Positions 1 to 64,000 of a stretch of DNA of 64,000 nucleotides are shown one piece after another. Source of the DNA: Armatimonadota bacterium (GTDB taxonomy: Bacteria; Armatimonadota; Fimbriimonadia; Fimbriimonadales; Fimbriimonadaceae); NCBI GenBank assembly GCA_016789105.1, contig JAEURN010000010.1, forward strand, positions 51,348-115,347. The letters run 5' to 3'. The notes under the pieces are model-generated. The model saw only the letters and a list, made by a program, of their open reading frames with translations. It was not told where the DNA came from and ran no database searches. The position numbers and the translations under genes are program-made. Positions within the stretch are counted from its first letter, which is position 1. The number at the start of each line of letters is the position of its first letter.

Positions 1-60
1 ATGGGCCGCATCTAGGCAACTGAAACATTTCGAACCGCTCACGCATTGAAAGCAATACTA

Positions 61-702
61 ATGAAACTCATCGCCGCCCTCATCTCCGGAGCTGCTGCCG
101 CTTCCCTGGCCGCGTTGGCCTACACCGGTTCCCTGCCGCAAGACCACGGCAGCGACCGGCCATCGCCCACCATCAAACTCGCCCCGACGCAATTCCAAGC
201 CAGACCTGGGGTCAAAGTTGAACGCGCCATCTTTGCGGGCGGCTGCTTTTGGGGGCTGGAAAAGCACTTCCGCGAAACCCCCGGCGTGACGGCAACCGCC
301 GTCGGGTTCATTGGGGGCAAAACCAAAAATCCGACATACAAGGAGGTTTGTTACAACGACACCGGCCATGCCGAAGCGGTGCTATTGGAATTCGACCCGG
401 CGAAGATTTCGTACAAGCAGTTGGTGGAGCGGTTTTGGCAGATCCACAACCCGTGCACGTTGAACAGCCAAGGGCCGGATTTCGGCGACCAGTACCGGAG
501 TGGGATTTACCCCCTCAACGACTCCCAAAAAGCGGTCGCCGAGCAATCCAAGCGGGATTCCGCGCCCCTTTTCAAGCGCCCGATCGTCACCGAGATCGTG
601 ACCGGCCAGACCTTTTACATGGCCGAGGATTATCACCAGCAATACTCGGAAAAAACCGGCCGGGCGTGCGCCATCGACCGATCAGATCACGTGGGTGGCT
701 AG
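61..702 (+). CDS. msrA: Peptide-methionine (S)-S-oxide reductase MsrA with N-terminal signal/anchor segment
   Basis: GGCFWG active-site motif, GHAEAV, YRSGIY and AEDYHQQY motifs; hydrophobic N-terminus. ATG at 61 preferred over TTG at 46. Confidence 0.93.
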   Translation: MKLIAALISGAAAASLAALAYTGSLPQDHGSDRPSPTIKLAPTQFQARPGVKVERAIFAGGCFWGLEKHFRETPGVTATAVGFIGGKTKNPTYKEVCYNDTGHAEAVLLEFDPAKISYKQLVERFWQIHNPCTLNSQGPDFGDQYRSGIYPLNDSQKAVAEQSKRDSAPLFKRPIVTEIVTGQTFYMAEDYHQQYSEKTGRACAIDRSDHVGG

Positions 703-2387
703 GCCCAAATCGACATATCTGGTCGGAGTTTGTGGAAACCGAGCTTGTTTTGCAGAGCCTGGGCCGCCGCCAGCATCTTCCCTTCTTCAAACGGCTTGGA
801 AACCAGTGAAAAGCTCCTCGCCCTGCCCCTGGCATCCACGCCGGCCGGGATCAGGGTCTGAGGTATCCCGGTGGCGTTGAGCCCGATCAACCGAGGGTAG
901 AGCCGGTCGTCGGCAATGACGATCTCAAATGGTGACAACACTTCCAAATAGATGTCGCGCAAGATCGGCCGGAACCGGTCAGCTTGGATGTACTCCACGG
1001 CCGGGATCAATCGCCCAGATCGGAAGGTTTCGGGCCAGCTGGAATAGCTTTCGAGATCCTGGATGTCGGCGCTCCGGGTGAATTCCTCGAATGCCGCCGA
1101 ACACTCGGCAAACAGAATAGCGTTGATTGCCTCGGGATATTCGGGCATGTAGAACGGTGTGGGATCCACGCCGGCCTCCCGCAAAACCTTGAGCCAAGGG
1201 CGGTTTGCGTCGTCAAGTGGCTTTTCCAAGTCTTCCTCGCGAAAAACCATGTAGCCCCATTTGAACTCGTCGAGCTTGGAGGTTTGCCGGTAGATAAAGT
1301 CCCGTTCGATGTTTGATGGATCTGTCCCCATATTTCGGCAGAGTGCGGCAAAGACCGTCGCGCAGTCTTCCGCCGTGCGGCAGATGGGGCCGACTTTGTC
1401 GAGGCTCCAACAGAGGGCCATGGCCCCCGCGCGGCTGATCGACCCAAATGAGGGCCGTAACCCGGTGACCCGGCAATTGTGGCTTGGCGAGACGATAGAT
1501 CCGTTGGTTTCGGTCCCAATGGCAAAGGCCACCAATCCCGCCGCGACGGCACTTCCCGAACCGGCGGAGCTCCCGCTGCTTCCGATGTTTTTGTCCCACG
1601 GGCTTTCTGTCCGCCCTTCAAACCACACGTCGCCCATGGCCAAGGCACCCAGGCTGAGTTTTGCCACCAGCACGGCACCCGCCTGATCGAGGAGTTTGAC
1701 AACGTCGGAGTCCTCCGTAGCCACGTGGTCACGCCTTGTGCGAATGCCCCATGTGCTCGGAGTGCCTTGGGCATCAAACAGATCCTTGACTCCAAACGGA
1801 ATGCCGGCAAGCGGCCCCAAAATCCGCCCTTCGGCGATCAGCTTGTCGATTTCGGCGGCTTTTGCCAGCGCCCGCTCTTCGGTGAGGGTAACGACGCATT
1901 TGAGTTTGGGGCCATATGTTTTGAGCCGGGCCAAATAGAGCTTGGTCAGGTCAGTGGATGTCACCTGTTTGGATCGGATTAGCGCCGTTAAGTCGCCAAT
2001 TTCCATGAATGCAACGTCTTCGTCTTTCTGTGGCCGTTTGACGGTGCGGGGCGCTGCGTAGATTGTTGTTTGCGGGGGTCTCATACCAGCCGGTGGGCCA
2101 CCAAAAATCCGGTATGCCATTCCCATAAATCCAGCATCCGATGTGGCCTCCCGAAGCGGGGGCCACCACTCCCCAAACGAGTTCACCGAATCGACCATCT
2201 CTTTGACTTCGTCGTCGTTGAAGCTGAGGTTGGCCAATTTGAGGGCGGTTTTGATCTGCTCCTCGGTAGCTTTGCCTGAAGCAGCCTGACTTTGAACCGA
2301 ATCTCCCAGCGCAGGAAATGGCACGGCCATGCCGGCCAAACCGACTCCGGCAAGCTTTAAGAACTCAGAACGTGAAAACTCGGGCAT
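699..2387 (-). CDS. Amidase-signature family enzyme with Tat-like N-terminal peptide
   Basis: GVKDLF, GSSSAGSGSAVAAG and IGTETNGSIVSP amidase-signature motifs; N-terminus SRSEFLKLAG. Confidence 0.88.
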   Translation of the reverse strand: MPEFSRSEFLKLAGVGLAGMAVPFPALGDSVQSQAASGKATEEQIKTALKLANLSFNDDEVKEMVDSVNSFGEWWPPLREATSDAGFMGMAYRIFGGPPAGMRPPQTTIYAAPRTVKRPQKDEDVAFMEIGDLTALIRSKQVTSTDLTKLYLARLKTYGPKLKCVVTLTEERALAKAAEIDKLIAEGRILGPLAGIPFGVKDLFDAQGTPSTWGIRTRRDHVATEDSDVVKLLDQAGAVLVAKLSLGALAMGDVWFEGRTESPWDKNIGSSGSSAGSGSAVAAGLVAFAIGTETNGSIVSPSHNCRVTGLRPSFGSISRAGAMALCWSLDKVGPICRTAEDCATVFAALCRNMGTDPSNIERDFIYRQTSKLDEFKWGYMVFREEDLEKPLDDANRPWLKVLREAGVDPTPFYMPEYPEAINAILFAECSAAFEEFTRSADIQDLESYSSWPETFRSGRLIPAVEYIQADRFRPILRDIYLEVLSPFEIVIADDRLYPRLIGLNATGIPQTLIPAGVDARGRARSFSLVSKPFEEGKMLAAAQALQNKLGFHKLRPDMSIWA

Positions 2388-2424
2388 CGTCTTTCGACGC
2401 TACCCGAACGGCCAGAGTTTTTCC

Positions 2425-2679
2425 TTACATTTCGGAAGGCGTGCAGCTTGGGCAGGCACCCGATCCATCGCATCCTGATTCTGATTTTGCTTGGGGGACG
2501 GAGGACGCAGAATCATTGACATAGAACCCTGACCCTTTAAACGCCACGCCAACCGGCTGGATGACGCGCTTGAGGTTCCCTTTCCCACATTGGCAATCGG
2601 TCAGCGGCTCATCGGCCATGCGTTGTTCGATTTCAAATGTCCCTTGGCAGGTGTCGCATTCGTAAACGTAGGTCGGCAT
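2425..2679 (-). CDS. FmdB-family zinc-ribbon protein
   Basis: MPTYVYECDTC...CQCGKGNLKRVI...FKGSGFYVND pattern; start trimmed to ATG at 2679. Confidence 0.88.
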   Translation of the reverse strand: MPTYVYECDTCQGTFEIEQRMADEPLTDCQCGKGNLKRVIQPVGVAFKGSGFYVNDSASSVPQAKSESGCDGSGACPSCTPSEM

Positions 2680-2755
2680 AGTCCTGTTAGCCCCTGTTTG
2701 GGGGCCCTTCGAGCGTAGATTGTGGCAGAATCGGCCCCGAGTCCCAACCCTCAAG

Positions 2756-3523
2756 ATGCCATTTGCCCCGCAGATTTTTGAATATGGCGACATTGCCGTC
2801 ATCGGAATGTTGATCCTGTTGGAAGGCCTGTTGAGTGCTGATAACGCTCTGGTCTTGGCGATCATGGTGCGGCACTTGCCGGCCGAGCAACGGGGCAAAG
2901 CCCTCACCTACGGGCTTGGGGGCGCGTTTGTCTTTCGGGCGGTCGCCATTGGGCTCGCCACTCTCATCATGAAGCTGTGGTGGCTCCAGGCCATTGGGGC
3001 TGGTTACCTGATTTGGATGACGGTCAAACACTTTGTCTCCAACCGCGGCCACCAGCAAGAAGTCGAAGCAGGCCACCGGGCCGACAAGGCCGGCTTTTGG
3101 CAGACTGTTCTGATGGTCGAGGTTGCCGACATCGCCTTTGCCGTGGACAGCGTTCTTGCCGGGGTGGCCCTGGCCAAAGCCAGCACCAAGCACGCGTTTG
3201 AATCCAAGCTATGGGTCGTCTATTCCGGCGCGGTCATCGGGATCGTCTTGCTACGATTTGCCGCGAAGGCATTCTTGAAATTGCTCGACCGGTTCCCTGC
3301 CCTCGAGCACCTGGCTTATGCCTTGGTCGGTTGGGCGGGGGTGAAGCTTTTGGTGATGTCTGGGCACCACTTCACAGTAGATGCAAAACCGGGGTTCACG
3401 ATTCCAGAGATGGAGCCCGCCGTGTTCTGGGCCGTGTTGGCCCTCATATTGGCCGTCGGGACCGCTTATGCGATAAGGCATGCGAACCCTCAACCAGACG
3501 GTATCCCAGACGATATCGCATAA
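2756..3523 (+). CDS. TerC-family (YkoY-like) membrane protein, probable metal exporter
   Basis: LEGLLSADNALVLA and VEVADIAFAVDSVLA motifs; several TM segments. Confidence 0.88.
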   Translation: MPFAPQIFEYGDIAVIGMLILLEGLLSADNALVLAIMVRHLPAEQRGKALTYGLGGAFVFRAVAIGLATLIMKLWWLQAIGAGYLIWMTVKHFVSNRGHQQEVEAGHRADKAGFWQTVLMVEVADIAFAVDSVLAGVALAKASTKHAFESKLWVVYSGAVIGIVLLRFAAKAFLKLLDRFPALEHLAYALVGWAGVKLLVMSGHHFTVDAKPGFTIPEMEPAVFWAVLALILAVGTAYAIRHANPQPDGIPDDIA

Positions 3524-3626
3524 GATATTTTTTAAATATTTCCACTTATAATAACAATGGCAAGACTTCTCTTTTTTGGCGATTTGCCGCATTTGTCTCA
3601 AAATTGGTGTATAAGTGCGGTTCGAA

Positions 3627-4553
3627 ATGCAAAGGATTCTCGCGTTCACAGCTGCATGCGTTCTTTTCTTGTGCCTCATCGCCTGTGGCGGTGCGGGTAG
3701 CACTGTTGGAACAAACGTCAGCTACGTTGTTCTTGATAACAACCGTTTGGCCAAGTTCGATGGCTTCCCAGGGACAAATTGGTCGACTTTTGGCACGGTC
3801 GGTTCTGGGGCGAACCAGTTCCAGGTTCCCCGCGACATTGCCCGCGACTCACTTGGCCGGTATTACATTATCGACCAAAACAACAGTCGCATCGTTCGGA
3901 TAGATGACCTCAACGGCACCAACTGGAATTCGCTTGGAACACTGGGAAGCGGCGTGAACCAATTCAACGGACTGGGCGGAATTGCCATCGATTCCCTCGA
4001 CCGAATTTACGTCGCGGATGCGCAAAACAACCGGATCGTTCGGATGAACGATATTTCTGGTTCGGGTTGGACGACGTTTGGCACCCTTGGCTCTGGCGTC
4101 AATCAGTTTGACAAGCCGAATTACGTGACGATTGACGGCACGGGCAAGATCTTGATTAGCGACCGGGTGAATGGGCGAATCGTGAGGATCAACGACATGT
4201 CGGGAACCGGGTGGGTTTCGTTTGGCACATTTGGAAGCGCGATCAACCAATTCTTCAGTGCGCAACAAATCCGGGTCGATAGCGTGGGCCGTATTTATGT
4301 TGCCGACTATGCCAACGCAAGGGTCGTCAGGATCGACGACATGACCGGTGCGGGTTGGACAACTTACACGGCAGGCGTATCGCCAGGCGGGTTGCGCCTG
4401 GATGCCTTGGATCGCATCTATATCGTCAACTTGGGAACCGACTCTGTTTGCCGCATCGACAACATGTCCGGGGCAAACCGGGTTGATTTTGGGGCAACGG
4501 GAACCGGCTCTGGCCAGTTCGTATCCCCGACTAGCATCTTCATCACAAATTAA
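3627..4553 (+). CDS. NHL-repeat beta-propeller lipoprotein (paralog 1)
   Basis: Lipobox LIAC; about six repeats of RIVR(I/M)(D/N)DxxGxxW, mostly followed by FGTxGSGxNQF and GRIYVxD. Confidence 0.85.
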   Translation: MQRILAFTAACVLFLCLIACGGAGSTVGTNVSYVVLDNNRLAKFDGFPGTNWSTFGTVGSGANQFQVPRDIARDSLGRYYIIDQNNSRIVRIDDLNGTNWNSLGTLGSGVNQFNGLGGIAIDSLDRIYVADAQNNRIVRMNDISGSGWTTFGTLGSGVNQFDKPNYVTIDGTGKILISDRVNGRIVRINDMSGTGWVSFGTFGSAINQFFSAQQIRVDSVGRIYVADYANARVVRIDDMTGAGWTTYTAGVSPGGLRLDALDRIYIVNLGTDSVCRIDNMSGANRVDFGATGTGSGQFVSPTSIFITN

Positions 4554-4561
4554 CTGTTCAA

Positions 4562-4601
4562 CTTGCGGCGCGGTGATCGGATCGCGCCGCAAGATCTTTT
4601 T
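4562..4601 (+). terminator. Intrinsic terminator after NHL paralog 1
   Basis: cttgcggcgcg / cgcgccgcaag 11-bp stem followed by atcTTTTT. Confidence 0.75.
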
Positions 4602-4697
4602 GACAAAGGGCCACCGGTTTGGATTCTGTTTTTGTTGATTCCACATTGCTGTAACCCTTCGCTTGTCGGTCCAGCAATTCATGGCAGGTGACTCTAC

Positions 4698-4726
4698 TTG
4701 TATTTCTATCAGGACTCAGTTACTAT
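4698..4726 (+). promoter_or_regulatory. Sigma70-type promoter for NHL paralog 2 (probably leaderless)
   Basis: TTGTAT (4698-4703), 17-nt spacer, TACTAT (4721-4726), then 6 nt to ATG 4733. Confidence 0.65.
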
Positions 4727-4732
4727 GGAGGC

Positions 4733-5680
4733 ATGGCAAAAACGCCTCGTCTCGTCCTGTTATCCGTCCTGTTGACGGTGTTCTTTGCAACCCTGATCGC
4801 CTGCGGCGGCGCGGGCGGTTCGCTCGCCGGCATCACCGGCTATGTTTTTATTGATTACAGCAACCACCGACTTTCAACGACAAGCGATTTGAACGGAACG
4901 GGTTGGACGGCCTATGGGACGAATGGGAGCGGCGTCGGCCAGTTTTCGAATCCTTACGACTTGGTTCGCGACTCTCAAGGCCGGTATTACACGGCTGATT
5001 CGGGCAACGACCGCATTGTTCGGATGGACGACCCCAGCGGCGCCGGTTGGACGACTTTTGGAACCTCAGGCAATGGTGTGGGCCAGTTCTCGCGGCCCCG
5101 CGGTCTGTTCATCGATTCTCAAGATCGGATCTATATCAGTGACGCTTCCAACGGCCGAATCGTGCGGATCAACGACTTTACCGGTGCGGGCTGGGTTTCC
5201 TTTGGTTCTGCCGGGTCGGGAGTCAACCAGTTTTCCAATGCCCGGGGGATCCACGTGGACAACGACGGCACGATTTTTGTGGCTGACTGGTCGAACCATC
5301 GGATCGTCCGGATCGACAACATGACGGGGGCCAACTGGACGACGTTTGGATCCGTGGGAACGGGCGTCAACCAAATGCAGTTCCCCTCGGGCATCACCCG
5401 TGGATTGGACAACCGGCTGTATTTCTGCGATTACAGCAACAACCGCATCGTGCGCATGGACGACATCACCGGGTCTGGTTGGACTACGTACAGCTTCAAC
5501 TTGGTCAATCCGTTCAAAATCCGGTTCGACAATTTGGGCCGGATCTACATCTGCGGGTGTGGCGACAGCCGGATCACGAGGATCGACGACATGTCCGGGG
5601 CCAACGCCATCACTTATGGATCACTCGGCACGGGCGTGAACGGGTTCAACTGCCCGGTTGACGTTGTGATCACGTACTGA
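4733..5680 (+). CDS. NHL-repeat beta-propeller lipoprotein (paralog 2)
   Basis: Lipobox LIACGG and the same roughly 44-aa repeat as the upstream gene, about six blades. Confidence 0.85.
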   Translation: MAKTPRLVLLSVLLTVFFATLIACGGAGGSLAGITGYVFIDYSNHRLSTTSDLNGTGWTAYGTNGSGVGQFSNPYDLVRDSQGRYYTADSGNDRIVRMDDPSGAGWTTFGTSGNGVGQFSRPRGLFIDSQDRIYISDASNGRIVRINDFTGAGWVSFGSAGSGVNQFSNARGIHVDNDGTIFVADWSNHRIVRIDNMTGANWTTFGSVGTGVNQMQFPSGITRGLDNRLYFCDYSNNRIVRMDDITGSGWTTYSFNLVNPFKIRFDNLGRIYICGCGDSRITRIDDMSGANAITYGSLGTGVNGFNCPVDVVITY

Positions 5681-5698
5681 TAACCTCCGAAACTTGCC

Positions 5699-5737
5699 AA
5701 AAAAACCGATGGGTTCCCTATGGATCCATCGGTTTTT
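5699..5737. terminator. Intrinsic, possibly bidirectional, terminator after NHL paralog 2
   Basis: aaaaaccgatgg (5701-5712) pairs with ccatcggttttt (5726-5737); A-run before and T-run after. Confidence 0.75.
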
Positions 5738-5781
5738 GCGGTTTTTGGGACTGAACCTCAACCGTTCTTAAGGCGTTTACC

Positions 5782-5790
5782 TGTTATAAT
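5782..5790 (+). promoter_or_regulatory. Extended -10 promoter element upstream of the cell-wall amidase
   Basis: TGtTATAAT, 10 nt upstream of ATG 5801. Confidence 0.55.
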
Positions 5791-5800
5791 GCCTGGCAGT

Positions 5801-7387
5801 ATGAAGCGATGGATCGCCTGTTTAGCGCCATGGATGGTGCTGGCGGGGGCGGCCTTCGGGGCCAAACTCGACCCCGTCAACGTCCAGTTCAGTTACCACC
5901 AGCCTTCGACGACCGATGCATATCGGGTCGGGGATCAGTGCTATATCACGCCAAAACTGGCCCGGAGCTGGGACTGGAACATCTCCTTGGTCGGCAACGA
6001 AATGCAAGTGGCCACCGAAGGGCGGCTTTTCCGAGTGCCCATTTACAAAGATGGCGGCCAAACACTTTTGAGCCTGACTGATTCGGCTCGCTACCTGGGC
6101 GCATCAACCGATTGGGACGGCGGCACTTACCGTGTGCTCGGCCGCATTCGCAACATCGAATTAACACCCGAAGGCTTGGTTGTGGATTCGACGATCAAGG
6201 TCAAACCCAACTTGTTCCGATTGAGCGCTCCGGATCGCTTGGTGATCGACTTTGCCGGCGGCAAACTGGACATCGGGACCGGGGTTCAAATGCCCTCTTG
6301 GTGGCGGATCGGGCAATACGACGGGCAAACCGCCCGGATTGTTTTGGAGCACCCGGCGGCCATCGCCATCCCCACAGACCGGATTGCCGAAACCAGGCGG
6401 TTCCGGCTTGAATTGCCCAAGGCCGCCTACCAAAACCCATCGGATATCACCGAGCCGATCCAGCCGGTGAAGAAGGTGCAACCAGAGTCAGCCGCGCCGA
6501 CAATCACGCTTTCAGCACCAGCGATTTTGCAAGACGCGAACGGGGGCACCAGCCTTACCATCAGCGCCGACCAATCGCTGAGCCAACCCCCGTCAGTCCA
6601 ATACTTGACCCCCACCCAGTTGCAGCTTGTGATGCCCAACGCACGGTTTGCCCAAGCCTATTCCAAGCAGTTCGACGATGAGCGGTGGGTGACGGCAGTT
6701 TCGACCCTCGGCGACGGCCAAGCGGCGCTGCTGATCCAAACAAAAAGGGCCATGGCCTTTTCGGTCAGCACCAGCGGCTCAAAAATCATCGTGAGGCTCT
6801 CAGTCCCGCCGAGTTCCGGTCGGCTGGCCGGCAAAGTCGTTGTTATCGACGCCGGTCATGGAGGGAAAGACACGGGGGCCACGTTCGGTTCAGTCCGCGA
6901 AAAGGACCTCACCTTGAAGATCGCTCAAGCCCTGAGGGATGACCTGGTTGCCGCGGGGGCGAGCGTGATCATGACGCGGGACAGCGACGTCTATCCTTCC
7001 CTTGGCGACCGTGCCCAGTTGGCCAACCGCAGCAATGCTGCCGTCTTCATCAGCATCCACATCAACTCCATCAACAAAGATGACAGCCGGTCGGGGAGCA
7101 TCACGTTTTTCCACAACCAAGACCCGATGGACCGCTTGCTGGCCGAATGCCTGCAATCAGAGATCGCCAAGGTCAACCGGATCCCCGATCTAGGGACATG
7201 GTCGGACACCCGCATCTACCAAAGCGGATTTAAAGTCTTAAGGGATAGCAATGTGCCTTCTGTTCTGGTCGAAATGGGGTTCATCAACCACAAAAACGAT
7301 CGGGCCCAGATGACAAGTCCAGACTTTGCTGACCGGGTGGCCGCTGCGATGGTGAAAGGGATCCAAGTCTTTTTGGGGGAAAAGTAA
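5801..7387 (+). CDS. N-acetylmuramoyl-L-alanine amidase (Amidase_3) with N-terminal AMIN-like domains
   Basis: VVIDAGHGGKDTGA, EKDLTL, FISIHIN and PSVLVEMGFI motifs; signal peptide; PDRLVIDF AMIN-like motif. Confidence 0.9.
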   Translation: MKRWIACLAPWMVLAGAAFGAKLDPVNVQFSYHQPSTTDAYRVGDQCYITPKLARSWDWNISLVGNEMQVATEGRLFRVPIYKDGGQTLLSLTDSARYLGASTDWDGGTYRVLGRIRNIELTPEGLVVDSTIKVKPNLFRLSAPDRLVIDFAGGKLDIGTGVQMPSWWRIGQYDGQTARIVLEHPAAIAIPTDRIAETRRFRLELPKAAYQNPSDITEPIQPVKKVQPESAAPTITLSAPAILQDANGGTSLTISADQSLSQPPSVQYLTPTQLQLVMPNARFAQAYSKQFDDERWVTAVSTLGDGQAALLIQTKRAMAFSVSTSGSKIIVRLSVPPSSGRLAGKVVVIDAGHGGKDTGATFGSVREKDLTLKIAQALRDDLVAAGASVIMTRDSDVYPSLGDRAQLANRSNAAVFISIHINSINKDDSRSGSITFFHNQDPMDRLLAECLQSEIAKVNRIPDLGTWSDTRIYQSGFKVLRDSNVPSVLVEMGFINHKNDRAQMTSPDFADRVAAAMVKGIQVFLGEK

Positions 7388-7391
7388 GAAC

Positions 7392-7961
7392 ATGGCACGA
7401 CGCCTGAACCGAAACGGCCTCGCCGTCACCATTATTGCCCTGAGTGCCATCACCCTTGCCGGGTTAGGCATCTATGCTGGCTCGACCAAGCCGGCACCGC
7501 ATGCCGAAAAGACAGCCGCTTCCGCAACTAAACCAAAACCAACGGTGGAAGTGGAGGTTAAGCCCGACGACGAGCGCGACCAGGTGACGACCCTCACCCC
7601 CAAATATGTGGGGGATGATCTGAAGTTCGATAAGCAAAGCTCCACCCCTCCCGCCGGGGTCGACCCCAAGATGTGGGCTGTCAACCAATATTTGGGTACG
7701 TTGCAAGCGGTACCCAAAGAAGCCAAACTCCTCAGTTGCAAAGTGGAAAACCTAACGGCGACATTGGACTTCAACCAAGCCATCATGGCTGGCTACGGGA
7801 CGACCGACGAAGGCGCGCTTGTGAACGGGATTTTGACCGTTATGGGTCAGTTCAAAGACATCCAGGCGGTGAAGTTCACGGTTGAGGGTCAGCCGATCGA
7901 ATCGTTTGGGAACATCGACCTGAGCGAGGCCCAGCCCGTTCTGAAAATGCCGAATCACTAG
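7392..7961 (+). CDS. GerMN-domain protein
   Basis: N-terminal TM helix; ATLDFN...E...VNGILTVMGQFKDIQAVKFTVEG pattern. GerMN genes are commonly found next to Amidase_3 genes. Confidence 0.75.
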   Translation: MARRLNRNGLAVTIIALSAITLAGLGIYAGSTKPAPHAEKTAASATKPKPTVEVEVKPDDERDQVTTLTPKYVGDDLKFDKQSSTPPAGVDPKMWAVNQYLGTLQAVPKEAKLLSCKVENLTATLDFNQAIMAGYGTTDEGALVNGILTVMGQFKDIQAVKFTVEGQPIESFGNIDLSEAQPVLKMPNH

Positions 7962-8533
7962 ACCCCGCCCGATTCGGGCAGATCGTCTGCGGGCTCCCCT
8001 TGGCGGGGGGCCCATTTCCTTTTGATGGCCTCCCAAATAGCGGTGGCAGAACCCGCCACAGCGGCGCCAACCGCCCACCCCAACAAGACCTGATAAGGAT
8101 AGTGGACCCCGACGTAGACCCTGGATATCCCGGTGAGGATGGCTACTGCCAACCAAAAATATCCGGTTCCCCGGCTGTAGTAAAGGAAGGCTGTTGCCAC
8201 GGCCGCCATGTTGGCGCTGTGGGCCGAGGCCGTACCGTAGCTGGTGAGACGGGCTACCCTTACAATGGCGTCGCCGACCTCGACACTTGGCCGCGGCATT
8301 TGGAAGACGTTCTTCAACACATCGCAGAGTTCGTTGGCCAGCGGCCAGGCCACCAGGGCGACGATGGCCGGCGTCCGGAGCTTGGGCTTCCAAAGGCAAT
8401 AGGCCAAAAACGCCAGCAATGCAATCCGAACCGGCCACCACTTGTTCCCCTCGCTGAGAGAATAGAACAAGGGGTTGAGGGCGTCAGGCCAGCCGTTGAC
8501 CCATCGGAACAGCACAAGGTCGAACGGGCGCAC
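7958..8533 (-). CDS. PAP2-family membrane phosphatase
   Basis: KNVFQMPRP, SAHS and SRVYVGVHYP motifs. Confidence 0.88.
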   Translation of the reverse strand: MRPFDLVLFRWVNGWPDALNPLFYSLSEGNKWWPVRIALLAFLAYCLWKPKLRTPAIVALVAWPLANELCDVLKNVFQMPRPSVEVGDAIVRVARLTSYGTASAHSANMAAVATAFLYYSRGTGYFWLAVAILTGISRVYVGVHYPYQVLLGWAVGAAVAGSATAIWEAIKRKWAPRQGEPADDLPESGGV

Positions 8534-8601
8534 TCCAAGATTCTACTTGGCCGGGCTGTAACCCTGCGGGCGGCCGGACGATAGAATAGAGACCCCTTAA
8601 G

Positions 8602-10647
8602 ATGAACGACCGCGTTACCGATTCCATCCTCGCCGCCATAGCGGGCGTCGCCTTAGGCAGCCCATTTGTCGGCCGGTCCGGGTTCACCCGTTTGACTGGC
8701 TATTCACCAATCCCCCACCGGATGACTCCGGATACGGCATTCGATGCGTGGCTCCTTTGGTCTGCCCATCGAACGGAAGTGCGGCCCGCCGACATGTTGG
8801 GTCAAGTGTTTTTGGATGGGATCGACGACAATTCCGGTGAGACGGCTTACGGACTGATGAATTTACGGCGGGGGTTCGGCCCCCCCATTTCCGGATCGTT
8901 CCAGAATCCTTTGGCTGGGGGGTCGCGGGGGATGTTGCGTGCAGTCGTTTGGGGATGGCTCTGGCATGGCGACCCGATCCAGGCGGCGCGCCATGCCTAT
9001 CTCGATGCCTCGATCGACCATTCTGGCGATGGGGCCTGGATACCGGCCGCCCTGGCATTTGCGGTCTCATCCCAACATGCCGGATGCGGGTGGCAGCCGT
9101 TTTGGGATTCATTTGTTTCGGCCCTTCCCGATGCAAGCCAACTGCATCGGCTAGCTCCTTCGCTCTTGGAAAATCTGGGCCACCCAGAGGCGATCCAGTT
9201 CCTGTCAACCCAGTTTTCGGCGAAGTTCCCCGGATTAGACCGGGACTCGGCCTGCGCCACGGCCCTGTTTGCTCTGGCCGGGCTGCGGCACGGAGGATCA
9301 GCCGAATCAGCGATGCTCCTTGCGGGCGGGTGTGGAGGGGCGGGTGGGACATCTGCCGGCCTTGCCGCGGCTGTCGGTTCCTGGATTTTTGCGCCGTTGC
9401 CGGTCGAATACATCCAAGTCTTCGATGGCCTCTACGTTTCCACCCATGCCTTGCGGGGGGTCGAGCCCCCTCAATCGATCTCCGAATTCGCCGAAATGGT
9501 CGCCGCTGCATGCCCGGAGATCATGATTCCCACCGAATCCGCCCCTATTGCCGAATTGGAAGCGACGACAACGGAGACCGAAGCCGGCACGGCCGGTGAG
9601 CCAATCCAAAGTGCGGGGGAATCCGGCGAAGGGCCGGTGGATACCCCGGTGGAGATTCCCGCCGATCTGGAACCGGCTGATCCGGCCGAGACGGTTGCCG
9701 AAACAGCCGATCACATCCAAGAGTCTGCCGAATCCACGAGTCCAGAATCACAAACCGAGTCGGCTCAACCTGACGTGCCTGGGGAGGCAAAAACTGAAGA
9801 CCAGGCGTCGCAAGCCGTTCGGCTAATCCTTGAAAAGGAACCCAATTGGTTTGCCACCGATGCCGGTTCGATCCGGGTAGCAACGACCTATTTCTCGCCG
9901 CCCGTGGCGGCCCCACCCAACCGTGAGCTCCTCATCAGCATCAAAAACACCGGGGATGTCGAGCGCAACCTGGAATTGGCCCTTTCTGGCCCCGACGGGT
10001 GGAAAATTGCCACGGCTCTGAAGCCGGCGAAACTGCCCCCCGGCTCATCGGCGGGATTTCCGGCGGTTGTCCAGCCCCTCCCAAGCACGGACCCCAACCT
10101 CCGGCTACTCATCGACAACCTGTGTGTTTTGATTCCGTTGGCGGCTCCTCAATGCTATTGGGCCTTGGGCCCATTTGAAAACATCGAGGGTGCGGCCTAT
10201 TCCCAAGAGTTTCCACCCGAGAAAACGGCGAACCGCCAACAAGTTTGGGATCAACCGTTTAGCGGTCGCAGCAGCCTCGGCATCCGCTGGCAAATCTACG
10301 AGGGCGGGGGGACGGAATTCGACATCGAGCCCTTGTTTGCCGACGGCCCAGGCGTCGCCTACCTTTCTGGCGTGTTGACATGGCCGCTTGGGGGTTTGAT
10401 TACCGTCCATGCCCAGTTTGCCGGCGGGCTGAAGCTTTGGGTGGATAACACGCAGATCCTCAGTTACAACGATGCCGAGCGGCGACACCATAGCCACCCG
10501 CAATATGCCGGACAGTTCACGACGGCCGGGGAAAGCCGGATTTTGGTCAAGCTCGTCCGCGGTCGCCACCCCGTGGAGCCCCTGAACTTGACTTTCTACG
10601 ACGAATCCGGGCGCATCGTGTTGCCGCATACGGACGCCAGCCCCTGA
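8602..10647 (+). CDS. ADP-ribosylglycohydrolase-like protein (degenerate active site) with acidic linker and C-terminal beta-sandwich domains
   Basis: The order of DRxxxxxxxAIAGVALGSP, GSRGMLR, DASIDHSGDG and GGxGGTSAGLAAAVG matches the ARH/DraG fold; E/P/T/A-rich linker; NEW3-like and PA14-like C-terminus. Confidence 0.6.
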   Translation: MNDRVTDSILAAIAGVALGSPFVGRSGFTRLTGYSPIPHRMTPDTAFDAWLLWSAHRTEVRPADMLGQVFLDGIDDNSGETAYGLMNLRRGFGPPISGSFQNPLAGGSRGMLRAVVWGWLWHGDPIQAARHAYLDASIDHSGDGAWIPAALAFAVSSQHAGCGWQPFWDSFVSALPDASQLHRLAPSLLENLGHPEAIQFLSTQFSAKFPGLDRDSACATALFALAGLRHGGSAESAMLLAGGCGGAGGTSAGLAAAVGSWIFAPLPVEYIQVFDGLYVSTHALRGVEPPQSISEFAEMVAAACPEIMIPTESAPIAELEATTTETEAGTAGEPIQSAGESGEGPVDTPVEIPADLEPADPAETVAETADHIQESAESTSPESQTESAQPDVPGEAKTEDQASQAVRLILEKEPNWFATDAGSIRVATTYFSPPVAAPPNRELLISIKNTGDVERNLELALSGPDGWKIATALKPAKLPPGSSAGFPAVVQPLPSTDPNLRLLIDNLCVLIPLAAPQCYWALGPFENIEGAAYSQEFPPEKTANRQQVWDQPFSGRSSLGIRWQIYEGGGTEFDIEPLFADGPGVAYLSGVLTWPLGGLITVHAQFAGGLKLWVDNTQILSYNDAERRHHSHPQYAGQFTTAGESRILVKLVRGRHPVEPLNLTFYDESGRIVLPHTDASP

Positions 10648-10985
10648 TGGGCCGTTGGATTGCCCGGCGGCTTTGGTTCGCAATCCTTTGGGCCGTTCGA
10701 CGCCCAAGCTCGCGCCGGTCTCAGCGCCAAATGGTGGCGATGGTGCCGGAACGGTTCCGCGCTTCGTTTGTGAGGCGCATGATGGCCCAAGAACGGTTCG
10801 CCAGGCGCATCGGGCTGAAGGTTTTGACATTTGTTGTCAACCTGTTCCTTTTGAGCGTTTCGGCCGGCCTTTTACTGTCGTTTTTCTTGAACGCAACCGC
10901 CGAAGGCTGGTTCGTCATCCCAACCCAGGAAGCGTTGGGGCGGAGCCCAGCGCCAAACGGATCGCCTTCTTGGCCGGCGCGGTGA
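10647..10985 (+). CDS. Small hypothetical membrane protein
   Basis: Start overlaps the upstream stop; basic N-terminus followed by one hydrophobic helix. The 3' end overlaps mutY by 71 nt. Confidence 0.55.
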   Translation: MGRWIARRLWFAILWAVRRPSSRRSQRQMVAMVPERFRASFVRRMMAQERFARRIGLKVLTFVVNLFLLSVSAGLLLSFFLNATAEGWFVIPTQEALGRSPAPNGSPSWPAR

Positions 10986-11922
10986 GGGCAATCGAATCCA
11001 ATTCTTTCGGATCGACATAAGCCAGCCCCGCGTTGGTTTTTTCGAAATGGTGGACAAACACCTGCAAAGTGATTTGGTACCGGGTGACCGTGTGTTTGAA
11101 AGACCCCACAAGCCAGCAACCCGGGTAGGCGTCCGCAGCAGCTTCCGCTGTCTCAAAGCGGGGCGTTTGCCACAGCCCGGCCCACCAAGCCCCCGGCGGA
11201 CATTGTTCAAGCCCGATGAGGCCCTGACAGACCGGGACGACCGCCGCATGAGAGAGTCGCACCCACTCCTTTCTTGGTTTTGGAGCCGGAAAGTCGGCCA
11301 CGTTGCCCCCCTTTTGAGCCAGGCAATGAACCGAAACGGGGCATCGGCCGCATGCCGGTGTTCTGGGCATGCAAACCGTGGCGCCCAACTCCATCAAAGC
11401 TTGATTCCAATCACCCGGTCGTTCGGCCACAAGGTTGCCCCTGGCCCAATCCCATGCGGCCCTTTTGAGGCCGGATCCCGCCGCCGGGTCAGCAGAAATG
11501 CGGGCATAGACCCGCTCCACGTTGCCGTCCACAAGGGCCGCCGGCAACCCCTGGGCGATTGAAGCGACGGCTCCCGCCGTGTAGTCGCCAACCCCGGGTA
11601 GCGACCGCCACTGCTCAACCGTTGCGGGCCAGCCGTCGTTGGCGATGATTTGGGCGGCTCGGTGGAGGTTGCGGGCGCGGGAGTAATAGCCCAGTCCCTG
11701 CCATGCCGCCAGGACGGCCTCCTCCCGGGCTTGCGCCAAGCTGTGGACAGTGGGGAACGCTTGCATCCAGCGCCAAAAAAACGGGATGACGGCTTGAACG
11801 GTCGTTTGCTGCAACATGGCTTCGCTGACCCAAACGGCATACGGGTCGCAAGTGCGGCGCCAAGGCAGGTCGCGCCGATTTGCGTCGTACCAGTCCAGGA
11901 TCGACTGCTGGAACGGGGTCAT
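10915..11922 (-). CDS. mutY: A/G-specific adenine glycosylase MutY
   Basis: RRDLPWR, VWVSEAMLQQT, GLGYYSRARNL, LPGVGDYTAGA, VDGNVERV and the Fe-S motif CxxxxPxCxxCPxxxxC. Confidence 0.93.
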   Translation of the reverse strand: MTPFQQSILDWYDANRRDLPWRRTCDPYAVWVSEAMLQQTTVQAVIPFFWRWMQAFPTVHSLAQAREEAVLAAWQGLGYYSRARNLHRAAQIIANDGWPATVEQWRSLPGVGDYTAGAVASIAQGLPAALVDGNVERVYARISADPAAGSGLKRAAWDWARGNLVAERPGDWNQALMELGATVCMPRTPACGRCPVSVHCLAQKGGNVADFPAPKPRKEWVRLSHAAVVPVCQGLIGLEQCPPGAWWAGLWQTPRFETAEAAADAYPGCWLVGSFKHTVTRYQITLQVFVHHFEKTNAGLAYVDPKELDSIALTAPAKKAIRLALGSAPTLPGLG

Positions 11923-12632
11923 TCATCTTCGCCAAGACGGAGAGAGGCCAAGGCTGCGACGGGGTCATCGGCTTTGACCAAGGCGCGCCCGATGACCAGG
12001 TAATCGGCCCCGGCATCGAGGGCATCCTGCCCGTCCCCGACCCGGCTCTGGTCGTGCCGGTCTCCCCCGTCGGCTCGAATGCCCGGAGTAACGATGACCG
12101 CCTTCGGCATCCAAGCCCGCATATCGGTGGCCTCTTCGACGGAGCAAACCAGCCCATCGAGCCCAGACCTGATCCCCATTTCACTGAGTTTGAGCATATG
12201 GTCTTTGAGATCGCGCCCGACGCCGAGCTGCTCGGAAAGCATCTCTTCATCGATGGAAGTCAACACGCTGACCCCGACGAGGAGGGGGCGTACGTCTTCG
12301 GAATAGAACTTGGCTTCCTCGGCGGCGGCGGTGAGCATTGCCGGCCCTCCGCTCAGGTGGAGCGTGAGCATCCAGACATTGTGCCGGGCGGCCTCGCGAA
12401 CCGCAATCCCCACACTGTTGGGGATATCGTGGAATTTGAGGTCGAGGAAGATTCTTTCAGCCCCGGCATCTTGCAGGCGATCGACCACGGAAAGGCCGTT
12501 GGGCAAGGTCAAAGCGTGGCCGATTTTGAAGGCACCACAATAAGGAGAGAGCCGTTTAACTGCGGCCAGGGCTTCATCCAGATTCCCGGTGTCCAAAGCT
12601 GCGATGATGTGGTGTCTGTTGCGCCGTGCCAT
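11919..12632 (-). CDS. pyrF: Orotidine-5'-phosphate decarboxylase
   Basis: FLDLKFHDIPNS, VTPGIR and YLVIGR motifs. Confidence 0.95.
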   Translation of the reverse strand: MARRNRHHIIAALDTGNLDEALAAVKRLSPYCGAFKIGHALTLPNGLSVVDRLQDAGAERIFLDLKFHDIPNSVGIAVREAARHNVWMLTLHLSGGPAMLTAAAEEAKFYSEDVRPLLVGVSVLTSIDEEMLSEQLGVGRDLKDHMLKLSEMGIRSGLDGLVCSVEEATDMRAWMPKAVIVTPGIRADGGDRHDQSRVGDGQDALDAGADYLVIGRALVKADDPVAALASLRLGEDE

Positions 12633-12674
12633 GCCTTTCCCATTCTAGACGGAGAGCCATGCCATGATGGTTAA

Positions 12675-14105
12675 GTGCATTGCGAGCTGTTGATTGGCGG
12701 GCATTTTGTCGGCGGCCCATGCGACCAGTCGGTTGGCAAATCCCAGCATTACGCCCCCTACAATGGCAAATTGGTCGGAACCGCTGCCGAAGCGGGCTGG
12801 CCCGAGTGCAACGCGGCTTTGGATTCTGCAATCGAAGCGTTTGCCGGCTGGCGCCGGCAGCCGGCGCACGTCGTACAAAACCTTTTGGAATCTATCGCTA
12901 GGCTCGTCGATGAGCGGGCATCCGAACTGGCTGAATTGATGTCCGCAGAAATCGGCAAGCCTGTCACCCAGGCCGAAGCCGAAGTCCGCCGCCTCAGCCA
13001 CACCTTCCGCCTGGCCGCCCAACTCCCCAGCCAGGCGAGTCCACGCATCATCGATGTTTCTTATGACGAGCGGTCGGATGGCGTGGTTTGCACGGCAAGC
13101 CGAGTCCCCATTGGCCCGGTGCTCGCGATCGTCCCATACAACTGGCCCCTCAATCTGGCGGCGCACAAAATCGCCCCAGCTTTGGCGGCAGGCAACACGG
13201 TTGTCGTCAAGGCTCCCACCACCGGGGCGCTGAGCACATTAGAATTGGGAAGGATCATCCACGAGGCCGGCTGCCCACCGGGCGTTGTCAACTTCCTCAA
13301 CACCCCCGCCGCACTGGCCCAAAAATGTGCCCTCGACGAGCGGGTCAAGATGGTGAGCTTCACCGGGTCGCCCAAAGTCGGCTGGATGCTCAAAGAGATG
13401 CTCCCCCGCAAGCGCGTCTCATTGGAACTCGGGGGTGACGCCACTTGCGTGGTCGCGGAAGACGGCGATTGGCAAACCGCCGCGCAAAAACTTGTGGCCG
13501 GGGCGTTTGCGTATGCCGGCCAAATCTGCATTTCGGCCCAGCACATTCTGGTGCACCGGTCTGTTTACCTTGAGTTCAAGGATCGGTTTTTGTCCCTGGT
13601 CGAAGCTATCCCGACCGGTGACCCGCTCGACCGGGAAACGGTTTGCGGTCCCCTGATTACCGATGAGGCGGCCGAAAACGTGATGGCATTGATCGACGAC
13701 GCCGAAGAATCCGGGGCAACGATTCTGACTGGTGGGCACCGCGTCGGCCGGGTCGTCGAGCCCACAGTCATCGAAAACCCGATGCGATCCATGAGGATTG
13801 GCCGCGAGGAAGCATTTGGCCCCGTCGTCACATTGCAACCGTTTGAGACCGACGACGAGGCGATTGCATGGGTCAACGCCTCCCAGTTCGGAATCCACAC
13901 AGCTTTGTGGACAGCCGACCAAAACCGGTGGCAACGGTACTTTTCCGAATTGGAAACCGGCGGCCTGATCGTCAACGATTCGCCCAGCCTCCGGTTTGAC
14001 GCGATGCCCTATGGTGGAGTCAAAAACTCCGGTTTTGGGCGGGAGGGGGTGTGGAGCACGTTTTTGGAGATGACGGAGGACAAGGTCCAAGTCCTCCGCC
14101 TTTGA
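12675..14105 (+). CDS. NAD(P)-dependent aldehyde dehydrogenase
   Basis: PYNWP, FTGS, LELGG, GQICIS (catalytic Cys), EEAFGPV and PYGGVKNSGFGREG motifs. Confidence 0.92.
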   Translation: MHCELLIGGHFVGGPCDQSVGKSQHYAPYNGKLVGTAAEAGWPECNAALDSAIEAFAGWRRQPAHVVQNLLESIARLVDERASELAELMSAEIGKPVTQAEAEVRRLSHTFRLAAQLPSQASPRIIDVSYDERSDGVVCTASRVPIGPVLAIVPYNWPLNLAAHKIAPALAAGNTVVVKAPTTGALSTLELGRIIHEAGCPPGVVNFLNTPAALAQKCALDERVKMVSFTGSPKVGWMLKEMLPRKRVSLELGGDATCVVAEDGDWQTAAQKLVAGAFAYAGQICISAQHILVHRSVYLEFKDRFLSLVEAIPTGDPLDRETVCGPLITDEAAENVMALIDDAEESGATILTGGHRVGRVVEPTVIENPMRSMRIGREEAFGPVVTLQPFETDDEAIAWVNASQFGIHTALWTADQNRWQRYFSELETGGLIVNDSPSLRFDAMPYGGVKNSGFGREGVWSTFLEMTEDKVQVLRL

Positions 14106-14114
14106 CCCAACGTC

Positions 14115-14627
14115 TCAGCCCTTTTTCCGTTTGAACGGGTCGCTGGAGACCACCGCCCAGCCATCGGGCGATTTGAACTCGAGTTTGAAGGCGAATTCAT
14201 CATCCGACTTCTTCTTCAGCGTTGCACGGGCCAGCGTTTCTTGCCCCATCGCGACCCACGGATCGGATGTGAAGACGAGTTCTTCTCCCACCCACTTGCC
14301 ATGCTCCACCCTGGGTTGGTCGGAAAGGTTGGTGTAGCTCGTCATCAAGTACTCTTTCTTGGCGGGATCCCAGGAGATGTAGGAAGTCTCCTTGAGCTCA
14401 AACCCCGCAAGCTTTTGGGAGTTGGTGGTCTTGATGAACGGCCCTTCCATAGAGACAGTCCATTCAGCGGTGTAATCCATTGCAGAGCCTTGAACATTGA
14501 ACTCGCCGCTGGAAGTCCATGTCCCGACCATCCATGCGAGCTTTTGGATCTCAGGGGCAGGAGAAGCGAACTGGGCCTGGCAGCCAACGGCGGCCAGGGT
14601 AACGAGGGCGGCAATAGTTGATCTCAT
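14115..14627 (-). CDS. Secreted DUF1579-like beta-barrel protein (probable lipoprotein)
   Basis: Signal ending AVGC; KLAWMVGTW and WDPAKKEY patterns typical of this family. Confidence 0.6.
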   Translation of the reverse strand: MRSTIAALVTLAAVGCQAQFASPAPEIQKLAWMVGTWTSSGEFNVQGSAMDYTAEWTVSMEGPFIKTTNSQKLAGFELKETSYISWDPAKKEYLMTSYTNLSDQPRVEHGKWVGEELVFTSDPWVAMGQETLARATLKKKSDDEFAFKLEFKSPDGWAVVSSDPFKRKKG

Positions 14628-14651
14628 ACGGCGTAGGTTTACCTGGATGCA

Positions 14652-15485
14652 CTACTGATCTGTTTCCAAAAATTCCAAGCCGTCGACACGGACGACGATG
14701 GCGGTTGCGTTGTCTGATCCGCCTCCGACAAGGGCGTCTCCGACCAATCGCCAGGCCGCTTCACTCGGGTGGGCAGTTGCCAATATCCGGCCGATTTGAT
14801 CGTCGGCGACATGGTTTGTCACGCCATCTGAGCAAACCATGAAGACATCTCCTTCGGCCAATGGGTGTTCAAAGAGGTCGCACGCAACATCCCTTTCGGT
14901 GCCCAGGGCGCGGGTGATGACATGCCGGTAGGGGTGGGCTTCGGCTTCTTCCCGGGTCATCATCCCGGCGGCCACGGTTTCCTCAACCCAAGTGTGGTCG
15001 GTTGTGAGTTGCTCCACTTCCCCATTCCGGAGCCGGTAAGCCCGGGAATCGCCGACGTTGACAATGAGGACGGCATCTTGCCGGAAGATCAAGGCGACAA
15101 GGGTTGTCCCCATGCCTTTGCGGCTGGGGATAGCCAGGCTGATGTCGTGGATGAACCGGGTGGCCGCCGTCACCGCCGCCCGGGTCGCCGCCATATAGTC
15201 CTCGCTCGGATGGCTGCGGTAGACATCGATAAAGGTTTTGCAGGCGATTTCGCTGGCGCATTGACCGGCTTCGTGGCCGCCCATCCCATCGCAGACGACG
15301 AAGACGTGGCCTTTGGCGGCCAGGTCGCTTTCTTTTTCTGCGATGAAGAACTCGTGTTTGTCCTCGTTGTTTTCGCGGACTTTGCCCATGTCGGTCTTGG
15401 CCCCAAAACTTAGGTGAGGTTTGACCCGCAGCCTAATTTGGGGCACGACGGCTTCAACGGTGATTTCTGCCGTGATTTCGTCCAT
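14652..15485 (-). CDS. PP2C-family Ser/Thr protein phosphatase
   Basis: RENNED, VVCDGMGGH, MGTT, NVGDSRAY, CSDGV and GGSDNAT motifs. Confidence 0.93.
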   Translation of the reverse strand: MDEITAEITVEAVVPQIRLRVKPHLSFGAKTDMGKVRENNEDKHEFFIAEKESDLAAKGHVFVVCDGMGGHEAGQCASEIACKTFIDVYRSHPSEDYMAATRAAVTAATRFIHDISLAIPSRKGMGTTLVALIFRQDAVLIVNVGDSRAYRLRNGEVEQLTTDHTWVEETVAAGMMTREEAEAHPYRHVITRALGTERDVACDLFEHPLAEGDVFMVCSDGVTNHVADDQIGRILATAHPSEAAWRLVGDALVGGGSDNATAIVVRVDGLEFLETDQ

Positions 15486-15488
15486 GGG

Positions 15489-16382
15489 CTAGCCTTGCCC
15501 CGCAAATTGGAGATCCAAGACGTACTGCCCAAGGCGGATGCTGTCGCCAGGGTGGATCAAGGTTTTTTGGCCCGCCGCAAGCTTGGCCTCGTTGACGAAC
15601 GTTCCGTTTGTGCTGCCGGTGTCGGTGATGTGGACGCCATCGTCGGTCACCTCGAATTCGCCATGCTGGCCGCTCACGTAGGGGTCGGATATCTGGATAG
15701 CGTTGGAATCTCGGCGGCCGAACGTGTGTTTCCCTTTGACCAAGGGGACTTTGACGCCATCGACAACCAAATGGGCGATGGCCCCGCTGGCCACCGGGGG
15801 GGCCGTCATGGCGGATGTTTTGCCACTCATGGCGGCGAGGGTTTTGTTGGCTTCTCCTGGCAGTCCCAGTTTCATCTCATAGCCGCCAAGGCTGACCGTT
15901 GCCCCGTTCTCCAAGGCCGTCCGACCGGAAATCCGGTTGCCGCCGACCATGGTTCCATTGGTCGAGCCCAGATCCTCGACGAAAACCGACCCGCCTTCCC
16001 AGGAAACCTTTGCATGTTGTCGGCTAACCCGCGTGTCCTCAATCAAGATGTCGGCCTGCCGGCCAATGGTCACCGCGCCGGGCCTAAGCTTGTGCTCGCG
16101 GCCATCGGCATCCACCAACACCGGCACTTGGACCGACGGGGCGCCGAATGCGTCCCCTTCCAGAGCCTTGTCGAAAATCAGCCCACATTCCACGCAAAAC
16201 ATCACACCGGGAGGGTTGAACGACTTGCAGACGGTGCATTGGACGGGTTTGATCGTCACCGTGGCTTCATAGGTCGGGGCACCCATGATGGTCCGGTTAG
16301 GGTCTACCGGTGTCCCCAATTGGGTTTTGTTGGGGTCAGTTGTTGGCGGCGGGGCCATTTGTGTGCGGTTGAGGTCGCTCAT
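15489..16382 (-). CDS. Zinc-ribbon plus tandem double-FHA domain protein
   Basis: CxxC-x10-CxxC; two FHA cores (GR...SRQH...DLGSTNGT and GR...SGQH...DTGSTNGT). Confidence 0.9.
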   Translation of the reverse strand: MSDLNRTQMAPPPTTDPNKTQLGTPVDPNRTIMGAPTYEATVTIKPVQCTVCKSFNPPGVMFCVECGLIFDKALEGDAFGAPSVQVPVLVDADGREHKLRPGAVTIGRQADILIEDTRVSRQHAKVSWEGGSVFVEDLGSTNGTMVGGNRISGRTALENGATVSLGGYEMKLGLPGEANKTLAAMSGKTSAMTAPPVASGAIAHLVVDGVKVPLVKGKHTFGRRDSNAIQISDPYVSGQHGEFEVTDDGVHITDTGSTNGTFVNEAKLAAGQKTLIHPGDSIRLGQYVLDLQFAGQG

Positions 16383-16509
16383 TCTGGAGTGCGTTTCCCG
16401 GTTAAAGTATCGGCTTTTTATTGTGACGGCGAAACCTTGGCAAAGGTGCCTTTGAAGAATTCATTGAGACAATGTGACATTCCGTATGGTGTTGGGGGTA
16501 GAAACAGGC

Positions 16510-18069
16510 ATGCAAGCCCGCTTGGGCGGCCTCGTTGCCGCAATCCTGCTTTCGTCCCCCGGCTGGGGCAACTACGCGCCCGATGTTGACCAGATTTCGA
16601 AGACCAACCTCAAGGCGCACCTTGAATTCATTGCCAGCGACCTCCTCCTTGGCCGCGACACTCCATCGCAAGGATTAGATCTGGCTGCGCGGTACATCGC
16701 CTCGCACTTGGAGATGTACGGTGCCGAACCCGGCGGTGATAACGGGACATATTTCCAAATGATCACGCTTGGCCGGTCGGTTCTCAAGGCCGAAGGCACG
16801 GTCTGTGCGATCGATGGAAAGACCCTGGAATTGGGCACGGACTATGTGCCCGACACCGCAGTTGCCGGCGATGTCCAGGGACCGGCGGTTTTTGTCAAAT
16901 CGGGTTGGACGAATGCGCAAAAGGGGATCGACCCGATGAAGGGGCTCAACCTCAAAGGCGCGATTGTTGTCACCGATGGCATGCTGCCGGACGGGGTTGC
17001 CCGCCGCGACACGTTCAATGACCCGAATTGGGAGTCCCCCGCCGTGGCCGCCAAACGGTATGGGGCCGCCGCTGTGGTGACGGTTTCGGGCTTGCCGGGT
17101 GGACAAGGGTGGAAGCGCCAGGTGGATCGCATGACCCAGGGCGGCAGGTTCGGCATCCAAAGCCCAGACCGCCCCGTAGGAGTTCCCTCGATCACCGTGT
17201 CGCCGGAAGTCGGCGAAACGCTCAAGAGTTCGGCCCTCAATGCGGTGCGGGCCGAGTTCCCACCCAATGCCCCGACGGTTTCCATAAAATTGAACGCGGT
17301 TAACGAAACCCAAACCACCCAAAACGTGATCGGGATCATCCGGGGATCTGACCCAGTCCTGAAAAACGAATTCGTGGCTCTGGGCGCCCACTATGACCAT
17401 GTCGGGGTTGGCCAAGCCGACAACCGCGGCGACACCATTTACAACGGAGCCGACGACGATGGGAGCGGCACGGTTGCGATGCTGGAAATCGCGCGGGTCG
17501 TCGCCGCCGGCAAACGGCCGAAGCGGTCGCTGATTTTTGTATGGCACTGCGGCGAAGAAAAAGGCTTGTGGGGGTCCCAATATTTTGCGGCACACCCGAC
17601 GATCGATTTCAGCAAACTGATCATCCAGGTCAACATGGATATGATCGGGATGTCCAAAAAGCCTGGGGACACCAACCCGGCAAACGCCGACCTCACCGAC
17701 AGCCGCAGCATCTATGTGATCGGGCCCAAGCTCATCAGTTCCGACATCACGAAAACGCTCACCGCCGTGAACGATGCGACCGTGAAAATGAACCTGCTGG
17801 ACACCTATGACACGACGAGCGACCCGAACCGCTACTACCAGCGGAGCGACCATTACAGCTACATTGCCAAAGGCGTCCCGGCAATCTTCCTGTTCAGCGG
17901 TTCGCACGAAAACTACCACCGCCCGAGCGACGAAGTGAGCCAAATCGACTTCGACAAACTCCAGACCACGGCGAAGCTCCTCTACGCCATGGCGTATGAG
18001 TTTGCGATGCAACCCGAACGGCCCCGGATCGACGGTCCCCTGAAGAGCCTGTTCGGCGGAACTCAGTAG
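16510..18069 (+). CDS. Secreted M28-family metallopeptidase with PA-like insert
   Basis: GAHYDH, NGADDDGSG, GEEKGLWGS, NMDMIG, RSDHYS and HENYHRPSD motifs. Confidence 0.9.
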   Translation: MQARLGGLVAAILLSSPGWGNYAPDVDQISKTNLKAHLEFIASDLLLGRDTPSQGLDLAARYIASHLEMYGAEPGGDNGTYFQMITLGRSVLKAEGTVCAIDGKTLELGTDYVPDTAVAGDVQGPAVFVKSGWTNAQKGIDPMKGLNLKGAIVVTDGMLPDGVARRDTFNDPNWESPAVAAKRYGAAAVVTVSGLPGGQGWKRQVDRMTQGGRFGIQSPDRPVGVPSITVSPEVGETLKSSALNAVRAEFPPNAPTVSIKLNAVNETQTTQNVIGIIRGSDPVLKNEFVALGAHYDHVGVGQADNRGDTIYNGADDDGSGTVAMLEIARVVAAGKRPKRSLIFVWHCGEEKGLWGSQYFAAHPTIDFSKLIIQVNMDMIGMSKKPGDTNPANADLTDSRSIYVIGPKLISSDITKTLTAVNDATVKMNLLDTYDTTSDPNRYYQRSDHYSYIAKGVPAIFLFSGSHENYHRPSDEVSQIDFDKLQTTAKLLYAMAYEFAMQPERPRIDGPLKSLFGGTQ

Positions 18070-18181
18070 TCCGCTGATTCAATTGGAGCCTCTCCCGGCC
18101 TTCGGAGGGGTGCAACAAATGGGTCGCCCGGGAATAGGGGTTCCTAAGCCCGGGTTCCAAGTCGGCGGCAACCCCTCCCTT

Positions 18182-18203
18182 CCCTCCCCAGACTTGGGGA
18201 GGG
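18182..18203. repeat. REP-like perfect palindrome in the intergenic region between convergent genes
   Basis: ccctcccca-gact-tggggaggg (9-bp stem). Confidence 0.55.
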
Positions 18204-18293
18204 TATCCCTTTCCCAATCGATTGCCAAGATCGGCCGGATAGGGGAAATAGGTTTGCCGCATCTCCTTCCCACACTTGAGGAACTGAACTCAA

Positions 18294-20336
18294 TCAAACC
18301 GGGGGCAGGACTTTGGTGGCGGCCAGGGCCAAGAGTTCGTTTTGAGAGTTGCGCGACTTGCCGCGCATCTTGGCCATGCGGACGGTGTGGCCCTCGGGCA
18401 TCATCTGCCAGGCTTTGACGTTGTCTTCAAGAGCCAGGCCGATTGCCTTGTCGCGGAGATAGGCGATTTGGGCCGGATCCGAGACGGGGGCCAAGACCTC
18501 GATCCGGCGATCCAAATTGCGACGCATCATGTCCGCACTCCCGATGAAAGCTTCCTCCTCGCCGCCATTCTCAAAATAGTAGATCCGGCTGTGTTCCAAG
18601 AACCGCCCAACCACGCTGACGACGCGGATGTTTTCGCTGAGCCCGGGTACGCCAGGCCGCAGGCAGCAGATGCCTCGGACGACAAGATCCACCGGGATCC
18701 CCGCTTGGCTGGCTTCATAGAGGGCATCAATGACTTCGGTATCAACCAATGAGTTGAGTTTAAAGGCGATCCTCCCTTGGCCGGTTCGCCGGAACGCTTC
18801 GATTTCCCTGCCGATCCGGTCGATGATCTGTTCGCGGAGGTCGAGGGGGGCGACCAAGAGCTTCCGGTATTTGACTTGTCGGCTCTTTCCGGTCAGATAG
18901 TTGAAAAGTTCGGTGATGTCTTGGCAGATTTCGGGGTCGCTGGTGAAGAGGCCAAGGTCGGTGTAAAGTTTGGCCGTGCTGGGGTTGTAGTTCCCTGTGC
19001 CGATGTGGGCATAGCTCCGGATACCATCCTCGTCTTTGCGTACGATCAAACAAAGCTTGCAGTGGACTTTCATTTCGACCGTCCCGTAGGTAACATGGAC
19101 GCCGCTCCGTTCCAGCGCGCGCGACCAAACCAAATTGTTGTTTTCATCGAACCGGGCTTTGAGTTCGACCATCACCGCAACCTGCTTTCCGGCTTCGGCG
19201 GCGGCAAGCAGGCTTTCGACCACGGGCGATTCTGCGCCGACCCGGTACAGGGTCTGTTTAATGCCAATGACCCGTGGATCGTTGGCCGCCGATCGCACGA
19301 AGGCATGGACGGGTTCAAAGTCGTCGTACGGCAAATGGATCAGCACATCCCGTTGGCGGATTTGGCCGAAAAGCTGTTCGGCATTGCAGACCGCTTCTGC
19401 CCGGTAGGGCAAGTGGGGTTCGAATTTGAGTTCCGGCCGGTCGAGGTGCGCGATTTCCCATAGGAAATCGAAGCCGATTCGCCCGTCCACCTCCACCGTG
19501 TCATCTTCTTGGAGTTCCAATTGCTCCATAAGGAGGCGGAGGCCGGCCCGGGGTAACCCCTGGTCGACTTCCAACAGCACCGGGTCGCCAAACCGGCGCA
19601 TCCGGAGCGTCTTTTCAACGGCATCAATCAGGTCGGCGGCCTCCAGTTCGCGGATTTCGATGTCAGCATCGCGGACCACCCGGAACAGGTGGGCCCCCCG
19701 AACTTCGACCCCGGGGAAAAGATAGGAGAGGTGGGCGACGATCAAGTCCTCCAGCAAGATGAAGGATTGTGGGTCGCCGGGGATCGGGACAAGCCGGGGC
19801 AACAGTGGGGGGACTTTGACCCGCGCCCACTGGGTTTCTGCACCATCGCCGAGTTCGACCGCGAGGTTGAGGGAACGGTTGCTGATGAATGGGAAGGTCA
19901 TGGCCGGTTCCATCATCAGCGGGGTAAGGAGGGCGAAAATCTCCCGTTCAAACGACAAAGTGAGTTGCTCGCGAACCGGCTCATCGAGTTCGGAGAAACC
20001 CATGATTCGGATCCCAGCCTCGTCGAGGCTGTCAGAAAGATCCCGCCAGACTTGCGCCGCTTGGGCCCGTAGAGGCTTGACAACCTCGGCGATCATTTGC
20101 AGTTGCTGCGAGGCCGATAAGCCATCGGGGGATAGCTGGCTCATGCCCGCGGCCTCTTGTTCGATCAGACCCGAGACGCGGACCATATAGAACTCGTCAA
20201 GATTCGACTCGAAAATCGCGAGGAACTTCAGCCGCTCCAGCAAGGGGTTTTCCGGGTTTGCCGCTTCTGCCAGAACCCGGCCGTTGAATTGCAACCAACT
20301 CCATTCCCGGTTGACGTAGCGGGGGTGCCCGGTCAT
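18294..20336 (-). CDS. ppk1: Polyphosphate kinase 1
   Basis: YVNREWSWLQFNGRV, FESNLDEFYMVRV, DVLIHLPY, KQTLYRV, ELKARFDE, KVHCK, GTGNYN and GRFLEHSRIY motifs. Confidence 0.96.
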   Translation of the reverse strand: MTGHPRYVNREWSWLQFNGRVLAEAANPENPLLERLKFLAIFESNLDEFYMVRVSGLIEQEAAGMSQLSPDGLSASQQLQMIAEVVKPLRAQAAQVWRDLSDSLDEAGIRIMGFSELDEPVREQLTLSFEREIFALLTPLMMEPAMTFPFISNRSLNLAVELGDGAETQWARVKVPPLLPRLVPIPGDPQSFILLEDLIVAHLSYLFPGVEVRGAHLFRVVRDADIEIRELEAADLIDAVEKTLRMRRFGDPVLLEVDQGLPRAGLRLLMEQLELQEDDTVEVDGRIGFDFLWEIAHLDRPELKFEPHLPYRAEAVCNAEQLFGQIRQRDVLIHLPYDDFEPVHAFVRSAANDPRVIGIKQTLYRVGAESPVVESLLAAAEAGKQVAVMVELKARFDENNNLVWSRALERSGVHVTYGTVEMKVHCKLCLIVRKDEDGIRSYAHIGTGNYNPSTAKLYTDLGLFTSDPEICQDITELFNYLTGKSRQVKYRKLLVAPLDLREQIIDRIGREIEAFRRTGQGRIAFKLNSLVDTEVIDALYEASQAGIPVDLVVRGICCLRPGVPGLSENIRVVSVVGRFLEHSRIYYFENGGEEEAFIGSADMMRRNLDRRIEVLAPVSDPAQIAYLRDKAIGLALEDNVKAWQMMPEGHTVRMAKMRGKSRNSQNELLALAATKVLPPV

Positions 20337-21253
20337 TTGCCCTTGCCCACCATCCATTGTTCATCCAACGAATCGCCGAGTTCCAAAATCGCCCCTTCGC
20401 GCACGCCGTATTGGCTGACTTGGAATTCACTATGCCCGAACAGCCCCAAGATGTGCCGGAGGACCAGAGATCCGGCGAGCAAAGTGCGGGCGCGGTTGAT
20501 TTTGACGTCGTACCGATCCACGATGACTTCGGTATCCAGCCGCGCGCAGTCCCAGGCCAAGAAGTCCAATTCTTCGACGTGCATCATCTTTTCGCCATCG
20601 GGATGCAAGGCGCGCCACAGCCCTCGGCTGACTCCCCCGCAGGCCACGATGCGTTTTACCGGCGGGTAGCCGGTGAGTTCGTCGCATTCGATCTCGATAA
20701 TTTCTAGCGCCTTCTCAACGGCGTACCCGGTCGGCGGTTGATCCAGGCCGCTCCGTGCCCTCAATGCCCCTGATCCGATGGGGAGGCTGGCAAGCCTTTG
20801 GATCGAGCGGTTCTCGCATAGGGCGACTTGAACGCTCCCGCCCCCGGCTTCGACCATGAGCATCGGCTCATCCCCTTTGCAGTCGATCTGGCAGCTGCGG
20901 TAGCTCAACTCCGCTTCCCGGAGCGGGGAGATGATTTGGATAGCGATACCGAACCGCCGGTTCGCTTCTTCCAAGACTTCGTCGTGGTTTTCGGCTTGGC
21001 GCATCGCCTCGGTGGCGAAAAAAGCCGAAGCTTCGACTTTGTATTCGTCGAGAAGCGACCGGAATTGCGCCAAAGTCGCCATCAACTCTTTGACTTTGTC
21101 ATCAGGGATCTCGCCATGCCGGCTGACGACCTCCCCCAAAGAAAGCCATTCGCTTTGGTTAACGAGCCGTTTAAGCCCCGAATTGGTGAGATGGCCGATC
21201 AGCAGGTGTGCGGTATTACTCCCCACGTCTGCGGCAGCGATCAGTCGGCCCAT
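20333..21253 (-). CDS. Ppx/GppA-family exopolyphosphatase (short form)
   Basis: DVGSNT, ATEAMRQA, EAELSY, EAGGGS and GVREG motifs; no C-terminal HD domain; coupled to ppk1 by an ATGA overlap. Confidence 0.88.
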   Translation of the reverse strand: MGRLIAAADVGSNTAHLLIGHLTNSGLKRLVNQSEWLSLGEVVSRHGEIPDDKVKELMATLAQFRSLLDEYKVEASAFFATEAMRQAENHDEVLEEANRRFGIAIQIISPLREAELSYRSCQIDCKGDEPMLMVEAGGGSVQVALCENRSIQRLASLPIGSGALRARSGLDQPPTGYAVEKALEIIEIECDELTGYPPVKRIVACGGVSRGLWRALHPDGEKMMHVEELDFLAWDCARLDTEVIVDRYDVKINRARTLLAGSLVLRHILGLFGHSEFQVSQYGVREGAILELGDSLDEQWMVGKGK

Positions 21254-21286
21254 CCCCTCAGAGTATGGCAGACGCCGCCCGGGGCC

Positions 21287-22729
21287 TTACCAACGGGTGG
21301 TAACGGTGTATTTGATGGTTTTGACTTCGTTCGGTTTGAGATCGACGGTGAACTCGTACGTGTTGGCGTCCAGTTTCTTGGGCTGCATACTCATCTCGCT
21401 AAGTACGTGTTCCCACCAATGGCGTTCCAGGACGGTGACGCTTTCGGCGGATTCTTTACGGTTGCGAACCTCGATTTCAAAGGTTTCGACCGCGCCATGG
21501 ATGTTGCCGTCGACCCGGAACCATTTGAAAGCCGTTCGTTTGCGTTCAGCGCGGATATCGAAAGCGCGGCCAACGGTGAGCGTGACTTCCTCATCCTTGG
21601 GGGTGTGGTCGATGTTGTCTTCGCCCAGCAACTGCAAAGAACCCGAACTATCGCGCTGGTAAACCTTCACCGTCCCCATGGGGAGCGGCATGCCCAGGTT
21701 GCTGGCTTTGTCGTTTTTGATCACCAACTGGATGAGGGGTTTGATCTCGCCCATCCCGACCTGCCCTTCGTTGGGTTGGTAGCCCCGGTAGTAGCGCATG
21801 GCGTCCACGACGAGCTTCTTTTTGACCGGCACGTTGAGGGCCTCTAGGAGGCTGACCTGCTTGATTTCGCGGTTGCGGACTTCGGTCGGCCGGGTGAGGG
21901 TGTACAGGTGGTAATCGGCAAACTGCTCTTCTTCGAATTGGTTGGCATCAGCGGCTTTGGCGGCCATACGGGCTCCACCACCCCCAAACCCCCCGGTGGG
22001 TTGGTTCGTCACCCGTTGCACGTCTCCCGCTAAAAGCTTGAGGATCCGGACGGAGAAGCTGGTTCCGCAGTTGTTGGTGAGCGTAACCCACCCTTTGAAA
22101 TCGCCCTTCTTCCCTTGGTCATCCAAAGAAAGCACATAGTCCGACTTCCAGGACATTCCTTGGGTGATGTAGCTGAGCTCGACGTTGTTCGTCCCGGCTT
22201 GGGCAGAATCGAGCTTCCACACCAGGGTCGGCTTGGTGATGAGCCCGGCGGGGATTGAATCCACTTCGATCTCTCCACTGGGGTTCAAAATCACGCGGCC
22301 ATCGGCCGTTTGAATGACCATGCCGTTCCATGTGTGGCTTTGCCCGCCGTTGGCATCGGAGACGATCTGGGTGGGCGCACTCATCAGGGTGCCGGTGAGG
22401 CGTTCCCGGCTGCCATCGGGGAATACACGGTTGAACGTGATCTGCGACCCAACTGCCTTGTTCAAGATCGCGATCGGGGAGATGAGGTCATATTGGTAGT
22501 TCTGCTCAAGAACGCTAAAACTGCCTGGCGAACTGAGGCTGCGGATCGCCACGCTGTTAGCCTCGATCATTTGGGCGACATCTTGGACGGCGACGTCTTG
22601 CAGGCCGGTCTTAAGTTCCAGGTTGCGGCTTTCCCGGACGAGCGCAAATCCGCCGTTGTAGATGGTGAGGTCGGTCGAAGTCGGCGGATTGGCGGCGATC
22701 ATGCCCAAAAGTGCCCCGGCAATGCTCAT
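21287..22729 (-). CDS. DUF4139/DUF4140-type secreted protein
   Basis: LTIYNGGFALVRE, EQNYQYD, LSYITQGMSWKSDY and KQVSLL patterns. Confidence 0.8.
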   Translation of the reverse strand: MSIAGALLGMIAANPPTSTDLTIYNGGFALVRESRNLELKTGLQDVAVQDVAQMIEANSVAIRSLSSPGSFSVLEQNYQYDLISPIAILNKAVGSQITFNRVFPDGSRERLTGTLMSAPTQIVSDANGGQSHTWNGMVIQTADGRVILNPSGEIEVDSIPAGLITKPTLVWKLDSAQAGTNNVELSYITQGMSWKSDYVLSLDDQGKKGDFKGWVTLTNNCGTSFSVRILKLLAGDVQRVTNQPTGGFGGGGARMAAKAADANQFEEEQFADYHLYTLTRPTEVRNREIKQVSLLEALNVPVKKKLVVDAMRYYRGYQPNEGQVGMGEIKPLIQLVIKNDKASNLGMPLPMGTVKVYQRDSSGSLQLLGEDNIDHTPKDEEVTLTVGRAFDIRAERKRTAFKWFRVDGNIHGAVETFEIEVRNRKESAESVTVLERHWWEHVLSEMSMQPKKLDANTYEFTVDLKPNEVKTIKYTVTTRW

Positions 22730-22760
22730 ACCCGAATGGACGGCCAACCGTTGCAGCCGG

Positions 22761-23531
22761 TTACGGTGACTCGGAGAAGGTCTGGGTTTGACGGCACAAG
22801 CTCACAAAATCGCAATGGGGGCAAAGCCTTTCCTTGAAATAAGGGTCAACATCCACCCATTCCCGGTTCAAAATCCCCTCTCCGAGTTCGGTGACCTCCA
22901 ACTGGAATTGGGTGAGTTCATCCGATGAGAGTTGGGCGGTGGCCTTTTGGCCCGTCCGGACGGCGATGATGGAGGCAGTGACCGGGCGGCCCGGGAAATG
23001 CTCCTGCAGGATGAGTTGGTAGCACGCCATCGCCAGGTCGTCCCGGACTTCGGATTCGGTGACCGATTCCCGGCCCGATTTGTAATCGATAATCTCGATC
23101 GTGCCGTCTTCGTGCTCGTCGATGCGGTCAACACGACCAATGAGAACGAATGGCCCAAGGTCTCGGCGGAACAACTTTTCCACGACGATGGTTTGTGCGG
23201 TGACCGGTTCCCGGAGAGACCGTTCAACGTGCATTTCGACGATCTGTTTGCCTTCGGCCAGGCTTTGCATCATGTGATCCTGACTGGCATATCCGGCTTC
23301 GATCCAGCTTTCTTCCAAAGCAGCAACGGCTTCGGCGGTTGTGGTCACGCCTTGGTCATTCGAATCATGGAACCGCTGCAAGACGGAGTGGAGGCTTGTG
23401 CCAAAGCTGAAGTAGCTCTTGGACCGCAAATACCATTTGCCTTTGGGATTGACGTAAGTCCAATAGTATTTGACCGGGCAGGCCAGGTAGGTCGTCAGTT
23501 TGGTGGGGCTGAGGGTGGGTCTGCGAGCCAT
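22761..23531 (-). CDS. PD-(D/E)XK nuclease, RecB/Cas4-like, with four Cys
   Basis: LSPTK...CP, GTSLH, GRVDRID, IIDYKSG and C-terminal CPHCDFVSLC. Confidence 0.88.
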   Translation of the reverse strand: MARRPTLSPTKLTTYLACPVKYYWTYVNPKGKWYLRSKSYFSFGTSLHSVLQRFHDSNDQGVTTTAEAVAALEESWIEAGYASQDHMMQSLAEGKQIVEMHVERSLREPVTAQTIVVEKLFRRDLGPFVLIGRVDRIDEHEDGTIEIIDYKSGRESVTESEVRDDLAMACYQLILQEHFPGRPVTASIIAVRTGQKATAQLSSDELTQFQLEVTELGEGILNREWVDVDPYFKERLCPHCDFVSLCRQTQTFSESP

Positions 23532-23533
23532 GG

Positions 23534-25099
23534 TCAAAACCCATCAAAGAGGGAGTCGCGGGTTTCGCCTGCGACAAGGTGGGTGCGGTGAGCGAGCGTG
23601 ATCGCCTCGTCCAAGGGGATGTCGTCGATTTCTGTGTGCTTAAAGGCCAAAGCTGCCGAACTGAACCGGGCGGTTGCCAGCCCAAACAACCTTTGGGCGG
23701 GGTTCTGGGTCACTTCGGTCAACTGGATCTTTGGCATGGGAAGGAAGTTCCACCGGGTTTTGAACCACCCGGTTCTGGTGGCGATGACATGGTTGCTCTC
23801 GCTCCAACGCATAAACCGAGAGTAAACAACACCCGCCACTATGGCGAGGCCGGCCAGCAGCGTAGCAACAGCGAACGGCAACCAGGGCTGGGCCAGGAGC
23901 GGAGCGGTTTTCAAGGCGTCCGGTACATTGCGCCGAAACAGGGTGGCCAAGCCAAAGAGTCCGCCGCCGACGAGCAGAACGGGCCAAATTGCCGAACGCA
24001 AATGCCTCCAAACCGTTTTGGGGCTCACCGGCCTATATTCGGGATGATTGAGGTCGTATTTGGGGAGAGTGGATTTCAGCAGGTGCTCCCGCATCGGGTC
24101 TCGCAAGACCGGGGTTAGCAGGGGGGCGCTGTGGGTGTGTTGCTGGCTGCCCTCGCCCTCGCCGCCTTTAGATTCGTAAGCCATCCCGCCGGCGGTTGCC
24201 GCATACATCTTGCAAACCCCCAGCCATCTTTGGAACAAGTTCTGGTCGATGTGGACGGTTTGGATCCGGTTGACGGGGATCATGTTTTCGAAATGGTTGA
24301 TTAGCCCATAGGCCCGCCTGAGCTTTCCATCCCGCTCGCTGAGCTCGAATCCGTAATACTTGACGAACGTGCCAATGATCGAGACCAGCCAGCCGAAGAC
24401 CAGGAAGGCGAGGATTCCCAAGATCATGAATTTGAAGACCTCTGCCCCCTGCAAGTGGCTGGACTTGATCGAGCCCGACTGGGATTCCAACGCTTTGGTG
24501 AGCAGGGGTTGGAAAAAGCTCAGGCCCGCAACGGCCGCAATCATTGCCCCGGCCCGGTTTTCGCTCACACCCACCAAGAACAATTCGTAGAGGGTGGGTT
24601 TGTAGAGGATGAGCCGTTCTTCGCCCCGGTTGATCCGGCTGTAGCTCCGGGCTTGCTGGCCAAGGAGTTGGGCCTGCAGGATATGGGCCTGCTCTTCGTT
24701 CAGCGAGGAGATTGTCGCCTCGGGCTTGGCCCCGGCAGCGGTTTCAATTTCCAATTCGACGAGTCCAAGGATCCGATGGAGCCAATCCCGCTTGACGTTG
24801 ATGTTTTGGATGCGGTCGAGCGGGATGGTGCGCAAGTTCTTGACGAAAATCCCGGACCTCACCAGCAATTTGCCCTCTTGCACGGCATACCCGTAGCTGA
24901 AATACCGGAGCAACGCGGGGATCACGACGAGCGCACCGACTGCCCCGGCAATCAGTTCCCCACTCATTTCGTCGCGGCGGCCGCCGTTCAGGACCATGTA
25001 GATCCCTGTGGCGATGACCAAAGCAAACCGTCGGATGAACCTTTGGAGTTCGATGACGGCGGTCAGCGGGTTGAGGCGGTTGAAGACGGTTTCAGGCAT
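23534..25099 (-). CDS. YdbT-like membrane protein with bacterial PH domains
   Basis: TM segments alternating with three bPH-like blocks (SGIFVKNLRTIPLDRIQNI, GLINHFENMIPVNRIQTV, GWFKTRWNFLPMPKIQ). Confidence 0.82.
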   Translation of the reverse strand: MPETVFNRLNPLTAVIELQRFIRRFALVIATGIYMVLNGGRRDEMSGELIAGAVGALVVIPALLRYFSYGYAVQEGKLLVRSGIFVKNLRTIPLDRIQNINVKRDWLHRILGLVELEIETAAGAKPEATISSLNEEQAHILQAQLLGQQARSYSRINRGEERLILYKPTLYELFLVGVSENRAGAMIAAVAGLSFFQPLLTKALESQSGSIKSSHLQGAEVFKFMILGILAFLVFGWLVSIIGTFVKYYGFELSERDGKLRRAYGLINHFENMIPVNRIQTVHIDQNLFQRWLGVCKMYAATAGGMAYESKGGEGEGSQQHTHSAPLLTPVLRDPMREHLLKSTLPKYDLNHPEYRPVSPKTVWRHLRSAIWPVLLVGGGLFGLATLFRRNVPDALKTAPLLAQPWLPFAVATLLAGLAIVAGVVYSRFMRWSESNHVIATRTGWFKTRWNFLPMPKIQLTEVTQNPAQRLFGLATARFSSAALAFKHTEIDDIPLDEAITLAHRTHLVAGETRDSLFDGF

Positions 25100-25619
25100 C
25101 TGTCGCCCCGGCTTCTGGTTGGGGTGCCGCCCCGGCGTCCGATGCGCGCACCAGGCTGCTGCGTAGAACTTCGGCCTCGTGTTGGCTGACGCCGGGAATG
25201 TAGGCAGCGGCAGTGTGCATGCCCCCGACAAAGATAGAAACGTGGACCAACCCGAGGGCCCGGGCGACCGGCCCGCTCGTGACGTCGACATGTTGCACAC
25301 GGTTCCGGTTGACGAACCGCCAACTCTTCCAAAAAATCCCCTTGGCGACCGCCAGGTCTTCTTCACCCAACTCAAACCGGTAGCAGTCAAAGCTCTTGTC
25401 CACCAAGAATTGTCCGATGCCACCGACAAAGACGATGACAATAACCGGGAGGGCAAAGGGAAAGATTTTCCAGCCCGGCACTTCGTGGCGGAAAAGGACA
25501 TCCAACCCGGCGGCAAGCCCGGCGAGGACGAGAGTCGCTATGGCATTACTAACCCGCCACAACGTCCGGACTTTTGGGTCGAGTTTCTGCCAAGTTTGGA
25601 TGTCAATCGATTTCGGCAT
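25092..25619 (-). CDS. YdbS-like membrane protein with one bacterial PH domain
   Basis: Two TM helices, then GIFWKSWRFVNRNRVQHVDVTSGP; directly upstream of the YdbT-like gene. Confidence 0.82.
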   Translation of the reverse strand: MPKSIDIQTWQKLDPKVRTLWRVSNAIATLVLAGLAAGLDVLFRHEVPGWKIFPFALPVIVIVFVGGIGQFLVDKSFDCYRFELGEEDLAVAKGIFWKSWRFVNRNRVQHVDVTSGPVARALGLVHVSIFVGGMHTAAAYIPGVSQHEAEVLRSSLVRASDAGAAPQPEAGATDA

Positions 25620-25647
25620 GGGCCGCCATTCCTTACGGAATGCCATT

Positions 25648-26355
25648 CTATCCGGCTTCGGAGTCCTTGAGCCATGCCATCACGGGCGAGGCATCGGCAG
25701 CTTGAGCAAGAGGCTCGATCTTCTCATCCCCGCGCACCCAACGGAGGATTTGGTGGGGGACTAGCTGGAGACCCATTTCGGCAACCGGGGGGGGCCAATC
25801 GAAATGGGCGTAGGGCCTCTCAACGGGGAGCAGCACGCCACGGGTCAATGAAAGGAGTCTTGCTTCTTCTGGGATGATTTCCAGAATCTGGGCCATGGAC
25901 TCGCGGATCGCATCTTCGCGGCTGCCCGATTCTAGACCCGGGTTTTCCAGGAGCCGCCGCGTCTGCTCCGAAAGTTGTTCCACCGGGGTTGGCCGGTTCC
26001 GATCCCCTCCGCCATAAAGATCGAGGGTATTGGCGGATTCAAAATATTCGAGGTTAGGCGACCAACCGCGGCTGGTCATCCGTCGGGCGCAGTCCTCGTG
26101 CATGGTCACGATGACCTCGGTTGCCCCGTCCAACGCATCGGTTGCCGATTGGCTGGATGCCACTGGGATCTCATCGTTCCAATCGTCGAGCAACCGCCGC
26201 AGCAGGAGGTCGGCAAGGTCGAGCCTTTCGGGATTGGCGTCAAACAAGCGGATTCCAAACGGGACGTCGGGGTACCACCGGGCAAGGGTTGCGCTGACAA
26301 GGGGGGCGGTTCGCATGTTCCCAGCTCCCAGGACGGCGACGATGCGTTCCCTCAC
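25648..26355 (-). CDS. Hypothetical protein with GH4/LDH-like Rossmann N-terminus
   Basis: VAVLGAGN...RLFDANPERL...DALDGATEVIV resembles the NAD-binding start of family-4 glycosidases; only 235 aa. Confidence 0.5.
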   Translation of the reverse strand: MRERIVAVLGAGNMRTAPLVSATLARWYPDVPFGIRLFDANPERLDLADLLLRRLLDDWNDEIPVASSQSATDALDGATEVIVTMHEDCARRMTSRGWSPNLEYFESANTLDLYGGGDRNRPTPVEQLSEQTRRLLENPGLESGSREDAIRESMAQILEIIPEEARLLSLTRGVLLPVERPYAHFDWPPPVAEMGLQLVPHQILRWVRGDEKIEPLAQAADASPVMAWLKDSEAG

Positions 26356-26387
26356 GCCGCAAAGTCTACCGGGGAGGCCGCACCGGG

Positions 26388-28265
26388 TCAGCGCAGCAGG
26401 CGCAGCCCATTGAGGATGACGATCAGGGTGGAACCCTCATGGCAAACCACGGCCACTGGCAGCGGCAGGTTGATGAGGAAAGACCCAAAGGTGAGGAAGC
26501 AGATCACCGCGCCGGCAAACACCAAGTTTGTGGTGACCACTGCTTTTGTCCGGCGGCCCAACCGGATCAGTTCCGGGATCCGATCCAACCGGTCGTGGCT
26601 GAGTACCACGTCGGCCGCTTCCAACGCCACGTCCGACCCGAGGCCACCCATCGCCACGCCCAAGGTGGCCAGGGCCAAACTGGGGGCGTCGTTGACGCCA
26701 TCGCCGACCATCAGAACCGAACCCTGGTCAGAGAGGGCTTTGATCCTGTTGACCTTGTCTTCCGGCAAGAGCCCGGCCGAGATATCCGTCACCCCGGTGG
26801 CCTGCCCTACGGTTTGGGCGGTTTCGGCCTTGTCGCCCGTCAGCATCACCACCTGCCCAACCCCCAACCCTTTGAGATCTTTGACCACGGCCGATGCCTC
26901 CGGCCGGATTTCATCGGCGAACCCGAAAACAGCGCGGAACCCCTCCCCGGCCGCAAAAACGGTGGTTTCGCCCTTTGCCTTCCACTCGGCCGCCCGGGAT
27001 TCCAAGAGTTCGGGGATGTCAAATCCGTTTTCGGTCAGCAAGCGGTCGTTGCCGACCCAGACTTCCCCGCCGCCGACGGTTGCGGAGAGTCCTTTGCCGG
27101 GGATGGTCTTGGCATTGTCGGCTTCGGGGATCTCGATGCCAGAGGCTTTGACTTCCCGCACCAAGGCGACGGCGAGCGGGTGGGTCGAATAGTTCTCGGC
27201 GGCGGCAACCTTGGCCAAGATGGGGGCTGACGCGCCGGGATCCTCACCCGGCTTCCAGATCGTGCCCCCGATTGCCGCCTCATTCAGCCGCGGGCGGCCC
27301 AACGTGAGCGTGCCCGTTTTGTCGAGGGCGACAATTGTGATCGAGGCGGCTTTTTCGATGAACTCTCCCCCCCGGACAAGGATGCCCCTCCGTGCGGCAT
27401 GGGCAAGGGCAGAAAGCGTGGCCGCCGGAACGGAGATGACGAGGGCGCAGGGGCTCATCCCGACAAGCAAAATGAGGGCGGAGTAGAAGGAAGCCTGCAT
27501 CCCCTGGCCCAACATCAACCGAATTCCCCAGCTCAGGGCAAATGCCGCCAAGACGACGATGGTGTAGGTTTGCCCGAACCATTGGCTGATCCGTTCGCCG
27601 CTCGCCTTGTTTTCTTGGGCGTCTTGGACCAATTCGACGATCCGGTCCAACGCACTGTTGCCCACCTGTTTGGTCACCCGAACCGTGAGCATCCCTTCCA
27701 GGTTTTGGGTGCCGCCCATGACCTGCCCGCCCACGGCAGCCGCGACGGGTGCCGATTCTCCCGTCATGGCGCTTTCGTCGATCGAGCTGATTCCGGAGAC
27801 GATTTCACCATCCGTCGGCAAGCGGTCGAACGGGTTGACTTGGATGAGGTCACCCAGTTGAAGTTGCTCAACCGGGACTTCGACTTTTTGGCCGTCTCGG
27901 ATGAGGAGGGCGTTTTGTGGCCGGAGCCGCACAAGGGCCTCGATGGCCGACTTGGTTTTGCCGAGGGCGAACTCTTCCAGGGTCGAGCTCAAACTGAACA
28001 GGAAAAGGAGGACGGCGGCATCCTCTGGGTGTCCGACTACGATGGCACCGGCAGCAGCAAGAACCATGAGGAGGTTGACATCGAACTGCCGCTCTCGCAA
28101 GGATTCCCAGGCTGATTTTAGGGCGAACCAGGATCCGGCGGCGATTGACACATAAGCCGCGGAGCGGAAGGATGGAAACCAGCACACGGCCATCCCAATT
28201 CCGCAGATGGCGGTCAGCACGGTTTGCAGGTTGATCCAATCAGGCCGCCGGCTCAAGACTGACAC
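26388..28265 (-). CDS. Heavy-metal P1B-type ATPase (P1B-4-like)
   Basis: TGES, SPC in the metal-site helix, DKTGTLT, MLTGD, GDGVNDAP and HEGS; no N-terminal metal-binding domain. Confidence 0.92.
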   Translation of the reverse strand: MSVLSRRPDWINLQTVLTAICGIGMAVCWFPSFRSAAYVSIAAGSWFALKSAWESLRERQFDVNLLMVLAAAGAIVVGHPEDAAVLLFLFSLSSTLEEFALGKTKSAIEALVRLRPQNALLIRDGQKVEVPVEQLQLGDLIQVNPFDRLPTDGEIVSGISSIDESAMTGESAPVAAAVGGQVMGGTQNLEGMLTVRVTKQVGNSALDRIVELVQDAQENKASGERISQWFGQTYTIVVLAAFALSWGIRLMLGQGMQASFYSALILLVGMSPCALVISVPAATLSALAHAARRGILVRGGEFIEKAASITIVALDKTGTLTLGRPRLNEAAIGGTIWKPGEDPGASAPILAKVAAAENYSTHPLAVALVREVKASGIEIPEADNAKTIPGKGLSATVGGGEVWVGNDRLLTENGFDIPELLESRAAEWKAKGETTVFAAGEGFRAVFGFADEIRPEASAVVKDLKGLGVGQVVMLTGDKAETAQTVGQATGVTDISAGLLPEDKVNRIKALSDQGSVLMVGDGVNDAPSLALATLGVAMGGLGSDVALEAADVVLSHDRLDRIPELIRLGRRTKAVVTTNLVFAGAVICFLTFGSFLINLPLPVAVVCHEGSTLIVILNGLRLLR

Positions 28266-28289
28266 ACATTACCCGCTCACCTTTCGGGA

Positions 28290-28323
28290 AGGGGGTTCTA
28301 AGCGCGTTGGCCCAGAACCCCCT
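28290..28323. other. Perfect 10-bp stem-loop between the small membrane gene and the ATPase
   Basis: agggggttct pairs with agaaccccct; no U-run on either strand. Confidence 0.5.
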
Positions 28324-28335
28324 CGGTCATTGGGC

Positions 28336-28695
28336 TTAGCGGTTGCCAGCCGCGCCCGCGGCCGCTAACGCACCCGTCATCATGATGTTGACAATCTGCA
28401 GGGCACAGCCGACGCAGAAGATGATGACGCCCCACTTGGCCCAGATGGCCTGGCATTTCTTCATCTCTTCGACATCAGGGAACCGGCCACTTTCCCAGGC
28501 GATCTGGTTGCCCTTGATGCCCATGTAAATGGCCATAAAGAACCCGACGCAAGGGATGAGCGAGACCAACCCCAAGTAGTACTTGTGGTTAAGGGCCCAG
28601 ATCCAGTTCAGAAAGAATGCGCCCCAGTTCCAGCCTCCCAGGTCGGCTTCGGTTGGTTGCGATCCGCGCGGATAGTTGCTTTCCATGTTGTCCAT
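28336..28695 (-). CDS. Small membrane protein with WNWGAF motif
   Basis: GGWNWGAFFLNWIW...GxKGNxxAW...QxxWxxWG conserved-looking pattern; SD-like gaggaagg upstream. Confidence 0.72.
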   Translation of the reverse strand: MDNMESNYPRGSQPTEADLGGWNWGAFFLNWIWALNHKYYLGLVSLIPCVGFFMAIYMGIKGNQIAWESGRFPDVEEMKKCQAIWAKWGVIIFCVGCALQIVNIMMTGALAAAGAAGNR

Positions 28696-28720
28696 AGTTT
28701 TCCTTCCTCAAGTCAGGCGG

Positions 28721-29509
28721 TTACCGTCCGCCTCGCATAAGTTCTTGAAAAGCCGGGTTGTTCATATTCACGGCCGCCCCGATGACAAAGCCGAGCACTA
28801 GGCTTACGATGCCAATGATCATGGCGACCTGTCCGTTCTTGTGCCCTTTCTTTTGTGCCATGTTCCCCAGGACGATTCCAGCGGTGCTGAACAGGCATGG
28901 GCAGCAGAGGAGCCCGATGACGGAGCAGATGATCGAGATGATGAATTCTGTGTTGCCCGCGTTCGGGTCGCTGAACTCGCGGGGGTAGTTGGTCGGGCCG
29001 GCGCTGTAGCCTTGGGACTGTCCCATCGGCTGGTTGGGGCTGAGGGGGCTGGCGGCCGCCGATGCGGCGGTTGGGAACATGATTCCGGCAACCATCGAAG
29101 CGACCACGCGGGCACCGGTGGCGGCATTTTCGAGTTGCGAATTGGGGGAAAGACGGTTGTCGGCCGCCCATTGCGAGAGGGTCGCCACGTCGGCAGGCCC
29201 ATATTTGGAGCCATCGTTGCCGATGACAAAATACTGGTCGCCGCCCGATGGGGCCGGAGCCATCGCCGGTTGCATCGGCTGCATCGGCTGCATGGGCTGT
29301 TGCGGCTGCACAGGCTGCTGCGGCTGCGCCGCCATTCCGCCGCCGAAATTGAGCCCCGGCAGGCTGCCGGCTTGGAGCCGCGAACCGTCAGCCACAGATT
29401 CGAGCTCGGTGGCCGGGGTGATCCGCCCTTGGGCGATCCACTCGTTCAACACCTGGATGTCGGCGGGGCCAAATTTCTGCCCGTCATTCCAAATCACGAA
29501 GTACTGCAT
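28721..29509 (-). CDS. Tandem GYF_2-like domain protein with C-terminal DUF4190-like TM hairpin
   Basis: Two copies of YFVIxNDGxKxGPAD...W...R...P...LE, separated by a Q/P/M repeat; C-terminal Cys-rich TM hairpin. Confidence 0.7.
   Translation of the reverse strand: MQYFVIWNDGQKFGPADIQVLNEWIAQGRITPATELESVADGSRLQAGSLPGLNFGGGMAAQPQQPVQPQQPMQPMQPMQPAMAPAPSGGDQYFVIGNDGSKYGPADVATLSQWAADNRLSPNSQLENAATGARVVASMVAGIMFPTAASAAASPLSPNQPMGQSQGYSAGPTNYPREFSDPNAGNTEFIISIICSVIGLLCCPCLFSTAGIVLGNMAQKKGHKNGQVAMIIGIVSLVLGFVIGAAVNMNNPAFQELMRGGR
29271..29327. repeat. In-frame 9-nt tandem repeat (about 6 units) encoding QPQQPVQPQQPMQPMQPMQP
   Basis: tgcatcggc tgcatcggc tgcatgggc tgttgcggc tgcacaggc tgctgcggc. Confidence 0.75.
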
Positions 29510-29687
29510 TTTCTCGTCCTCAACCAATCCCGGCCCAAACCGCCAGGGGCATGCGGGCGTTCCCAGTTACGGATTCAGGACGGTCGATCCCCCTGATTCG
29601 CTTCCCACCGCCACGCGCGCCACCAACCATCTTGAACCAAACCTATCGCAAAATGCCGCAATTTTGCCGACATAATGGTTAAAGTCG

Positions 29688-30464
29688 ATGGCGTCGCGCA
29701 GCTACTTTTCCCGTATCCAACGTTCTCAGACTCCCGGAACGATCGGGCTGATCATCGCCTCCCTGGCTATGTTCATTATTCTGTGGATCCCCCAATTTGG
29801 CATTGCCCTAACCCTTGCGCTCGCTTTCGGATACGACCTGGGCAAGCCTTGGCAGCTCTTAACCTACCCCTTTGTCGAGCAAGGCGGATTCGGCCTCGGT
29901 CTGATCTTCTATGCGATCATCCTGGTCTGGTTTTACAACTTTGCGGGTGAATTCGAGCGCAAATTCGGCCTCAAATCGCTGCTTGCGCACTTTTTCGTGG
30001 CGTCGGCGTGTTGCGGGATTGTGGCGGCCCTTGTCCAACGGGTTGCGCCATCCCCAATCCCTTACCTTTCCAGCTTTTGGCTCCCGACCACTTTCTTCGT
30101 GGTCACGGTTTGCGGGATGGATCCGAACCGGTCCATGAGTTTGATGGGGTTCCCATTGACGTTCCGAACCTTGGCGATCCTCGAATTGGCCTTGTGCATT
30201 CTTAGTTACGGGATGGGCAACCCGATTTTTGGGATTGCCGTGAGCCTCCCGTTGGCTTTGGGTTGGTTTTACGGCCGGGGGCAACTCGGGAAGCTCTACC
30301 CTGGCATGGTCGACCGGGCTAAGCGGAAGAAACATGAGAACCGCGAATTCGACGAATTCCGTGGCAAAGTCCGCAACCGCGAAAAAGAACGGGCGGAGCG
30401 CGAACGGCTCCGCCAATTGTTTGAAGGGAGCATCGACCAAGATCCTCCCGGGGCCGAACGGTAA
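29688..30464 (+). CDS. Rhomboid-like membrane protein, probably non-catalytic
   Basis: PWQLLTYPF and YNFAGEFERKFG rhomboid/derlin-like pattern; no GxS motif; charged C-terminal tail. Confidence 0.6.
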   Translation: MASRSYFSRIQRSQTPGTIGLIIASLAMFIILWIPQFGIALTLALAFGYDLGKPWQLLTYPFVEQGGFGLGLIFYAIILVWFYNFAGEFERKFGLKSLLAHFFVASACCGIVAALVQRVAPSPIPYLSSFWLPTTFFVVTVCGMDPNRSMSLMGFPLTFRTLAILELALCILSYGMGNPIFGIAVSLPLALGWFYGRGQLGKLYPGMVDRAKRKKHENREFDEFRGKVRNREKERAERERLRQLFEGSIDQDPPGAER

Positions 30465-30465
30465 C

Positions 30466-31047
30466 TTACTCGGCCAACGATTTTTCAATCGCCGCTACCA
30501 CTTCTTCCGATTCCGGTTGAGTCCGGGCGCCGAAGCGGGTCACGGTCTTTCCATCTTTGCCAACCAAGAATTTGGCAAAGTTCCACTCCACGTCGTTTTG
30601 GTTGCTTGTGGAATGAACCAGCCACTTGTAGATCGGGTCGGCGTTTTCGCCTTTCACATCGACTTTTGCGAACATCGGAAATTTGACGTGATAGGTGGAT
30701 TCGCAGAATTCCTTAATCTGGGCTTCGGTTCCGGGCTCTTGGCCGCCGAACTGGTTGCACGGGAACCCAAGCACGACCAATCCTTGATCCTTGTATTTTT
30801 CGTAAAGCGCTTCAAGCCCAGCATATTGCGGGGTGTTCCCGCATTTGCTGGCGACGTTGACGATGAGGACGGTTTTGCCGACATATTTTTTCAGCGCAAC
30901 TTCTTCTCCCATGATGTCTTTGGCTTTGAAGTCGGCCAAGGTGGAATCCTTCATATTCTTTGGTGTCGTCTGTTTTGGCAGGAGCGCATAGGCGACGCCC
31001 GCAAAAGCGATCAAGATAGGGATGGAGATCAAAGCGGCTTTCATCAT
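30466..31047 (-). CDS. Glutathione peroxidase family protein with signal peptide
   Basis: NVASKCGNTPQY, LGFPCNQFGGQEPG and WNFAKFLV motifs. Confidence 0.93.
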   Translation of the reverse strand: MMKAALISIPILIAFAGVAYALLPKQTTPKNMKDSTLADFKAKDIMGEEVALKKYVGKTVLIVNVASKCGNTPQYAGLEALYEKYKDQGLVVLGFPCNQFGGQEPGTEAQIKEFCESTYHVKFPMFAKVDVKGENADPIYKWLVHSTSNQNDVEWNFAKFLVGKDGKTVTRFGARTQPESEEVVAAIEKSLAE

Positions 31048-31117
31048 CTGTTGTTAATGATACGAGATGTCTTTGCGTTCCGGCAGCAGATCCATCGTAC
31101 AATAAGGACTCGGCCCA

Positions 31118-33424
31118 ATGCGCACCGCCCCAATTCTCCCCACCCTTGCGGTTTTCGCGTTCTTAGGGGCGGTTTGGGCCCCGACAAAAGGGGAGCCGAG
31201 CCCCCAAGATCCGTATTCGTCGCTAGACAAGCAGTATAAGGCCGATGTCGGCAAGTTGTTCGACACGTACTGCATGGACTGCCACTCGGGCAAAAATCCG
31301 CCAGCCGGCCTGGATTTTGAAAAATTCACCTCGGCGAAATCGGTGGCCGGCGCGCCAAAGCTGTTCCAAAAAGTCGTCCAGAACATCCGCAGCCAGGTGA
31401 TGCCCCCGATGGATCCCTCGCCCACTTTGGATGAGCGGAACCGCATGGCGGACTGGATCTTTAGGGCCCTGAGCTTGGACGGCACTGCCGAGCAGCCGGG
31501 CCGAGTCACGATCCGGCGGCTCAACCGGACGGAATACAACTACGTGCTCCGAGACCTGCTGTACATCGACGGTGATTTCAGCAAAGATTTCCCGAGCGAC
31601 GATGTCGGCTACGGGTTCGACAACATCGGCGACGTCTTGACATTGACCCCCCTCCACATCGACATGTATTTGAAAGCGGCTCGGTCGGCCGTTGAAAAGG
31701 CGGTTGTGGTGGCCAAACCGAAAATCCGGACAGCCTCCCTGGAAAAAGGCCGGTATGCCGAGCCGAACCGCATGGCTGAGGACGGGTTCGTGTTTTTAAC
31801 GAACGGTGACTTTGTCTATGACTTCCCCGATTGCGCCCCTGGCGATTACGAGTTGCGGCTCGCGATGGGGGCTTCGGCGATTGCGGTCGGGCCGGCGATC
31901 GTCGAGGTTTACATCAACCGACAGCTCCTCCAGCGGATCCAGATCACCAAACCGGGTTTGAACGATATCGGGATCCCAATCCGGCTCCCGGCCGGGACGG
32001 CCACGGTCGGCCTGCGCTTCACCAACGACTATTACAACGCCAACGATCCCAACCCTGACCGCCGGGATCGCAACGTGCTGCTGCAAGCGATGACGTTGGA
32101 TGGGCCGCAAGGCCTTTCCGGGGAAATCCCGGATTCCCACCGGCGCCTGTTGATCGCTTTTCCGACGGCAACCAAAAACCACATGGCGGCCGCTCGGGAG
32201 GTTCTGGACCGGTTTGCCTCGCGGGCCTATCGAAGGCCGGTCACCGCTGACGAATCTAACCGGCTTTTGGCCATCTATCAACTTGTGCGGGACAACGGTG
32301 ACACTTATGAGCAGGGCATCCGAATCGGCATGGAGGCCGTGCTCGTCAACCCCAACTTCTTGTTCCGGGTTGAGTTGGATTCTTCTGCCGGCCCTCGGGA
32401 GCTCAGCGGGATCGAACTGGCGTCTCGGCTTAGCTTCTTCCTTTGGCGGTCGATGCCGGACGAAACCTTGGCCAAGCTTGGCGAAAGTGGTCAATTGAAA
32501 GACCCCAAGACCTTGGTTGCCCAAGTTAACCGGATGTTGGCCGACCCAAAGGCCGTCCGGTTTTCCCAGGACTTCTCCTCACAATGGCTCGAGATTGGGA
32601 GACTGGCCGAGCACACGGCCGATCCCGCTCAATTCCCCGGGTTCGATGATCAGCTTAAAGGCGACATGGCCCAGGAGGTCACGTTGTATTTCCAAGATAT
32701 GTTGGCAAACAGCCGTCCGGTCACGGAGTTCCTCGAAGGAAAATCGACATACCTGAACTTCCGGCTTGCGCGGCATTACCAAATCCCCGGCGACTTCGAC
32801 GAAGTGTTCCGCCGGGTCGACGTCTCGGCCAACCATCGAGGCGGGATCCTGGGAATGGGGGCCTTGCTCACGGCGACCAGCAACCCAAACCGGACTTCCC
32901 CGGTCAAACGGGGCAAGTTCATCATGGATCAACTTTTGGGCTCTGGCCCCCCGCCACCCCCGCCAAACGTCGGCGTGCTCGACGAAAGCAAAGAAGCGAT
33001 CACCTCAACCCGGATCCGTGAGAGGCTGGCCCAACACCGGAAGGATCCCGCTTGTGCCAGCTGCCACCGCCCGTTGGACGGCTACGGGTTCACGCTCGAG
33101 AATTTCGATGCGGTCGGGGTCTTCCGCACGCAAGATGGGTCATTCCCCGTCGATGCGGCGGGGGAACTGCCCGGGGGGCGGTCGGCCGTTGGGTTAGACG
33201 GGCTCAAGGGTGAACTCAGGAGCCGGAACATGGACTTCGTACGCACGCTGACGGGGAAACTTTTGATGTTCTCGCTCGGGCGCGGCATGACGCCGAGTGA
33301 CGAGGTTTGGGCGAATGCGGTTGCCAAAAAGCTCGGAAAAGACGCCACCCTGCCAAAAATCATCACAGAAATTATCCTGAGCGATTCGTTCCGGAAACGA
33401 CCAGCCAAACAAGCCGTACAATGA
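31118..33424 (+). CDS. DUF1587/1595/1592/1588/1585-type protein with cytochrome-c-like CxxCH and carbohydrate-binding-like insert
   Basis: CMDCH, RRLNRTEYN, GYGFDN, FASRAYRRP, LASRLSFFLWRSMPD, TSPVKRG, CASCH and GFTLENFDAVG motifs. Confidence 0.85.
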   Translation: MRTAPILPTLAVFAFLGAVWAPTKGEPSPQDPYSSLDKQYKADVGKLFDTYCMDCHSGKNPPAGLDFEKFTSAKSVAGAPKLFQKVVQNIRSQVMPPMDPSPTLDERNRMADWIFRALSLDGTAEQPGRVTIRRLNRTEYNYVLRDLLYIDGDFSKDFPSDDVGYGFDNIGDVLTLTPLHIDMYLKAARSAVEKAVVVAKPKIRTASLEKGRYAEPNRMAEDGFVFLTNGDFVYDFPDCAPGDYELRLAMGASAIAVGPAIVEVYINRQLLQRIQITKPGLNDIGIPIRLPAGTATVGLRFTNDYYNANDPNPDRRDRNVLLQAMTLDGPQGLSGEIPDSHRRLLIAFPTATKNHMAAAREVLDRFASRAYRRPVTADESNRLLAIYQLVRDNGDTYEQGIRIGMEAVLVNPNFLFRVELDSSAGPRELSGIELASRLSFFLWRSMPDETLAKLGESGQLKDPKTLVAQVNRMLADPKAVRFSQDFSSQWLEIGRLAEHTADPAQFPGFDDQLKGDMAQEVTLYFQDMLANSRPVTEFLEGKSTYLNFRLARHYQIPGDFDEVFRRVDVSANHRGGILGMGALLTATSNPNRTSPVKRGKFIMDQLLGSGPPPPPPNVGVLDESKEAITSTRIRERLAQHRKDPACASCHRPLDGYGFTLENFDAVGVFRTQDGSFPVDAAGELPGGRSAVGLDGLKGELRSRNMDFVRTLTGKLLMFSLGRGMTPSDEVWANAVAKKLGKDATLPKIITEIILSDSFRKRPAKQAVQ

Positions 33425-34776
33425 GTAAGCCCGCCATGGATCAAAAGATCAGCCGACGCACCATTCTCCGGGGAGCCGGGGCCTTGGTTTCACTGCCGTT
33501 TTTGGAAAGTGTCGCCCCGCGGGCAGCGTTTGGGTCTACCGTGCCATCCCGCCCGGTTCGCATGGCGTTCATGTTCGTCCCCAATGGAATCAACATGGAT
33601 CACTGGCGGCCAGCGGCACCCGGCCGCCTTGGCGAACTTCCGAGCACCCTGACTTCGCTCAACGGCTTGAAAAGCGAATTCAGCGTGATCAGCGGGCTGA
33701 GCCAAATGAAGGCCTTTGCCAACGGCGACGGTCCTGGCGACCACGCCCGGTCGGCCGCCACTTGGCTGACCGGTGTCCAGGCCCGGAAAACCGCCGGCAC
33801 CGACATCCAATGCGGGATTTCGGTTGACCAAGTTGCGGCGAATGAGCTGGGCAAGCTGACCAAATTCGCCAGCTTGGAATTGGGCTGCGAGCGCGGCGCC
33901 CTCGCCGGCAATTGCGACTCCGGCTACTCCTGCGCCTATTCGAGCGCGATTTCTTGGCGGTCGGAAAATACTCCCAACTCCAAAGAAGCCAACCCACGCG
34001 TCCTGTTTGAGCGGCTGTTCGGGTCGCCGGACGACATCGAAACGGCGGAAGCTAGGGCCAAGCGCCAAAAATATGACCTCTCCATTCTCGACTTTGTCAG
34101 TCAGGATGCCGAAGCCCTCCACAAAAAGCTGGGCACGCGCGACCAACAAAAGGTCGAGGAGTATTTCAGTTCCATCCGGGATATCGAAGCCCGCCTGAAG
34201 AACTACGAATCCCAGGCCAAACAAATGAATCTGGATGGGTTGCAGGTTCCCCGCGGCACGCCCCAAGACCGGGGCGAGCACATCCGGCTGATGGGCGACA
34301 TGATGGTTCTAGCCTTCCAGGCCGACCTGACCCGGATTTCGACCTTCATGTTTGCCAACGAAGGCAGCAACCGCGCCTACAAGGAACTCGGAATCGCTGA
34401 TGGACACCACGACATCAGCCACCACGGGAATGCCGAGGACAAGCTGGCGAAGAAAGCCCAAATCGATCGGTACCACTTGGATCAATTCGCATACATCCTG
34501 GACCGCATGTCAAAAATCGACGACGGCAACGGAACCCTGCTGGACAACTCGCTGATCTTGTTTGGCGGGGGGATCAGCGACGGCAACCGGCACAACCACG
34601 ACGACCTCCCCCTGATCTTGGCGGGGCGCGGCGGCGGCGGCGTGCCCGTGGGCCAGCACTTGGTTTACAACAACCGAACCCCTCTCACCAATCTGTTCTT
34701 GAACATGCTGGACAAAGTGGGAGTCCGCATGGACCACCTTGGAGATTCAACCGGGAAACTCCAAGGTCTGTTCTAA
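33421..34776 (+). CDS. DUF1552-family Tat-exported protein
   Basis: SRRTILRGAG...LPFLES, FVPNG, ISVDQVAA, SLELG, FERLFG, SILD, HHDISHH and HNHDDLP; coupled to the upstream gene by an ATGA overlap. Confidence 0.87.
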   Translation: MSKPAMDQKISRRTILRGAGALVSLPFLESVAPRAAFGSTVPSRPVRMAFMFVPNGINMDHWRPAAPGRLGELPSTLTSLNGLKSEFSVISGLSQMKAFANGDGPGDHARSAATWLTGVQARKTAGTDIQCGISVDQVAANELGKLTKFASLELGCERGALAGNCDSGYSCAYSSAISWRSENTPNSKEANPRVLFERLFGSPDDIETAEARAKRQKYDLSILDFVSQDAEALHKKLGTRDQQKVEEYFSSIRDIEARLKNYESQAKQMNLDGLQVPRGTPQDRGEHIRLMGDMMVLAFQADLTRISTFMFANEGSNRAYKELGIADGHHDISHHGNAEDKLAKKAQIDRYHLDQFAYILDRMSKIDDGNGTLLDNSLILFGGGISDGNRHNHDDLPLILAGRGGGGVPVGQHLVYNNRTPLTNLFLNMLDKVGVRMDHLGDSTGKLQGLF

Positions 34777-34786
34777 GGCCGACCCG

Positions 34787-35641
34787 TCAGAACTTTTCGG
34801 TTTCGGCCGTCCACACCATGACCGGGGTGCCCATATTGGCGCGGATCGTCCGGCCCTTGAAAATCCCGCGGACTTTGTGATCCACGCTTGAGACGAGGTC
34901 GCTTACTTCGCCGACCGCTTGGGCAAGTAATACGGCTTGGGCGCCTTGCATCGATCCGGTGTCGTTGTCGGCCATCGCCCCCAAAACCTGGTCAAGAGTC
35001 AGCCCGGATGTTGGATTTTCGGAGAGCTGCTTGGACTTTTCCATGCCGAGCCGGTCGGCCAGGTTTTTGAACTGCGCCTGCCCATCTGCCATCCCTTTTC
35101 CATCGACCGCGCTTTTGGCAATCCCGATCAAGGCGTCGCGCGCACCCGGGTCGTTCCATAGGTTATCAACCTTTGCCGCGTTCAATCGCTCGGCAGTGTT
35201 CTCTTGGGTGAAGATGTAGGTAAATTCTCCTTTTTCTAGGGAGATCGGGATTTTCCGCCCCCCTTGCAGGATGATGTACTTGAGCGTGATCTCGAGCCGG
35301 GCCGGCCGGTTGGTCACCGCCCCCAGCAAACTGGCTCCGCGAGATTTGGACACCTCGGCAACTGCCTTGGTGCCGAGAGGAATCACCGTTTTGCCCTGGA
35401 TGACGACGTCTTTCAGCACGGCCATATCGACCGTTTCACCCTCTTTTGTTCCGCCTGCGTCGATTCCTTCAAGCAGAATCAACTCAACCGGCGTGCCTTT
35501 GGGCAGCGACACCGGAGCCGGCTTGGAACTCCCGGCAATGGCCTTTTCCCACGGCATGTGACCAGTGTTGGCTTGGGCCCATACAACATAGCCGAATCCG
35601 GAAAGAACTGCAATCCCGGCGAATGCCTTCCACCACTTCAT
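34787..35641 (-). CDS. Hypothetical exported protein
   Basis: Signal/anchor helix; LPKGTPVEL...VIPLGTKAVAEV beta-rich segment loosely like TrbI/VirB10-type domains. Confidence 0.6.
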   Translation of the reverse strand: MKWWKAFAGIAVLSGFGYVVWAQANTGHMPWEKAIAGSSKPAPVSLPKGTPVELILLEGIDAGGTKEGETVDMAVLKDVVIQGKTVIPLGTKAVAEVSKSRGASLLGAVTNRPARLEITLKYIILQGGRKIPISLEKGEFTYIFTQENTAERLNAAKVDNLWNDPGARDALIGIAKSAVDGKGMADGQAQFKNLADRLGMEKSKQLSENPTSGLTLDQVLGAMADNDTGSMQGAQAVLLAQAVGEVSDLVSSVDHKVRGIFKGRTIRANMGTPVMVWTAETEKF

Positions 35642-35692
35642 CGCTTTACCTAAGGTTCAAACGCGCCAGGCCGCGCATCGGTTGCCAACGGC

Positions 35693-36187
35693 TCAGCGCG
35701 GCGAAAGGATTTGGACTTCGGCCCGCGAACCTGCACCCTGGTCTCCGACCACTGTGACGATGGCCGACTTGCCATCTTTGAGCGTCCCCACCAAGAGCGT
35801 CCCGGTTTTGCCCGATGGCTTGCCTTTGGCTTTCATTTCCTTTTCATAGAACCGGACCACATTTTCTTGCGGGTCGCTGGTCAACAACGTATAGAACACG
35901 GTCACCGATTTCGGGTCGGTTTTGCGGTAGGCGGTGTCGGCCTTGGCCACCGAACCGGGGTAGAGGGTCAACCCGTATTGCGCGAGATCTTGGTCGGGGA
36001 GGAGTTCGGTTGTGCTGCCATCGGCCCCTTCGATCTTCTGTGTCCCTTTCGCCTGGTTTGAAAACTGTTCACGGCGCAGGCCGGCACGGCGGGCCGCCTC
36101 TTCCGGAGTGACCTGTTTGGAAACCGGGGCGGGGGCACATCCGGCAATGCCCGCCACGGCCAAGACGGCGAAAAGGATCGGCTTCAT
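35693..36187 (-). CDS. Hypothetical lipoprotein
   Basis: Lipobox IAGC; start overlaps the gmhA stop (ATGT/TGA junction at 36184-36187). Confidence 0.7.
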   Translation of the reverse strand: MKPILFAVLAVAGIAGCAPAPVSKQVTPEEAARRAGLRREQFSNQAKGTQKIEGADGSTTELLPDQDLAQYGLTLYPGSVAKADTAYRKTDPKSVTVFYTLLTSDPQENVVRFYEKEMKAKGKPSGKTGTLLVGTLKDGKSAIVTVVGDQGAGSRAEVQILSPR

Positions 36188-36762
36188 GTGTTGAACAACA
36201 GACGTTCCACACCGGCAATGAGGATGTGGACGACCTTGATATGGAGTTCTTGGACCCGGTCGGCGTATTGTCCACCGGGCGTGGCAAGGCAAAGGTCGCA
36301 CCGTGCCGCCAACGGGCTATCTGCCTTGCCGGTGAGTCCAAGGACGGTGACGCCGGCGGCCTTGGCGGCTTCGGCGGCGGCCAAGATGTTTTTGCTCGAA
36401 CCGCTGGTGGAGAACAAGACGAGCACGTCGCCCGGTTTGCAGTGCGCCTGCACGGCCCGGCTGTAAACGTGTTCGAATCCATAGTCGTTGCCGACACAGG
36501 TGAGGTAGCCGGGATCAGAAAAGGCAATGGCGGCCAGGGCGGGGCGGTCGTGCCGGTACCGCCCGCTGAGTTCTTCGGCAAAGTGCATGGCGTCGCACAT
36601 GGAACCGCCGTTCCCTGCCGACCAGACTCGGCCGCCCGACCGCAGGCAGTCGGCCACCATGCCGATCCCTTGTTCGATTTTGGAAAGCGCAGCCTCGTCA
36701 GTGATCAGGTTTGCAAGGGCCGCTTGAGCTTGCATCAGTTCCTCCAACACCATCGATCTCAC
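36184..36762 (-). CDS. gmhA: Sedoheptulose-7-phosphate isomerase
   Basis: GNGGSMCDAMHFAEEL, NDYGFEHVYSR, STSGSSKN and DRVQELHIKVVH motifs. Confidence 0.93.
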   Translation of the reverse strand: MRSMVLEELMQAQAALANLITDEAALSKIEQGIGMVADCLRSGGRVWSAGNGGSMCDAMHFAEELSGRYRHDRPALAAIAFSDPGYLTCVGNDYGFEHVYSRAVQAHCKPGDVLVLFSTSGSSKNILAAAEAAKAAGVTVLGLTGKADSPLAARCDLCLATPGGQYADRVQELHIKVVHILIAGVERLLFNT

Positions 36763-37190
36763 AGGCCCAATCTCCTCTGAAGTGATTCTTGCAACATCCG
36801 GTCGGATTCTGGGTCATAGGGTTTGGCGATGGCCCAGTCATCGAGCCAGATCGGCTTGGTCCGAACCACCTCGGGCTCATCGACCCAACGCGGGATGGCG
36901 TGGGCATGGAGCGCCGGTTCTTGGTTGCCTAGGATTTCATAATTGACCCGGTCCGCCCCGGTTTCGGCGAGGATCGCATCACCGAGCCGCCCCAAATCGG
37001 CCCAGAATTTGGCCCGCGCCTCTGCATCCAATTCGTTGAGGTGCCCGACAACGGGGTCTGGATAGAGGAGGCAGTACCCCGCCCGAATCTGGGGATCGCC
37101 CAGGACGGCCCAGCCCGAGGGCATCCGGCCAAGGCAACGCGCCAGTGTTCCGGCTCGGCACTCTTCGACGAATCGGTGGATTGCTGTCAT
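36759..37190 (-). CDS. HIT-like nucleotide hydrolase
   Basis: GYCLL and VNYEILGNQEPALHAHAIPRW motifs. Confidence 0.8.
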   Translation of the reverse strand: MTAIHRFVEECRAGTLARCLGRMPSGWAVLGDPQIRAGYCLLYPDPVVGHLNELDAEARAKFWADLGRLGDAILAETGADRVNYEILGNQEPALHAHAIPRWVDEPEVVRTKPIWLDDWAIAKPYDPESDRMLQESLQRRLGL

Positions 37191-39883
37191 GGTCGAACCT
37201 GTTTGGCGACCCGGGCCACGTTGGGCAGCGGGTCTTTGACGAGAGCGACAAACGCTTCCCGATACTGTTCCGGACACCTGCCATTGAGTTCCAAGAGCGC
37301 GGTGATGCGGACTCCGGGGCGGGGGTCGCTGAGGGCCGCCCCGACGACATCAAGGCTGTTAAACATATTGAGGCGGCTCATGATGACGACGCCTGTCCGG
37401 GCTTTGCGCTCATCGGCCTCGGAAATCAAAACCTTCCCCAAGGCCTCGGCCTGTTGCGGACTGGTCAACACCAACCGGATGGCCGCATCCTTGACAAAGG
37501 GGTCGGGGGAATCCACATAGTTTGCCGCCGTCCCGACCGAACTGGGGTCACCGATTTCTGCGAGAGCGGCCATGGCGGTCCGTTGGGTGATGGGGTCGGC
37601 CTGGAAGAGCGTAGGCAGGATGGCATCGACGCAGCCCCGGGCTTTGAGGGTTCCGGCCGCCCGGATGGCAAGGTCGCGCAGAGCCGGCTTTTCTTTGATG
37701 ACCCGCGGGAGGATTGCGGCGATATCGGCGATGTTGCCTTCAGCCCCGATCCTGATCACGGCTTCGAGTTCCTTATCGTTGCCGCCCAATGCTTTCCGCC
37801 CGAGCGCAGCCACGGCGTCGATTCCAATCCCATTGACGATTCGGGCCCAAGCGCGGACAGCCAAGCGGTCGACAGAGGCAAGCCGATTGGCCACCATCCA
37901 TTCAAAGGCGGGAAGCCCGATCCCGATCAATTGGTTGACAGAGTCGTCCACCGCCTTTTGCGATGAGCCGACACGCCATCCGGTTGCGGTTTCATAGAGT
38001 TTTGCAATTTCCGAGTCCGCCGGTTTGGGAATGGATCCGGGGGCAGGTGGCGGCGCCGGTGCCTCCGATGGCCCTGGCCTTTGGGTTGTGGGCTCGTCGC
38101 TTCTGATCGCGGTTTGGGGGGCAACGACGGCCGCCCCATTGGACATACCACCGGGATACAGGTCGTCGCCATCAAGGTCGACGAACACGCCGAGCGACAT
38201 CATCGACCGAGCCGCCTGGGCAAACCCGGGCTCCCCGGAATACCGGTCGATCCCGCCGGAATCGACAAAGATCCCGATCCCGTTGCTCACCCCGGTACCT
38301 GGCCGGGCATCGCGGGCGGCGTAGACATCATTGCCAGACCGATCGAGGAAAAAGGCCAAACCGTAGTCGTGCCCAATCCCTTGGGCCGCGCCGAACTGGG
38401 TCAGGTAGCCGTCATCCCCAGACAAGTCGAATAGGTAGGCGCTTGTCAAATGCATCGCGCTCGATTGGGCATAGTGGTAGGCGCGATAGTTGTCATGCCC
38501 TCCGGCATCGTAGAGCGAACCCAGCGAAAACCAGTAGCTGGCCGCCTGGCAATAAGTTTCCCCCAGATAGTTGTCATTTCCTGCGCCATCTGTGAGCAGA
38601 CCGACACCGCCCGGCACGCCCCCCGCATCGTCCCGGAACCCCATCCCAAAGCCTTGGGCCTCCGAATAGTAGACATCGTCGAACAAGGGGGAGTTCAAGA
38701 TGAGGCCCCCGGCCTGGTACAAGTCGTCGCCTTTTCCGTCAACCAACCACCCGAGCCCCTGGCTTCGTCCCACCCCTTGGCCCATCACGCCGATCTTATA
38801 CAAATCGTCTCCGCCGGAATCGGAAAGGATGCCCAGGCCGAACATGCCAAAACCCTCACCGACCGATGACATCCGGTAGTAGTCGTTGCCTGCAGACTTT
38901 AACAAAACCCCAACCCCGGCAATCCCAGACCCAAAGTTGACGTTCTGACCTTCAAACCTATCGTCACCACCTTCATCGATGGCAATGCCGACTCCCAAAA
39001 CCCCAGCCCCGACGCTGAGGTCGGGAACGCGGTAAGTGTCGTTGCCACCCAGGTCGATGAGCACCGACGTGTACCCCACCCCTGCACCATGCCGACCAGA
39101 GTAGGAATCGTCCCCGCCGAGGTCGATGGTGATCCGCGCGTCTCGCTCACCGTGGGAATCGGGTCCCACCCCGCCCACGACAACCGGCAGACCGGCGATG
39201 GTGTATCGGTTCTTCCCGGTCATGTCCCACTTACCCGCCTTTAATTTGGCCGATGCCTCTTGTGCGGCGGAAAGCACCGAGAGCCCCGCCCGGCAAATCA
39301 GGCCCAGGTCGACTTTTTTCAAGAGTTCCTGGCAACCCTCGATCGGCAGGACGGGCCCTTGGACATAGGAAATTGCGATGGAGCGGTCATCAGGCGCGAG
39401 CGCCGAAAGGCTCTCGATGAGTTGGCGTTGCTCTGATGGGGTCAGGGCAGAAACCGCTTTTCGGATGGCCGCATCGGCTGAGACCAAGGTTTCGGCAAGT
39501 GGCCGGATGGCGGCCAGTAGTTCTTCAGGGCAATTGCTGGTTTCGCCCGGGGGCACGGCAGGGATCGGGTCGCTCAGGGGGATTCCCGTCGCCGGGGTGA
39601 CAACCTCGGCAAACACCTGCTTCCAATCCCGCGAGATCCCGAGGCGGTGGCAGTGCATGAGCTTGCCGCTGAATCCCATTGGGTCGCCCATCCCGTCGCG
39701 GATCCAATCGCTGAGTGCCATGGTCCGGAAAGGAGACCGGTCGCTTTTGAGGTCGTCCAACCGAAAATTGGCAAGATAGAGGGCGTCTTCAAGCCCGCGA
39801 ACCTCCCGTTCGTCCAATTGGGCAGCCGCCATGCCGACAAGGCTTAGCGCGAGAACGGCCATCAGGGCTCGAGGCACCATCAA
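37187..39883 (-). CDS. Secreted protein with 12 DxxGxDxY repeats and C-terminal HEAT/PBS-like repeats
   Basis: Signal peptide; repeats counted from the translation; helical repeats such as RTAMAALAEIGD and PGVRITALLEL. Confidence 0.75.
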   Translation of the reverse strand: MMVPRALMAVLALSLVGMAAAQLDEREVRGLEDALYLANFRLDDLKSDRSPFRTMALSDWIRDGMGDPMGFSGKLMHCHRLGISRDWKQVFAEVVTPATGIPLSDPIPAVPPGETSNCPEELLAAIRPLAETLVSADAAIRKAVSALTPSEQRQLIESLSALAPDDRSIAISYVQGPVLPIEGCQELLKKVDLGLICRAGLSVLSAAQEASAKLKAGKWDMTGKNRYTIAGLPVVVGGVGPDSHGERDARITIDLGGDDSYSGRHGAGVGYTSVLIDLGGNDTYRVPDLSVGAGVLGVGIAIDEGGDDRFEGQNVNFGSGIAGVGVLLKSAGNDYYRMSSVGEGFGMFGLGILSDSGGDDLYKIGVMGQGVGRSQGLGWLVDGKGDDLYQAGGLILNSPLFDDVYYSEAQGFGMGFRDDAGGVPGGVGLLTDGAGNDNYLGETYCQAASYWFSLGSLYDAGGHDNYRAYHYAQSSAMHLTSAYLFDLSGDDGYLTQFGAAQGIGHDYGLAFFLDRSGNDVYAARDARPGTGVSNGIGIFVDSGGIDRYSGEPGFAQAARSMMSLGVFVDLDGDDLYPGGMSNGAAVVAPQTAIRSDEPTTQRPGPSEAPAPPPAPGSIPKPADSEIAKLYETATGWRVGSSQKAVDDSVNQLIGIGLPAFEWMVANRLASVDRLAVRAWARIVNGIGIDAVAALGRKALGGNDKELEAVIRIGAEGNIADIAAILPRVIKEKPALRDLAIRAAGTLKARGCVDAILPTLFQADPITQRTAMAALAEIGDPSSVGTAANYVDSPDPFVKDAAIRLVLTSPQQAEALGKVLISEADERKARTGVVIMSRLNMFNSLDVVGAALSDPRPGVRITALLELNGRCPEQYREAFVALVKDPLPNVARVAKQVRP

Positions 39884-39892
39884 TTGGCTAGT

Positions 39893-40975
39893 CTAACCGA
39901 TGGACGGGTTCATGAGTTTGGCGACGGCTTGGGCAAGCGGGATTGACCGCAAGCGGGGCTCATCCAATGCCCTGGCGTCGAACGGGATTTGGTTGGGGGC
40001 CGCGGACGGCCCGATCATCAATCCGAGCCCCCCTGGGCAAAGGATGCCCACACGGATATGTCCAGCTTTGCGGATCGATTCCGCCAGGGGTTCCCAACCG
40101 AACCTGTCGAAACGGTTCAGGGCGAACTCGGCTTCCTCTGCCCGACCATCCAGCGACGCGGCTAATTTTTGGTCGATGAGGATGTCCGTTCCTTCCCCGC
40201 GGGCATGGGCGGCCACGGCCGATTCCGAAACGTGGATGCCGTCCCGGAATCCCTGTCGGGGCGCATGCCGGTAACCCGCCAAATTCGCCAGACCGGCTGC
40301 ATAGAGCGAATCCGAATAAAGCGTGGCCGATTCACCTCGGGCGAGGGCCAGGTTCGGCAATTTGGGCATGAACCCAAAGCTGTGAGGCCAAAGGAGATTC
40401 GCTTTTGGCATTCCCTCGCCTTCCCGGATGCGGTTGAATTCCAAGCCATCCAACAGATTGAGCGAATCATCGATGAGTTGCCGCAGGGCCGGCTCGCCAT
40501 CCCCTTGGGGCAAGTGCCGAGTATAGGTTTCTCCGAGGACTTCGCCAACTTTTTGGCAATGGATATCCAAAGATCCCCGTTCCCAAACCAGGGCGTGGAC
40601 CGTGTCCTCACCGGGGATCGGAGTCAACGTTTTGGTGGCCAGTCGGGTGAATTGGGCGGTGGCTTCAGCCAGTTCGGAAGGCGGGATATGGCCGACCTCG
40701 CCAACGATTCCATCAGCGTCCACCGAGAGCAGGGTTAACTCAAAGCACACGCTCCGCTCTGGCGGTTCGATTTTGAGTGCGGCGGCGATCAGCGGGCCGT
40801 TTGCAGCCTCTTGCGCACCGTCCAGTCCGAGGAGGGCCAGCCGGCTATCAAGCGGCCCGATCCGGACGACCTCGCCGTAGCCGGCAAGCTGCTGCAATCC
40901 AGGCAGGAGGCTTTGCCAGACCGGCTCTTGTCCTTGGGTCATCGCCCCAGGGAAAATCCACACCTTAGCCGGCAT
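39893..40975 (-). CDS. ApgM-like (cofactor-independent phosphoglycerate mutase fold) protein, catalytically degenerate
   Basis: GPLxAAALxI, LIDDSLNLL...NRxRxxEG..KANLLW pattern typical of ApgM; metal-ligand motifs absent. Confidence 0.55.
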   Translation of the reverse strand: MPAKVWIFPGAMTQGQEPVWQSLLPGLQQLAGYGEVVRIGPLDSRLALLGLDGAQEAANGPLIAAALKIEPPERSVCFELTLLSVDADGIVGEVGHIPPSELAEATAQFTRLATKTLTPIPGEDTVHALVWERGSLDIHCQKVGEVLGETYTRHLPQGDGEPALRQLIDDSLNLLDGLEFNRIREGEGMPKANLLWPHSFGFMPKLPNLALARGESATLYSDSLYAAGLANLAGYRHAPRQGFRDGIHVSESAVAAHARGEGTDILIDQKLAASLDGRAEEAEFALNRFDRFGWEPLAESIRKAGHIRVGILCPGGLGLMIGPSAAPNQIPFDARALDEPRLRSIPLAQAVAKLMNPSIG

Positions 40976-41729
40976 TTTTGGGTCTCCGGTTGGCCAGCCA
41001 AAACACGAACAAAAACGCACTCATGCCACAAAAATCCAAGACGACATCCGCAACTTGGCCGGTGCGTGTGCCCGGCGAGAACCGTTGTTGGTATTCATCA
41101 AAGACCGCGATTGGCAAAGCCCACAGGTAGGCGAACAACACCGACCTGGACAAGTTGCCCGAAACCCTCAGGGCCACGTGGGCGGTGGCCAGCGCGGTCG
41201 TCCCGTATCCTATGAAGTGGAGCGACTTCCTCGTCGCGACGACGTAGTTTTGTGCGGTCTGCCACTCGCTGGCCGGCAGTCCGAACAGTCGCAAGTAGAA
41301 GTCTTGGAGCCAAGGGGTTGCCCCTTTTGGGCCGCTGGCATAGGCGATGAACAGCCCGAATCCGGTCGCCAAGACCAGGGCCAGGAGCCAAACCATCCCT
41401 TGCTGGCCCCGGAGGTTCCACACTAACACGCCGGCCAAAACCGCCAATCCGGCGACCGTCACCAACCAGGTGCGCCCAGGCACCAGTTCGACCATAGGAT
41501 GCCCCACCGCCCACAAAAGCAAAAAGATGGCGCCATAGGCAAATACAAACAGGGCATGGTTGCGGAACGGAAGGCTTTCGCGGAACCCGGCCACGACCAG
41601 GCCGAGCACCAGGATCAACAACAGCGGGGCCTGGATTTGCAGGCCCATCGATCCCCATTTGGCCGACTGCAAAACGGCGAGCAGGGCAAACGCCCCTGCC
41701 GCCCACCACCGTAGGTTGCCGTTATCCAC
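40965..41729 (-). CDS. VanZ-like family membrane protein
   Basis: RKSLHFIGY, FDEYQQRFSPGxRTGQVADVVLD motifs; multiple TM helices. Confidence 0.8.
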   Translation of the reverse strand: MDNGNLRWWAAGAFALLAVLQSAKWGSMGLQIQAPLLLILVLGLVVAGFRESLPFRNHALFVFAYGAIFLLLWAVGHPMVELVPGRTWLVTVAGLAVLAGVLVWNLRGQQGMVWLLALVLATGFGLFIAYASGPKGATPWLQDFYLRLFGLPASEWQTAQNYVVATRKSLHFIGYGTTALATAHVALRVSGNLSRSVLFAYLWALPIAVFDEYQQRFSPGTRTGQVADVVLDFCGMSAFLFVFWLANRRPKNAG

Positions 41730-41772
41730 AGGATCATCCTACCGGGCAGCCGACAAGGGGCATAATCCCGAT

Positions 41773-42555
41773 GTGCGAATCTTGGTGACCAACGACGACG
41801 GCATCCACGCGGAAGGGATCGCCGTGTTGGCGAGGGTAGCCAAGCAGTTTGGCGAGGTCGCCGTTTGCGCTCCAGACCGCGAAAAAAGCGCCTGCGGCCA
41901 CGGCATGACGCTCCACGACCCGTTGCGGGTACGGCCCCACGAAGTCGAAGGATGCCGCGGCTATGTGGTTAACGGATTGCCGGTGGATTGCGTCAACATC
42001 GGTTTGGCCGAGGCATTCCCTGATGGGTGCGACCTTGTGCTGAGCGGGATCAACAATGGGCCGAACCTCGGGTTCGACATCACTTATTCCGGGACGGTGG
42101 CCGGAGCCATGGAAGGGTGCATCAATGGGATCGCCAGCATCGCCCTCAGCATGGCGGTTTTTGTCAGCGGCGCGCCGCTCCACTATGAAACCGGCGAAGC
42201 GTGGCTCAATGAAAACCTCGGCTGCCTGATCCCGCTGGCCCCGAAATCGGGCAGCTTTTTGAATGTGAACATCCCGGCCATCGCCTTTGAAGAAATCGAA
42301 GGGGTGCGGGTCTGCGGAATGGGGAAACGAGTCTATGAAGAGCGTGTGGAACGCCGCGACGACCCTTGGGGCCGGCCCTACTATTGGCAAGGTGGGGTTG
42401 CGGTCATGGACGGTTCTGAGCCGGGGACAGACGTCGACGCCATCCGCAACCACTACGTGTCGGTGACCCCAGTGTCTTTGGATTGGACTGACCACGCGGC
42501 ACTCGGCTCCTTGGCGGAGGCGCTATCCGGGCCCTCGCCCCTCCATGGCAGGTGA
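41773..42555 (+). CDS. surE: 5'/3'-nucleotidase SurE
   Basis: RILVTNDDGI, APDREKSA, VLSGINxGPNLG and YSGTVAGAMEG motifs; GTG start at 41773. Confidence 0.95.
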   Translation: MRILVTNDDGIHAEGIAVLARVAKQFGEVAVCAPDREKSACGHGMTLHDPLRVRPHEVEGCRGYVVNGLPVDCVNIGLAEAFPDGCDLVLSGINNGPNLGFDITYSGTVAGAMEGCINGIASIALSMAVFVSGAPLHYETGEAWLNENLGCLIPLAPKSGSFLNVNIPAIAFEEIEGVRVCGMGKRVYEERVERRDDPWGRPYYWQGGVAVMDGSEPGTDVDAIRNHYVSVTPVSLDWTDHAALGSLAEALSGPSPLHGR

Positions 42556-42818
42556 TTTCACTCATGACGTTTGAAGGGCAGCTGTTGCAAACGCTTTCGG
42601 GAGAGACCGTGCTCGAAGTTCTGCTGCGCCACCATATTCCGATTGGCTATTCCTGTCTGGCCGGTGAGTGTTTGAGTTGCACTGTCCGATGCGTTGCCGG
42701 GTCTCCACCACCAGAATCGCAAGAGGGCCTGACAAACCGGATGGTGCGGCTCGGGCATTTTAAGGCATGCCAATGCCCCGCCGACAAGGTGGATCAAGTC
42801 GCGCGGGCTTGCGGCTAA
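42552..42818 (+). CDS. Small 2Fe-2S ferredoxin-type protein
   Basis: GETVLE...SCLAGECLSC...ACQ Fer2 Cys pattern; GTGA overlap with surE. Confidence 0.75.
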   Translation: MISLMTFEGQLLQTLSGETVLEVLLRHHIPIGYSCLAGECLSCTVRCVAGSPPPESQEGLTNRMVRLGHFKACQCPADKVDQVARACG

Positions 42819-43210
42819 TTCCTGCCCTTTTGACGGTTGAAATACCGGACACCATCGTTAGGCTTGAAGAATGTCCGGATGACCTTATCCCGGTTGTAGG
42901 CCAAGAATCCTCCGGTGGAAAAATCGAACTTGGTGATGACGCCATCGGGCCGGTAGGCGATCAAGATTGCTTTGCCGTCCGCCTGGGAATCGCGGAGGGT
43001 CTGCGCCATGAGGAGATACTGCGGCTGGGTGATTTGGCCGAATTCGCGGCCATGTTTTGAAAAGTGTTCCCGCAGGGCTTCTGGATCCCGAAACCCGATC
43101 TGGGTATTCACGTTGGGTGGCGCGGCAGGCGGCAATTCCGGGGCGGGCGGGGCGGCGGCGCACCCAGTCAGAACCCAAGCGAATGCCAAAACCAGCGGCT
43201 GCGCGCGCAT
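42815..43210 (-). CDS. Lipoprotein with a polymorphic-toxin-like (putative BECR-fold RNase) domain
   Basis: Lipobox LTGC; EHFSKHGREFG...Y...A...RPDG...FD...G...IRTFFKPNDGVRYF. Confidence 0.55.
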   Translation of the reverse strand: MRAQPLVLAFAWVLTGCAAAPPAPELPPAAPPNVNTQIGFRDPEALREHFSKHGREFGQITQPQYLLMAQTLRDSQADGKAILIAYRPDGVITKFDFSTGGFLAYNRDKVIRTFFKPNDGVRYFNRQKGRN

Positions 43211-43235
43211 TTCCTCAAGTATGCTCGCCGGCACG

Positions 43236-45434
43236 ATGAGACGGGCCGCCATTGTTGCCTCGGTATTGGCCTTTGGGTTTGCCGGTGCCGACCTAACGCC
43301 TTTCAAGCCGACGACTTCCGAGTTGGCCGACCTTTACCGGCGCGCCGACACGTTGGGCCAAGGCTCGGCAAACCAAATCCTCAACTGGAACTTAGAGTTC
43401 ACGTGGATCGACAACGACACGTTTTACTACCGGCGCGACGTCTCGGCTGGGATCTGGCGATTCACCACCTTTTCCGTGTCCTCCAAACAAAAGACCGACC
43501 TATTCGATCACAAAAAATTGGCCGACCAGTTGGCAACTCTTTCAGGTTCGGAGATACGCCCGGACCGGTTGGGCATCGAGATCACCCGCGTGACCGGCGA
43601 ATCGGTCATTTTCAACTTCCAAGGAAAGCGGTACGCATGGAACCGCAAAGCAGAGACTTTGGCGGCCGCCGCCCGGCCCGAACCGGTTCCTTTGCAGAAC
43701 CAAGGGGTTGTTTCTCCGGATCGGAAACTGGCGGCGCGCCTTCAAGAGGGCCACTTGGAAATTCGGGCAAACAAACCCGATGGGGAGTGGAAGCCGGTTC
43801 CAGGGGCCGAAAATCTCCAAACGGTCAAATGGTCGCCCGATTCCCAGTTTTTGGCCGCCCAAAGCCAGATTCCGGGAGACCGCCGCCAGGTTGCGGTTTT
43901 CGATTCCAGCAAGCCCGGCACGGTCGCCCAGCTGCGGATGCGGCTTTATGACCAGCCGGGAGACAAGCTCGATACCAGTGAAACGTATTTTTACGGCGTT
44001 GCCAGCGGCAAGCTGGTCAAAGCTGCGCACGAGCCCGTGATATGTGGCGGGCACCCCTGGGCCGCACCCCCCGAACTCAGCTGGTGGCGGCCTCCGGGGG
44101 CAAAATCGCCGTCCGCCCTGATCGAGTACGACATCCGTGGGTTCCAAGAGCAGAAACTGGTTGAGATCAACCCTGAATCTGGCGCAATCACCCCATGGGT
44201 GGACGAGGTTTCCCCGACATTCATCCACCTGAGCGGGTTCTTTTGGCAACGGCTCCCCGGGGATGCGGGGGTCGTTTGGAGGAGCGAGCGGGACGGCTGG
44301 GGACACCTTTACCGGTACGACAGTCCGGGCAAACCCTTCCAAATCACACAGGGCCAGTTCGTGGTTCGGTCGATAGAACGGCTCACTTCCACCGAGGTTT
44401 ACTTTTCGGCCAACGGCCGCGAGCCTGGCGACCCGTACTTCATTCGCTACTATCGGGTCGGATTAGATGGCCGCAACCTGGTGGCCCTGACTCCGGGGGC
44501 AGGCACGCACAAGGCCACCTTTTCGCCAGATTTCAAGCACTTAGTGGATGTGCGCAGCACGGTCCAAAATGCCCCGGTGGCAGAGGTCCGCGACAGCGAA
44601 GGCAAGTTGGTGGCGGAACTCGAAGCCTCGGACGCCGGGCCCCTTCGGGGAGCGGGAATCCGTGGCCCCGTGCCATTTGTGGCCAAGGGCCGCGACGGGG
44701 CGACCGACATTTACGGGATCATCCACTTCCCCACCCACTTCGACCCAGGCAAATCCTATCCCGTGATCGAGGACATCTATGCCGGCCCCCACGATTCGTT
44801 TGTGCCGAAATCTTTTCGACCGGTCTTTTACCAACAGCGGCTCGCCGAGCTCGGTTTCATCGTTGTCCAAATCGACGGGATGGGGACGGCAAACCGCGGC
44901 AAGGCATTCCATGATGTCTGTTGGAAAAATATTGCCGATGCCGGGTTGCCAGACCGGATCCTTTGGATCAAAGCGGCCGCCAGCCAGTATCCCCAGATGG
45001 ATGTTTCGCGGGTTGGGATTTTCGGCACTTCGGCCGGGGGTCAAAGCTCCACCGGCGCCCTGTTGTTCCATCCCGAGTTCTACAAAGTCGCCGTCAGTAG
45101 CTGCGGATGCCACGACAACCGGATCGACAAGTTCTGGTGGAACGAACAATGGATGGGCTATCCGGTTGGCCCGCATTACGAACAGCAGTCGAACATCACC
45201 AATGCGGCCAAACTGCAAGGCGACCTGCTGCTGATGGTCGGCGAATCGGATACCAACGTCCCCCCGGAAAGCACATTCAAGTTGGTCGACGCCCTGCAAA
45301 GGGCCGGCAAAGATTTTGAATTCGTTTATCTGCCAGGTTCAGACCATACGGCGGGCGGGCAATATGGAGAGCATAAGCGGAGGGATTTCTTTGTCCGTCA
45401 TTTGCTAGGGGTTGAGCCCCCGCGGTGGAACTGA
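43236..45434 (+). CDS. S9-family (DPP IV-like) serine peptidase, secreted
   Basis: Beta-propeller region, then YAGPH, RVGIFGTSAGG (nucleophile), GESDTNVP and GSDH motifs. Confidence 0.9.
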   Translation: MRRAAIVASVLAFGFAGADLTPFKPTTSELADLYRRADTLGQGSANQILNWNLEFTWIDNDTFYYRRDVSAGIWRFTTFSVSSKQKTDLFDHKKLADQLATLSGSEIRPDRLGIEITRVTGESVIFNFQGKRYAWNRKAETLAAAARPEPVPLQNQGVVSPDRKLAARLQEGHLEIRANKPDGEWKPVPGAENLQTVKWSPDSQFLAAQSQIPGDRRQVAVFDSSKPGTVAQLRMRLYDQPGDKLDTSETYFYGVASGKLVKAAHEPVICGGHPWAAPPELSWWRPPGAKSPSALIEYDIRGFQEQKLVEINPESGAITPWVDEVSPTFIHLSGFFWQRLPGDAGVVWRSERDGWGHLYRYDSPGKPFQITQGQFVVRSIERLTSTEVYFSANGREPGDPYFIRYYRVGLDGRNLVALTPGAGTHKATFSPDFKHLVDVRSTVQNAPVAEVRDSEGKLVAELEASDAGPLRGAGIRGPVPFVAKGRDGATDIYGIIHFPTHFDPGKSYPVIEDIYAGPHDSFVPKSFRPVFYQQRLAELGFIVVQIDGMGTANRGKAFHDVCWKNIADAGLPDRILWIKAAASQYPQMDVSRVGIFGTSAGGQSSTGALLFHPEFYKVAVSSCGCHDNRIDKFWWNEQWMGYPVGPHYEQQSNITNAAKLQGDLLLMVGESDTNVPPESTFKLVDALQRAGKDFEFVYLPGSDHTAGGQYGEHKRRDFFVRHLLGVEPPRWN

Positions 45435-45926
45435 TTGGCGACTTTCGTCCTGACCGGCCCCCCTGGTGCGGGCAAGACCACCTTGGCTACGCGGATCGCG
45501 GAGAAGGTCTGCCCGACCCTCCACATCCCCGTCGACGACTTGCGATCCTGGGTTGCTTCCGGTCTAGCTGAATCGGTCCCATGGACTGAAGAGACGGAGC
45601 GGCAGTTCCAAATTGCCGAAGAGGCCACCTTGAAGATTGCCCAAACGTATGCGGGCCGTGGCTTCCATGTCGTGATCGACCATTGCCGCAACATCGAACG
45701 CCTCAACATGGTTTTCTCTTGCCTTTCCCCGGTCAAAATCCTCGTCCTCCCCAGTCTAGAAACCACCCTCCGGCAGAACGCGGAGCGCCGAAACAAGGAC
45801 TTTGACCCCCAAGTCTTGGTGGAGACGATCAAATTCACCCACAACGTTTTTTTAAATGCCGATTATTCTGGGTGGGAAGTTTTGCGGTCGCTCAACGATA
45901 TCGACCGGTTCTTAGACTCGCTTTGA
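45435..45926 (+). CDS. P-loop kinase / AAA_33-like protein
   Basis: GPPGAGKTT Walker A; DDLR; VVID. Confidence 0.75.
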   Translation: MATFVLTGPPGAGKTTLATRIAEKVCPTLHIPVDDLRSWVASGLAESVPWTEETERQFQIAEEATLKIAQTYAGRGFHVVIDHCRNIERLNMVFSCLSPVKILVLPSLETTLRQNAERRNKDFDPQVLVETIKFTHNVFLNADYSGWEVLRSLNDIDRFLDSL

Positions 45927-46073
45927 GATCTATTTGCCAAGCAGGGCCAATTGGCCAGGCCCCCGGCTGCGCACCATGGCCCGGCGAATTTTTCCACACC
46001 GGGTGCAAGTTTCTTTCAATTCTGCCGGTCAGTTGGGAACCACAGTGGCCAAAAGGGGATAATTCCGTTAGCG

Positions 46074-46547
46074 ATGTCCGAACTCAAAGATTTCCTCTCC
46101 CAAAAAACGGCGCAGGCCGCCGAGTTTTATGTCCGCGACCTTGAGGCGCTGACTCACGAGCAACTCGATAAATCCCCGGGCGGTTCGGCCCGCGCCGGTT
46201 ACGACTTCACCCATGAGGTGGTGGTGGTCAACAAACGGATCGCCTGCCGGCTGCGCAACGAGGATCCGGGCCCGTGGCCTTTTGGCGAAGGTTGGGCGGT
46301 TTGCCCCGATGGCGAGCGCAACAAAGAGCACCTGGCCGCACAGATCAAATCTTCGGCCCAAGAAATCGTCGATGCCATCCCCGGCGTGCCCGATGAAAAA
46401 TTCAGCGAAGAGTTTGAACTCAACGGCAGCCCGACATCGTTCGCCGACATGGTCGGTTTGGCCTCAATGCACATCATGTACCACGGGGCCCAGCTCAACT
46501 ACCTCCAAGCCATGGGCGGCGATTTGGAAATGCACTGGATGGATTAG
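46074..46547 (+). CDS. DinB/YfiT-superfamily protein
   Basis: HEV...N and HIMYHGAQLNYLQ His pattern. Confidence 0.75.
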   Translation: MSELKDFLSQKTAQAAEFYVRDLEALTHEQLDKSPGGSARAGYDFTHEVVVVNKRIACRLRNEDPGPWPFGEGWAVCPDGERNKEHLAAQIKSSAQEIVDAIPGVPDEKFSEEFELNGSPTSFADMVGLASMHIMYHGAQLNYLQAMGGDLEMHWMD

Positions 46548-47083
46548 CCCTTGACCTTGGCCGCCCGCTCCTCTATCTGCTGTTGGTGGTAGGCGCCGTG
46601 GGCCGTCATGATGCTGAACCCGTCGGTCAGGTTCATCTTGAACAAAGGCAAGATTGGGTTTTGGAAAGTCGCTCCGTTCAAGTCTTTCCCCTTGGCGTCG
46701 TCGAACAATGTCAAGAAGCGTTCGGCGTTCTCCAGATACCGCTCGTAGTCCTTGCGGGACCCTAGCCCGTTGGGGCGGAAACCGCCCGGCACGGGAACCG
46801 CCCTTTTTTCCGAGAGCGCGCCATAGATAAAACGGCCCAAAAAGGATTTGCGCGGTTCGGCCCCGCCATCTTTCGGGGCCCGAGCGGCGGCGGCCCCCAT
46901 CCCGGCAATGTAGGGCTCGATCGAAAGGTTGAGATGTTCAAAGACCTGCCCAACAGACCAAACCCCAGGTTCTGGGGCGATGGCGAATTGTTCATCGGCA
47001 AACGCTGAGACAGCCCGTTTGCAGGCGTCTACGTGGCTTGCAAAGAGCGATTTTTGCTTGTCGAGGAAGTCTTCGGCGTTCAT
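46544..47083 (-). CDS. DinB/YfiT-superfamily protein
   Basis: PEPGVWSVGQVFEHL and HGAYHQQQI motifs. Confidence 0.78.
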   Translation of the reverse strand: MNAEDFLDKQKSLFASHVDACKRAVSAFADEQFAIAPEPGVWSVGQVFEHLNLSIEPYIAGMGAAAARAPKDGGAEPRKSFLGRFIYGALSEKRAVPVPGGFRPNGLGSRKDYERYLENAERFLTLFDDAKGKDLNGATFQNPILPLFKMNLTDGFSIMTAHGAYHQQQIEERAAKVKG

Positions 47084-47206
47084 ACAAGGGTTTTCTAAGG
47101 CGTCGCACGCGGGAAAAGTTCCGCAGAACCTGTGGAAAACAAATTGACTCGCCCCCGGCGTCTGCCCGGATACTCGCGTCCTTAGGTTCAGCCGCACTTT
47201 TCCTCC

Positions 47207-50200
47207 ATGAAACTTAAACGGGTCAAGATTTTCGGGTTCAAGACGTTTGCCGACCGCACCGATGTGGAGTTGGACGGCAATATCATTGCGATCATCGGCC
47301 CCAATGGCTGCGGCAAATCCAACATCGTGGATGCGATCCTTTGGGGTCTTGGCGAGACGAATGCCCGGCACTTGCGCGCGCAGACGGCCAAAGAAGTGAT
47401 TTTTTCCGGCTCAAGCCGGCGAAAGCCGCTGGGGTTTGCCGAGGTTTCCCTCCTGTTCGACAATGAAGATGGCTCGCTCCCGATCGACACGGCAGAGGTT
47501 TCGGTCACGCGTCGCCTGACGCGTTCCGGCGACTCGGACTATTCGATCAACAAGCGCGCATGCCGTTTGCGAGATGTGAACGACCTATTGGCCGATTCTG
47601 GGCTTGGCCGGGCCGGTTACGCGATCGTCACCCAAAGCGACATCGACCAAGCCTTGAGTGCGAGTGCCTTGCAACGCAGAGCTTGGATCGACGAGGCCGC
47701 GGGCGTCCAGCGGTACCGCACGCGCCGCACCGAGTCTTTGAGGAGGCTGGATCACGCCGAGGGCCATTTGCGGCGGATCCACGACATCCTCCACGAAATT
47801 GAGGTTCAACGTGAACCGCTCCGCGAAGAGGCCGAAGCAGCCAAACAGTACAAGGTCACCCTCAATGCCTTGAGGGAAATCGAATGTGCCTTGTTGGGCA
47901 AGGAGCTCGAGGAATCTCTGGCTGAAATCGAGGAATTGGAAAGGAGGATCTCTGCCACCTTGTCCGACGTCGAGCGGGAAAACGACCGGGCGGAATCGCT
48001 CCGATCCGCCCAAAAGCAGATCCTTTTCAAGATCGAGGCATTGGATGCCGAAGCCGAGCGCCAACGGGAAGAGCTGATGACGGCCCAGGGGCGGCTTTCC
48101 CAAGCCCAAAACCAGATCGAACTCGGCAAACAAAAGTTGGAGAGCCTCGCCCTGCTGGAGGCCACTCTGGGGCAGGAATCTGAATCCAATGCCGCCCAAA
48201 CTGCCGAGGCTGAATCGGCGCTGGAACGCGCCCGGAAAGAGGCAAACGAATCGGCAAACGCACTGGAAGCCTTGGAATCCAGCCTCGGATCGGTGGATGC
48301 GGAAGCCCGTGAACTCGCCGCCTCCCTGAAAGCCCTTGATGGGGAGTTGGCCAAAGCGCGGCAAGCCCAAGCCGCCTACGAACGCCGGCAGATCGAAGCC
48401 GAGCACGCAAAGGACCGGCTCCGGACGGTCAAAAAGGAACTGCAAGGTGTATCAGAGTCGATTCCTGACCTGGAGGGCGCGGTTGCCGAAAACGAAAGCG
48501 CCCTTGAAACCTTGGGCTCGGCATTGGAAGGGTTTCGGGCGGAAATCAAAGTCATTGACGGCGAGTTACAAGCGATTGCTGGAAAGGAGGATTCGCATGC
48601 GGCTTCGATGCGCAAGCTCTTGGCCCAGATTGCCTCCCTCGACGGCCGACGCCGAGGCATAGAAGCGACAATCGAAGCGAATGAAGGTCTTTCACACGGC
48701 TCTCGTGCCGTGTTGGAAGCGGTTAAGGCGGGTCGGTTGCCCGATTCCTACACCCCCGTCGTTCATGCCATCCACTTTGAAGGCAACTTGGTCTCGGCCG
48801 TCGAAACGGCCCTGGGCGCGGCGGGCAACGACCTCATCGTCCCCGATGAATCGGCCGCCAAAGAAGCCATCCGATTCTTGAAGGAAAACCGGGCGGGACG
48901 GGCCACGTTCCAACCCGTGCCATTGATGCGGCCCCAAACCCCATCCCCCGAATTGCGGGATCTGCTCGGCAAGCGAGGCGTTGTCGGGTTGGCCAGCGAA
49001 CTGGTCGGTTGCGCCCCGGCCCACCGCCCAGTGATCGACAGCCTGTTGGGGCGCACCGTGATTGTCGAGGATTTGGACACGGCCCTCAAATACGCGAAGT
49101 CGCGCGGATGGAGCCGCCTGGTGACGCTTGACGGTGAGTTGATCCACGCCTCAGGGGCGGTGACCGGCGGCACCCAGGCCAGCCGGGGCAACGGAATCAT
49201 CCATCGGAAAGCCGAACTCGACCAGGTGTCAGACGAACTGGGATCATTGCAACAAAGGCTCTCGGAAATGCAAGCCTGGGATCCCAGTTCGGAGAAGCAA
49301 GCCCTGCAAGACCGCCGGTCTGAAGTCGCCGAGGCACTGGCGGCCCAACGTTCGGAGTGGGAGGAGGCTCGCACCTGGCTGATGAGCTTGAAGCACGAAC
49401 TGGCTCAGACATTGTCCAGCCGGGACATGCTAGAGGCCGAAGCCGCCCGACTCGCTCAACCTCAGGATCAGATGGAGCCGGTGGATTTGGCCGGCATCGA
49501 GTTGCGTCGAGACGAGGCAGTGCAGCTCTTGGCGGCAAAATCGAGTTCCGCAGAATCCGCCCAGGCCCGGATTGTCGAAGCGCGGCAATTGGCGGCCGCC
49601 GCTGCTAACCGCCTGGAAGAAGCCGATCGGCGGCTGGCCGCCATCCGGGGCTCCGCCGAGCAGCGCCAAGCCCGCTTGGCCCACATCGGCCCCGAGCGGC
49701 AAAAATTGGAAACTTCGATCGCCGAGGCCAGTTCGGAGTTAAAAGGTTTGGAAGAGCGCGTCGCCGCTCTACGGGCCAAGAGCCTAACTTCCGCTGAACA
49801 GCGGAAGACGCTCAGCCAAGAAGCGATGACGGCGGGGCAGCAATCCGAAGAAGCCCAAAAGAGCGCGCAATCAGGCTCAGAAATCCTCCACCACTGTGAA
49901 ATCAAGCGGGCCCGGGCCGATAGCCGGAGGTCGGCGGCAGCGGAACGGCTTTTGGAGGAATATGGCCTTTCGCCCGAAGAAGCCTTGGAGGAATCGGCCA
50001 GCTCGCTGGTGGCCCCCGACGCCCCCGCCTTGGTGGCCAAGCTTCGACGTGATTTGAAGGCGATGGGCGATGTCAACCTTGGCGCCATCGAGGCATTCGA
50101 CCGATTGACCGAACGCCATGACGAACTCGCCGGTCAATCTGCCGATGTCGAAGAAGGTATGGCCGAGATCCGGGCCACGATCAAAGAACTGGACGATCGG

Positions 50201-50701
50201 ACACGGCAACGATTTGTCGAGACCTTTGAACAGTTGCAGGCGGCGTTCGGCCAGGTGTTCGTCAAACTTTTGGGAGGCGGAGACGCCGAGATTAGTTTGA
50301 GCGACCCTGCGAACATCCTGGATTCCGGGGTGGAGATCGCGGTGACGATCCCCGGCAAACGCCGGCAGCCGTTGGAGCTTTTGAGCGGCGGAGAACGGGC
50401 GATGTCGGCAATCGCTTTCCTGTTCAGCCTCCTCAAGGTCAAGCCTTGCCCCCTGGTAATCCTTGACGAAGTGGATGCCCCGCTCGATGGCCGCAACGTT
50501 GAGCGGTTCATTTCGATGATGCGCGAGTTCAACGATGTCACTCAGTTCATCCTGATCACCCACAACAACGTGACAATCGAATCGGCCGATGTTTGGATGG
50601 GGGTGACCATGCAAGAGCCCGGATGCAGCACGGTCATCCCGTTCCGGGTGCCCGGATCTGGGTCGGGTGCGCCGGATCGAGCGAACCTCAGCCTTGCATA
50701 A
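47207..50701 (+). CDS. smc: Chromosome segregation protein SMC
   Basis: GFKTFAD, GPNGCGKSNIVDA, long coiled coils, hinge (GRATF, LLGRTVIV, LVTLDGE), LSGGER, ILDEVDAPLD and QFILITH motifs. Confidence 0.96.
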   Translation: MKLKRVKIFGFKTFADRTDVELDGNIIAIIGPNGCGKSNIVDAILWGLGETNARHLRAQTAKEVIFSGSSRRKPLGFAEVSLLFDNEDGSLPIDTAEVSVTRRLTRSGDSDYSINKRACRLRDVNDLLADSGLGRAGYAIVTQSDIDQALSASALQRRAWIDEAAGVQRYRTRRTESLRRLDHAEGHLRRIHDILHEIEVQREPLREEAEAAKQYKVTLNALREIECALLGKELEESLAEIEELERRISATLSDVERENDRAESLRSAQKQILFKIEALDAEAERQREELMTAQGRLSQAQNQIELGKQKLESLALLEATLGQESESNAAQTAEAESALERARKEANESANALEALESSLGSVDAEARELAASLKALDGELAKARQAQAAYERRQIEAEHAKDRLRTVKKELQGVSESIPDLEGAVAENESALETLGSALEGFRAEIKVIDGELQAIAGKEDSHAASMRKLLAQIASLDGRRRGIEATIEANEGLSHGSRAVLEAVKAGRLPDSYTPVVHAIHFEGNLVSAVETALGAAGNDLIVPDESAAKEAIRFLKENRAGRATFQPVPLMRPQTPSPELRDLLGKRGVVGLASELVGCAPAHRPVIDSLLGRTVIVEDLDTALKYAKSRGWSRLVTLDGELIHASGAVTGGTQASRGNGIIHRKAELDQVSDELGSLQQRLSEMQAWDPSSEKQALQDRRSEVAEALAAQRSEWEEARTWLMSLKHELAQTLSSRDMLEAEAARLAQPQDQMEPVDLAGIELRRDEAVQLLAAKSSSAESAQARIVEARQLAAAAANRLEEADRRLAAIRGSAEQRQARLAHIGPERQKLETSIAEASSELKGLEERVAALRAKSLTSAEQRKTLSQEAMTAGQQSEEAQKSAQSGSEILHHCEIKRARADSRRSAAAERLLEEYGLSPEEALEESASSLVAPDAPALVAKLRRDLKAMGDVNLGAIEAFDRLTERHDELAGQSADVEEGMAEIRATIKELDDRTRQRFVETFEQLQAAFGQVFVKLLGGGDAEISLSDPANILDSGVEIAVTIPGKRRQPLELLSGGERAMSAIAFLFSLLKVKPCPLVILDEVDAPLDGRNVERFISMMREFNDVTQFILITHNNVTIESADVWMGVTMQEPGCSTVIPFRVPGSGSGAPDRANLSLA

Positions 50702-50750
50702 ACTTAACTCGATGTCGAATTTTGGCGGGGCAATAGGCTAAATTCCCGAT

Positions 50751-52187
50751 ATGCGCACTCGGATAGCGATTGCCGCCGCCCTCATCGGGGTGGCATCCCT
50801 CGGACACGCTCAAGCGGATCAGGCAACTCTGGACAAAATCGTCCAAGAGGGCAAGATGAACAACCAGGTGATGGTTCACTTGCAAGACCTCACAACCAAC
50901 ATTGGCCCGCGGTTGACGGCTTCGACCAACCTAGAAAAGGCCTATGCCTGGGCTCTGGCCAAATTCAAGGAGTACAAATTGGACAACGTCCACCTGGAAG
51001 AATGGGGAGAGTGGCCAATGGGGTTTGACCGCGGCCCCAGCACGGGCAAAATGGTTGTTCCCCGGGAGGTCAATTTCCAGTTCACGTCCCCATCTTGGTC
51101 CAAGGGGACGGACGGGCCTTTGCGCGGCCCCGCCGTGCCGGCACCGGAAACCATCGCCGAGTTCGACAAGTATTCGTCGCTCTATAAGGGGGCTTGGATC
51201 GTTTACAAAACCCCTCCTCCCCGGATCCCTCGGGCACGTCCCGGTGCGGAGCCTCCCCAACTGACGCCGGAGCAGGTGCAAGCCCAAAAAATCGAGGACT
51301 CGCTCAAGAAGGCCGGAATTTTGGGGCAGGTATTCCCGAGCCGCGACGAGCTGACCATCACTTCCGGAAACTACAACGTCGATCCGGCGAACATGCCAAC
51401 CGACGTCACCGTGACGATCCGCAAATCGGACATGGAGCAGGTTTTTGGCCAACTCGACACGGGCAACAAAGTCGAACTCGAATTCAACTTGGACCATAAG
51501 TTCGTGCCAGGGCCCCGGAAGAATTACAACGTTGTCGCCGAGATTAAAGGAACGGAAAAACCTGACGAAGTCGTGATCTTTGGCGGGCACTTGGACAGCT
51601 GGGATGGCCCGGGCAGCCAGGGTGCGGCCGACAACGGAACTGGGACTTGCACGGTGATCGAAGCCGCGCGGATCCTGAAGGCGGTGGGTGCCAAACCCAA
51701 ACGGACGATCCGGTTCATTTTGTTCACGGGAGAGGAACAAGGTCTGTTTGGATCGCGCGCCTATGTTGAGCAACACAAGGCCGAAATGGACAAGATCAGT
51801 TGCGTCTTCATTGAAGACGGCGGGGCCAACTATGAAGGCGGCACCTATGCCCTGGCAGAAATGGTGCCCATGTTCGACCAGATCATGGCGACGATGAACA
51901 AGGCGTTCCCCAACATGCCCGTGAAAATGAGGACCGTGGCCCAGATGCCCAGGGGCGGCGGGAGCGACCATGTCCCATTCAACGCGATCGGGGTTCCTGG
52001 TTTCTTTTGGGATGAGACCGGGATGTTCGATTATGGCTATGTCCACCACACCCAGCACGACCGGATCGAGTTGGTGCCCTACAACTACATGGTCCAAAGC
52101 GCCACCAACAGCGCCGTCGCGACCTATTCGATCGCTTGCGCCAAAACTCTCATGCCCCGCGCGCCCAAGGCGGCACCGGGGAACTGA
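50751..52187 (+). CDS. Secreted M28-family carboxypeptidase-Q-like peptidase
   Basis: GGHLDSWD, GAADNGTG, GEEQGLFGS, GSDHVPF and HHTQHD motifs. Confidence 0.88.
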   Translation: MRTRIAIAAALIGVASLGHAQADQATLDKIVQEGKMNNQVMVHLQDLTTNIGPRLTASTNLEKAYAWALAKFKEYKLDNVHLEEWGEWPMGFDRGPSTGKMVVPREVNFQFTSPSWSKGTDGPLRGPAVPAPETIAEFDKYSSLYKGAWIVYKTPPPRIPRARPGAEPPQLTPEQVQAQKIEDSLKKAGILGQVFPSRDELTITSGNYNVDPANMPTDVTVTIRKSDMEQVFGQLDTGNKVELEFNLDHKFVPGPRKNYNVVAEIKGTEKPDEVVIFGGHLDSWDGPGSQGAADNGTGTCTVIEAARILKAVGAKPKRTIRFILFTGEEQGLFGSRAYVEQHKAEMDKISCVFIEDGGANYEGGTYALAEMVPMFDQIMATMNKAFPNMPVKMRTVAQMPRGGGSDHVPFNAIGVPGFFWDETGMFDYGYVHHTQHDRIELVPYNYMVQSATNSAVATYSIACAKTLMPRAPKAAPGN

Positions 52188-52223
52188 ACTCCTAAGAACC
52201 CGGCGTTTGGCCGAGAAGAATAG

Positions 52224-52257
52224 AATGCCCCGTGGCTTTTGCCACGGGGCATTTTTT
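52224..52257 (+). terminator. Intrinsic terminator
   Basis: aatgccccgtggc-tttt-gccacggggcatt 13-bp stem followed by a T-run. Confidence 0.85.
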
Positions 52258-52276
52258 GAGGACATGGAAGAGGGCC

Positions 52277-54409
52277 CTAAGCTGCCGACGGCTGGGCTTC
52301 GGCAACACCGGATCGGAGCGCGCCCAGCACGCTCGCGGGGGTGCAATGGCAATGCGAATTCCGAACGGCCGTGACCGTGGTTCTGGTGTTTAGGTGCTCA
52401 AACCAGCTCTCCAAGTCCGAACGCCTATCGCAAACTTCTTGCTCAGACGCTTCGGGCAGGATCAGTAGGAGTTCTGCCGTGGAGATCATCCCAAATACAT
52501 CGTCTTCGCGGCATGACATTGCGATTTGCCGGCCGGCCTCTTCGGCGGCTAGAGCCACCTCGTCGTGGCTGCCTTGGACAGTGACCAGAACGCACCCGAA
52601 CGCACCTTGCTTGGCGTAACCGCAGATCGCTTCCAGTAGCTCCATCATTTTTTCGGCGTCGGCGGCACTCTGGGGCGGCTCGGCCTCGACGCCAACCTTC
52701 TCCCGGATGGTCAGGACGACCGCTCCGAGCCTCAGGTCTCCAAGATGGTTGGCGGCAAAGACATCTGCTGCAAACGCCTTCTCAGTTCCGATCAGTTGCA
52801 CACTGGCTTGTTGCAGGTTGCCTGAACTTTCGAGCGTATCCGCCCAAAGCCGCTCGCCGTTCTCCCGCGAATCCTTGTGGAGCAGTTCGATCCAACTCCG
52901 TCCAATCAGGCTATCGGGAGAGGCGCCAATCAGCTCTTGGCAGGATTGCGAGGCGAAAACGATGATGCCTTCCGCCGAAACAGTCAGGACGGTATCCACC
53001 GAGGCGTCGACCAACGCCTGAAAACTCATCCCGCCGTCTTGTTCGGTTTCCGGACGTTTTTGGCGGTTACTCCAATCCGTAACAACGGCGAGGATATCAG
53101 TGGTTCCGGATACCGTCATTCGAAACACCAAATTGCAAGCCCGGTCGGCCACGGTGCCGCAGAAATCAAATTCAAACGGCTTGCCGGTCAGGCGAGCCTG
53201 TTTGGCGCCGTGGGCCAATTTTGATTGGAGGTCTGCCGGAAAGACCTTCTGCCACGCCGATCCCCTGATCGCCTCATCGGGTCCAAAGATGCCCCGGTTG
53301 TCATAGACTTCGACAAGGCCCATCGCCCGGTCGAACTTCAACAACGTATCGGGAATGGCCTTGATCAAGGCCAGCCGGGCGAGGTCGTTTGCATTCAAAA
53401 GTTCGCGTCCAAGCCGTTCGGCGGTCACATCCCGGGCCGTTGCGGAACAGCTGCGGACGGCCCCGCCGCCGTCGATCACCGGCATGATTCGGGCGTCGAG
53501 CCACAGGCTCATTCCCGGTGCCGGTGAGAATTCCCAAGCCAGGCTCTCAATGGTCTCGCCAGAAAAGACTTTGCGGATGGTGGATTTGGCGGCTTCGGCG
53601 GTTGGGGTCCACCCGAGGCAGTCGATGACATTCCGGGAAACCGCCTTTTCGGCCGGGATCCTGGTGAGCCTTTCCATTTCACGGTTCCAGCGGAGGATCC
53701 TGCCATCGGATTCAAATTCAAAAATCGCCGCCGGCAAGTTGTTGACAGCACTCGTGATAGCGTCGGATTCCCTTTGTGTCGAGGCCGAAATGTCAGATTG
53801 GAACCCGCGGCTTGCTGACCCCATCACGCTTTGCACAACCAGCGTCGTGCTGCCATGCCGCAACGAAGACCGGATCAGGAATGCCATGCCGAGCATGCCC
53901 AAAATCGCCAAGCCCGCCAACCCGGTCGCGGTTTGGCTCAACTGGGCGGAGCGGGATTTGAGGGCGGCAGCCCCCCGGTCGGCGGAAGATTTCGCCGTTC
54001 TCAGCAACGTTTGGTCGACCCGAGAAGCCAACGCCTCTCGCCGGACTGCCGTCCAGGCGGATCCTGATTTGAAGGCGATATCCCGGTCTGCGGACCGGAT
54101 TTGACCTTCGTGCTTTTGCAATCCAACCCTTTCCCGAAGGATGAGGTCGAGTTGGGACGTCTGGTCGAGCGATTCCAGGGTGGTGATGTCTTTTGAAAAA
54201 TCAGAAAGGTGTTGGGCTGCTTCGGACACCGAACCCGACCAGAATGCCAGGCCTGCCGAGGCCAAAACGCACACGGCCAAAAGCGCCATGGCCACCCCGT
54301 GGAACCAAGCCCGGTGCCACAGGCGCACCGTTTTGAACACTTCCCCGGCGCCTTCCAAAGTGACCGGATCCAATTGATCCCAATCCAGTTTGCGGAGATT
54401 GGCACCCAT
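52277..54409 (-). CDS. Membrane-anchored multi-PAS sensor with degenerate GGDEF-like C-terminus
   Basis: Two TM segments; PAS motifs (WNREMERLT, AIPDTLLKFD, FQALVDASVD...IVFAS); C-terminal CREDDVFGMISTAELLLILP. Confidence 0.7.
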   Translation of the reverse strand: MGANLRKLDWDQLDPVTLEGAGEVFKTVRLWHRAWFHGVAMALLAVCVLASAGLAFWSGSVSEAAQHLSDFSKDITTLESLDQTSQLDLILRERVGLQKHEGQIRSADRDIAFKSGSAWTAVRREALASRVDQTLLRTAKSSADRGAAALKSRSAQLSQTATGLAGLAILGMLGMAFLIRSSLRHGSTTLVVQSVMGSASRGFQSDISASTQRESDAITSAVNNLPAAIFEFESDGRILRWNREMERLTRIPAEKAVSRNVIDCLGWTPTAEAAKSTIRKVFSGETIESLAWEFSPAPGMSLWLDARIMPVIDGGGAVRSCSATARDVTAERLGRELLNANDLARLALIKAIPDTLLKFDRAMGLVEVYDNRGIFGPDEAIRGSAWQKVFPADLQSKLAHGAKQARLTGKPFEFDFCGTVADRACNLVFRMTVSGTTDILAVVTDWSNRQKRPETEQDGGMSFQALVDASVDTVLTVSAEGIIVFASQSCQELIGASPDSLIGRSWIELLHKDSRENGERLWADTLESSGNLQQASVQLIGTEKAFAADVFAANHLGDLRLGAVVLTIREKVGVEAEPPQSAADAEKMMELLEAICGYAKQGAFGCVLVTVQGSHDEVALAAEEAGRQIAMSCREDDVFGMISTAELLLILPEASEQEVCDRRSDLESWFEHLNTRTTVTAVRNSHCHCTPASVLGALRSGVAEAQPSAA

Positions 54410-54411
54410 TG

Positions 54412-54696
54412 TCAACCACCTGCCTCCCCAATGCGCTGGAGAACATCATCCAACGAAAACCCGTGGATGGCCAGGGTTTTGACCCTGGATTTGTGCCCGC
54501 TGGCGAGCTTGACGGCGGATTTGGGGATGCCAAGTGTTTTGGCTGCCAAAGACACGAGGGCGCTGTTGGCTTCCCCGCCGTGCGGAGGTGCATTCACCCA
54601 GGCCTTGATCGTGCCGTCCGGTTGCCGTTCCATTTTCACCAGCGAAGACTTGGGCGTGATGCGGACTTGGATCTCGCAGCCATTTTCGGGGTTCAC
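54412..54696 (-). CDS. DUF167 (YggU-like) protein
   Basis: VRITPKS, APPHGGEAN and GHKSRVK motifs. Confidence 0.85.
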   Translation of the reverse strand: MNPENGCEIQVRITPKSSLVKMERQPDGTIKAWVNAPPHGGEANSALVSLAAKTLGIPKSAVKLASGHKSRVKTLAIHGFSLDDVLQRIGEAGG

Positions 54697-54742
54697 TTTG
54701 CCGCCGCCTCACCGCAAATGTTCGGCAGTCTCACAAAAAGCT

Positions 54743-55327
54743 TTAGCTTCCGCCGCCGGAAAGCTTGGCTTTGACTTTATCCCGGTTGGCTTTTGCGGCG
54801 TCGTCGTTGGGGTCGAGCAAGAGATATTTGTCCCATGTCTCTAACGCCCTTTCGTAGAAGCCAAGCCTTTCATAGGAGTGGGCCAAGATGCGGTAGCTGT
54901 TGGCATGGGGCTTGGTGTCGAATTCCAAAGTGGGCTCCAAAATCGCCACGACGTTTTTGTAGGCCCGCTTGAGGAAATAGAACTGCGCTTCAGGATAGTA
55001 CGCCTCGGGATTTTCTGGAAACTGTTGTTTGAACCGGACGTAGGTGGCCAGTTCGAGGTCGGGGCGCTCGATGTTGCCGTACATCCAGCCGAGGTCGGTG
55101 ACCGCCTCATAATCATTCGGCCTCCAAATGATTTCCCAAGAGATGATCTGAATGGCGGATGGGAATTCACCATCGTTGAAAAGCGAATCTTTTTCTGCCG
55201 AAATGCGCCAATAGGCGGCCGCGGTGATCCGGCTGGCCCCGGGGGTGGAGGTCATTTCCTTGAGTTGTGCAGGCGCCGCACAGACCATGGAGCAGGCGGC
55301 AATGGCGGCAATGGCTTGGCGTTTCAT
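54743..55327 (-). CDS. Secreted TPR-repeat protein
   Basis: Signal peptide; TPR-like helical pairs ([28 protein letters not shown]). Confidence 0.78.
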
Positions 55328-56799
55328 TGGCTAAGGAGTTTGCGCAAGGTTTCCTGCACAGTCTTTGGGTCGGCACGACCTTCGGTTTTTTTCATGACTT
55401 GGCCCACAAAAAACCCAAAGAGCGATTCCTTTCCGCCCCTGAATTGTTCGACCTGTCCGGGGTTGGCGGCCATCACTTCCTGGACTGCGGCCTCAATGGC
55501 CGAAGAATCGTTGATGACGGTCAACCCCTGTTCTTGAATGACGGTTGACGGGAGCTTGCCCGTTTCAAAAATTTCCTCAAAGACTTGCTTGGCGATTTTT
55601 CCGCTGATCGTGCCATCCGCAATGAGCTGGATGAGTTCGACGATGTGTCTCGGGCGGACTTTGCTGGCGGGGCGCTCTGGTGTTCCGTCCCCCTGCGCGA
55701 GGCCGATTTGGTTGTGCTCGTTCAGTAGCCGGGCAAAGTCCCCGTTCATCCAGTTGCAAGCTTGTTTGGCATCGGCACCTTGGGCCACACACTGTTCAAA
55801 GAAGTCCGCCCAATATTGTTCGGAAACCAAAACACCAGCATCGTAAGCGCTGAGACCAAAGTCTTCTTCGTACCGTTTTTGTTTGGCAAGGGGCAGTTCT
55901 GGGATGGTGGCCCGGATCCGGTTGATCCGTTCGGAATCCAAATGCATCGGGACAAGGTCGGGGCATGGGAAGTACCGGTAGTCAGCCTCGGATTCCTTGA
56001 CGCGCATCGGATAGCTACTGAGGGTTTGCTCGTTCCACCCCCTGGTTTCCTGGATCACGCGGCCGCCATCTTCCAGGAGTTTGGATTGTCGCTCCAGTTC
56101 ATAGGCGATGCCGAGCTGGACGGATTTGAAGGAGTTGAGGTTCTTGAGTTCGGTTTTTGTCCCGTAGGTTTCCGAACCTTTTTTGCGGACGGAGATGTTG
56201 GGTTCGCACCGCATCGATCCTTGTTCGAGTTTGCCGTCGCAGACCCCAAGGTAGATGAGCATGGCGCGGAGTTGGACCATGTAGTCGCGGGCTTCGTCGG
56301 GGGATTCGATGTCTGGCGGGAATTCGGTGACGATCTCCATGAGCGGGACTCCGGCACGGTTGTAATCCACACCGCTCCCCCCTCCTGGGAGGTGCATGAG
56401 CTTTCCGGTGTCTTCTTCCAAGTGGACCCGCCGGATTTTGATCCGCTTGATGGCACCGTTAGTGGCGGGGATTTCCAGCCAACCGTTGTAGCCGATGGGG
56501 TTCGTCTCGCCATACTGGCTGACTTGGAACCCTTTGGGGAGATCTGGATAGAAGTAGTTTTTGCGGTGGAAGACCGAATCTTCGGGAACCGTACAATTAA
56601 GGGCCAGGGCGGTTTTGATGACCATCTCCACAGCCGCTTCGTTGGGTACGGGGAGGGTGCCGGGGAGTCCCAGGCAGATGGGGCAGGTCCGGGTGTTGGG
56701 CATGCCGCCAAATTCGGCCGGGCAACGACAGAACATTTTGCTCTCCGTCATCAATTCGGCGTGGACTTCCATCCCGACGCTGACCACGTATTCGGACAT
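55324..56799 (-). CDS. gatB: Asp/Glu-tRNA amidotransferase subunit B
   Basis: [56 protein letters not shown] and YRYFP motifs. Confidence 0.97.
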
Positions 56800-56886
56800 G
56801 GGTTTGAGTTTACTGTGCGTTCATGCGGCCTCTGGCCAATGACCCCACGTCTCCCTGAAGCCTGGTGCCATACTGAATTGCACGTT

Positions 56887-58359
56887 ATGGCGTTCCGCGA
56901 AGGCCTCAGTTTCGACGACGTGCTCCTGCTGCCCCGGCGCACGGAGATCTTGCCCACCCAGGTGGACACGGGCTCGCAGCTGCTCCCGGGCGTCAACCTG
57001 TCCGTACCGATCGTTTCGGCCCCAATGGACACCGTCACCGAGGCCCGGTTGGCCATCGCCATTGCCCGCGAAGGCGGGGTGGGCGTCATCCACCGGAACA
57101 TGCCGATCGATGAGCAGGCCCGCCAGGTGGATCGGGTCAAACGATCCGAGCACGGGGTCATCACCAACCCGATCCAGCTCACCGCCGACAAAGTGCTCCA
57201 AGAGGCTGTAGACCTCATGGAGCATTTCCATATTAGCGGGGTTCCCATCACGGATCAAGCCGGCAAGCTGGTTGGGATTTTGACCAACCGCGATATCCGT
57301 TTTGAAACCGATTATTCGAAGCCGATTGCGGACCGCATGACCAGCACGGGCTTAATCACCGGCGAGCCGGGAACCACGCTCGACCAAGCCCAGGAATTGT
57401 TGGCCCAACACCGGATCGAGAAACTGCCGATCGTGGATTCTGAGGGGTACCTCAAGGGACTGATCACGATCAAAGACATTGAGAAGGTGAAACGCCACCC
57501 CAATGCCACCAAGGATGACAAGGGCCGCTTGTGCGTCGGGGCGGCGATCGGGCCATTGCGCGAACCGTATGAACGGGCCAAGGCGCTGATGGAGGCCGGA
57601 GTGGATTTCATCGTTATCGATGCCGCCCATGGCCAAAGCATCGGCGTGGTCAATTGCGTGAAGATGCTCAAGGAAAGGCTCCCCGACCTCAAAGTCATTG
57701 CCGGCAATGTCGCCACCAAGGAAGGGGTGCGCGACCTCCACGCGGTCGGGGCCGATGCGTTGCGTTTGGGGATCGGGGCCGGTTCCATCTGCACAACGCG
57801 CGTGGTTGCCGGGGTGGGCGTTCCGCAGTTCACGGCGGTTTTGGATTGTTGCGAGGAGGCCAACAAGCTGGGCTTGCCCACCATCGCCGATGGGGGAATC
57901 CGGTCGAGCGGCGACATCGTCAAGGCCATCGCTGCGGGTGCGAGCACGGTGATGATGGGCAACATGTTTGCCGGGTGCGAAGAGTCGCCTGGTGAAATGG
58001 AGATCTATCGGAACCGGGCTTACAAGGTTTATCGCGGCATGGGGAGTATCGGGGCAATGAAGCAGGGCTCCAGCGACCGATATTTCGCGGTCAAGGAAGC
58101 TGGCTCGACCTTGGTACCGGAAGGAATTGAGGGGCGGGTTCCGTTCAAGGGCCCTCTGGGTGATACGGTGGCGCAACTGGTGGGCGGCCTTCGCTCTGGG
58201 ATGGGTTATTGCGGGGCGTCGACGCTCACGGAATTGCACCGCAACGCCGAATTCATCAAAATCACCAATGCCGGGCTTTTGGAATCGCACCCCCACGATG
58301 TGTGGATCACCAAAGAGCCGCCCAATTACAGCAGCCCGTTCAACCAGTCTGGGGAGTGA
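56887..58359 (+). CDS. guaB: IMP dehydrogenase with CBS pair
   Basis: [35 protein letters not shown] and YRGMGS motifs; start trimmed to ATG 56887. Confidence 0.97.
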
Positions 58360-58404
58360 CAGACGGTTCACCTAGCAATTTTATGGGAAACTCCGCGAAT
58401 ATTC

Positions 58405-58433
58405 TTGTAATTGCTGAATCGGTTCAGTATAGT
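58405..58433 (+). promoter_or_regulatory. Sigma70-type promoter of the lipoprotein-lacI-pilin-GH144 unit
   Basis: TTGTAA (58405-58410), 17-nt spacer, TATAGT (58428-58433), then 7 nt to ATG 58441. Confidence 0.72.
58414..58427. promoter_or_regulatory. LacI-family operator-like palindrome
   Basis: CTGAATCGGTTCAG, with 6 of 7 positions symmetric and the AAnCGnTT core typical of LacI/GalR operators. Confidence 0.68.
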
Positions 58434-58440
58434 GATATCT

Positions 58441-58791
58441 ATGAAAGCGCACTGGTGCGCCGCTCTGGCCATGGCGGCCGTAGTCCCGATTTGTTTATCG
58501 GGGTGCGGGGACGACAACAAATTGGATCCCAACGCCACGATCATGAATGTGGAGACGGCAAAGCAAGCCCGGACTTATTACGACCGGTACAACGGCGATT
58601 ACAAGTCTTTGTCGGATGCCGACAAAAAGGCGTACCTCGAATTGTTCAAAGGTGACCAAACCAAGGCCGATAAAACTTGGGAGATCATGTCCACCCCGCC
58701 GCCGGGATCCGCCCCAACCGGTGCCAATCCCGATGCCACAGGCACCGTCCCCCCCGGGCCGGGCGACCCTCCTAAACAAGGCGGCAACTAA
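58441..58791 (+). CDS. Small hypothetical lipoprotein
   Basis: Lipobox LSGC; helical core and Pro/Gly-rich tail. Confidence 0.78.
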   Translation: MKAHWCAALAMAAVVPICLSGCGDDNKLDPNATIMNVETAKQARTYYDRYNGDYKSLSDADKKAYLELFKGDQTKADKTWEIMSTPPPGSAPTGANPDATGTVPPGPGDPPKQGGN

Positions 58792-58812
58792 CCCCGACAG
58801 GATTGCCCAAAG

Positions 58813-59859
58813 ATGCGCAAACCCACCATTGCAGACGTAGCCAAACTTGCCGGGGTCGGCAAAGTCACGGTCAGCTATGTCTTGAACGGCCAAGCCGAAA
58901 CGGCACGCATCAGCAAGCCGACGGCGGACCGGGTGGAACGCGCGGCAGCCCAGTTGAACTACAGGCCCAACGCCCATGCCCGAAACCTGGTGCGCCAAAG
59001 GGCAGACACGATCGGGGTCGTGTTCCAATATGCCGACTACTTCTCTTCGGCAAGCAGCTTTATTACCGAAGTCCTCAAGGCGGTATGCCAAGCCTGCACG
59101 GAGGCGGGAGTGGACGTGTTGTTGCACACCAAGCCGACAACAGACCCCATGGCCGAAGCAAATGCCTTGAGCGACGGTTGCGTGGACGCGGTAATCATGA
59201 TCCGCGACGAAAACGACCCCGTTCACGAAATCCTTTTGGAGCGCGAGTTCCCCACCGTCCTGTTCTTCTGCCGTTCCGACGACCCGCGCGCCTCGTTTGT
59301 CTGTTGCGACAACTACGCCGGTGGCCGGTTGGCGGTCAGCCGGTTCGCCCATTCCGGGCACCAACGCATTGCGATGCTGATGGGTGGCCCCCGATCTGTT
59401 GACGCCAGCGACCGTTACCACGGATATTGCAGTGCGCTCAAGAGCGCGGGATTGGAGTTCCGCCCTGAATTTGCCGTCCCCGAAGGGAGGGTTCCCGAGT
59501 TGCTCCCCCACCTGATGCGCCGGGACGACCACCCCACTGCCGTTTTCGCATGGTCCGACGACTGTGCGATGGAGTGCATCCGATGCCTCCAACAATTGGG
59601 TTTCCGTGTCCCGGAAGACGTCGAAGTGATCGGCTTTGACGGCACCGAGGCCGGCGCCCGGTTTTCCCCACCCTTGTCGAGTATCCGGCAACCGATCCAG
59701 GACATCGCCGCCACGGCTGTCCAAGCGGCCAAGGATCTCGTCGAGGAAAACGCCCCCCGGCGGGTCATCCTGCCCCCGACCTTGGTCGAGCGTTCGACCA
59801 CTCGCATGCAATCCCACTTGCACTCAAACAACTCTGATCCAGAGGTTCCCTTCAAATGA
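58813..59859 (+). CDS. LacI-family transcriptional regulator
   Basis: TIADVAKLAGVGKVTVSYVLNG HTH; LNYRPN..AR.L hinge; periplasmic-binding-protein-like core (IGFDG, LSSIRQP). Confidence 0.95.
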   Translation: MRKPTIADVAKLAGVGKVTVSYVLNGQAETARISKPTADRVERAAAQLNYRPNAHARNLVRQRADTIGVVFQYADYFSSASSFITEVLKAVCQACTEAGVDVLLHTKPTTDPMAEANALSDGCVDAVIMIRDENDPVHEILLEREFPTVLFFCRSDDPRASFVCCDNYAGGRLAVSRFAHSGHQRIAMLMGGPRSVDASDRYHGYCSALKSAGLEFRPEFAVPEGRVPELLPHLMRRDDHPTAVFAWSDDCAMECIRCLQQLGFRVPEDVEVIGFDGTEAGARFSPPLSSIRQPIQDIAATAVQAAKDLVEENAPRRVILPPTLVERSTTRMQSHLHSNNSDPEVPFK

Positions 59860-60647
59860 AAAAAAATGCATTCACCCTGATTGAACTGCTGGTCGTGATC
59901 GCGATCATCGCCATCTTGGCCGCCATCCTGTTCCCGGTTTTCGCCCAAGCCAAAGCGGCGGCAAAAGCTACCAACTCCATCTCCAACATGAAGCAAATCG
60001 GCACCGGTTTGCAGATTTATCTAAGCGATTACGACGACTACAACCCCCTGCGGCGCATGTCGTTGACCACGACGGCGGGCACAGGCGAGCTTTCTTGGAA
60101 GCAAACCTGCATGCCTTACATCAAAAACACGCAGATTTTCACCGACACGATGAACCCGGCGGCCCGGTATCCGGATGACACTTCGGACGATGCAATCCGC
60201 GCTTTGTGGGGCCAAGTCGTTGTTGGACCGAAGACCTCCCGCGGGTACGCCTACTACGACCAAGCGTTTTTTGTCAACCAAGATTGGAACTCCAAGACCT
60301 ATTCCATCACCCAGCTGCAACAACCGGCCAACACGATCCTGATTGCCGAGCACAAACGGCTTTGGGTGGACTTGGGGCCGTGGCTGAACTGGACCAAGGT
60401 CGATCCCGATCCGGATGGCGTCAACCGTCTTGGCGGCTGGAGTTGGGGTGGCGGCAAATGGGAGGACAAGGCAATGGTCTTGATCTTCGGCGACAGCCAC
60501 GCCAAACGCACGGCCATGCGGGCCACCTGCGGCAAGGACAACGAGCTGAACATGTGGAACTACCAGCGCAACACCCTGGCCACCCAATCGCTCGGCAACC
60601 TGACCTGGGTTGACACGTTCTGCCAAACCATGCCGGCCAACTTTTAG
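59856..60647 (+). CDS. Prepilin-type N-terminal cleavage/methylation domain protein (DUF1559-like)
   Basis: NA|FTLIELLVVIAIIAILAAILFP, SNMKQIG...Y..DYDD and C-terminal IFGDSHAK; ATGA overlap with lacI. Confidence 0.92.
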   Translation: MKKNAFTLIELLVVIAIIAILAAILFPVFAQAKAAAKATNSISNMKQIGTGLQIYLSDYDDYNPLRRMSLTTTAGTGELSWKQTCMPYIKNTQIFTDTMNPAARYPDDTSDDAIRALWGQVVVGPKTSRGYAYYDQAFFVNQDWNSKTYSITQLQQPANTILIAEHKRLWVDLGPWLNWTKVDPDPDGVNRLGGWSWGGGKWEDKAMVLIFGDSHAKRTAMRATCGKDNELNMWNYQRNTLATQSLGNLTWVDTFCQTMPANF

Positions 60648-60672
60648 GCTCGCAGAGTTCCAAGCACTGACC

Positions 60673-60698
60673 TGGGCCGCACCCTTCGGTGCGGCCCA
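60673..60698. other. GC-rich 11-bp stem-loop without U-tail between the pilin-like and glycosidase genes
   Basis: tgggccgcacc-cttc-ggtgcggccca. Confidence 0.65.
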
Positions 60699-60719
60699 AC
60701 CCTTCCACCACACCCCCTG

Positions 60720-62021
60720 ATGATCCAGCCCCTCCTCCTGTTGGCCCTCAATTCAACGGCTTCGACCGCTCCTCGCGGAGAGGCCCTTCTGACCGAGCTC
60801 TCCAAAAAGTCGGTCGCTTACTTTTGGGAAAACTCCAACCCCCAAACCGGATTCACCCTGGATCGGGCTCCTAACTATCCGGGTGCGGCGGCCGAAAACG
60901 CGACGATCAGTTCCATCGCCGCAACGGGCTATGCCCTGAGCGCCTATTGCATCGGCGTTGACCGGGGTTGGCTGGGCAGAGCAGAAGCCAAAAAGCGAAC
61001 CGTGCTGACCTTGGGGAACGTGTTGACAAAACTGCAAGGCAACAAGGGTTGGTACTTCCATTTCGTCGATTGGACGACCGGCAAACGCGAGTGGAATTCT
61101 GAATTGTCCACGATCGATTCCGCCCTGCTTTTCGCCGGGGTGGAAATGGCCCGGGGCTACTGGGCCGACCCCGAGGTGAGCAAACTGTGCGACCAGATCA
61201 TGGGCCGGGTGGATTGGCACTGGTTCCTGACCGACGGCGGCAAGAACATGAACTCCCTGACCTTCAGTATGGGTTGGTCGCCTGAGAACGGATTTTTGGA
61301 AGCCCGGTGGAACGGCTTTTACGAAAGCATGTTCCTGTACATCATCGCGCTGGGCAACGACGACAAATTGGAACCGGAGATCTGGACGGCGTTCCGGCGG
61401 TCGCGTTTCCAATGGCAAGGCATCGACCTCTTGCACGGGGCCGCCTTGTTCATCCACCAGATGTCGCAAGCGTATCTGCCCATGCAAGGCAAACGGGACG
61501 TCTTGGGCTACGATTATTGGGTTGAGGGCCGCAACATGACCCTGGCCAACCGGCTCTATTGCAAGCTCAACCCCAAGGGCTTCAAGGCGTACGGCCCGGA
61601 TATCTGGGGGCTTTCGGCGTGCGACATCCCCGGTGGCTATGGGGCACCGGGTGCCCCCGTGCCTTCGGGTGAGCCCTTCGACAACGGGACGCTTGCCCCG
61701 GCCTCGGCTGTCGCCAGCGTGATGTATACGCCGGAATTGAGCATGCAGGCGGCGGACGCCTACGTCACCCAATTGCCAGAAAGCTACGGCCGGTATGGGT
61801 TCACCACGGGCATCAACCCCAGTCAGGGTTGGAAATCCACCCACGTGATCGGCATCGATATCGGCCAGATGATGCTGGCGATCGAGGCCCACCAAAACGG
61901 GAAACCTTACAAGTGGATGATGTCCAACCCCCGCATTGCCAAGGGAATGAAACGCGCCGGATTCCACGAAACCCAAGAAGGCCCCTTGGAATCGCGCCCC
62001 CTATACCTGCAGCCGTACTGA
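60720..62021 (+). CDS. Secreted glucoamylase-like / GH144-type glycoside hydrolase (candidate beta-1,2-glucanase)
   Basis: SIAATGYAL, GWYFHF, ELSTIDSALL, MGWSPE, WNGFYE, LFIHQ, YGPDIWGLSA, DNGTLAP, YGRYGF and IGIDIG match the DUF3131/Glycoamylase family pattern. Confidence 0.82.
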   Translation: MIQPLLLLALNSTASTAPRGEALLTELSKKSVAYFWENSNPQTGFTLDRAPNYPGAAAENATISSIAATGYALSAYCIGVDRGWLGRAEAKKRTVLTLGNVLTKLQGNKGWYFHFVDWTTGKREWNSELSTIDSALLFAGVEMARGYWADPEVSKLCDQIMGRVDWHWFLTDGGKNMNSLTFSMGWSPENGFLEARWNGFYESMFLYIIALGNDDKLEPEIWTAFRRSRFQWQGIDLLHGAALFIHQMSQAYLPMQGKRDVLGYDYWVEGRNMTLANRLYCKLNPKGFKAYGPDIWGLSACDIPGGYGAPGAPVPSGEPFDNGTLAPASAVASVMYTPELSMQAADAYVTQLPESYGRYGFTTGINPSQGWKSTHVIGIDIGQMMLAIEAHQNGKPYKWMMSNPRIAKGMKRAGFHETQEGPLESRPLYLQPY

Positions 62022-62027
62022 CCAAAT

Positions 62028-63281
62028 TCAGGCGAACTGGGCGAGGATCTCGGCCGTTTCGGCCACTGCCGCATCAAAAATTTCAAGTGCCTGAGTGATT
62101 TGCGCTTCACTGACCACCAGAGGCGGCTCCATGCGGATGACCCTCGGGTTGTTCAGCGTGTACGCCGCAATCATCCCGCGCTTGACCAACTGCCCGATGA
62201 CGAGTTCGCCGACTTCATCCATGGCGAATTCGACGCCAACCATCAGGCCCTGGCCGCGGACTTCTGAAATCAGTTCGTGTTTGGCGGCGACTTGCCTCAG
62301 GCCAGCCATCAGGGTCTCGCCTTTGGCTTGCGATTGCGCGACAAGGCCCTCTTCTTCGACCACTCGAATGGCAGCGAGCCCGGCGGCGCAGGCCAGCGGG
62401 TTCCCGCCGAACGTGGACGTGTGGGCCAACGGGTTTTGGCTGAAAACCGCTTCGCATACCGGCTGGGTGAAGCAGGTCGCCCCAATCGGCATGACCCCGC
62501 CGCCCAGGGCTTTGGCAAGGGTCATGATGTCCGGCCGGACACCTTCGTGCTCGCAGCCGAACATTTTGCCGGTTCGCCCGAACCCGGTTTGAACTTCGTC
62601 CACGATCAAGAGCGCCCCAACTTCGGTGCATCGATTGCGGATTGCTTGCAAATAGCCAGGCGGCGGGACATGGATGCCACCTTCCCCTTGCAGAGTTTCA
62701 ACAATGAATGCGGCGGTGGTCTCATCAATCTCCGCAGCGGCCGCCCCGGCATCGCCGTAAGGAACGAACACTGCCCCCGGCATCAGGGGCTCAAACGGCT
62801 TGCGGTACTTTTCTCGGCCCGTCACGCTCAGCCCGCCGATCGTTTTCCCGTGGTATCCGCCTTCGGTGCTCACGATTTTGCTGCGCTGGGTTGCCCCCTT
62901 GGCGAACTTGAGCGCCGCCTCCACGGCTTCGGCACCGCTGTTGCTAAAGAACGAGAATTGCAGCCCCTCCGGTGTGATCTCCGCTAGCTTGGCGGCAAGG
63001 TCGGCTTGATTTTTGCTGAAAAATGTTTTGCCGCTGAGAGGGATTTGGTCCAGCTGGTCTTTCACCGCCTGGATCACCGTCGGGTGCCGGTGGCCCAAGG
63101 AGTAAACGCCATAGCCACCGAGGAAGTCGAGGAATTCACGGCCTTCGTGATCCCGCAGGATGCACCCTTCAGCCTGAACTTCGACCCCGAATCCCGCAAA
63201 GTTCATCAGCCGGGCCAGGTAGGGGTTTATGTAGTCGGCATACTTCCCCACGACCTCGGTGTGGAGCGCATCGGCGTTCAT
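62028..63281 (-). CDS. Class-III PLP aminotransferase (putrescine/acetylornithine aminotransferase-like)
   Basis: DFLGGYGVYSLGH, NSGAEAVEAALK, YHGKT, VETLQGEGG, DEVQTGFGRTG, AKALGGG and STFGGNP motifs. Confidence 0.9.
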   Translation of the reverse strand: MNADALHTEVVGKYADYINPYLARLMNFAGFGVEVQAEGCILRDHEGREFLDFLGGYGVYSLGHRHPTVIQAVKDQLDQIPLSGKTFFSKNQADLAAKLAEITPEGLQFSFFSNSGAEAVEAALKFAKGATQRSKIVSTEGGYHGKTIGGLSVTGREKYRKPFEPLMPGAVFVPYGDAGAAAAEIDETTAAFIVETLQGEGGIHVPPPGYLQAIRNRCTEVGALLIVDEVQTGFGRTGKMFGCEHEGVRPDIMTLAKALGGGVMPIGATCFTQPVCEAVFSQNPLAHTSTFGGNPLACAAGLAAIRVVEEEGLVAQSQAKGETLMAGLRQVAAKHELISEVRGQGLMVGVEFAMDEVGELVIGQLVKRGMIAAYTLNNPRVIRMEPPLVVSEAQITQALEIFDAAVAETAEILAQFA

Positions 63282-63288
63282 AGCATGG

Positions 63289-63294
63289 ATTATA
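63289..63294 (-). promoter_or_regulatory. Consensus -10 box for the aminotransferase (leaderless)
   Basis: TATAAT on the minus strand, 7 nt before ATG 63281. Confidence 0.65.
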
Positions 63295-63338
63295 CGGTTG
63301 CAGCGCGGCGAAGGTTGGCCCGGCGGCGATCGATGGAA

Positions 63339-64000
63339 TTACTTGACGTTGAAGTACTTTGCCGCCGGATGGTGGACGATGATGGCGCTGGTGGACTGCT
63401 CCGGTTCGAGCATGAACTCTTCGCTGAGCTCGATCCCGATGTCTGCCGGTTGCAAAAGATCCATCAATAGGGTCTGGTCTTCCAGATTGGGGCAAGCCGG
63501 GTAACCGAACGAATAGCGCGACCCCTGGTACTTGGCCCCGAATAAGCCTTTTACATCCCCGGGGTCGTTGGCGCCGATGCCGAGTTCATGACGCATTTGT
63601 TTGTGCCAATATTCGGCCAGCGCTTCGGCCGTTTCGACACCCATGCCATGGGTGTAGAGGTACTCCTGATAATCGCCGGCGGCGAACTGGGCGCGTTCAT
63701 GTTCGCTGACAGCATGGCCGACCGTGACGATGCTGAACCCAACCACATCCATTTGCCCGCTTTCGATTGGAAGGAAGAAATCCGCGAGGCAAAGGCGTTT
63801 GCCGGCGCTTTGGCGGGGGAAGGTGAAACGGCACCGTTCAGTCGCCGCGTCTTCGTGGTAAAGGATTAGGTCGTTTCCTGAACTTTGCGCCCAAAAGTAA
63901 CCCCACTTGACGGCAGGACGGAGGACATTGGCTAATTCACGGCACTTCCGTTCGAAGATCGGGCGGACATTCATTTCGAGCCAGTCGTTGAACTGCGGAT
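63339..64000 (-). CDS. metH: B12-dependent methionine synthase, C-terminal activation domain (5' part outside the window)
   Basis: FTFPRQ, CLADFF, HGMGVETAEALAE, GSRYSFGYPACPNLEDQ and PEQSTSAI motifs; frame is open to the window edge. Confidence 0.92.
   Translation of the reverse strand, partial: PQFNDWLEMNVRPIFERKCRELANVLRPAVKWGYFWAQSSGNDLILYHEDAATERCRFTFPRQSAGKRLCLADFFLPIESGQMDVVGFSIVTVGHAVSEHERAQFAAGDYQEYLYTHGMGVETAEALAEYWHKQMRHELGIGANDPGDVKGLFGAKYQGSRYSFGYPACPNLEDQTLLMDLLQPADIGIELSEEFMLEPEQSTSAIIVHHPAAKYFNVK

Follow-up and report, generated by a model that had tools for sequence, protein, structure and literature searches.

A stand-alone lipoprotein with a colicin-D-like toxin domain and no partner gene in a Fimbriimonadaceae bacterium, a candidate extracytoplasmic RNase

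The locus and its genes

The window analyzed in this work is a stretch of 64,000 nucleotides from an Armatimonadota bacterium of the family Fimbriimonadaceae (contig JAEURN010000010.1, positions 51,348 to 115,347 of the forward strand), and all coordinates given below are positions within it. An earlier note on this DNA had described an open reading frame at 42815-43210 which encodes a lipobox, a Pro-rich tether and a domain of ~95 amino acids, and all the motifs that it quoted were located in the 131-residue translation, named here P0001. The features of the locus are as follows:

42552-42818, (+) strand: convergent neighbor, an 88-amino acid 2Fe-2S ferredoxin (Pfam Fer2, E 5.5e-12)
42815-43210, (-) strand: coding sequence of the prolipoprotein P0001, 131 amino acids, with a TAG stop codon at 42815-42817 (homologues, dN/dS)
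42818-43105, (-) strand: predicted colicin-D/CdiA-CT(8EY4)-like BECR domain, residues 36-131, 96 amino acids (sequence profile, AlphaFold2 model, Foldseek)
43106-43159, (-) strand: Pro/Ala-rich linker, residues 18-35, modeled without regular secondary structure
43160-43210, (-) strand: predicted lipoprotein signal peptide MRAQPLVLAFAWVLTG with the lipidated Cys17, lipobox L-T-G-C (sequence, lipoboxes of orthologues, Lgt and LspA in the genome)
43212-43216, (-) strand: Shine-Dalgarno sequence GAGGA, 1-2 nt upstream of the ATG (read from the sequence)
43236-45434, (+) strand: divergent neighbor, a secreted DPP-IV/prolyl-oligopeptidase S9 peptidase with its own signal peptide

The TAA stop codon of the ferredoxin gene (42816-42818) overlaps the TAG of the lipoprotein gene, therefore there is no space for a gene downstream of the latter. 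At the other end, the S9 peptidase gene is transcribed divergently at 25 bp from the lipoprotein start. The start codon is consistent with those of the orthologues, such as P0002, which shows MRTQPLVLALAWVLTGC. A first search found 60 homologues of P0001, the closest with an E-value of 1e-73, and dN/dS among the orthologues ranges between 0.06 and 0.22 where it could be computed, synonymous sites being saturated in most pairs. Given these homologues and ratios, the gene is genuine. Its GC content (0.591) and GC3 (0.71) match those of the genome and of the neighboring genes and, since the locus is also syntenic across species, a recent horizontal transfer of the gene was ruled out.

Lipoprotein signal peptide and linker

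The N-terminus of P0001 consists of M-R, followed by the hydrophobic stretch AQPLVLAFAWV and by L-T-G-C17, which fits the lipobox pattern [LVI][ASTVI][GAS]C. The signal peptide can thus be written MRAQPLVLAFAWV-LTG-C17, with LTGC at residues 14-17. The lipobox is kept in all eight members of the clade that has no partner gene (L[AVTS]GC or MVGC). Furthermore, the genome encodes both Lgt (PF01790, E 1e-59) and the signal peptidase II LspA (PF01252, E 3e-30), each above its cut-off. The linker that follows, AAAPPAPELPPAAPPNVN, has seven Pro and six Ala in 18 residues. P0001 therefore carries, N-terminal to its toxin-like domain, a lipoprotein signal peptide, which is one of the export signals of polymorphic toxins; toxins with a signal peptide only form the class termed 'T2SS' in PMC3482391. 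From these sequence features, we infer that P0001 is located on the extracytoplasmic side of the membrane.

The C-terminal domain

The motifs of the domain are EHFSKHGREFG (residues 48-58), YLLMA (65-69), RPDG (87-90), FDFSTG (95-100), IRTFFKP (111-117), G120 and YF (123-124). The AlphaFold2 model of P0001, obtained with the family alignment as input, has a pLDDT of 91.1 and a pTM of 0.78, and shows an alpha-alpha-beta4-alpha arrangement: helices at 43-57 and 62-74, strands at 82-86, 92-96, 101-105 and 111-115, and a last helix at 121-128. The core residues H49, K52, H53, E56, R73, D74, R112, T113 and K116 are conserved family-wide. Positions invariant in the family are H49, K52, H53, F57, Y65, A69, R73, D74, F102, A104, I111, R112, T113, F115, P117, D119, G120, Y123 and R126, and they include the His and Thr residues on which the earlier note had relied (H49, H53 and T113).

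The only significant sequence match of P0001 in the PDB was the 88-residue chain A of 8EY4 (phmmer, E 6.2e-6), a 'PT-VENN domain-containing protein' which is the CdiA-CT toxin of a CDI toxin-immunity complex of E. coli O32:H37. A family profile built on 45 members matched the same chain over residues 48-127 with an E-value of 1.6e-9. Foldseek comparison of the P0001 model to the PDB also ranked 8ey4_A first (E 1.9e-6, TM 0.83 when normalized to the target), followed by the colicin D tRNase structures 1tfo, 1tfk, 1v74 and 5znm, with probabilities of 0.97-0.99, TM values of 0.41-0.54 and E-values of about 1e-2; HigB/RelE-type toxins were found at lower ranks. In addition, judged by sequence position, K52-H53-x-x-E56 and T113-x-x-K116 fit the pattern '[KH]K, Hxx[ED], [ST], [TS]xxK' that Zhang et al. 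2012 (PMC3482391) list for Tox-ColD. Sequence comparison and modeling support the assignment of the domain to the C-terminal domains of polymorphic toxins, with a BECR colicin-D-like fold. The BECR toxin type proposed in the earlier note thus agrees with 8EY4 by sequence and fold and with colicin D in the Foldseek comparison, where the tie is by predicted fold only.

No Pfam family matched P0001 at E<=0.1, Colicin_D included, and no NCBIfam or PADLOC family was found. The Pfam family DUF5881 (E 0.13) was disregarded, as it is below its own cut-off. A literature search found no paper on 8EY4 or on the O32:H37 CdiA, nor any biochemistry for the domain family. This lack of models in Pfam and NCBIfam and of biochemistry, together with a likeness to colicin D that is structural only, would suit a family which, the 8EY4 toxin included, is not made of RNases at all, and acts instead as a DNase or as a nucleotide- or protein-modifying enzyme on another extracytoplasmic substrate. 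We consider this very improbable, since all functionally characterized BECR members in PMC3482391 are metal-independent RNases, the conserved set of His, Lys, Glu, Arg and Thr residues is typical of such RNases, and gp35 of phage SM1, which carries the domain, has been classed as a putative nuclease toxin (PMC5576092).

The same domain in other toxins

The domain is common to several toxin delivery families. In addition to the CDI toxin, it is found at the extreme C-terminus of the MuF protein (ORF41) of the Streptococcus prophage EJ-1, which shows Phage_Mu_F at residues 206-310, and it also ends gp35 of phage SM1; in tblastn, the E-values of these MuF toxins range between 1e-3 and 3e-5. SM1 gp35 was assigned to the MuF toxins with putative nuclease activity by Jamet et al. 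2017 (PMC5576092). PHROG 15528 carries the domain (E 4e-7), and among the viral models of BFVD the P0001 model matched a phage protein of 456 residues (E 2.5e-9) and another one named 'Colicin D' (probability 1.00). The 'SAR2788 family putative toxin' of Priestia megaterium plasmids ends in the domain as well, the NCBIfam SAR2788 model spanning just the N-terminal 185 residues of this protein, and a Vibrio RHS protein shows a weak C-terminal match (E 4e-3). The recurrence at the C-termini of Rhs, CDI and MuF toxins, which the earlier note had pointed out, was therefore found for CDI and MuF and, weakly, for Rhs. The gene that follows those of the phage and plasmid toxins encodes a Cys_rich_CPCC zinc-ribbon protein.

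The family and its downstream partner

A profile search of 1.84 billion representative sequences assigned 3753 clusters (50% identity) to the P0001 family at E<=1e-3; with the cut-off tightened to E<=1e-10, 1492 remain. All of the top 150 clusters are 70-257 amino acids long. A hydrophobic N-terminus is found in 173 of 209 family members, and 54 of these 173 show a lipobox-like motif. Short length and hydrophobic N-termini indicate that small, stand-alone and exported proteins are the rule in the subfamily. Some members have the JGI label 'pyocin large subunit-like protein'. A scan of species-representative genomes found 545 relatives of P0001; the closest belong to Fimbriimonadaceae MAGs, which assigns the window to Armatimonadota, and the others to Planctomycetota, Gemmatimonadota, Acidobacteriota, Alphaproteobacteria (Reyranella), Eisenbacteria, Actinomycetota, Myxococcota and further groups.

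The downstream gene was recorded in the best 80 of these 545 relatives. In 76 of the 80 loci, a co-directional partner open reading frame of 115-140 amino acids lies directly downstream, and in most cases it overlaps the stop codon of the toxin-like gene or directly adjoins it. The earlier note had presented P0001 as a stand-alone lipoprotein without an immunity gene: the absence of a partner stands, stand-alone and exported proteins proved to be the norm of the subfamily, and it is the loss of the partner that is unusual. In the window, the ferredoxin gene sits where the relatives have the partner gene.

Partner proteins show a hydrophilic N-terminus without a signal peptide, and W32, N52, D53, D55, R57, D83 and W98 are invariant among them; two partners (P0061 and P0062) have 45% sequence identity. 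The partner was modeled as all-helical with a pLDDT of 94.5. Searches of Pfam and of the PDB sequences gave no match for it, its model has no structural neighbor in the PDB, and it resembles no known immunity protein, so that an immunity role has no support from homology to CdiI, ImmD or barstar. Gene order, coupled translation and the division into an exported enzyme and a partner in the cytoplasm favor, as the simplest reading, a relation of the barnase-barstar or toxin-immunity kind; from gene context only, and by analogy, the partner is presumably a cytoplasmic inhibitor of the enzyme that has not been exported. The class of the domain and export by a signal peptide only are already known (PMC3482391). 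The two-gene cassette, its new-fold partner and a lineage which keeps the enzyme after losing the partner appear to be undescribed in the libraries searched.

Loss of the partner in one Fimbriimonadaceae clade

The genome that contains the window (2.75 Mb in 11 contigs, 99.96% complete) shows no homologue of the partner at E<=10, either with single partner sequences or with a trimmed HMM of 80 sequences, and no immunity gene of the Cys_rich_CPCC type. Thus the earlier claim of a convergent ferredoxin downstream and no immunity gene in cis was borne out, and neither of the two partner types was found elsewhere in the genome. Weak matches of the partner HMM inside orphan toxin genes, that is, those without partner (E 0.014 in the window), were an artefact of untrimmed partner open reading frames that entered the toxin gene in another frame; they disappeared after the frames were trimmed to the partner proper.

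The distribution of the gene was surveyed in 40 relatives and in the window's own genome, and 10 of these genomes have a toxin-like gene. Within the genus it is found in the window's genome and in seven of the 12 others (eight of 13 in all), while one of the 12 genomes of other genera of the family and one of the 16 genomes of other families of the order have it. The partner alignment A2 matched in three genomes (G002, G019 and G027), each time adjoining a divergent toxin copy, and also matched a larger open reading frame in G035, but gave no match in any of the seven genomes which carry a gene of the window's type. In a maximum likelihood tree, the eight orphan sequences form one clade (UFboot 96, SH-aLRT 84) nested among partner-bearing sequences. 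The orphan clade is therefore a case of lineage-specific partner loss in a genus-level clade of Fimbriimonadaceae.

In the majority of these genomes, the orphan gene occupies a single site, with the order SurE, ferredoxin, an HD hydrolase in some cases, toxin gene and DPP-IV. DPP-IV orthologues, with identities down to 43-64%, constitute a conserved synteny anchor at the site; at two loci (L012 and L013), DPP-IV is not present within the 1.5-kb flank examined. In one complete genome (G005), the site is empty, with 33 bp separating the HD gene from DPP-IV. According to the dN/dS ratios given above, the orphan gene is under strong purifying selection. Synteny, dN/dS, a genome-like GC content and the kept lipobox together indicate an old, vertically kept and dispensable gene that works without the partner.

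The absence of the partner can also be read in another way. P0001 might still be a dangerous RNase whose producer has a hidden self-protection, either an unlinked and unrelated inhibitor or the need for a permissive factor or substrate absent from the producer's cytoplasm, so that the gene would encode a weapon of antagonism, set free or carried by vesicles, rather than a domesticated enzyme. The immunity proteins of this domain are non-homologous between lineages (CdiI in 8EY4, the Cys_rich_CPCC protein and the helical partner), and three such types for one toxin domain make a fourth kind conceivable. PMC5737660, PMC9071432 and PMC11724271 describe BECR tRNases of CDI systems that are activated by EF-Tu/EF-Ts or CysK, and the presence in seven of 12 other genomes of the genus fits an accessory competition gene. 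However, no small candidate gene is linked to the toxin gene, which is flanked by the peptidase and by the ferredoxin with its overlapping stop codon; the 96-residue domain has no receptor-binding or translocation module, and thus no evident route into the cytoplasm of a competitor; and long vertical persistence at one core locus under strong purifying selection is unlike the fast turnover of toxin cassettes. On the whole, a hidden protection seems unlikely to us.

Substitutions in the orphan clade

The sequences of 78 typical paired members were compared to those of the eight orphans. H49, K52, H53, R73, D74, R112 and T113 are intact in all eight orphans. Two other positions differ throughout the clade: E84, 96% conserved in the paired members, is V or I in the eight orphans, and R94, conserved in 100% of the paired members, is K in all of them. 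Furthermore, four of the eight orphans have Q and W in place of E56 and F57, two residues that are conserved in 100% of the paired members; these four show dN/dS of 0.06-0.07 within pairs, and the window's copy keeps both residues.

These replacements bear on whether the clade has lost or attenuated its catalysis and has been co-opted as a non-toxic lipoprotein that binds RNA, nucleotides or another ligand, in which case the loss of toxicity would have made the inhibitor dispensable. The clade-wide replacement of E84 and R94 points in this direction, as does the change of the acid of the Hxx[ED] motif in sequences that are still strongly selected: the lineages with E56Q indicate that the function of the clade tolerates the loss of a putative catalytic acid, and this keeps the attenuated or non-catalytic alternative alive. 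Against it, the window's copy also retains K116, and thus shows H49, K52, H53, E56, R73, D74, R112, T113 and K116 complete, and neither E84 nor R94 is conserved in the 8EY4 toxin or in L017, a divergent paired member of the same genus with a divergent partner, which shows Y84 and K94. A catalytic role of the two positions is thereby less likely, and judging from the alignment they are more likely to be partner-contact or subfamily-structural residues. The idea that they are contact residues lost together with the partner is itself weakened by the paired L017, and remains a hint. An attenuated or non-catalytic clade is, in our estimate, quite unlikely, and slightly more so than a hidden protection.

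Proposed function and its implications

We favor, with moderate confidence, a reading in which P0001 is an RNase of the colicin-D/8EY4 type, anchored by a lipid outside the cytoplasm, that no longer needs a cytoplasmic inhibitor, its producer being protected by export. The protein would be exported by Sec and processed by Lgt and LspA, and the flexible Pro/Ala linker would tether the BECR domain of about 96 residues to the membrane on its extracytoplasmic side. The domain is predicted to be a metal-independent endoribonuclease, with H49, K52, H53 and E56 on helix 1 and R112, T113 and K116 on strand 4. It would act on extracytoplasmic RNA, whether periplasmic, at the surface of the cell or associated with vesicles, and its role could be the scavenging of released RNA or a low-grade antagonism. 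In the family, the usual arrangement is a two-gene cassette of an exported toxin-like protein and a signal-less, helical partner, most simply a cytoplasmic inhibitor of the unexported enzyme; the partner has been lost genome-wide in the orphan clade, where the enzyme gene persists between DPP-IV and the ferredoxin/SurE block, and efficient export would protect the producer in place of the inhibitor. The paired relatives retain the partner although they are exported as well; for them, export evidently does not suffice by itself, and a further change may have occurred in the orphan clade.

Members of the Fimbriimonadaceae that live in reactors are considered scavengers of detrital polymers, and a role in degradation and scavenging would agree with a gene that is paired divergently with that of a secreted DPP-IV peptidase. 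A broader and more speculative proposal, which we hold to be possible but doubtful, joins two statements: that a Sec-exported colicin-D-like RNase and a new-fold helical inhibitor form an undescribed cassette, shared by bacteria from soil and water that belong to eight phyla or more, and that a Fimbriimonadaceae lineage without the inhibitor has turned the toxin into a housekeeping lipid-anchored RNase. If both were true, this housekeeping RNase, paired divergently with DPP-IV, may serve a detritus-scavenging lifestyle, and the lineage would be a natural example of a toxin disarmed with its catalytic residues kept.

BECR toxin domains are usually studied as the tips of large delivery machines, always with an immunity protein. 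The locus points instead to a very large unannotated family of environmental bacteria, in which an exported domain adjoins a partner. The orphan clade of Fimbriimonadaceae is a natural experiment, in which the partner is gone while the presumed catalytic residues are kept under strong selection. What makes the enzyme safe, be it the efficiency of export, the few clade-specific substitutions or the need for a foreign cofactor, could show how toxins become domesticated. A new pair of RNase and inhibitor for the laboratory could come from the family as well; should P0001 be no more than an extracellular RNase, the gain is an ordinary one of annotation.

Comparison with known systems

The closest known relative is the 8EY4 toxin, whose domain belongs to the same family as that of P0001, with 29% identity over 85 columns and the shared motifs H-x-x-K-H-G-x-E-F and R-T-x-F-K-P. 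In 8EY4, however, the domain forms the C-terminal end of a very large CdiA filament, secreted by the type V route, which also has an entry domain and is accompanied by an adjacent CdiI, whereas in P0001 the domain is preceded by a lipoprotein signal peptide only, with neither a delivery module nor an immunity gene.

P0001 is predicted to have the BECR fold of colicin D (1V74, 1TFO, 1TFK, 5ZNM), and its K-H-x-x-E on a helix and T-x-x-K on the last strand resemble the Tox-ColD signature in sequence. The two differ in that sequence identity is just 15-17% and P0001 has no match to Pfam Colicin_D; colicin D, for its part, has receptor-binding and translocation domains and the immunity protein ImmD, and its specificity for tRNA-Arg cannot be assumed for P0001.

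In the MuF toxins of EJ-1 and SM1, the same C-terminal domain shares its polypeptide with a MuF head-morphogenesis domain, and the next gene encodes the Cys_rich_CPCC protein; P0001 and its locus have neither.

Finally, barnase and barstar are a secreted Bacillus RNase and its intracellular inhibitor, and the paired members of the P0001 family would be analogous, with a small signal-peptide protein of predicted BECR fold and a small cytoplasmic protein that is presumed to neutralize it. The partner of the family has no relation in sequence or fold to barstar or to anything in the PDB and, unlike the barnase-barstar system, the genome of P0001 carries the enzyme without the inhibitor half.

Genes adjoining the lipoprotein gene

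The lipoprotein gene encoding the putative RNase lies beside a conserved block, in which a SurE (5'/3'-nucleotidase family) gene overlaps a 2Fe-2S ferredoxin gene. The block of the relatives additionally contains a gene encoding a YfbR-like HD 5'-deoxynucleotidase, located between the ferredoxin and toxin genes; unlike in these relatives, the HD gene is absent from this junction in the window. The nucleotide-salvage theme adjoining a putative RNase may be a coincidence.

Window 41773-42818, plus strand: SurE and 2Fe-2S ferredoxin block
L002 4401-6965 and L109 1-1468: corresponding block at two loci of relatives
Window 43211-43235: gap between the start codons of the lipoprotein gene and the divergent DPP-IV peptidase gene
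Window 45435-45926, plus strand: AAA_33/CPT-like small kinase gene, directly after DPP-IV

Since the gap between the divergent start codons is only 25 bp, the promoters of the lipoprotein and DPP-IV genes must be either shared or located within each other's coding regions. This is a hint that the two genes, whose products are both exported and degradative (putatively so for the lipoprotein), are co-regulated. The kinase gene following DPP-IV is single in the window; at L002 (1-1720), DPP-IV is followed by two tandem AAA_33/CPT-like kinase copies and a DUF2330 gene.

Altered motif in orthologues lacking the partner gene

Four orthologues of the window-type clade, which has no partner gene, show KH(G/H)RQW instead of KHGREF (L012 in G003, L013 in G008, L015 in G011 and L016 in G010). 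Both positions substituted (E56Q and F57W) are invariant among the 78 typical partner-bearing members compared; nonetheless, these orthologues show strong purifying selection, with dN/dS of 0.06-0.07 within pairs.

Proteins encoded downstream of the toxin-like domain

A conserved protein of 115-140 amino acids is encoded directly downstream of exported toxin-like genes at L004, L006 and 74 further loci (within L022-L099) from many phyla. It has no signal peptide, is modeled by AF2 as all-helical (pLDDT 94.5) and shows the motif GL.GL...WE......GY.LGLDDYLNDLD.RQLL ... CLWG ... WWYF. No Pfam family, PDB sequence match or PDB fold neighbour of the model was found. The partner is a candidate for a new family of immunity proteins or inhibitors. 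In G035, a genome of the same order with no detectable toxin-like gene, a 364-residue open frame also contains a partner-like domain (E 3.6e-8); this could be an immunity protein that is either orphan or fused.

L004 4480-4860: partner gene
L006 4342-4692: partner gene
G035:C25:65426-65641, minus strand: partner-like domain (L107)
L101 2724-2930: Cys_rich_CPCC (PF14206) protein after phage MuF toxin
L102 2754-2930: Cys_rich_CPCC (PF14206) protein after phage MuF toxin
L100 2794-3108: protein after Priestia plasmid toxin, weak Cys_rich_CPCC match

The small proteins downstream of the phage MuF toxins, which carry the same domain, are Cys_rich_CPCC zinc-ribbon proteins (E 6e-10 and 1e-8), and the protein following the Priestia plasmid toxin matches PF14206 weakly, below the cut-off (E 0.007). 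Their location downstream of domain-bearing toxins suggests that, in Firmicutes, immunity to this toxin domain is provided by CPCC partner proteins.

Follow-up and report, generated by a model that had tools for sequence, protein, structure and literature searches.

A prepilin-type gene that overlaps a lacI gene and directly precedes a glucanase gene raises the question of what a pilin could contribute to the use of a polysaccharide. This arrangement occupies positions 58405-62021 of a 64-kb stretch of Fimbriimonadaceae DNA (the window), and the original prediction cast the pilin-like protein as a stand-in for the substrate-binding component of a utilisation locus.

A four-gene unit with a conserved order and operator

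All four forward-strand open reading frames of the interval proved real, and their order, from 58441 to 62021, was as described: lipoprotein, LacI, prepilin-type protein and GH144-type glucanase. The lipoprotein (58441..58791, + strand, 116 aa) starts at a conserved ATG at 58441, the TTG at 58411 taken by the ORF finder being a mere upstream extension. It reads MKAHW...LSGC|G, a signal peptide with an LSGC lipobox, in agreement with the small lipoprotein claimed. The signal peptide is followed by roughly 50 residues of helical core and then by a tail rich in Pro and Gly; in the AF2 model, residues 37-84 form three short helices (pLDDT ~83-88) and the remainder is disordered. The protein matched nothing in Pfam or NCBIfam and had no relative in the PDB. 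Across five aligned sequences the Gly-Cys of the lipobox is kept, with a loose consensus of ~AKQAR...DKK.YL...AKK.W..M.NPP. The second gene (58813..59859, + strand, 348 aa) encodes a LacI-family repressor, as claimed, with Pfam LacI HTH (3.1e-15) and Peripla_BP_3/1 domains (3e-35 for Peripla_BP_3), and falls under all NCBIfam equivalog cut-offs. The window holds a single LacI gene and a single prepilin motif, and the two genes overlap at the predicted ATGA (59856 versus 59859), the Shine-Dalgarno sequence of the pilin gene lying within the 3' end of lacI.

A sigma-70-type promoter-like site (58405..58433, + strand; TTGTAA-17-TATAGT, 9/12 matches) begins at the first position of the interval and ends 7 nt 5' of the lipoprotein ATG. 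Overlapping this promoter is the operator CTGAAnCGnTTCAG, which occurs once in the window, the predicted LacI-type palindrome CTGAATCGGTTCAG at 58414..58427 being the sole match. The single promoter proposed for the four genes has a counterpart in a promoter-like site and a conserved operator upstream of the lipoprotein gene. In four related loci (L003, L005, L126 and L128) the operator was found 26-40 nt 5' of the first cassette gene; in L127 it also stands ahead of GH94, of lacI and of an operon with a second GH144 gene, and in L226 it is placed between GH94 and the pilin gene. Its background was three matches in 856 kb of unrelated loci, and a second set of 674 kb gave no match outside L226. 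Since the operator lies 5' of GH94 phosphorylase, ABC-importer, GH1 and second GH144 genes in relatives, we take it to mark a predicted beta-1,2-glucan regulon.

The LacI-pilin-GH144 order is kept in nine ortholog contexts with unrelated flanks (the window/L001, L003/L004, L005, L126, L127, L128, L249/L250, L251/L252 and L253). In a tenth, rearranged locus, L226, the genes for the pilin, the lipoprotein, LacI, GH94 and GH144 still cluster, and the lipoprotein gene is present in seven of the contexts as well as in L226. This recurrent gene order and the operator on the promoter rule out a chance neighbourhood; synteny and operator together support the prediction that the four genes are one conserved unit under LacI control.

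Transcription of the locus in situ

The locus is transcribed in situ. In four metatranscriptomes from wastewater and biofilm, the organism being at home in activated sludge and biofilm, assembled coverage within the locus was deepest over the pilin gene. Mismatch-free long contigs gave depths of 12-18 for the pilin, 4.5-5.8 for the lipoprotein, 3-6 for guaB and from about 0 to 3 for GH144. Contig depth reflects expression poorly, and the N-terminus of the pilin, being conserved, is a target for cross-mapping. Contigs started at 58460/58461 in three runs and ended at 60664-60672 in three of four. The spacer that separates the pilin stop codon from the start of GH144 holds an 11-bp GC-rich hairpin that lacks a U-tract (60673..60698, + strand), and the folding energy of the 86-nt stretch 60640-60725 as a whole is -28.7 kcal/mol (z = -3.3). 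L003, L126 and L128 also carry hairpins in this spacer, and these are non-homologous.

The hydrolase and its probable substrate

The last gene (60720..62021, + strand, 433 aa) encodes a candidate GH144-type endo-beta-1,2-glucanase. It matches PF10091 (1.8e-49), and its nearest solved structures, 8xul (XcSGL, 3.9e-56) and 5gzh (CpSGL, 2.7e-35), are both GH144. Measured against the catalytic and clan residues defined for SGL enzymes (PMC12102758), E202 aligns with the general acids E211 of CpSGL and E239 of XcSGL, the clan F and Y are kept, and an Asp, the candidate acidic base, corresponds to CpSGL E142. These matches and intact residues agree with the original assignment and support the prediction of a GH144-type beta-1,2-glucanase. 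The GH94 protein of linked loci is nearest to the GH94 domain of cyclic beta-1,2-glucan synthase (6e-127, versus 1e-96 for cellobiose phosphorylase). In every hydrolase ortholog a hydrophobic N-terminus of 15-20 residues, free of basic residues, precedes the conserved domain, and export via this short leader is plausible. Since a signal peptide is missing from PgSGL1 and PgSGL2, two characterised members of the SGL clan (PMC12102758), we infer export rather than assert it.

A pilin-like protein specific to the regulon

The 263-aa protein between repressor and hydrolase (59856..60647, + strand) carries a prepilin-type (class III) signal peptide. The predicted A|F cleavage site withstood comparison with orthologs, A-1|F+1 and E+5 being invariant in 52/52. 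Ala at -1 is uncommon among prepilin peptidase substrates; E+5 and a highly conserved alpha1-N are hallmarks of filament-packing subunits. The aromatic-rich middle and the FGDSHAK stretch described earlier were also recovered: W, Y and F make up 12.4% of the head domain, and all 52 orthologs have D213, with H215 and K217 at 90% conservation or more. Nor do the orthologs vary at C225, at C256 or at numerous aromatic and acidic positions of the head. Placement in the expanded pilin family held in part. Pfam gave N_methyl at 32 bits, whereas DUF1559/SBP_bac_10 (28.5 bits) covered only profile positions 2-77 of 268 and the H-X9-DG model gave no match at E up to 0.01. The AF2 model is confident (pLDDT 94) and lollipop-like: an N-terminal helix of 51 residues leads into beta strands. 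A Foldseek search of the PDB with this model returned nothing with E below 0.3, and Pfam and NCBIfam recognised no CBM or SBP domain in the head. The closest head belongs to the pilin of L226, the other one linked to GH144 and GH94 (28% identity, 2e-17). We read the protein as a regulon-specific pilin-like subunit.

The N-terminus is nearest to GspG/PulG-type and PilA-type models, which would suit a cargo-specific pseudopilin that, as part of a shared type II pseudopilus, recruits the co-encoded GH144 (in other cassettes GH5, GH20 and others) or pushes it over the outer membrane and binds no glycan. The pilin gene lies directly 5' of an exported-looking hydrolase in every locus, and other LacI-coupled pilins also stand ahead of exported enzymes. 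The GspG equivalog score of 33 bits, however, is far under the cut-off of 88.85, L127 and L249 each carry two GH144 genes for one pilin, and pilin transcripts are apparently far above those of GH144, a pattern that suits a structural or binding role at least as well as a one-to-one adaptor. Moreover, we know of no characterised type II system in which alternative major pseudopilins determine cargo. We therefore consider a secretion role unlikely, even though the cultured relative Fimbriimonas ginsengisoli has PulD, PulE and 79 PulG-like genes alongside PilB/C/D/Q/M and six PilT (PMC4072686).

Importers beside the pilin in related loci

As predicted, the unit contains no ABC, MFS, TonB or SusCD transporter and no pilus assembly gene. 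Homologs of the GH94, ABC, permease and GH1 genes of related loci were absent from the 64-kb window, and pilus assembly genes from the cassette and from the ten large window ORFs scanned. In L127, L249 and L250, by contrast with the window, the gene string that contains the pilin also contains an ABC importer with a fused solute-binding domain, and in L005 an importer adjoins the cassette on the opposite strand. Since the pilin coexists with a binding-protein-dependent importer, it does not replace one, and the idea of a stand-in for the substrate-binding component finds no support. Given the importers of relatives and the operators of L127, the missing transporter is a local arrangement rather than a property of the system.

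The same proximity would suit a periplasmic helper that forms no filament, is held in the inner membrane by its hydrophobic helix once processed and, bindosome-like, gathers oligosaccharides or docks GH144 beside the ABC importer. Assembly genes are absent nearby, and there is an archaeal precedent in sugar uptake proteins with pilin-type leaders (PMC3047682). Against this stand a head with neither SBP fold nor SBP-family match, the invariant E+5 and conserved alpha1-N, which point to filament packing, and an importer already served by its fused SBP, and we regard such a helper as improbable.

A tentative model for glucan capture

Our preferred reading, to which we give a little less than an even chance, is that the cassette is the core of a LacI-controlled beta-1,2-glucan regulon with a glucan-induced filament pilin in Fimbriimonadaceae and other Armatimonadota. 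Without inducer, LacI would sit on CTGAAnCGnTTCAG over the promoter and silence the lipoprotein-lacI-pilin-GH144 unit. Basal exported GH144 would cleave linear or cyclic beta-1,2-glucans shed by other bacteria, and the resulting sophoro-oligosaccharides would enter by an ABC importer and be degraded by GH94 phosphorylase and GH1 glucosidase, whose genes, like those of the importer, would be located elsewhere in this genome and stand beside the cassette in relatives. A small product would then lift LacI repression. The pilin would be a dedicated subunit of type IV filaments, induced by glucan; prepilin peptidase would cleave it at A|F, and pilus or type II machinery whose genes lie elsewhere would assemble it. 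Its most likely job would be to bind, hold or reel in glucan at the envelope for the glucanase and importer or, more broadly, to work on the glucan or its enzyme in the cell envelope, with the lipid-anchored three-helix lipoprotein as partner. In this scheme we infer repression by LacI, induction, export, the assembly of filaments and the binding of glucan.

Could the pilin instead be an adhesin apart from catabolism? Sugars would then switch pili through LacI for attachment to flocs or to neighbours that produce glucan, the hydrolase being a mere co-regulated neighbour. The sludge and biofilm habitat would fit, F. ginsengisoli is fimbriated and non-motile with pili thought to serve attachment (PMC4072686), and Caldicellulosiruptor bescii has polysaccharide-induced adhesion pilins (bioRxiv 10.1101/614800). 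The pilin is nevertheless kept in the beta-1,2-glucan regulon despite deep divergence (44-84% identity), even in the rearranged L226, which makes this account very unlikely. Since adhesion to the substrate polymer would in practice be capture, it differs from glucan capture only if the ligand is not glucan.

Relation to known systems

Cellulolytic Firmicutes have type IV pilins that bind polysaccharides, among them those of Ruminococcus albus. C. bescii PilA is polysaccharide-induced, mediates attachment and itself binds the polymer (bioRxiv 10.1101/614800); induction by polysaccharide would be shared with our cassette, but the pilus locus of C. bescii is complete and has a single major pilin, whereas here there are many orphans, each with a sugar regulator and enzyme, and binding is putative. 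The SGL (GH144)/GH94 clusters of the Nakajima group (PMC12102758) resemble the cassette in combining GH144, GH94, a sugar ABC importer, a beta-glucosidase and a LacI-type regulator. Unlike them, the Armatimonadota cassette always has a pilin between lacI and GH144 and is usually led by the small lipoprotein, and the importer and phosphorylase are unlinked in the window's genome. The literature that we searched gave no description of a pilin or small lipoprotein in beta-1,2-glucan clusters.

Bacteroidota SusC/SusD PULs likewise unite a substrate-specific, co-regulated glycanase with non-catalytic envelope proteins, including a lipoprotein, in a modular build repeated with different GH families. 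They differ in their TonB-dependent SusC and SusD, both absent here, in their hybrid two-component or ECF regulators, as against a cytoplasmic LacI, and in their non-catalytic component, which here is pilin-like. The Sulfolobus bindosome, in which sugar-binding proteins with class III signal peptides are assembled by BasABCEF (PMC3047682), offers a parallel in pilin-type leaders, type IV pilus-like assembly and ABC importers, although assembly and joint work would be presumed here. Its true solute-binding proteins contrast with our pilin-like head of ~220 residues, which has no SBP signature, in a diderm bacterium with unlinked assembly genes. With GspG/PulG and the PulG-like, DUF1559 and H-X9-DG proteins of Planctomycetota and Verrucomicrobiota, the pilin shares the N-methylation motif, a long alpha1, a C-terminal beta-hairpin that bears D-[GS]-H and numerous orphan paralogues; it departs from them in its sub-threshold GspG score, its partial DUF1559 match and the direct LacI coupling seen in the Armatimonadota sample. 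In planctomycetes, pili-like fibres of crateriform structures bind dextran, which accumulates in the periplasm (PMC5394234). They may offer a glycan entry route that bypasses SusCD, but these fibres have no assigned genes and belong to another phylum, and a link to the pilin family is purely hypothetical.

LacI coupling of Armatimonadota pilins

The expected association of pilin-like genes with LacI genes was borne out by counting. A LacI or GntR-PBP1 regulator lies directly upstream of 12 of 82 evaluable Armatimonadota pilin-like genes (p ~4e-11 against a 1% background), and CAZyme neighbours are frequent among these copies; where a locus holds such a regulator, it occupies exactly this position in 14/17. 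The wider idea of sugar regulation of pilins gains support from this enrichment. A separate genome sample showed direct LacI coupling in 3 of ~12 evaluable Armatimonadota genes; the only cases from other phyla were two Victivallales genes with a weak LacI-like match 64-238 nt upstream and a Fuerstiella gene with one 544 nt away. Since ~85% of the sampled Armatimonadota pilin-like genes are uncoupled and only about one fifth of downstream neighbours are carbohydrate-related, glycan work cannot account for the expansion as a whole. The conserved pilin-glucanase link is a testable clue to the purpose of many orphan Armatimonadota pilins. Neighbours of the LacI-coupled pilins include GH5 (twice), GH20, GH172, GH141-like, beta-helix, GDSL and CBM9 proteins.

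The cassette and its conservation

ORF calling confirmed that the four genes originally predicted on the forward strand, at 58.4-62.0 kb, are all present as claimed. They lie between guaB upstream and a convergent aminotransferase gene downstream, and the sequence of the locus was found again in activated-sludge metagenomes. The first ORF (58441-58791) encodes a small lipoprotein whose signal peptide carries a lipobox (MKAHWCAALAMAAVVPICLSGC/GDD...). Profile searches assigned it to no Pfam or NCBIfam family and detected no relative in the PDB, a word-indexed homology search returned three close relatives, and an AF2 model built on a shallow alignment was confident for a helical core of 50 residues only. 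The second ORF (58813-59859) combines a LacI helix-turn-helix (PF00356, 3.1e-15, residues 5-53) with Peripla_BP_3/1 domains (PF13377, 3e-35; PF00532, 1.8e-14), which is the architecture of the LacI/GalR family, an N-terminal HTH followed by a type 1 PBP-like effector domain. It scores too low for every named NCBIfam equivalog (RbsR, PurR, CcpA, GalR and others); the best match is RbsR-like, with 175 bits where 382 are required. The stop codon of lacI is overlapped through ATGA by the third ORF (59856-60647), the pilin-like gene, whose product begins MKKNA/FTLIELLVVIAIIAILAAILFPVF with predicted cleavage after the A. The fourth ORF (60720-62021) encodes a hydrolase with a PF10091 domain.

More than 120 full-length relatives of the pilin-like protein, at 44-84% identity, were recovered from Fimbriimonadaceae, Chthonomonas and other Armatimonadota. 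We examined nine ortholog contexts, namely the window (L001) and the contigs or contig pairs L003/L004, L005, L126, L127, L128, L249/L250, L251/L252 and L253. The order LacI, pilin, PF10091 was kept in all nine with entirely different flanks, and in seven a small ORF with a conserved lipobox precedes the cassette; five aligned copies of this ORF share the loose consensus ~AKQAR...DKK.YL...AKK.W..M.NPP. Since the 64-kb window holds one prepilin motif and one LacI gene, the two overlap, and the gene order is conserved, the cassette is not a chance arrangement. A tenth locus, L226, is rearranged, with GH144, LacI and GH94 genes on one side and a diverged pilin and a small lipoprotein opposite. 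The head of its pilin, 28% identical to that of the window pilin, is the best non-ortholog match, and retention of the linkage despite rearrangement argues for a shared function. Directly 5' of the cassette in L251 (4440-6467, +) lies a gene for a 675-aa DUF4964/DUF5127/GtaA six-hairpin protein, which may be a glucan-active enzyme.

A probable beta-1,2-glucan pathway with two additional proteins

The best solved relatives of the hydrolase are the GH144 beta-1,2-glucanases XcSGL (8xul), matched at 3.9e-56 over residues 21-416 and thus over the full length, and CpSGL (5gzh, 2.7e-35); BDI_3064 (5z06) was matched at 2.8e-34. XcSGL has been assigned to GH144, and its residues E239, F286 and Y367, which correspond to E211, F268 and Y330 of CpSGL, define the SGL clan (PMC12102758). 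In HMMER alignments these positions are occupied in the hydrolase by E202, the F of 'AALFIHQ' and the Y of 'PGGYGAP', while the position of CpSGL E142, named as a candidate acidic base (PMC12102758), is taken by the D of 'STIDSALL'. On these alignments the hydrolase is a candidate GH144/SGL-clan endo-beta-1,2-glucanase. The start of the protein (window 60720-60780) and of its orthologs in L003, L005, L126, L127 and L128 is a hydrophobic stretch of ~15-20 residues ahead of the conserved domain that contains no Lys or Arg in any of them (for example MIQPLLLLALNSTASTAP); if these N-termini are signal peptides, the usual positive n-region is missing.

The gene string continues in L127 and L249/L250 with a GH94 phosphorylase, an ABC importer, a second permease and a GH1 glucosidase, and in L005 a GH94 gene and importer adjoin the cassette divergently. 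The L127 GH94 protein matched the GH94 domain of cyclic beta-1,2-glucan synthase at 6e-127 versus 1e-96 for cellobiose phosphorylases. Taken together, the GH144 residues and the linked GH94, importer and GH1 genes make the regulon look like a pathway for beta-1,2-glucan and sophoro-oligosaccharides to which two extra proteins have been added. Such a pathway is already described for other bacteria. A tblastn search of the 64-kb window found no homolog of the GH94, SBP-permease, permease or GH1 proteins, so these genes must be elsewhere in the genome. The importer is itself unusual among CUT1-type sugar importers in that an SBP_bac_1/8 domain is fused to a BPD_transp_1 permease in a protein of 800-811 aa (L005:1710-4145, -; L127:11066-13471, +; L249:10054-12456, +).

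The original prediction had the pilin-like protein substitute for the substrate-binding or capture component of a polysaccharide utilization locus. Its four genes stood, and its interpretation did so in part only: the substitution is contradicted by loci that encode the pilin together with an importer bearing a solute-binding domain. Neither a TonB-dependent transporter nor a SusD-like lipoprotein was found in the cassette or in the Pfam-annotated ortholog loci. We propose that LacI would repress the cassette unit from its operator, that a basal level of exported GH144 would cleave beta-1,2-glucans to oligosaccharides, that the ABC importer would take these up for degradation by GH94 and GH1, and that a degradation product would then release LacI. 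This scheme, taken as a whole, is very probably correct.

A candidate operator, a promoter-like site and an intergenic hairpin

A promoter-like site (TTGTAA-17-TATAGT) at 58405-58433 contains a candidate LacI operator, the 14-bp palindrome CTGAATCGGTTCAG with a central CG, at 58414-58427. When up to one mismatch was allowed, this was the single match in the window to CTGAANCGNTTCAG. In L003, L005, L126 and L128 the same palindrome stands 26-40 nt ahead of the gene that opens the cassette; in L127 it precedes lacI, GH94 and a divergent operon alike, and in L226 it occupies the intergenic region between GH94 and the pilin gene. Unrelated DNA contained three copies in 856 kb, and none was found outside L226 in a set of 674 kb. 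This distribution is the signature expected of a LacI operator that defines a regulon, and we infer from it that LacI binds the palindrome. The divergent unit (L127:15654-18139, -; L249:14687-16801, -) couples a second GH144 paralogue with a conserved 381-383-aa protein (381 aa in L127) that has no Pfam family. The L127 copy stands behind the same operator (L127 18181), and the 381-383-aa protein is a further regulon member.

The lipoprotein ATG (58441) follows 7 nt after the end of the -10 hexamer TATAGT, and RNA contigs from three metatranscriptome runs start at 58460/58461 (window 58428-58461); the lipoprotein mRNA may therefore be leaderless or nearly so. L126, L128 and L226 differ in this respect, with the operator 3' of the -10 hexamer and a Shine-Dalgarno sequence present. 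A GC-rich, 11-bp hairpin follows the pilin gene at 60673-60698, and the same spacer in L003, L126 and L128 is filled by hairpins of non-homologous sequence. The hairpin was rejected as an intrinsic terminator, as it has no U-tract and the terminator scan made no call. RNA contigs stop just short of it in three of four runs, which could also be caused by strain variation or by assembly breaks at a GC-rich hairpin; an attenuator or stabilizer is possible.

Transcription in wastewater and biofilm communities

Contigs matching the locus were present in four wastewater or biofilm metatranscriptomes (runs X25-X28), and the long contigs cited here have zero mismatches. Pilin-gene contigs at 59596-60672, 59954-60743 and 59996-60667 reached a depth of 12-18, compared with 4.5-5.8 for the lipoprotein gene (from 58460/58461), 3-6 for guaB and ~0-3 for GH144. 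The middle of lacI was uncovered in X25-X27 and had a depth of 2.1 in X28 (59010-59230). The pilin gene is thus used in situ, and the pattern fits an abundant structural component with a scarcer enzyme, contig depth being a crude measure. A promoter-like site within lacI (TTGACG-18-GATATT, 59399-59428) was weighed as the source of the pilin-rich RNA; pilin contigs begin 130-180 nt 3' of it. Short RNA contigs with a depth of up to 60 pile up over the conserved pilin N-terminus (window 59883-59920). They stem from cross-mapped transcripts of many pilins, paralogous or foreign, which indicates that such pilin genes are widely transcribed in sludge.

The pilin-like protein

Both generic profiles for the pilin N-terminus exceeded their cut-offs (PF07963, 32 bits; TIGR02532, 31 bits). 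The protein has the features of a class III signal peptide, with a short basic leader, F+1, E+5 and a hydrophobic alpha1-N of ~20 residues, and with Ala rather than Gly at -1. Across 52 orthologs A-1, F+1 and E+5 are invariant, as is nearly all of the N-terminal helix (positions 5-29, with one position at 90%). Head residues invariant in the same set are C225, C256, Y55, D58, D60, W81, Y88, D97 and N100, together with D107, R129-G-Y131, E165, K167 and W251. The C-terminal FGDSHAK stretch to which the original prediction drew attention is indeed conserved, with D213 invariant and H215 and K217 present in at least 90% of these orthologs. In the AF2 model (pLDDT 94), a 51-residue helix (8-58) is followed by six strands and short helices, and FGDSHAK sits at the turn between the two strands (206-211 and 216-220) of a beta-hairpin and so looks structural. 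With the two invariant Cys, the model may correspond to the lollipop fold of type IV pilins, in which a long N-terminal helix packs on an antiparallel sheet and a disulfide lies near the C-terminus. Aromatic residues (W+Y+F) make up 12.4% of the head. Foldseek comparison of the model with the PDB gave a best E of 0.32 and no pilin, CBM or lectin analogue.

Matches to the Verru_Chthon, GspG, ComG and PilA equivalogs were confined to the N-terminal motif and below cut-off, and these assignments were rejected. The Verru_Chthon models reached 24 bits (TIGR02596, cut-off 70) and 18 bits (TIGR02599, cut-off 256), at the N-terminal motif alone. The GspG equivalog TIGR01710 gave 33.3 bits where 88.85 are required, and its match was confined to the N-terminal 60 residues. 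A cargo-specific secretion pseudopilin, as could serve the hydrolase encoded next door, is unlikely in our judgment. Pfam detected no pilus or type II secretion gene among ten large window ORFs. No H-X9-DG model of NCBIfam matched the pilin with an E of 0.01 or lower, and its F-G-D-S-H motif lacks a His ten positions earlier. Given the failed equivalog cut-offs and the absent H-X9-DG match, this is a class III signal peptide protein that has its own head domain. PF07596 (DUF1559/SBP_bac_10) scored 28.5 bits (cut-off 23.3), covering only profile positions 2-77 of 268, and the protein's one 'SBP' label is the historical name of that family. No SBP-family match in Pfam or NCBIfam was found behind the pilin leader, which places the protein outside the bindosome type; true SBP_bac_1 domains are on the separate ABC importer gene. 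That the protein acts as a non-filamentous, membrane-anchored periplasmic helper is improbable to about the same degree as the pseudopilin reading, and the conserved assembly hallmarks speak for a filament. We regard a co-regulated adhesin as very unlikely.

We tentatively favor, at somewhat short of even confidence, a glucan-induced type IV filament subunit that would bind or handle the polymer at the envelope. This reading draws on the assembly hallmarks (E+5 and the conserved alpha1-N), on the obligatory place of the pilin in the regulon and its apparent abundance, and on a head domain that differs from cassette to cassette and has its nearest non-ortholog in the other pilin linked to GH144. 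It also draws on precedents: C. bescii PilA is induced by xylan and binds it (bioRxiv 10.1101/614800), planctomycetes possess dextran-binding fibres (PMC5394234), and the archaeal bindosome provides a precedent for sugar-binding proteins with pilin leaders (PMC3047682). Assembly machinery exists in the family, since Fimbriimonas ginsengisoli encodes PilB/C/D/Q/M, six PilT and 79 PulG-like genes (PMC4072686).

LacI-pilin coupling at other loci

A first scan of genome contigs with a generic pilin N-terminus yielded 120 loci from many phyla. LacI stood directly 5' of the pilin in 3 of ~12 evaluable Armatimonadota loci: L007, where GH5 follows, L060, with GH172/DUF2961 and a GH141-like protein close by, and L063. 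Outside Armatimonadota, the scan found only two Victivallales genes with a weak LacI-like match 64-238 nt upstream and one Fuerstiella gene with LacI 544 nt upstream. A second scan, of metagenome contigs with the Armatimonadota-type N-terminus AIIAILAAILFPVF, returned 128 pilin-like genes, 82 of them evaluable (at least 700 nt of upstream sequence). The predicted association with LacI was borne out by this count, as a LacI or GntR-HTH/PBP1 regulator lies directly upstream on the same strand in 12 of the 82 (p ~4e-11 versus a 1% background), roughly one in seven of the Armatimonadota pilin-like genes sampled. Any such regulator occurs at 17 loci, and at 14 of these it occupies that exact position.

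Several coupled pilins have carbohydrate-related neighbors. In L219 (807-3441) a LacI fragment, a pilin-like gene, a 78-aa lipoprotein and GH5 stand in a row; the logic is that of the window (pilin, mini-lipoprotein, glycanase) with unrelated sequences, and a CBM_4_9 match in the GH5 protein is weak and below cut-off. Coupled pilins neighbor a beta-helix protein in L162, GH20 in L197, and a GDSL esterase and a giant CBM9 protein in L221. L203 (480-11765) is a multi-pilin version of the module: a GntR-HTH/PBP1 regulator precedes three tandem pilin-like genes (381, 377 and 445 aa), and upstream stand one more pilin-like gene and a CBM9 protein of 1390 aa. Among the downstream neighbors of all sampled pilins, carbohydrate-related families account for ~20% (aggregate Pfam search, 40 neighbors), so CAZyme linkage of the entire class was rejected, and the LacI-pilin-CAZyme cassette is a recurring module rather than the rule for the whole expansion. 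Pilin N-termini of Armatimonadota or PVC type also turned up in contigs binned as Actinomycetota, Bifidobacterium, Clostridium, Gammaproteobacteria and others (L014, L019, L029, L086, L100, L102), which are probably binning contaminants in public MAGs.

Discussion

The enzyme, repressor and pathway described here all belong to known families and are unremarkable in themselves. The novelty lies in the conserved insertion, within a sugar regulon, of a dedicated pilin-like protein and a mini-lipoprotein, and in the LacI-pilin coupling seen more widely. No description of LacI-pilin-GH cassettes was found in the literature searched, which is weak evidence as most subscription journals lay outside the search. 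Orphan pilin genes of PulG-like or DUF1559-like type number in the tens to hundreds per genome in Armatimonadota, Planctomycetota, Verrucomicrobiota and Lentisphaerota, and the literature searched yielded no functional assignment for them. The present locus ties one such orphan to a substrate (beta-1,2-glucan), a repressor, a 14-bp operator and a characterized enzyme family, so the cassette offers a concrete and experimentally tractable way into this unexplained expansion.

Capture or import of glycan by the pilin, if true, would add a third architecture for using polysaccharides to those of the SusCD loci and of the ABC-based loci in Gram-positive bacteria, and it would bear on how scavengers in sludge and soil harvest the periplasmic glucans of other bacteria. 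A broader proposal, which we hold to be rather doubtful, is a modular system of glycan acquisition in which substrate-specific pilins, one for each sugar-responsive LacI-type regulon, and their small lipoprotein partners would share one retractile type IV machine, in Armatimonadota and perhaps also in PVC phyla. The filament would bind polymer extracellularly and draw it in to, or across, the outer membrane, much as competence pili do with DNA. Were this true, polysaccharides would have an uptake route independent of TonB and SusCD, and some of the large orphan pilin-like expansion would be accounted for.

Elsewhere in the window, the gene at 31118-33424 (+) of this Armatimonadota genome encodes a 768-aa protein with planctomycete-type PSD/PSCyt domains (DUF1592, 1588, 1587, 1595, 1585) as well as CBM60 and cytochrome c signatures, and is overlapped by the next ORF (33307-34776).
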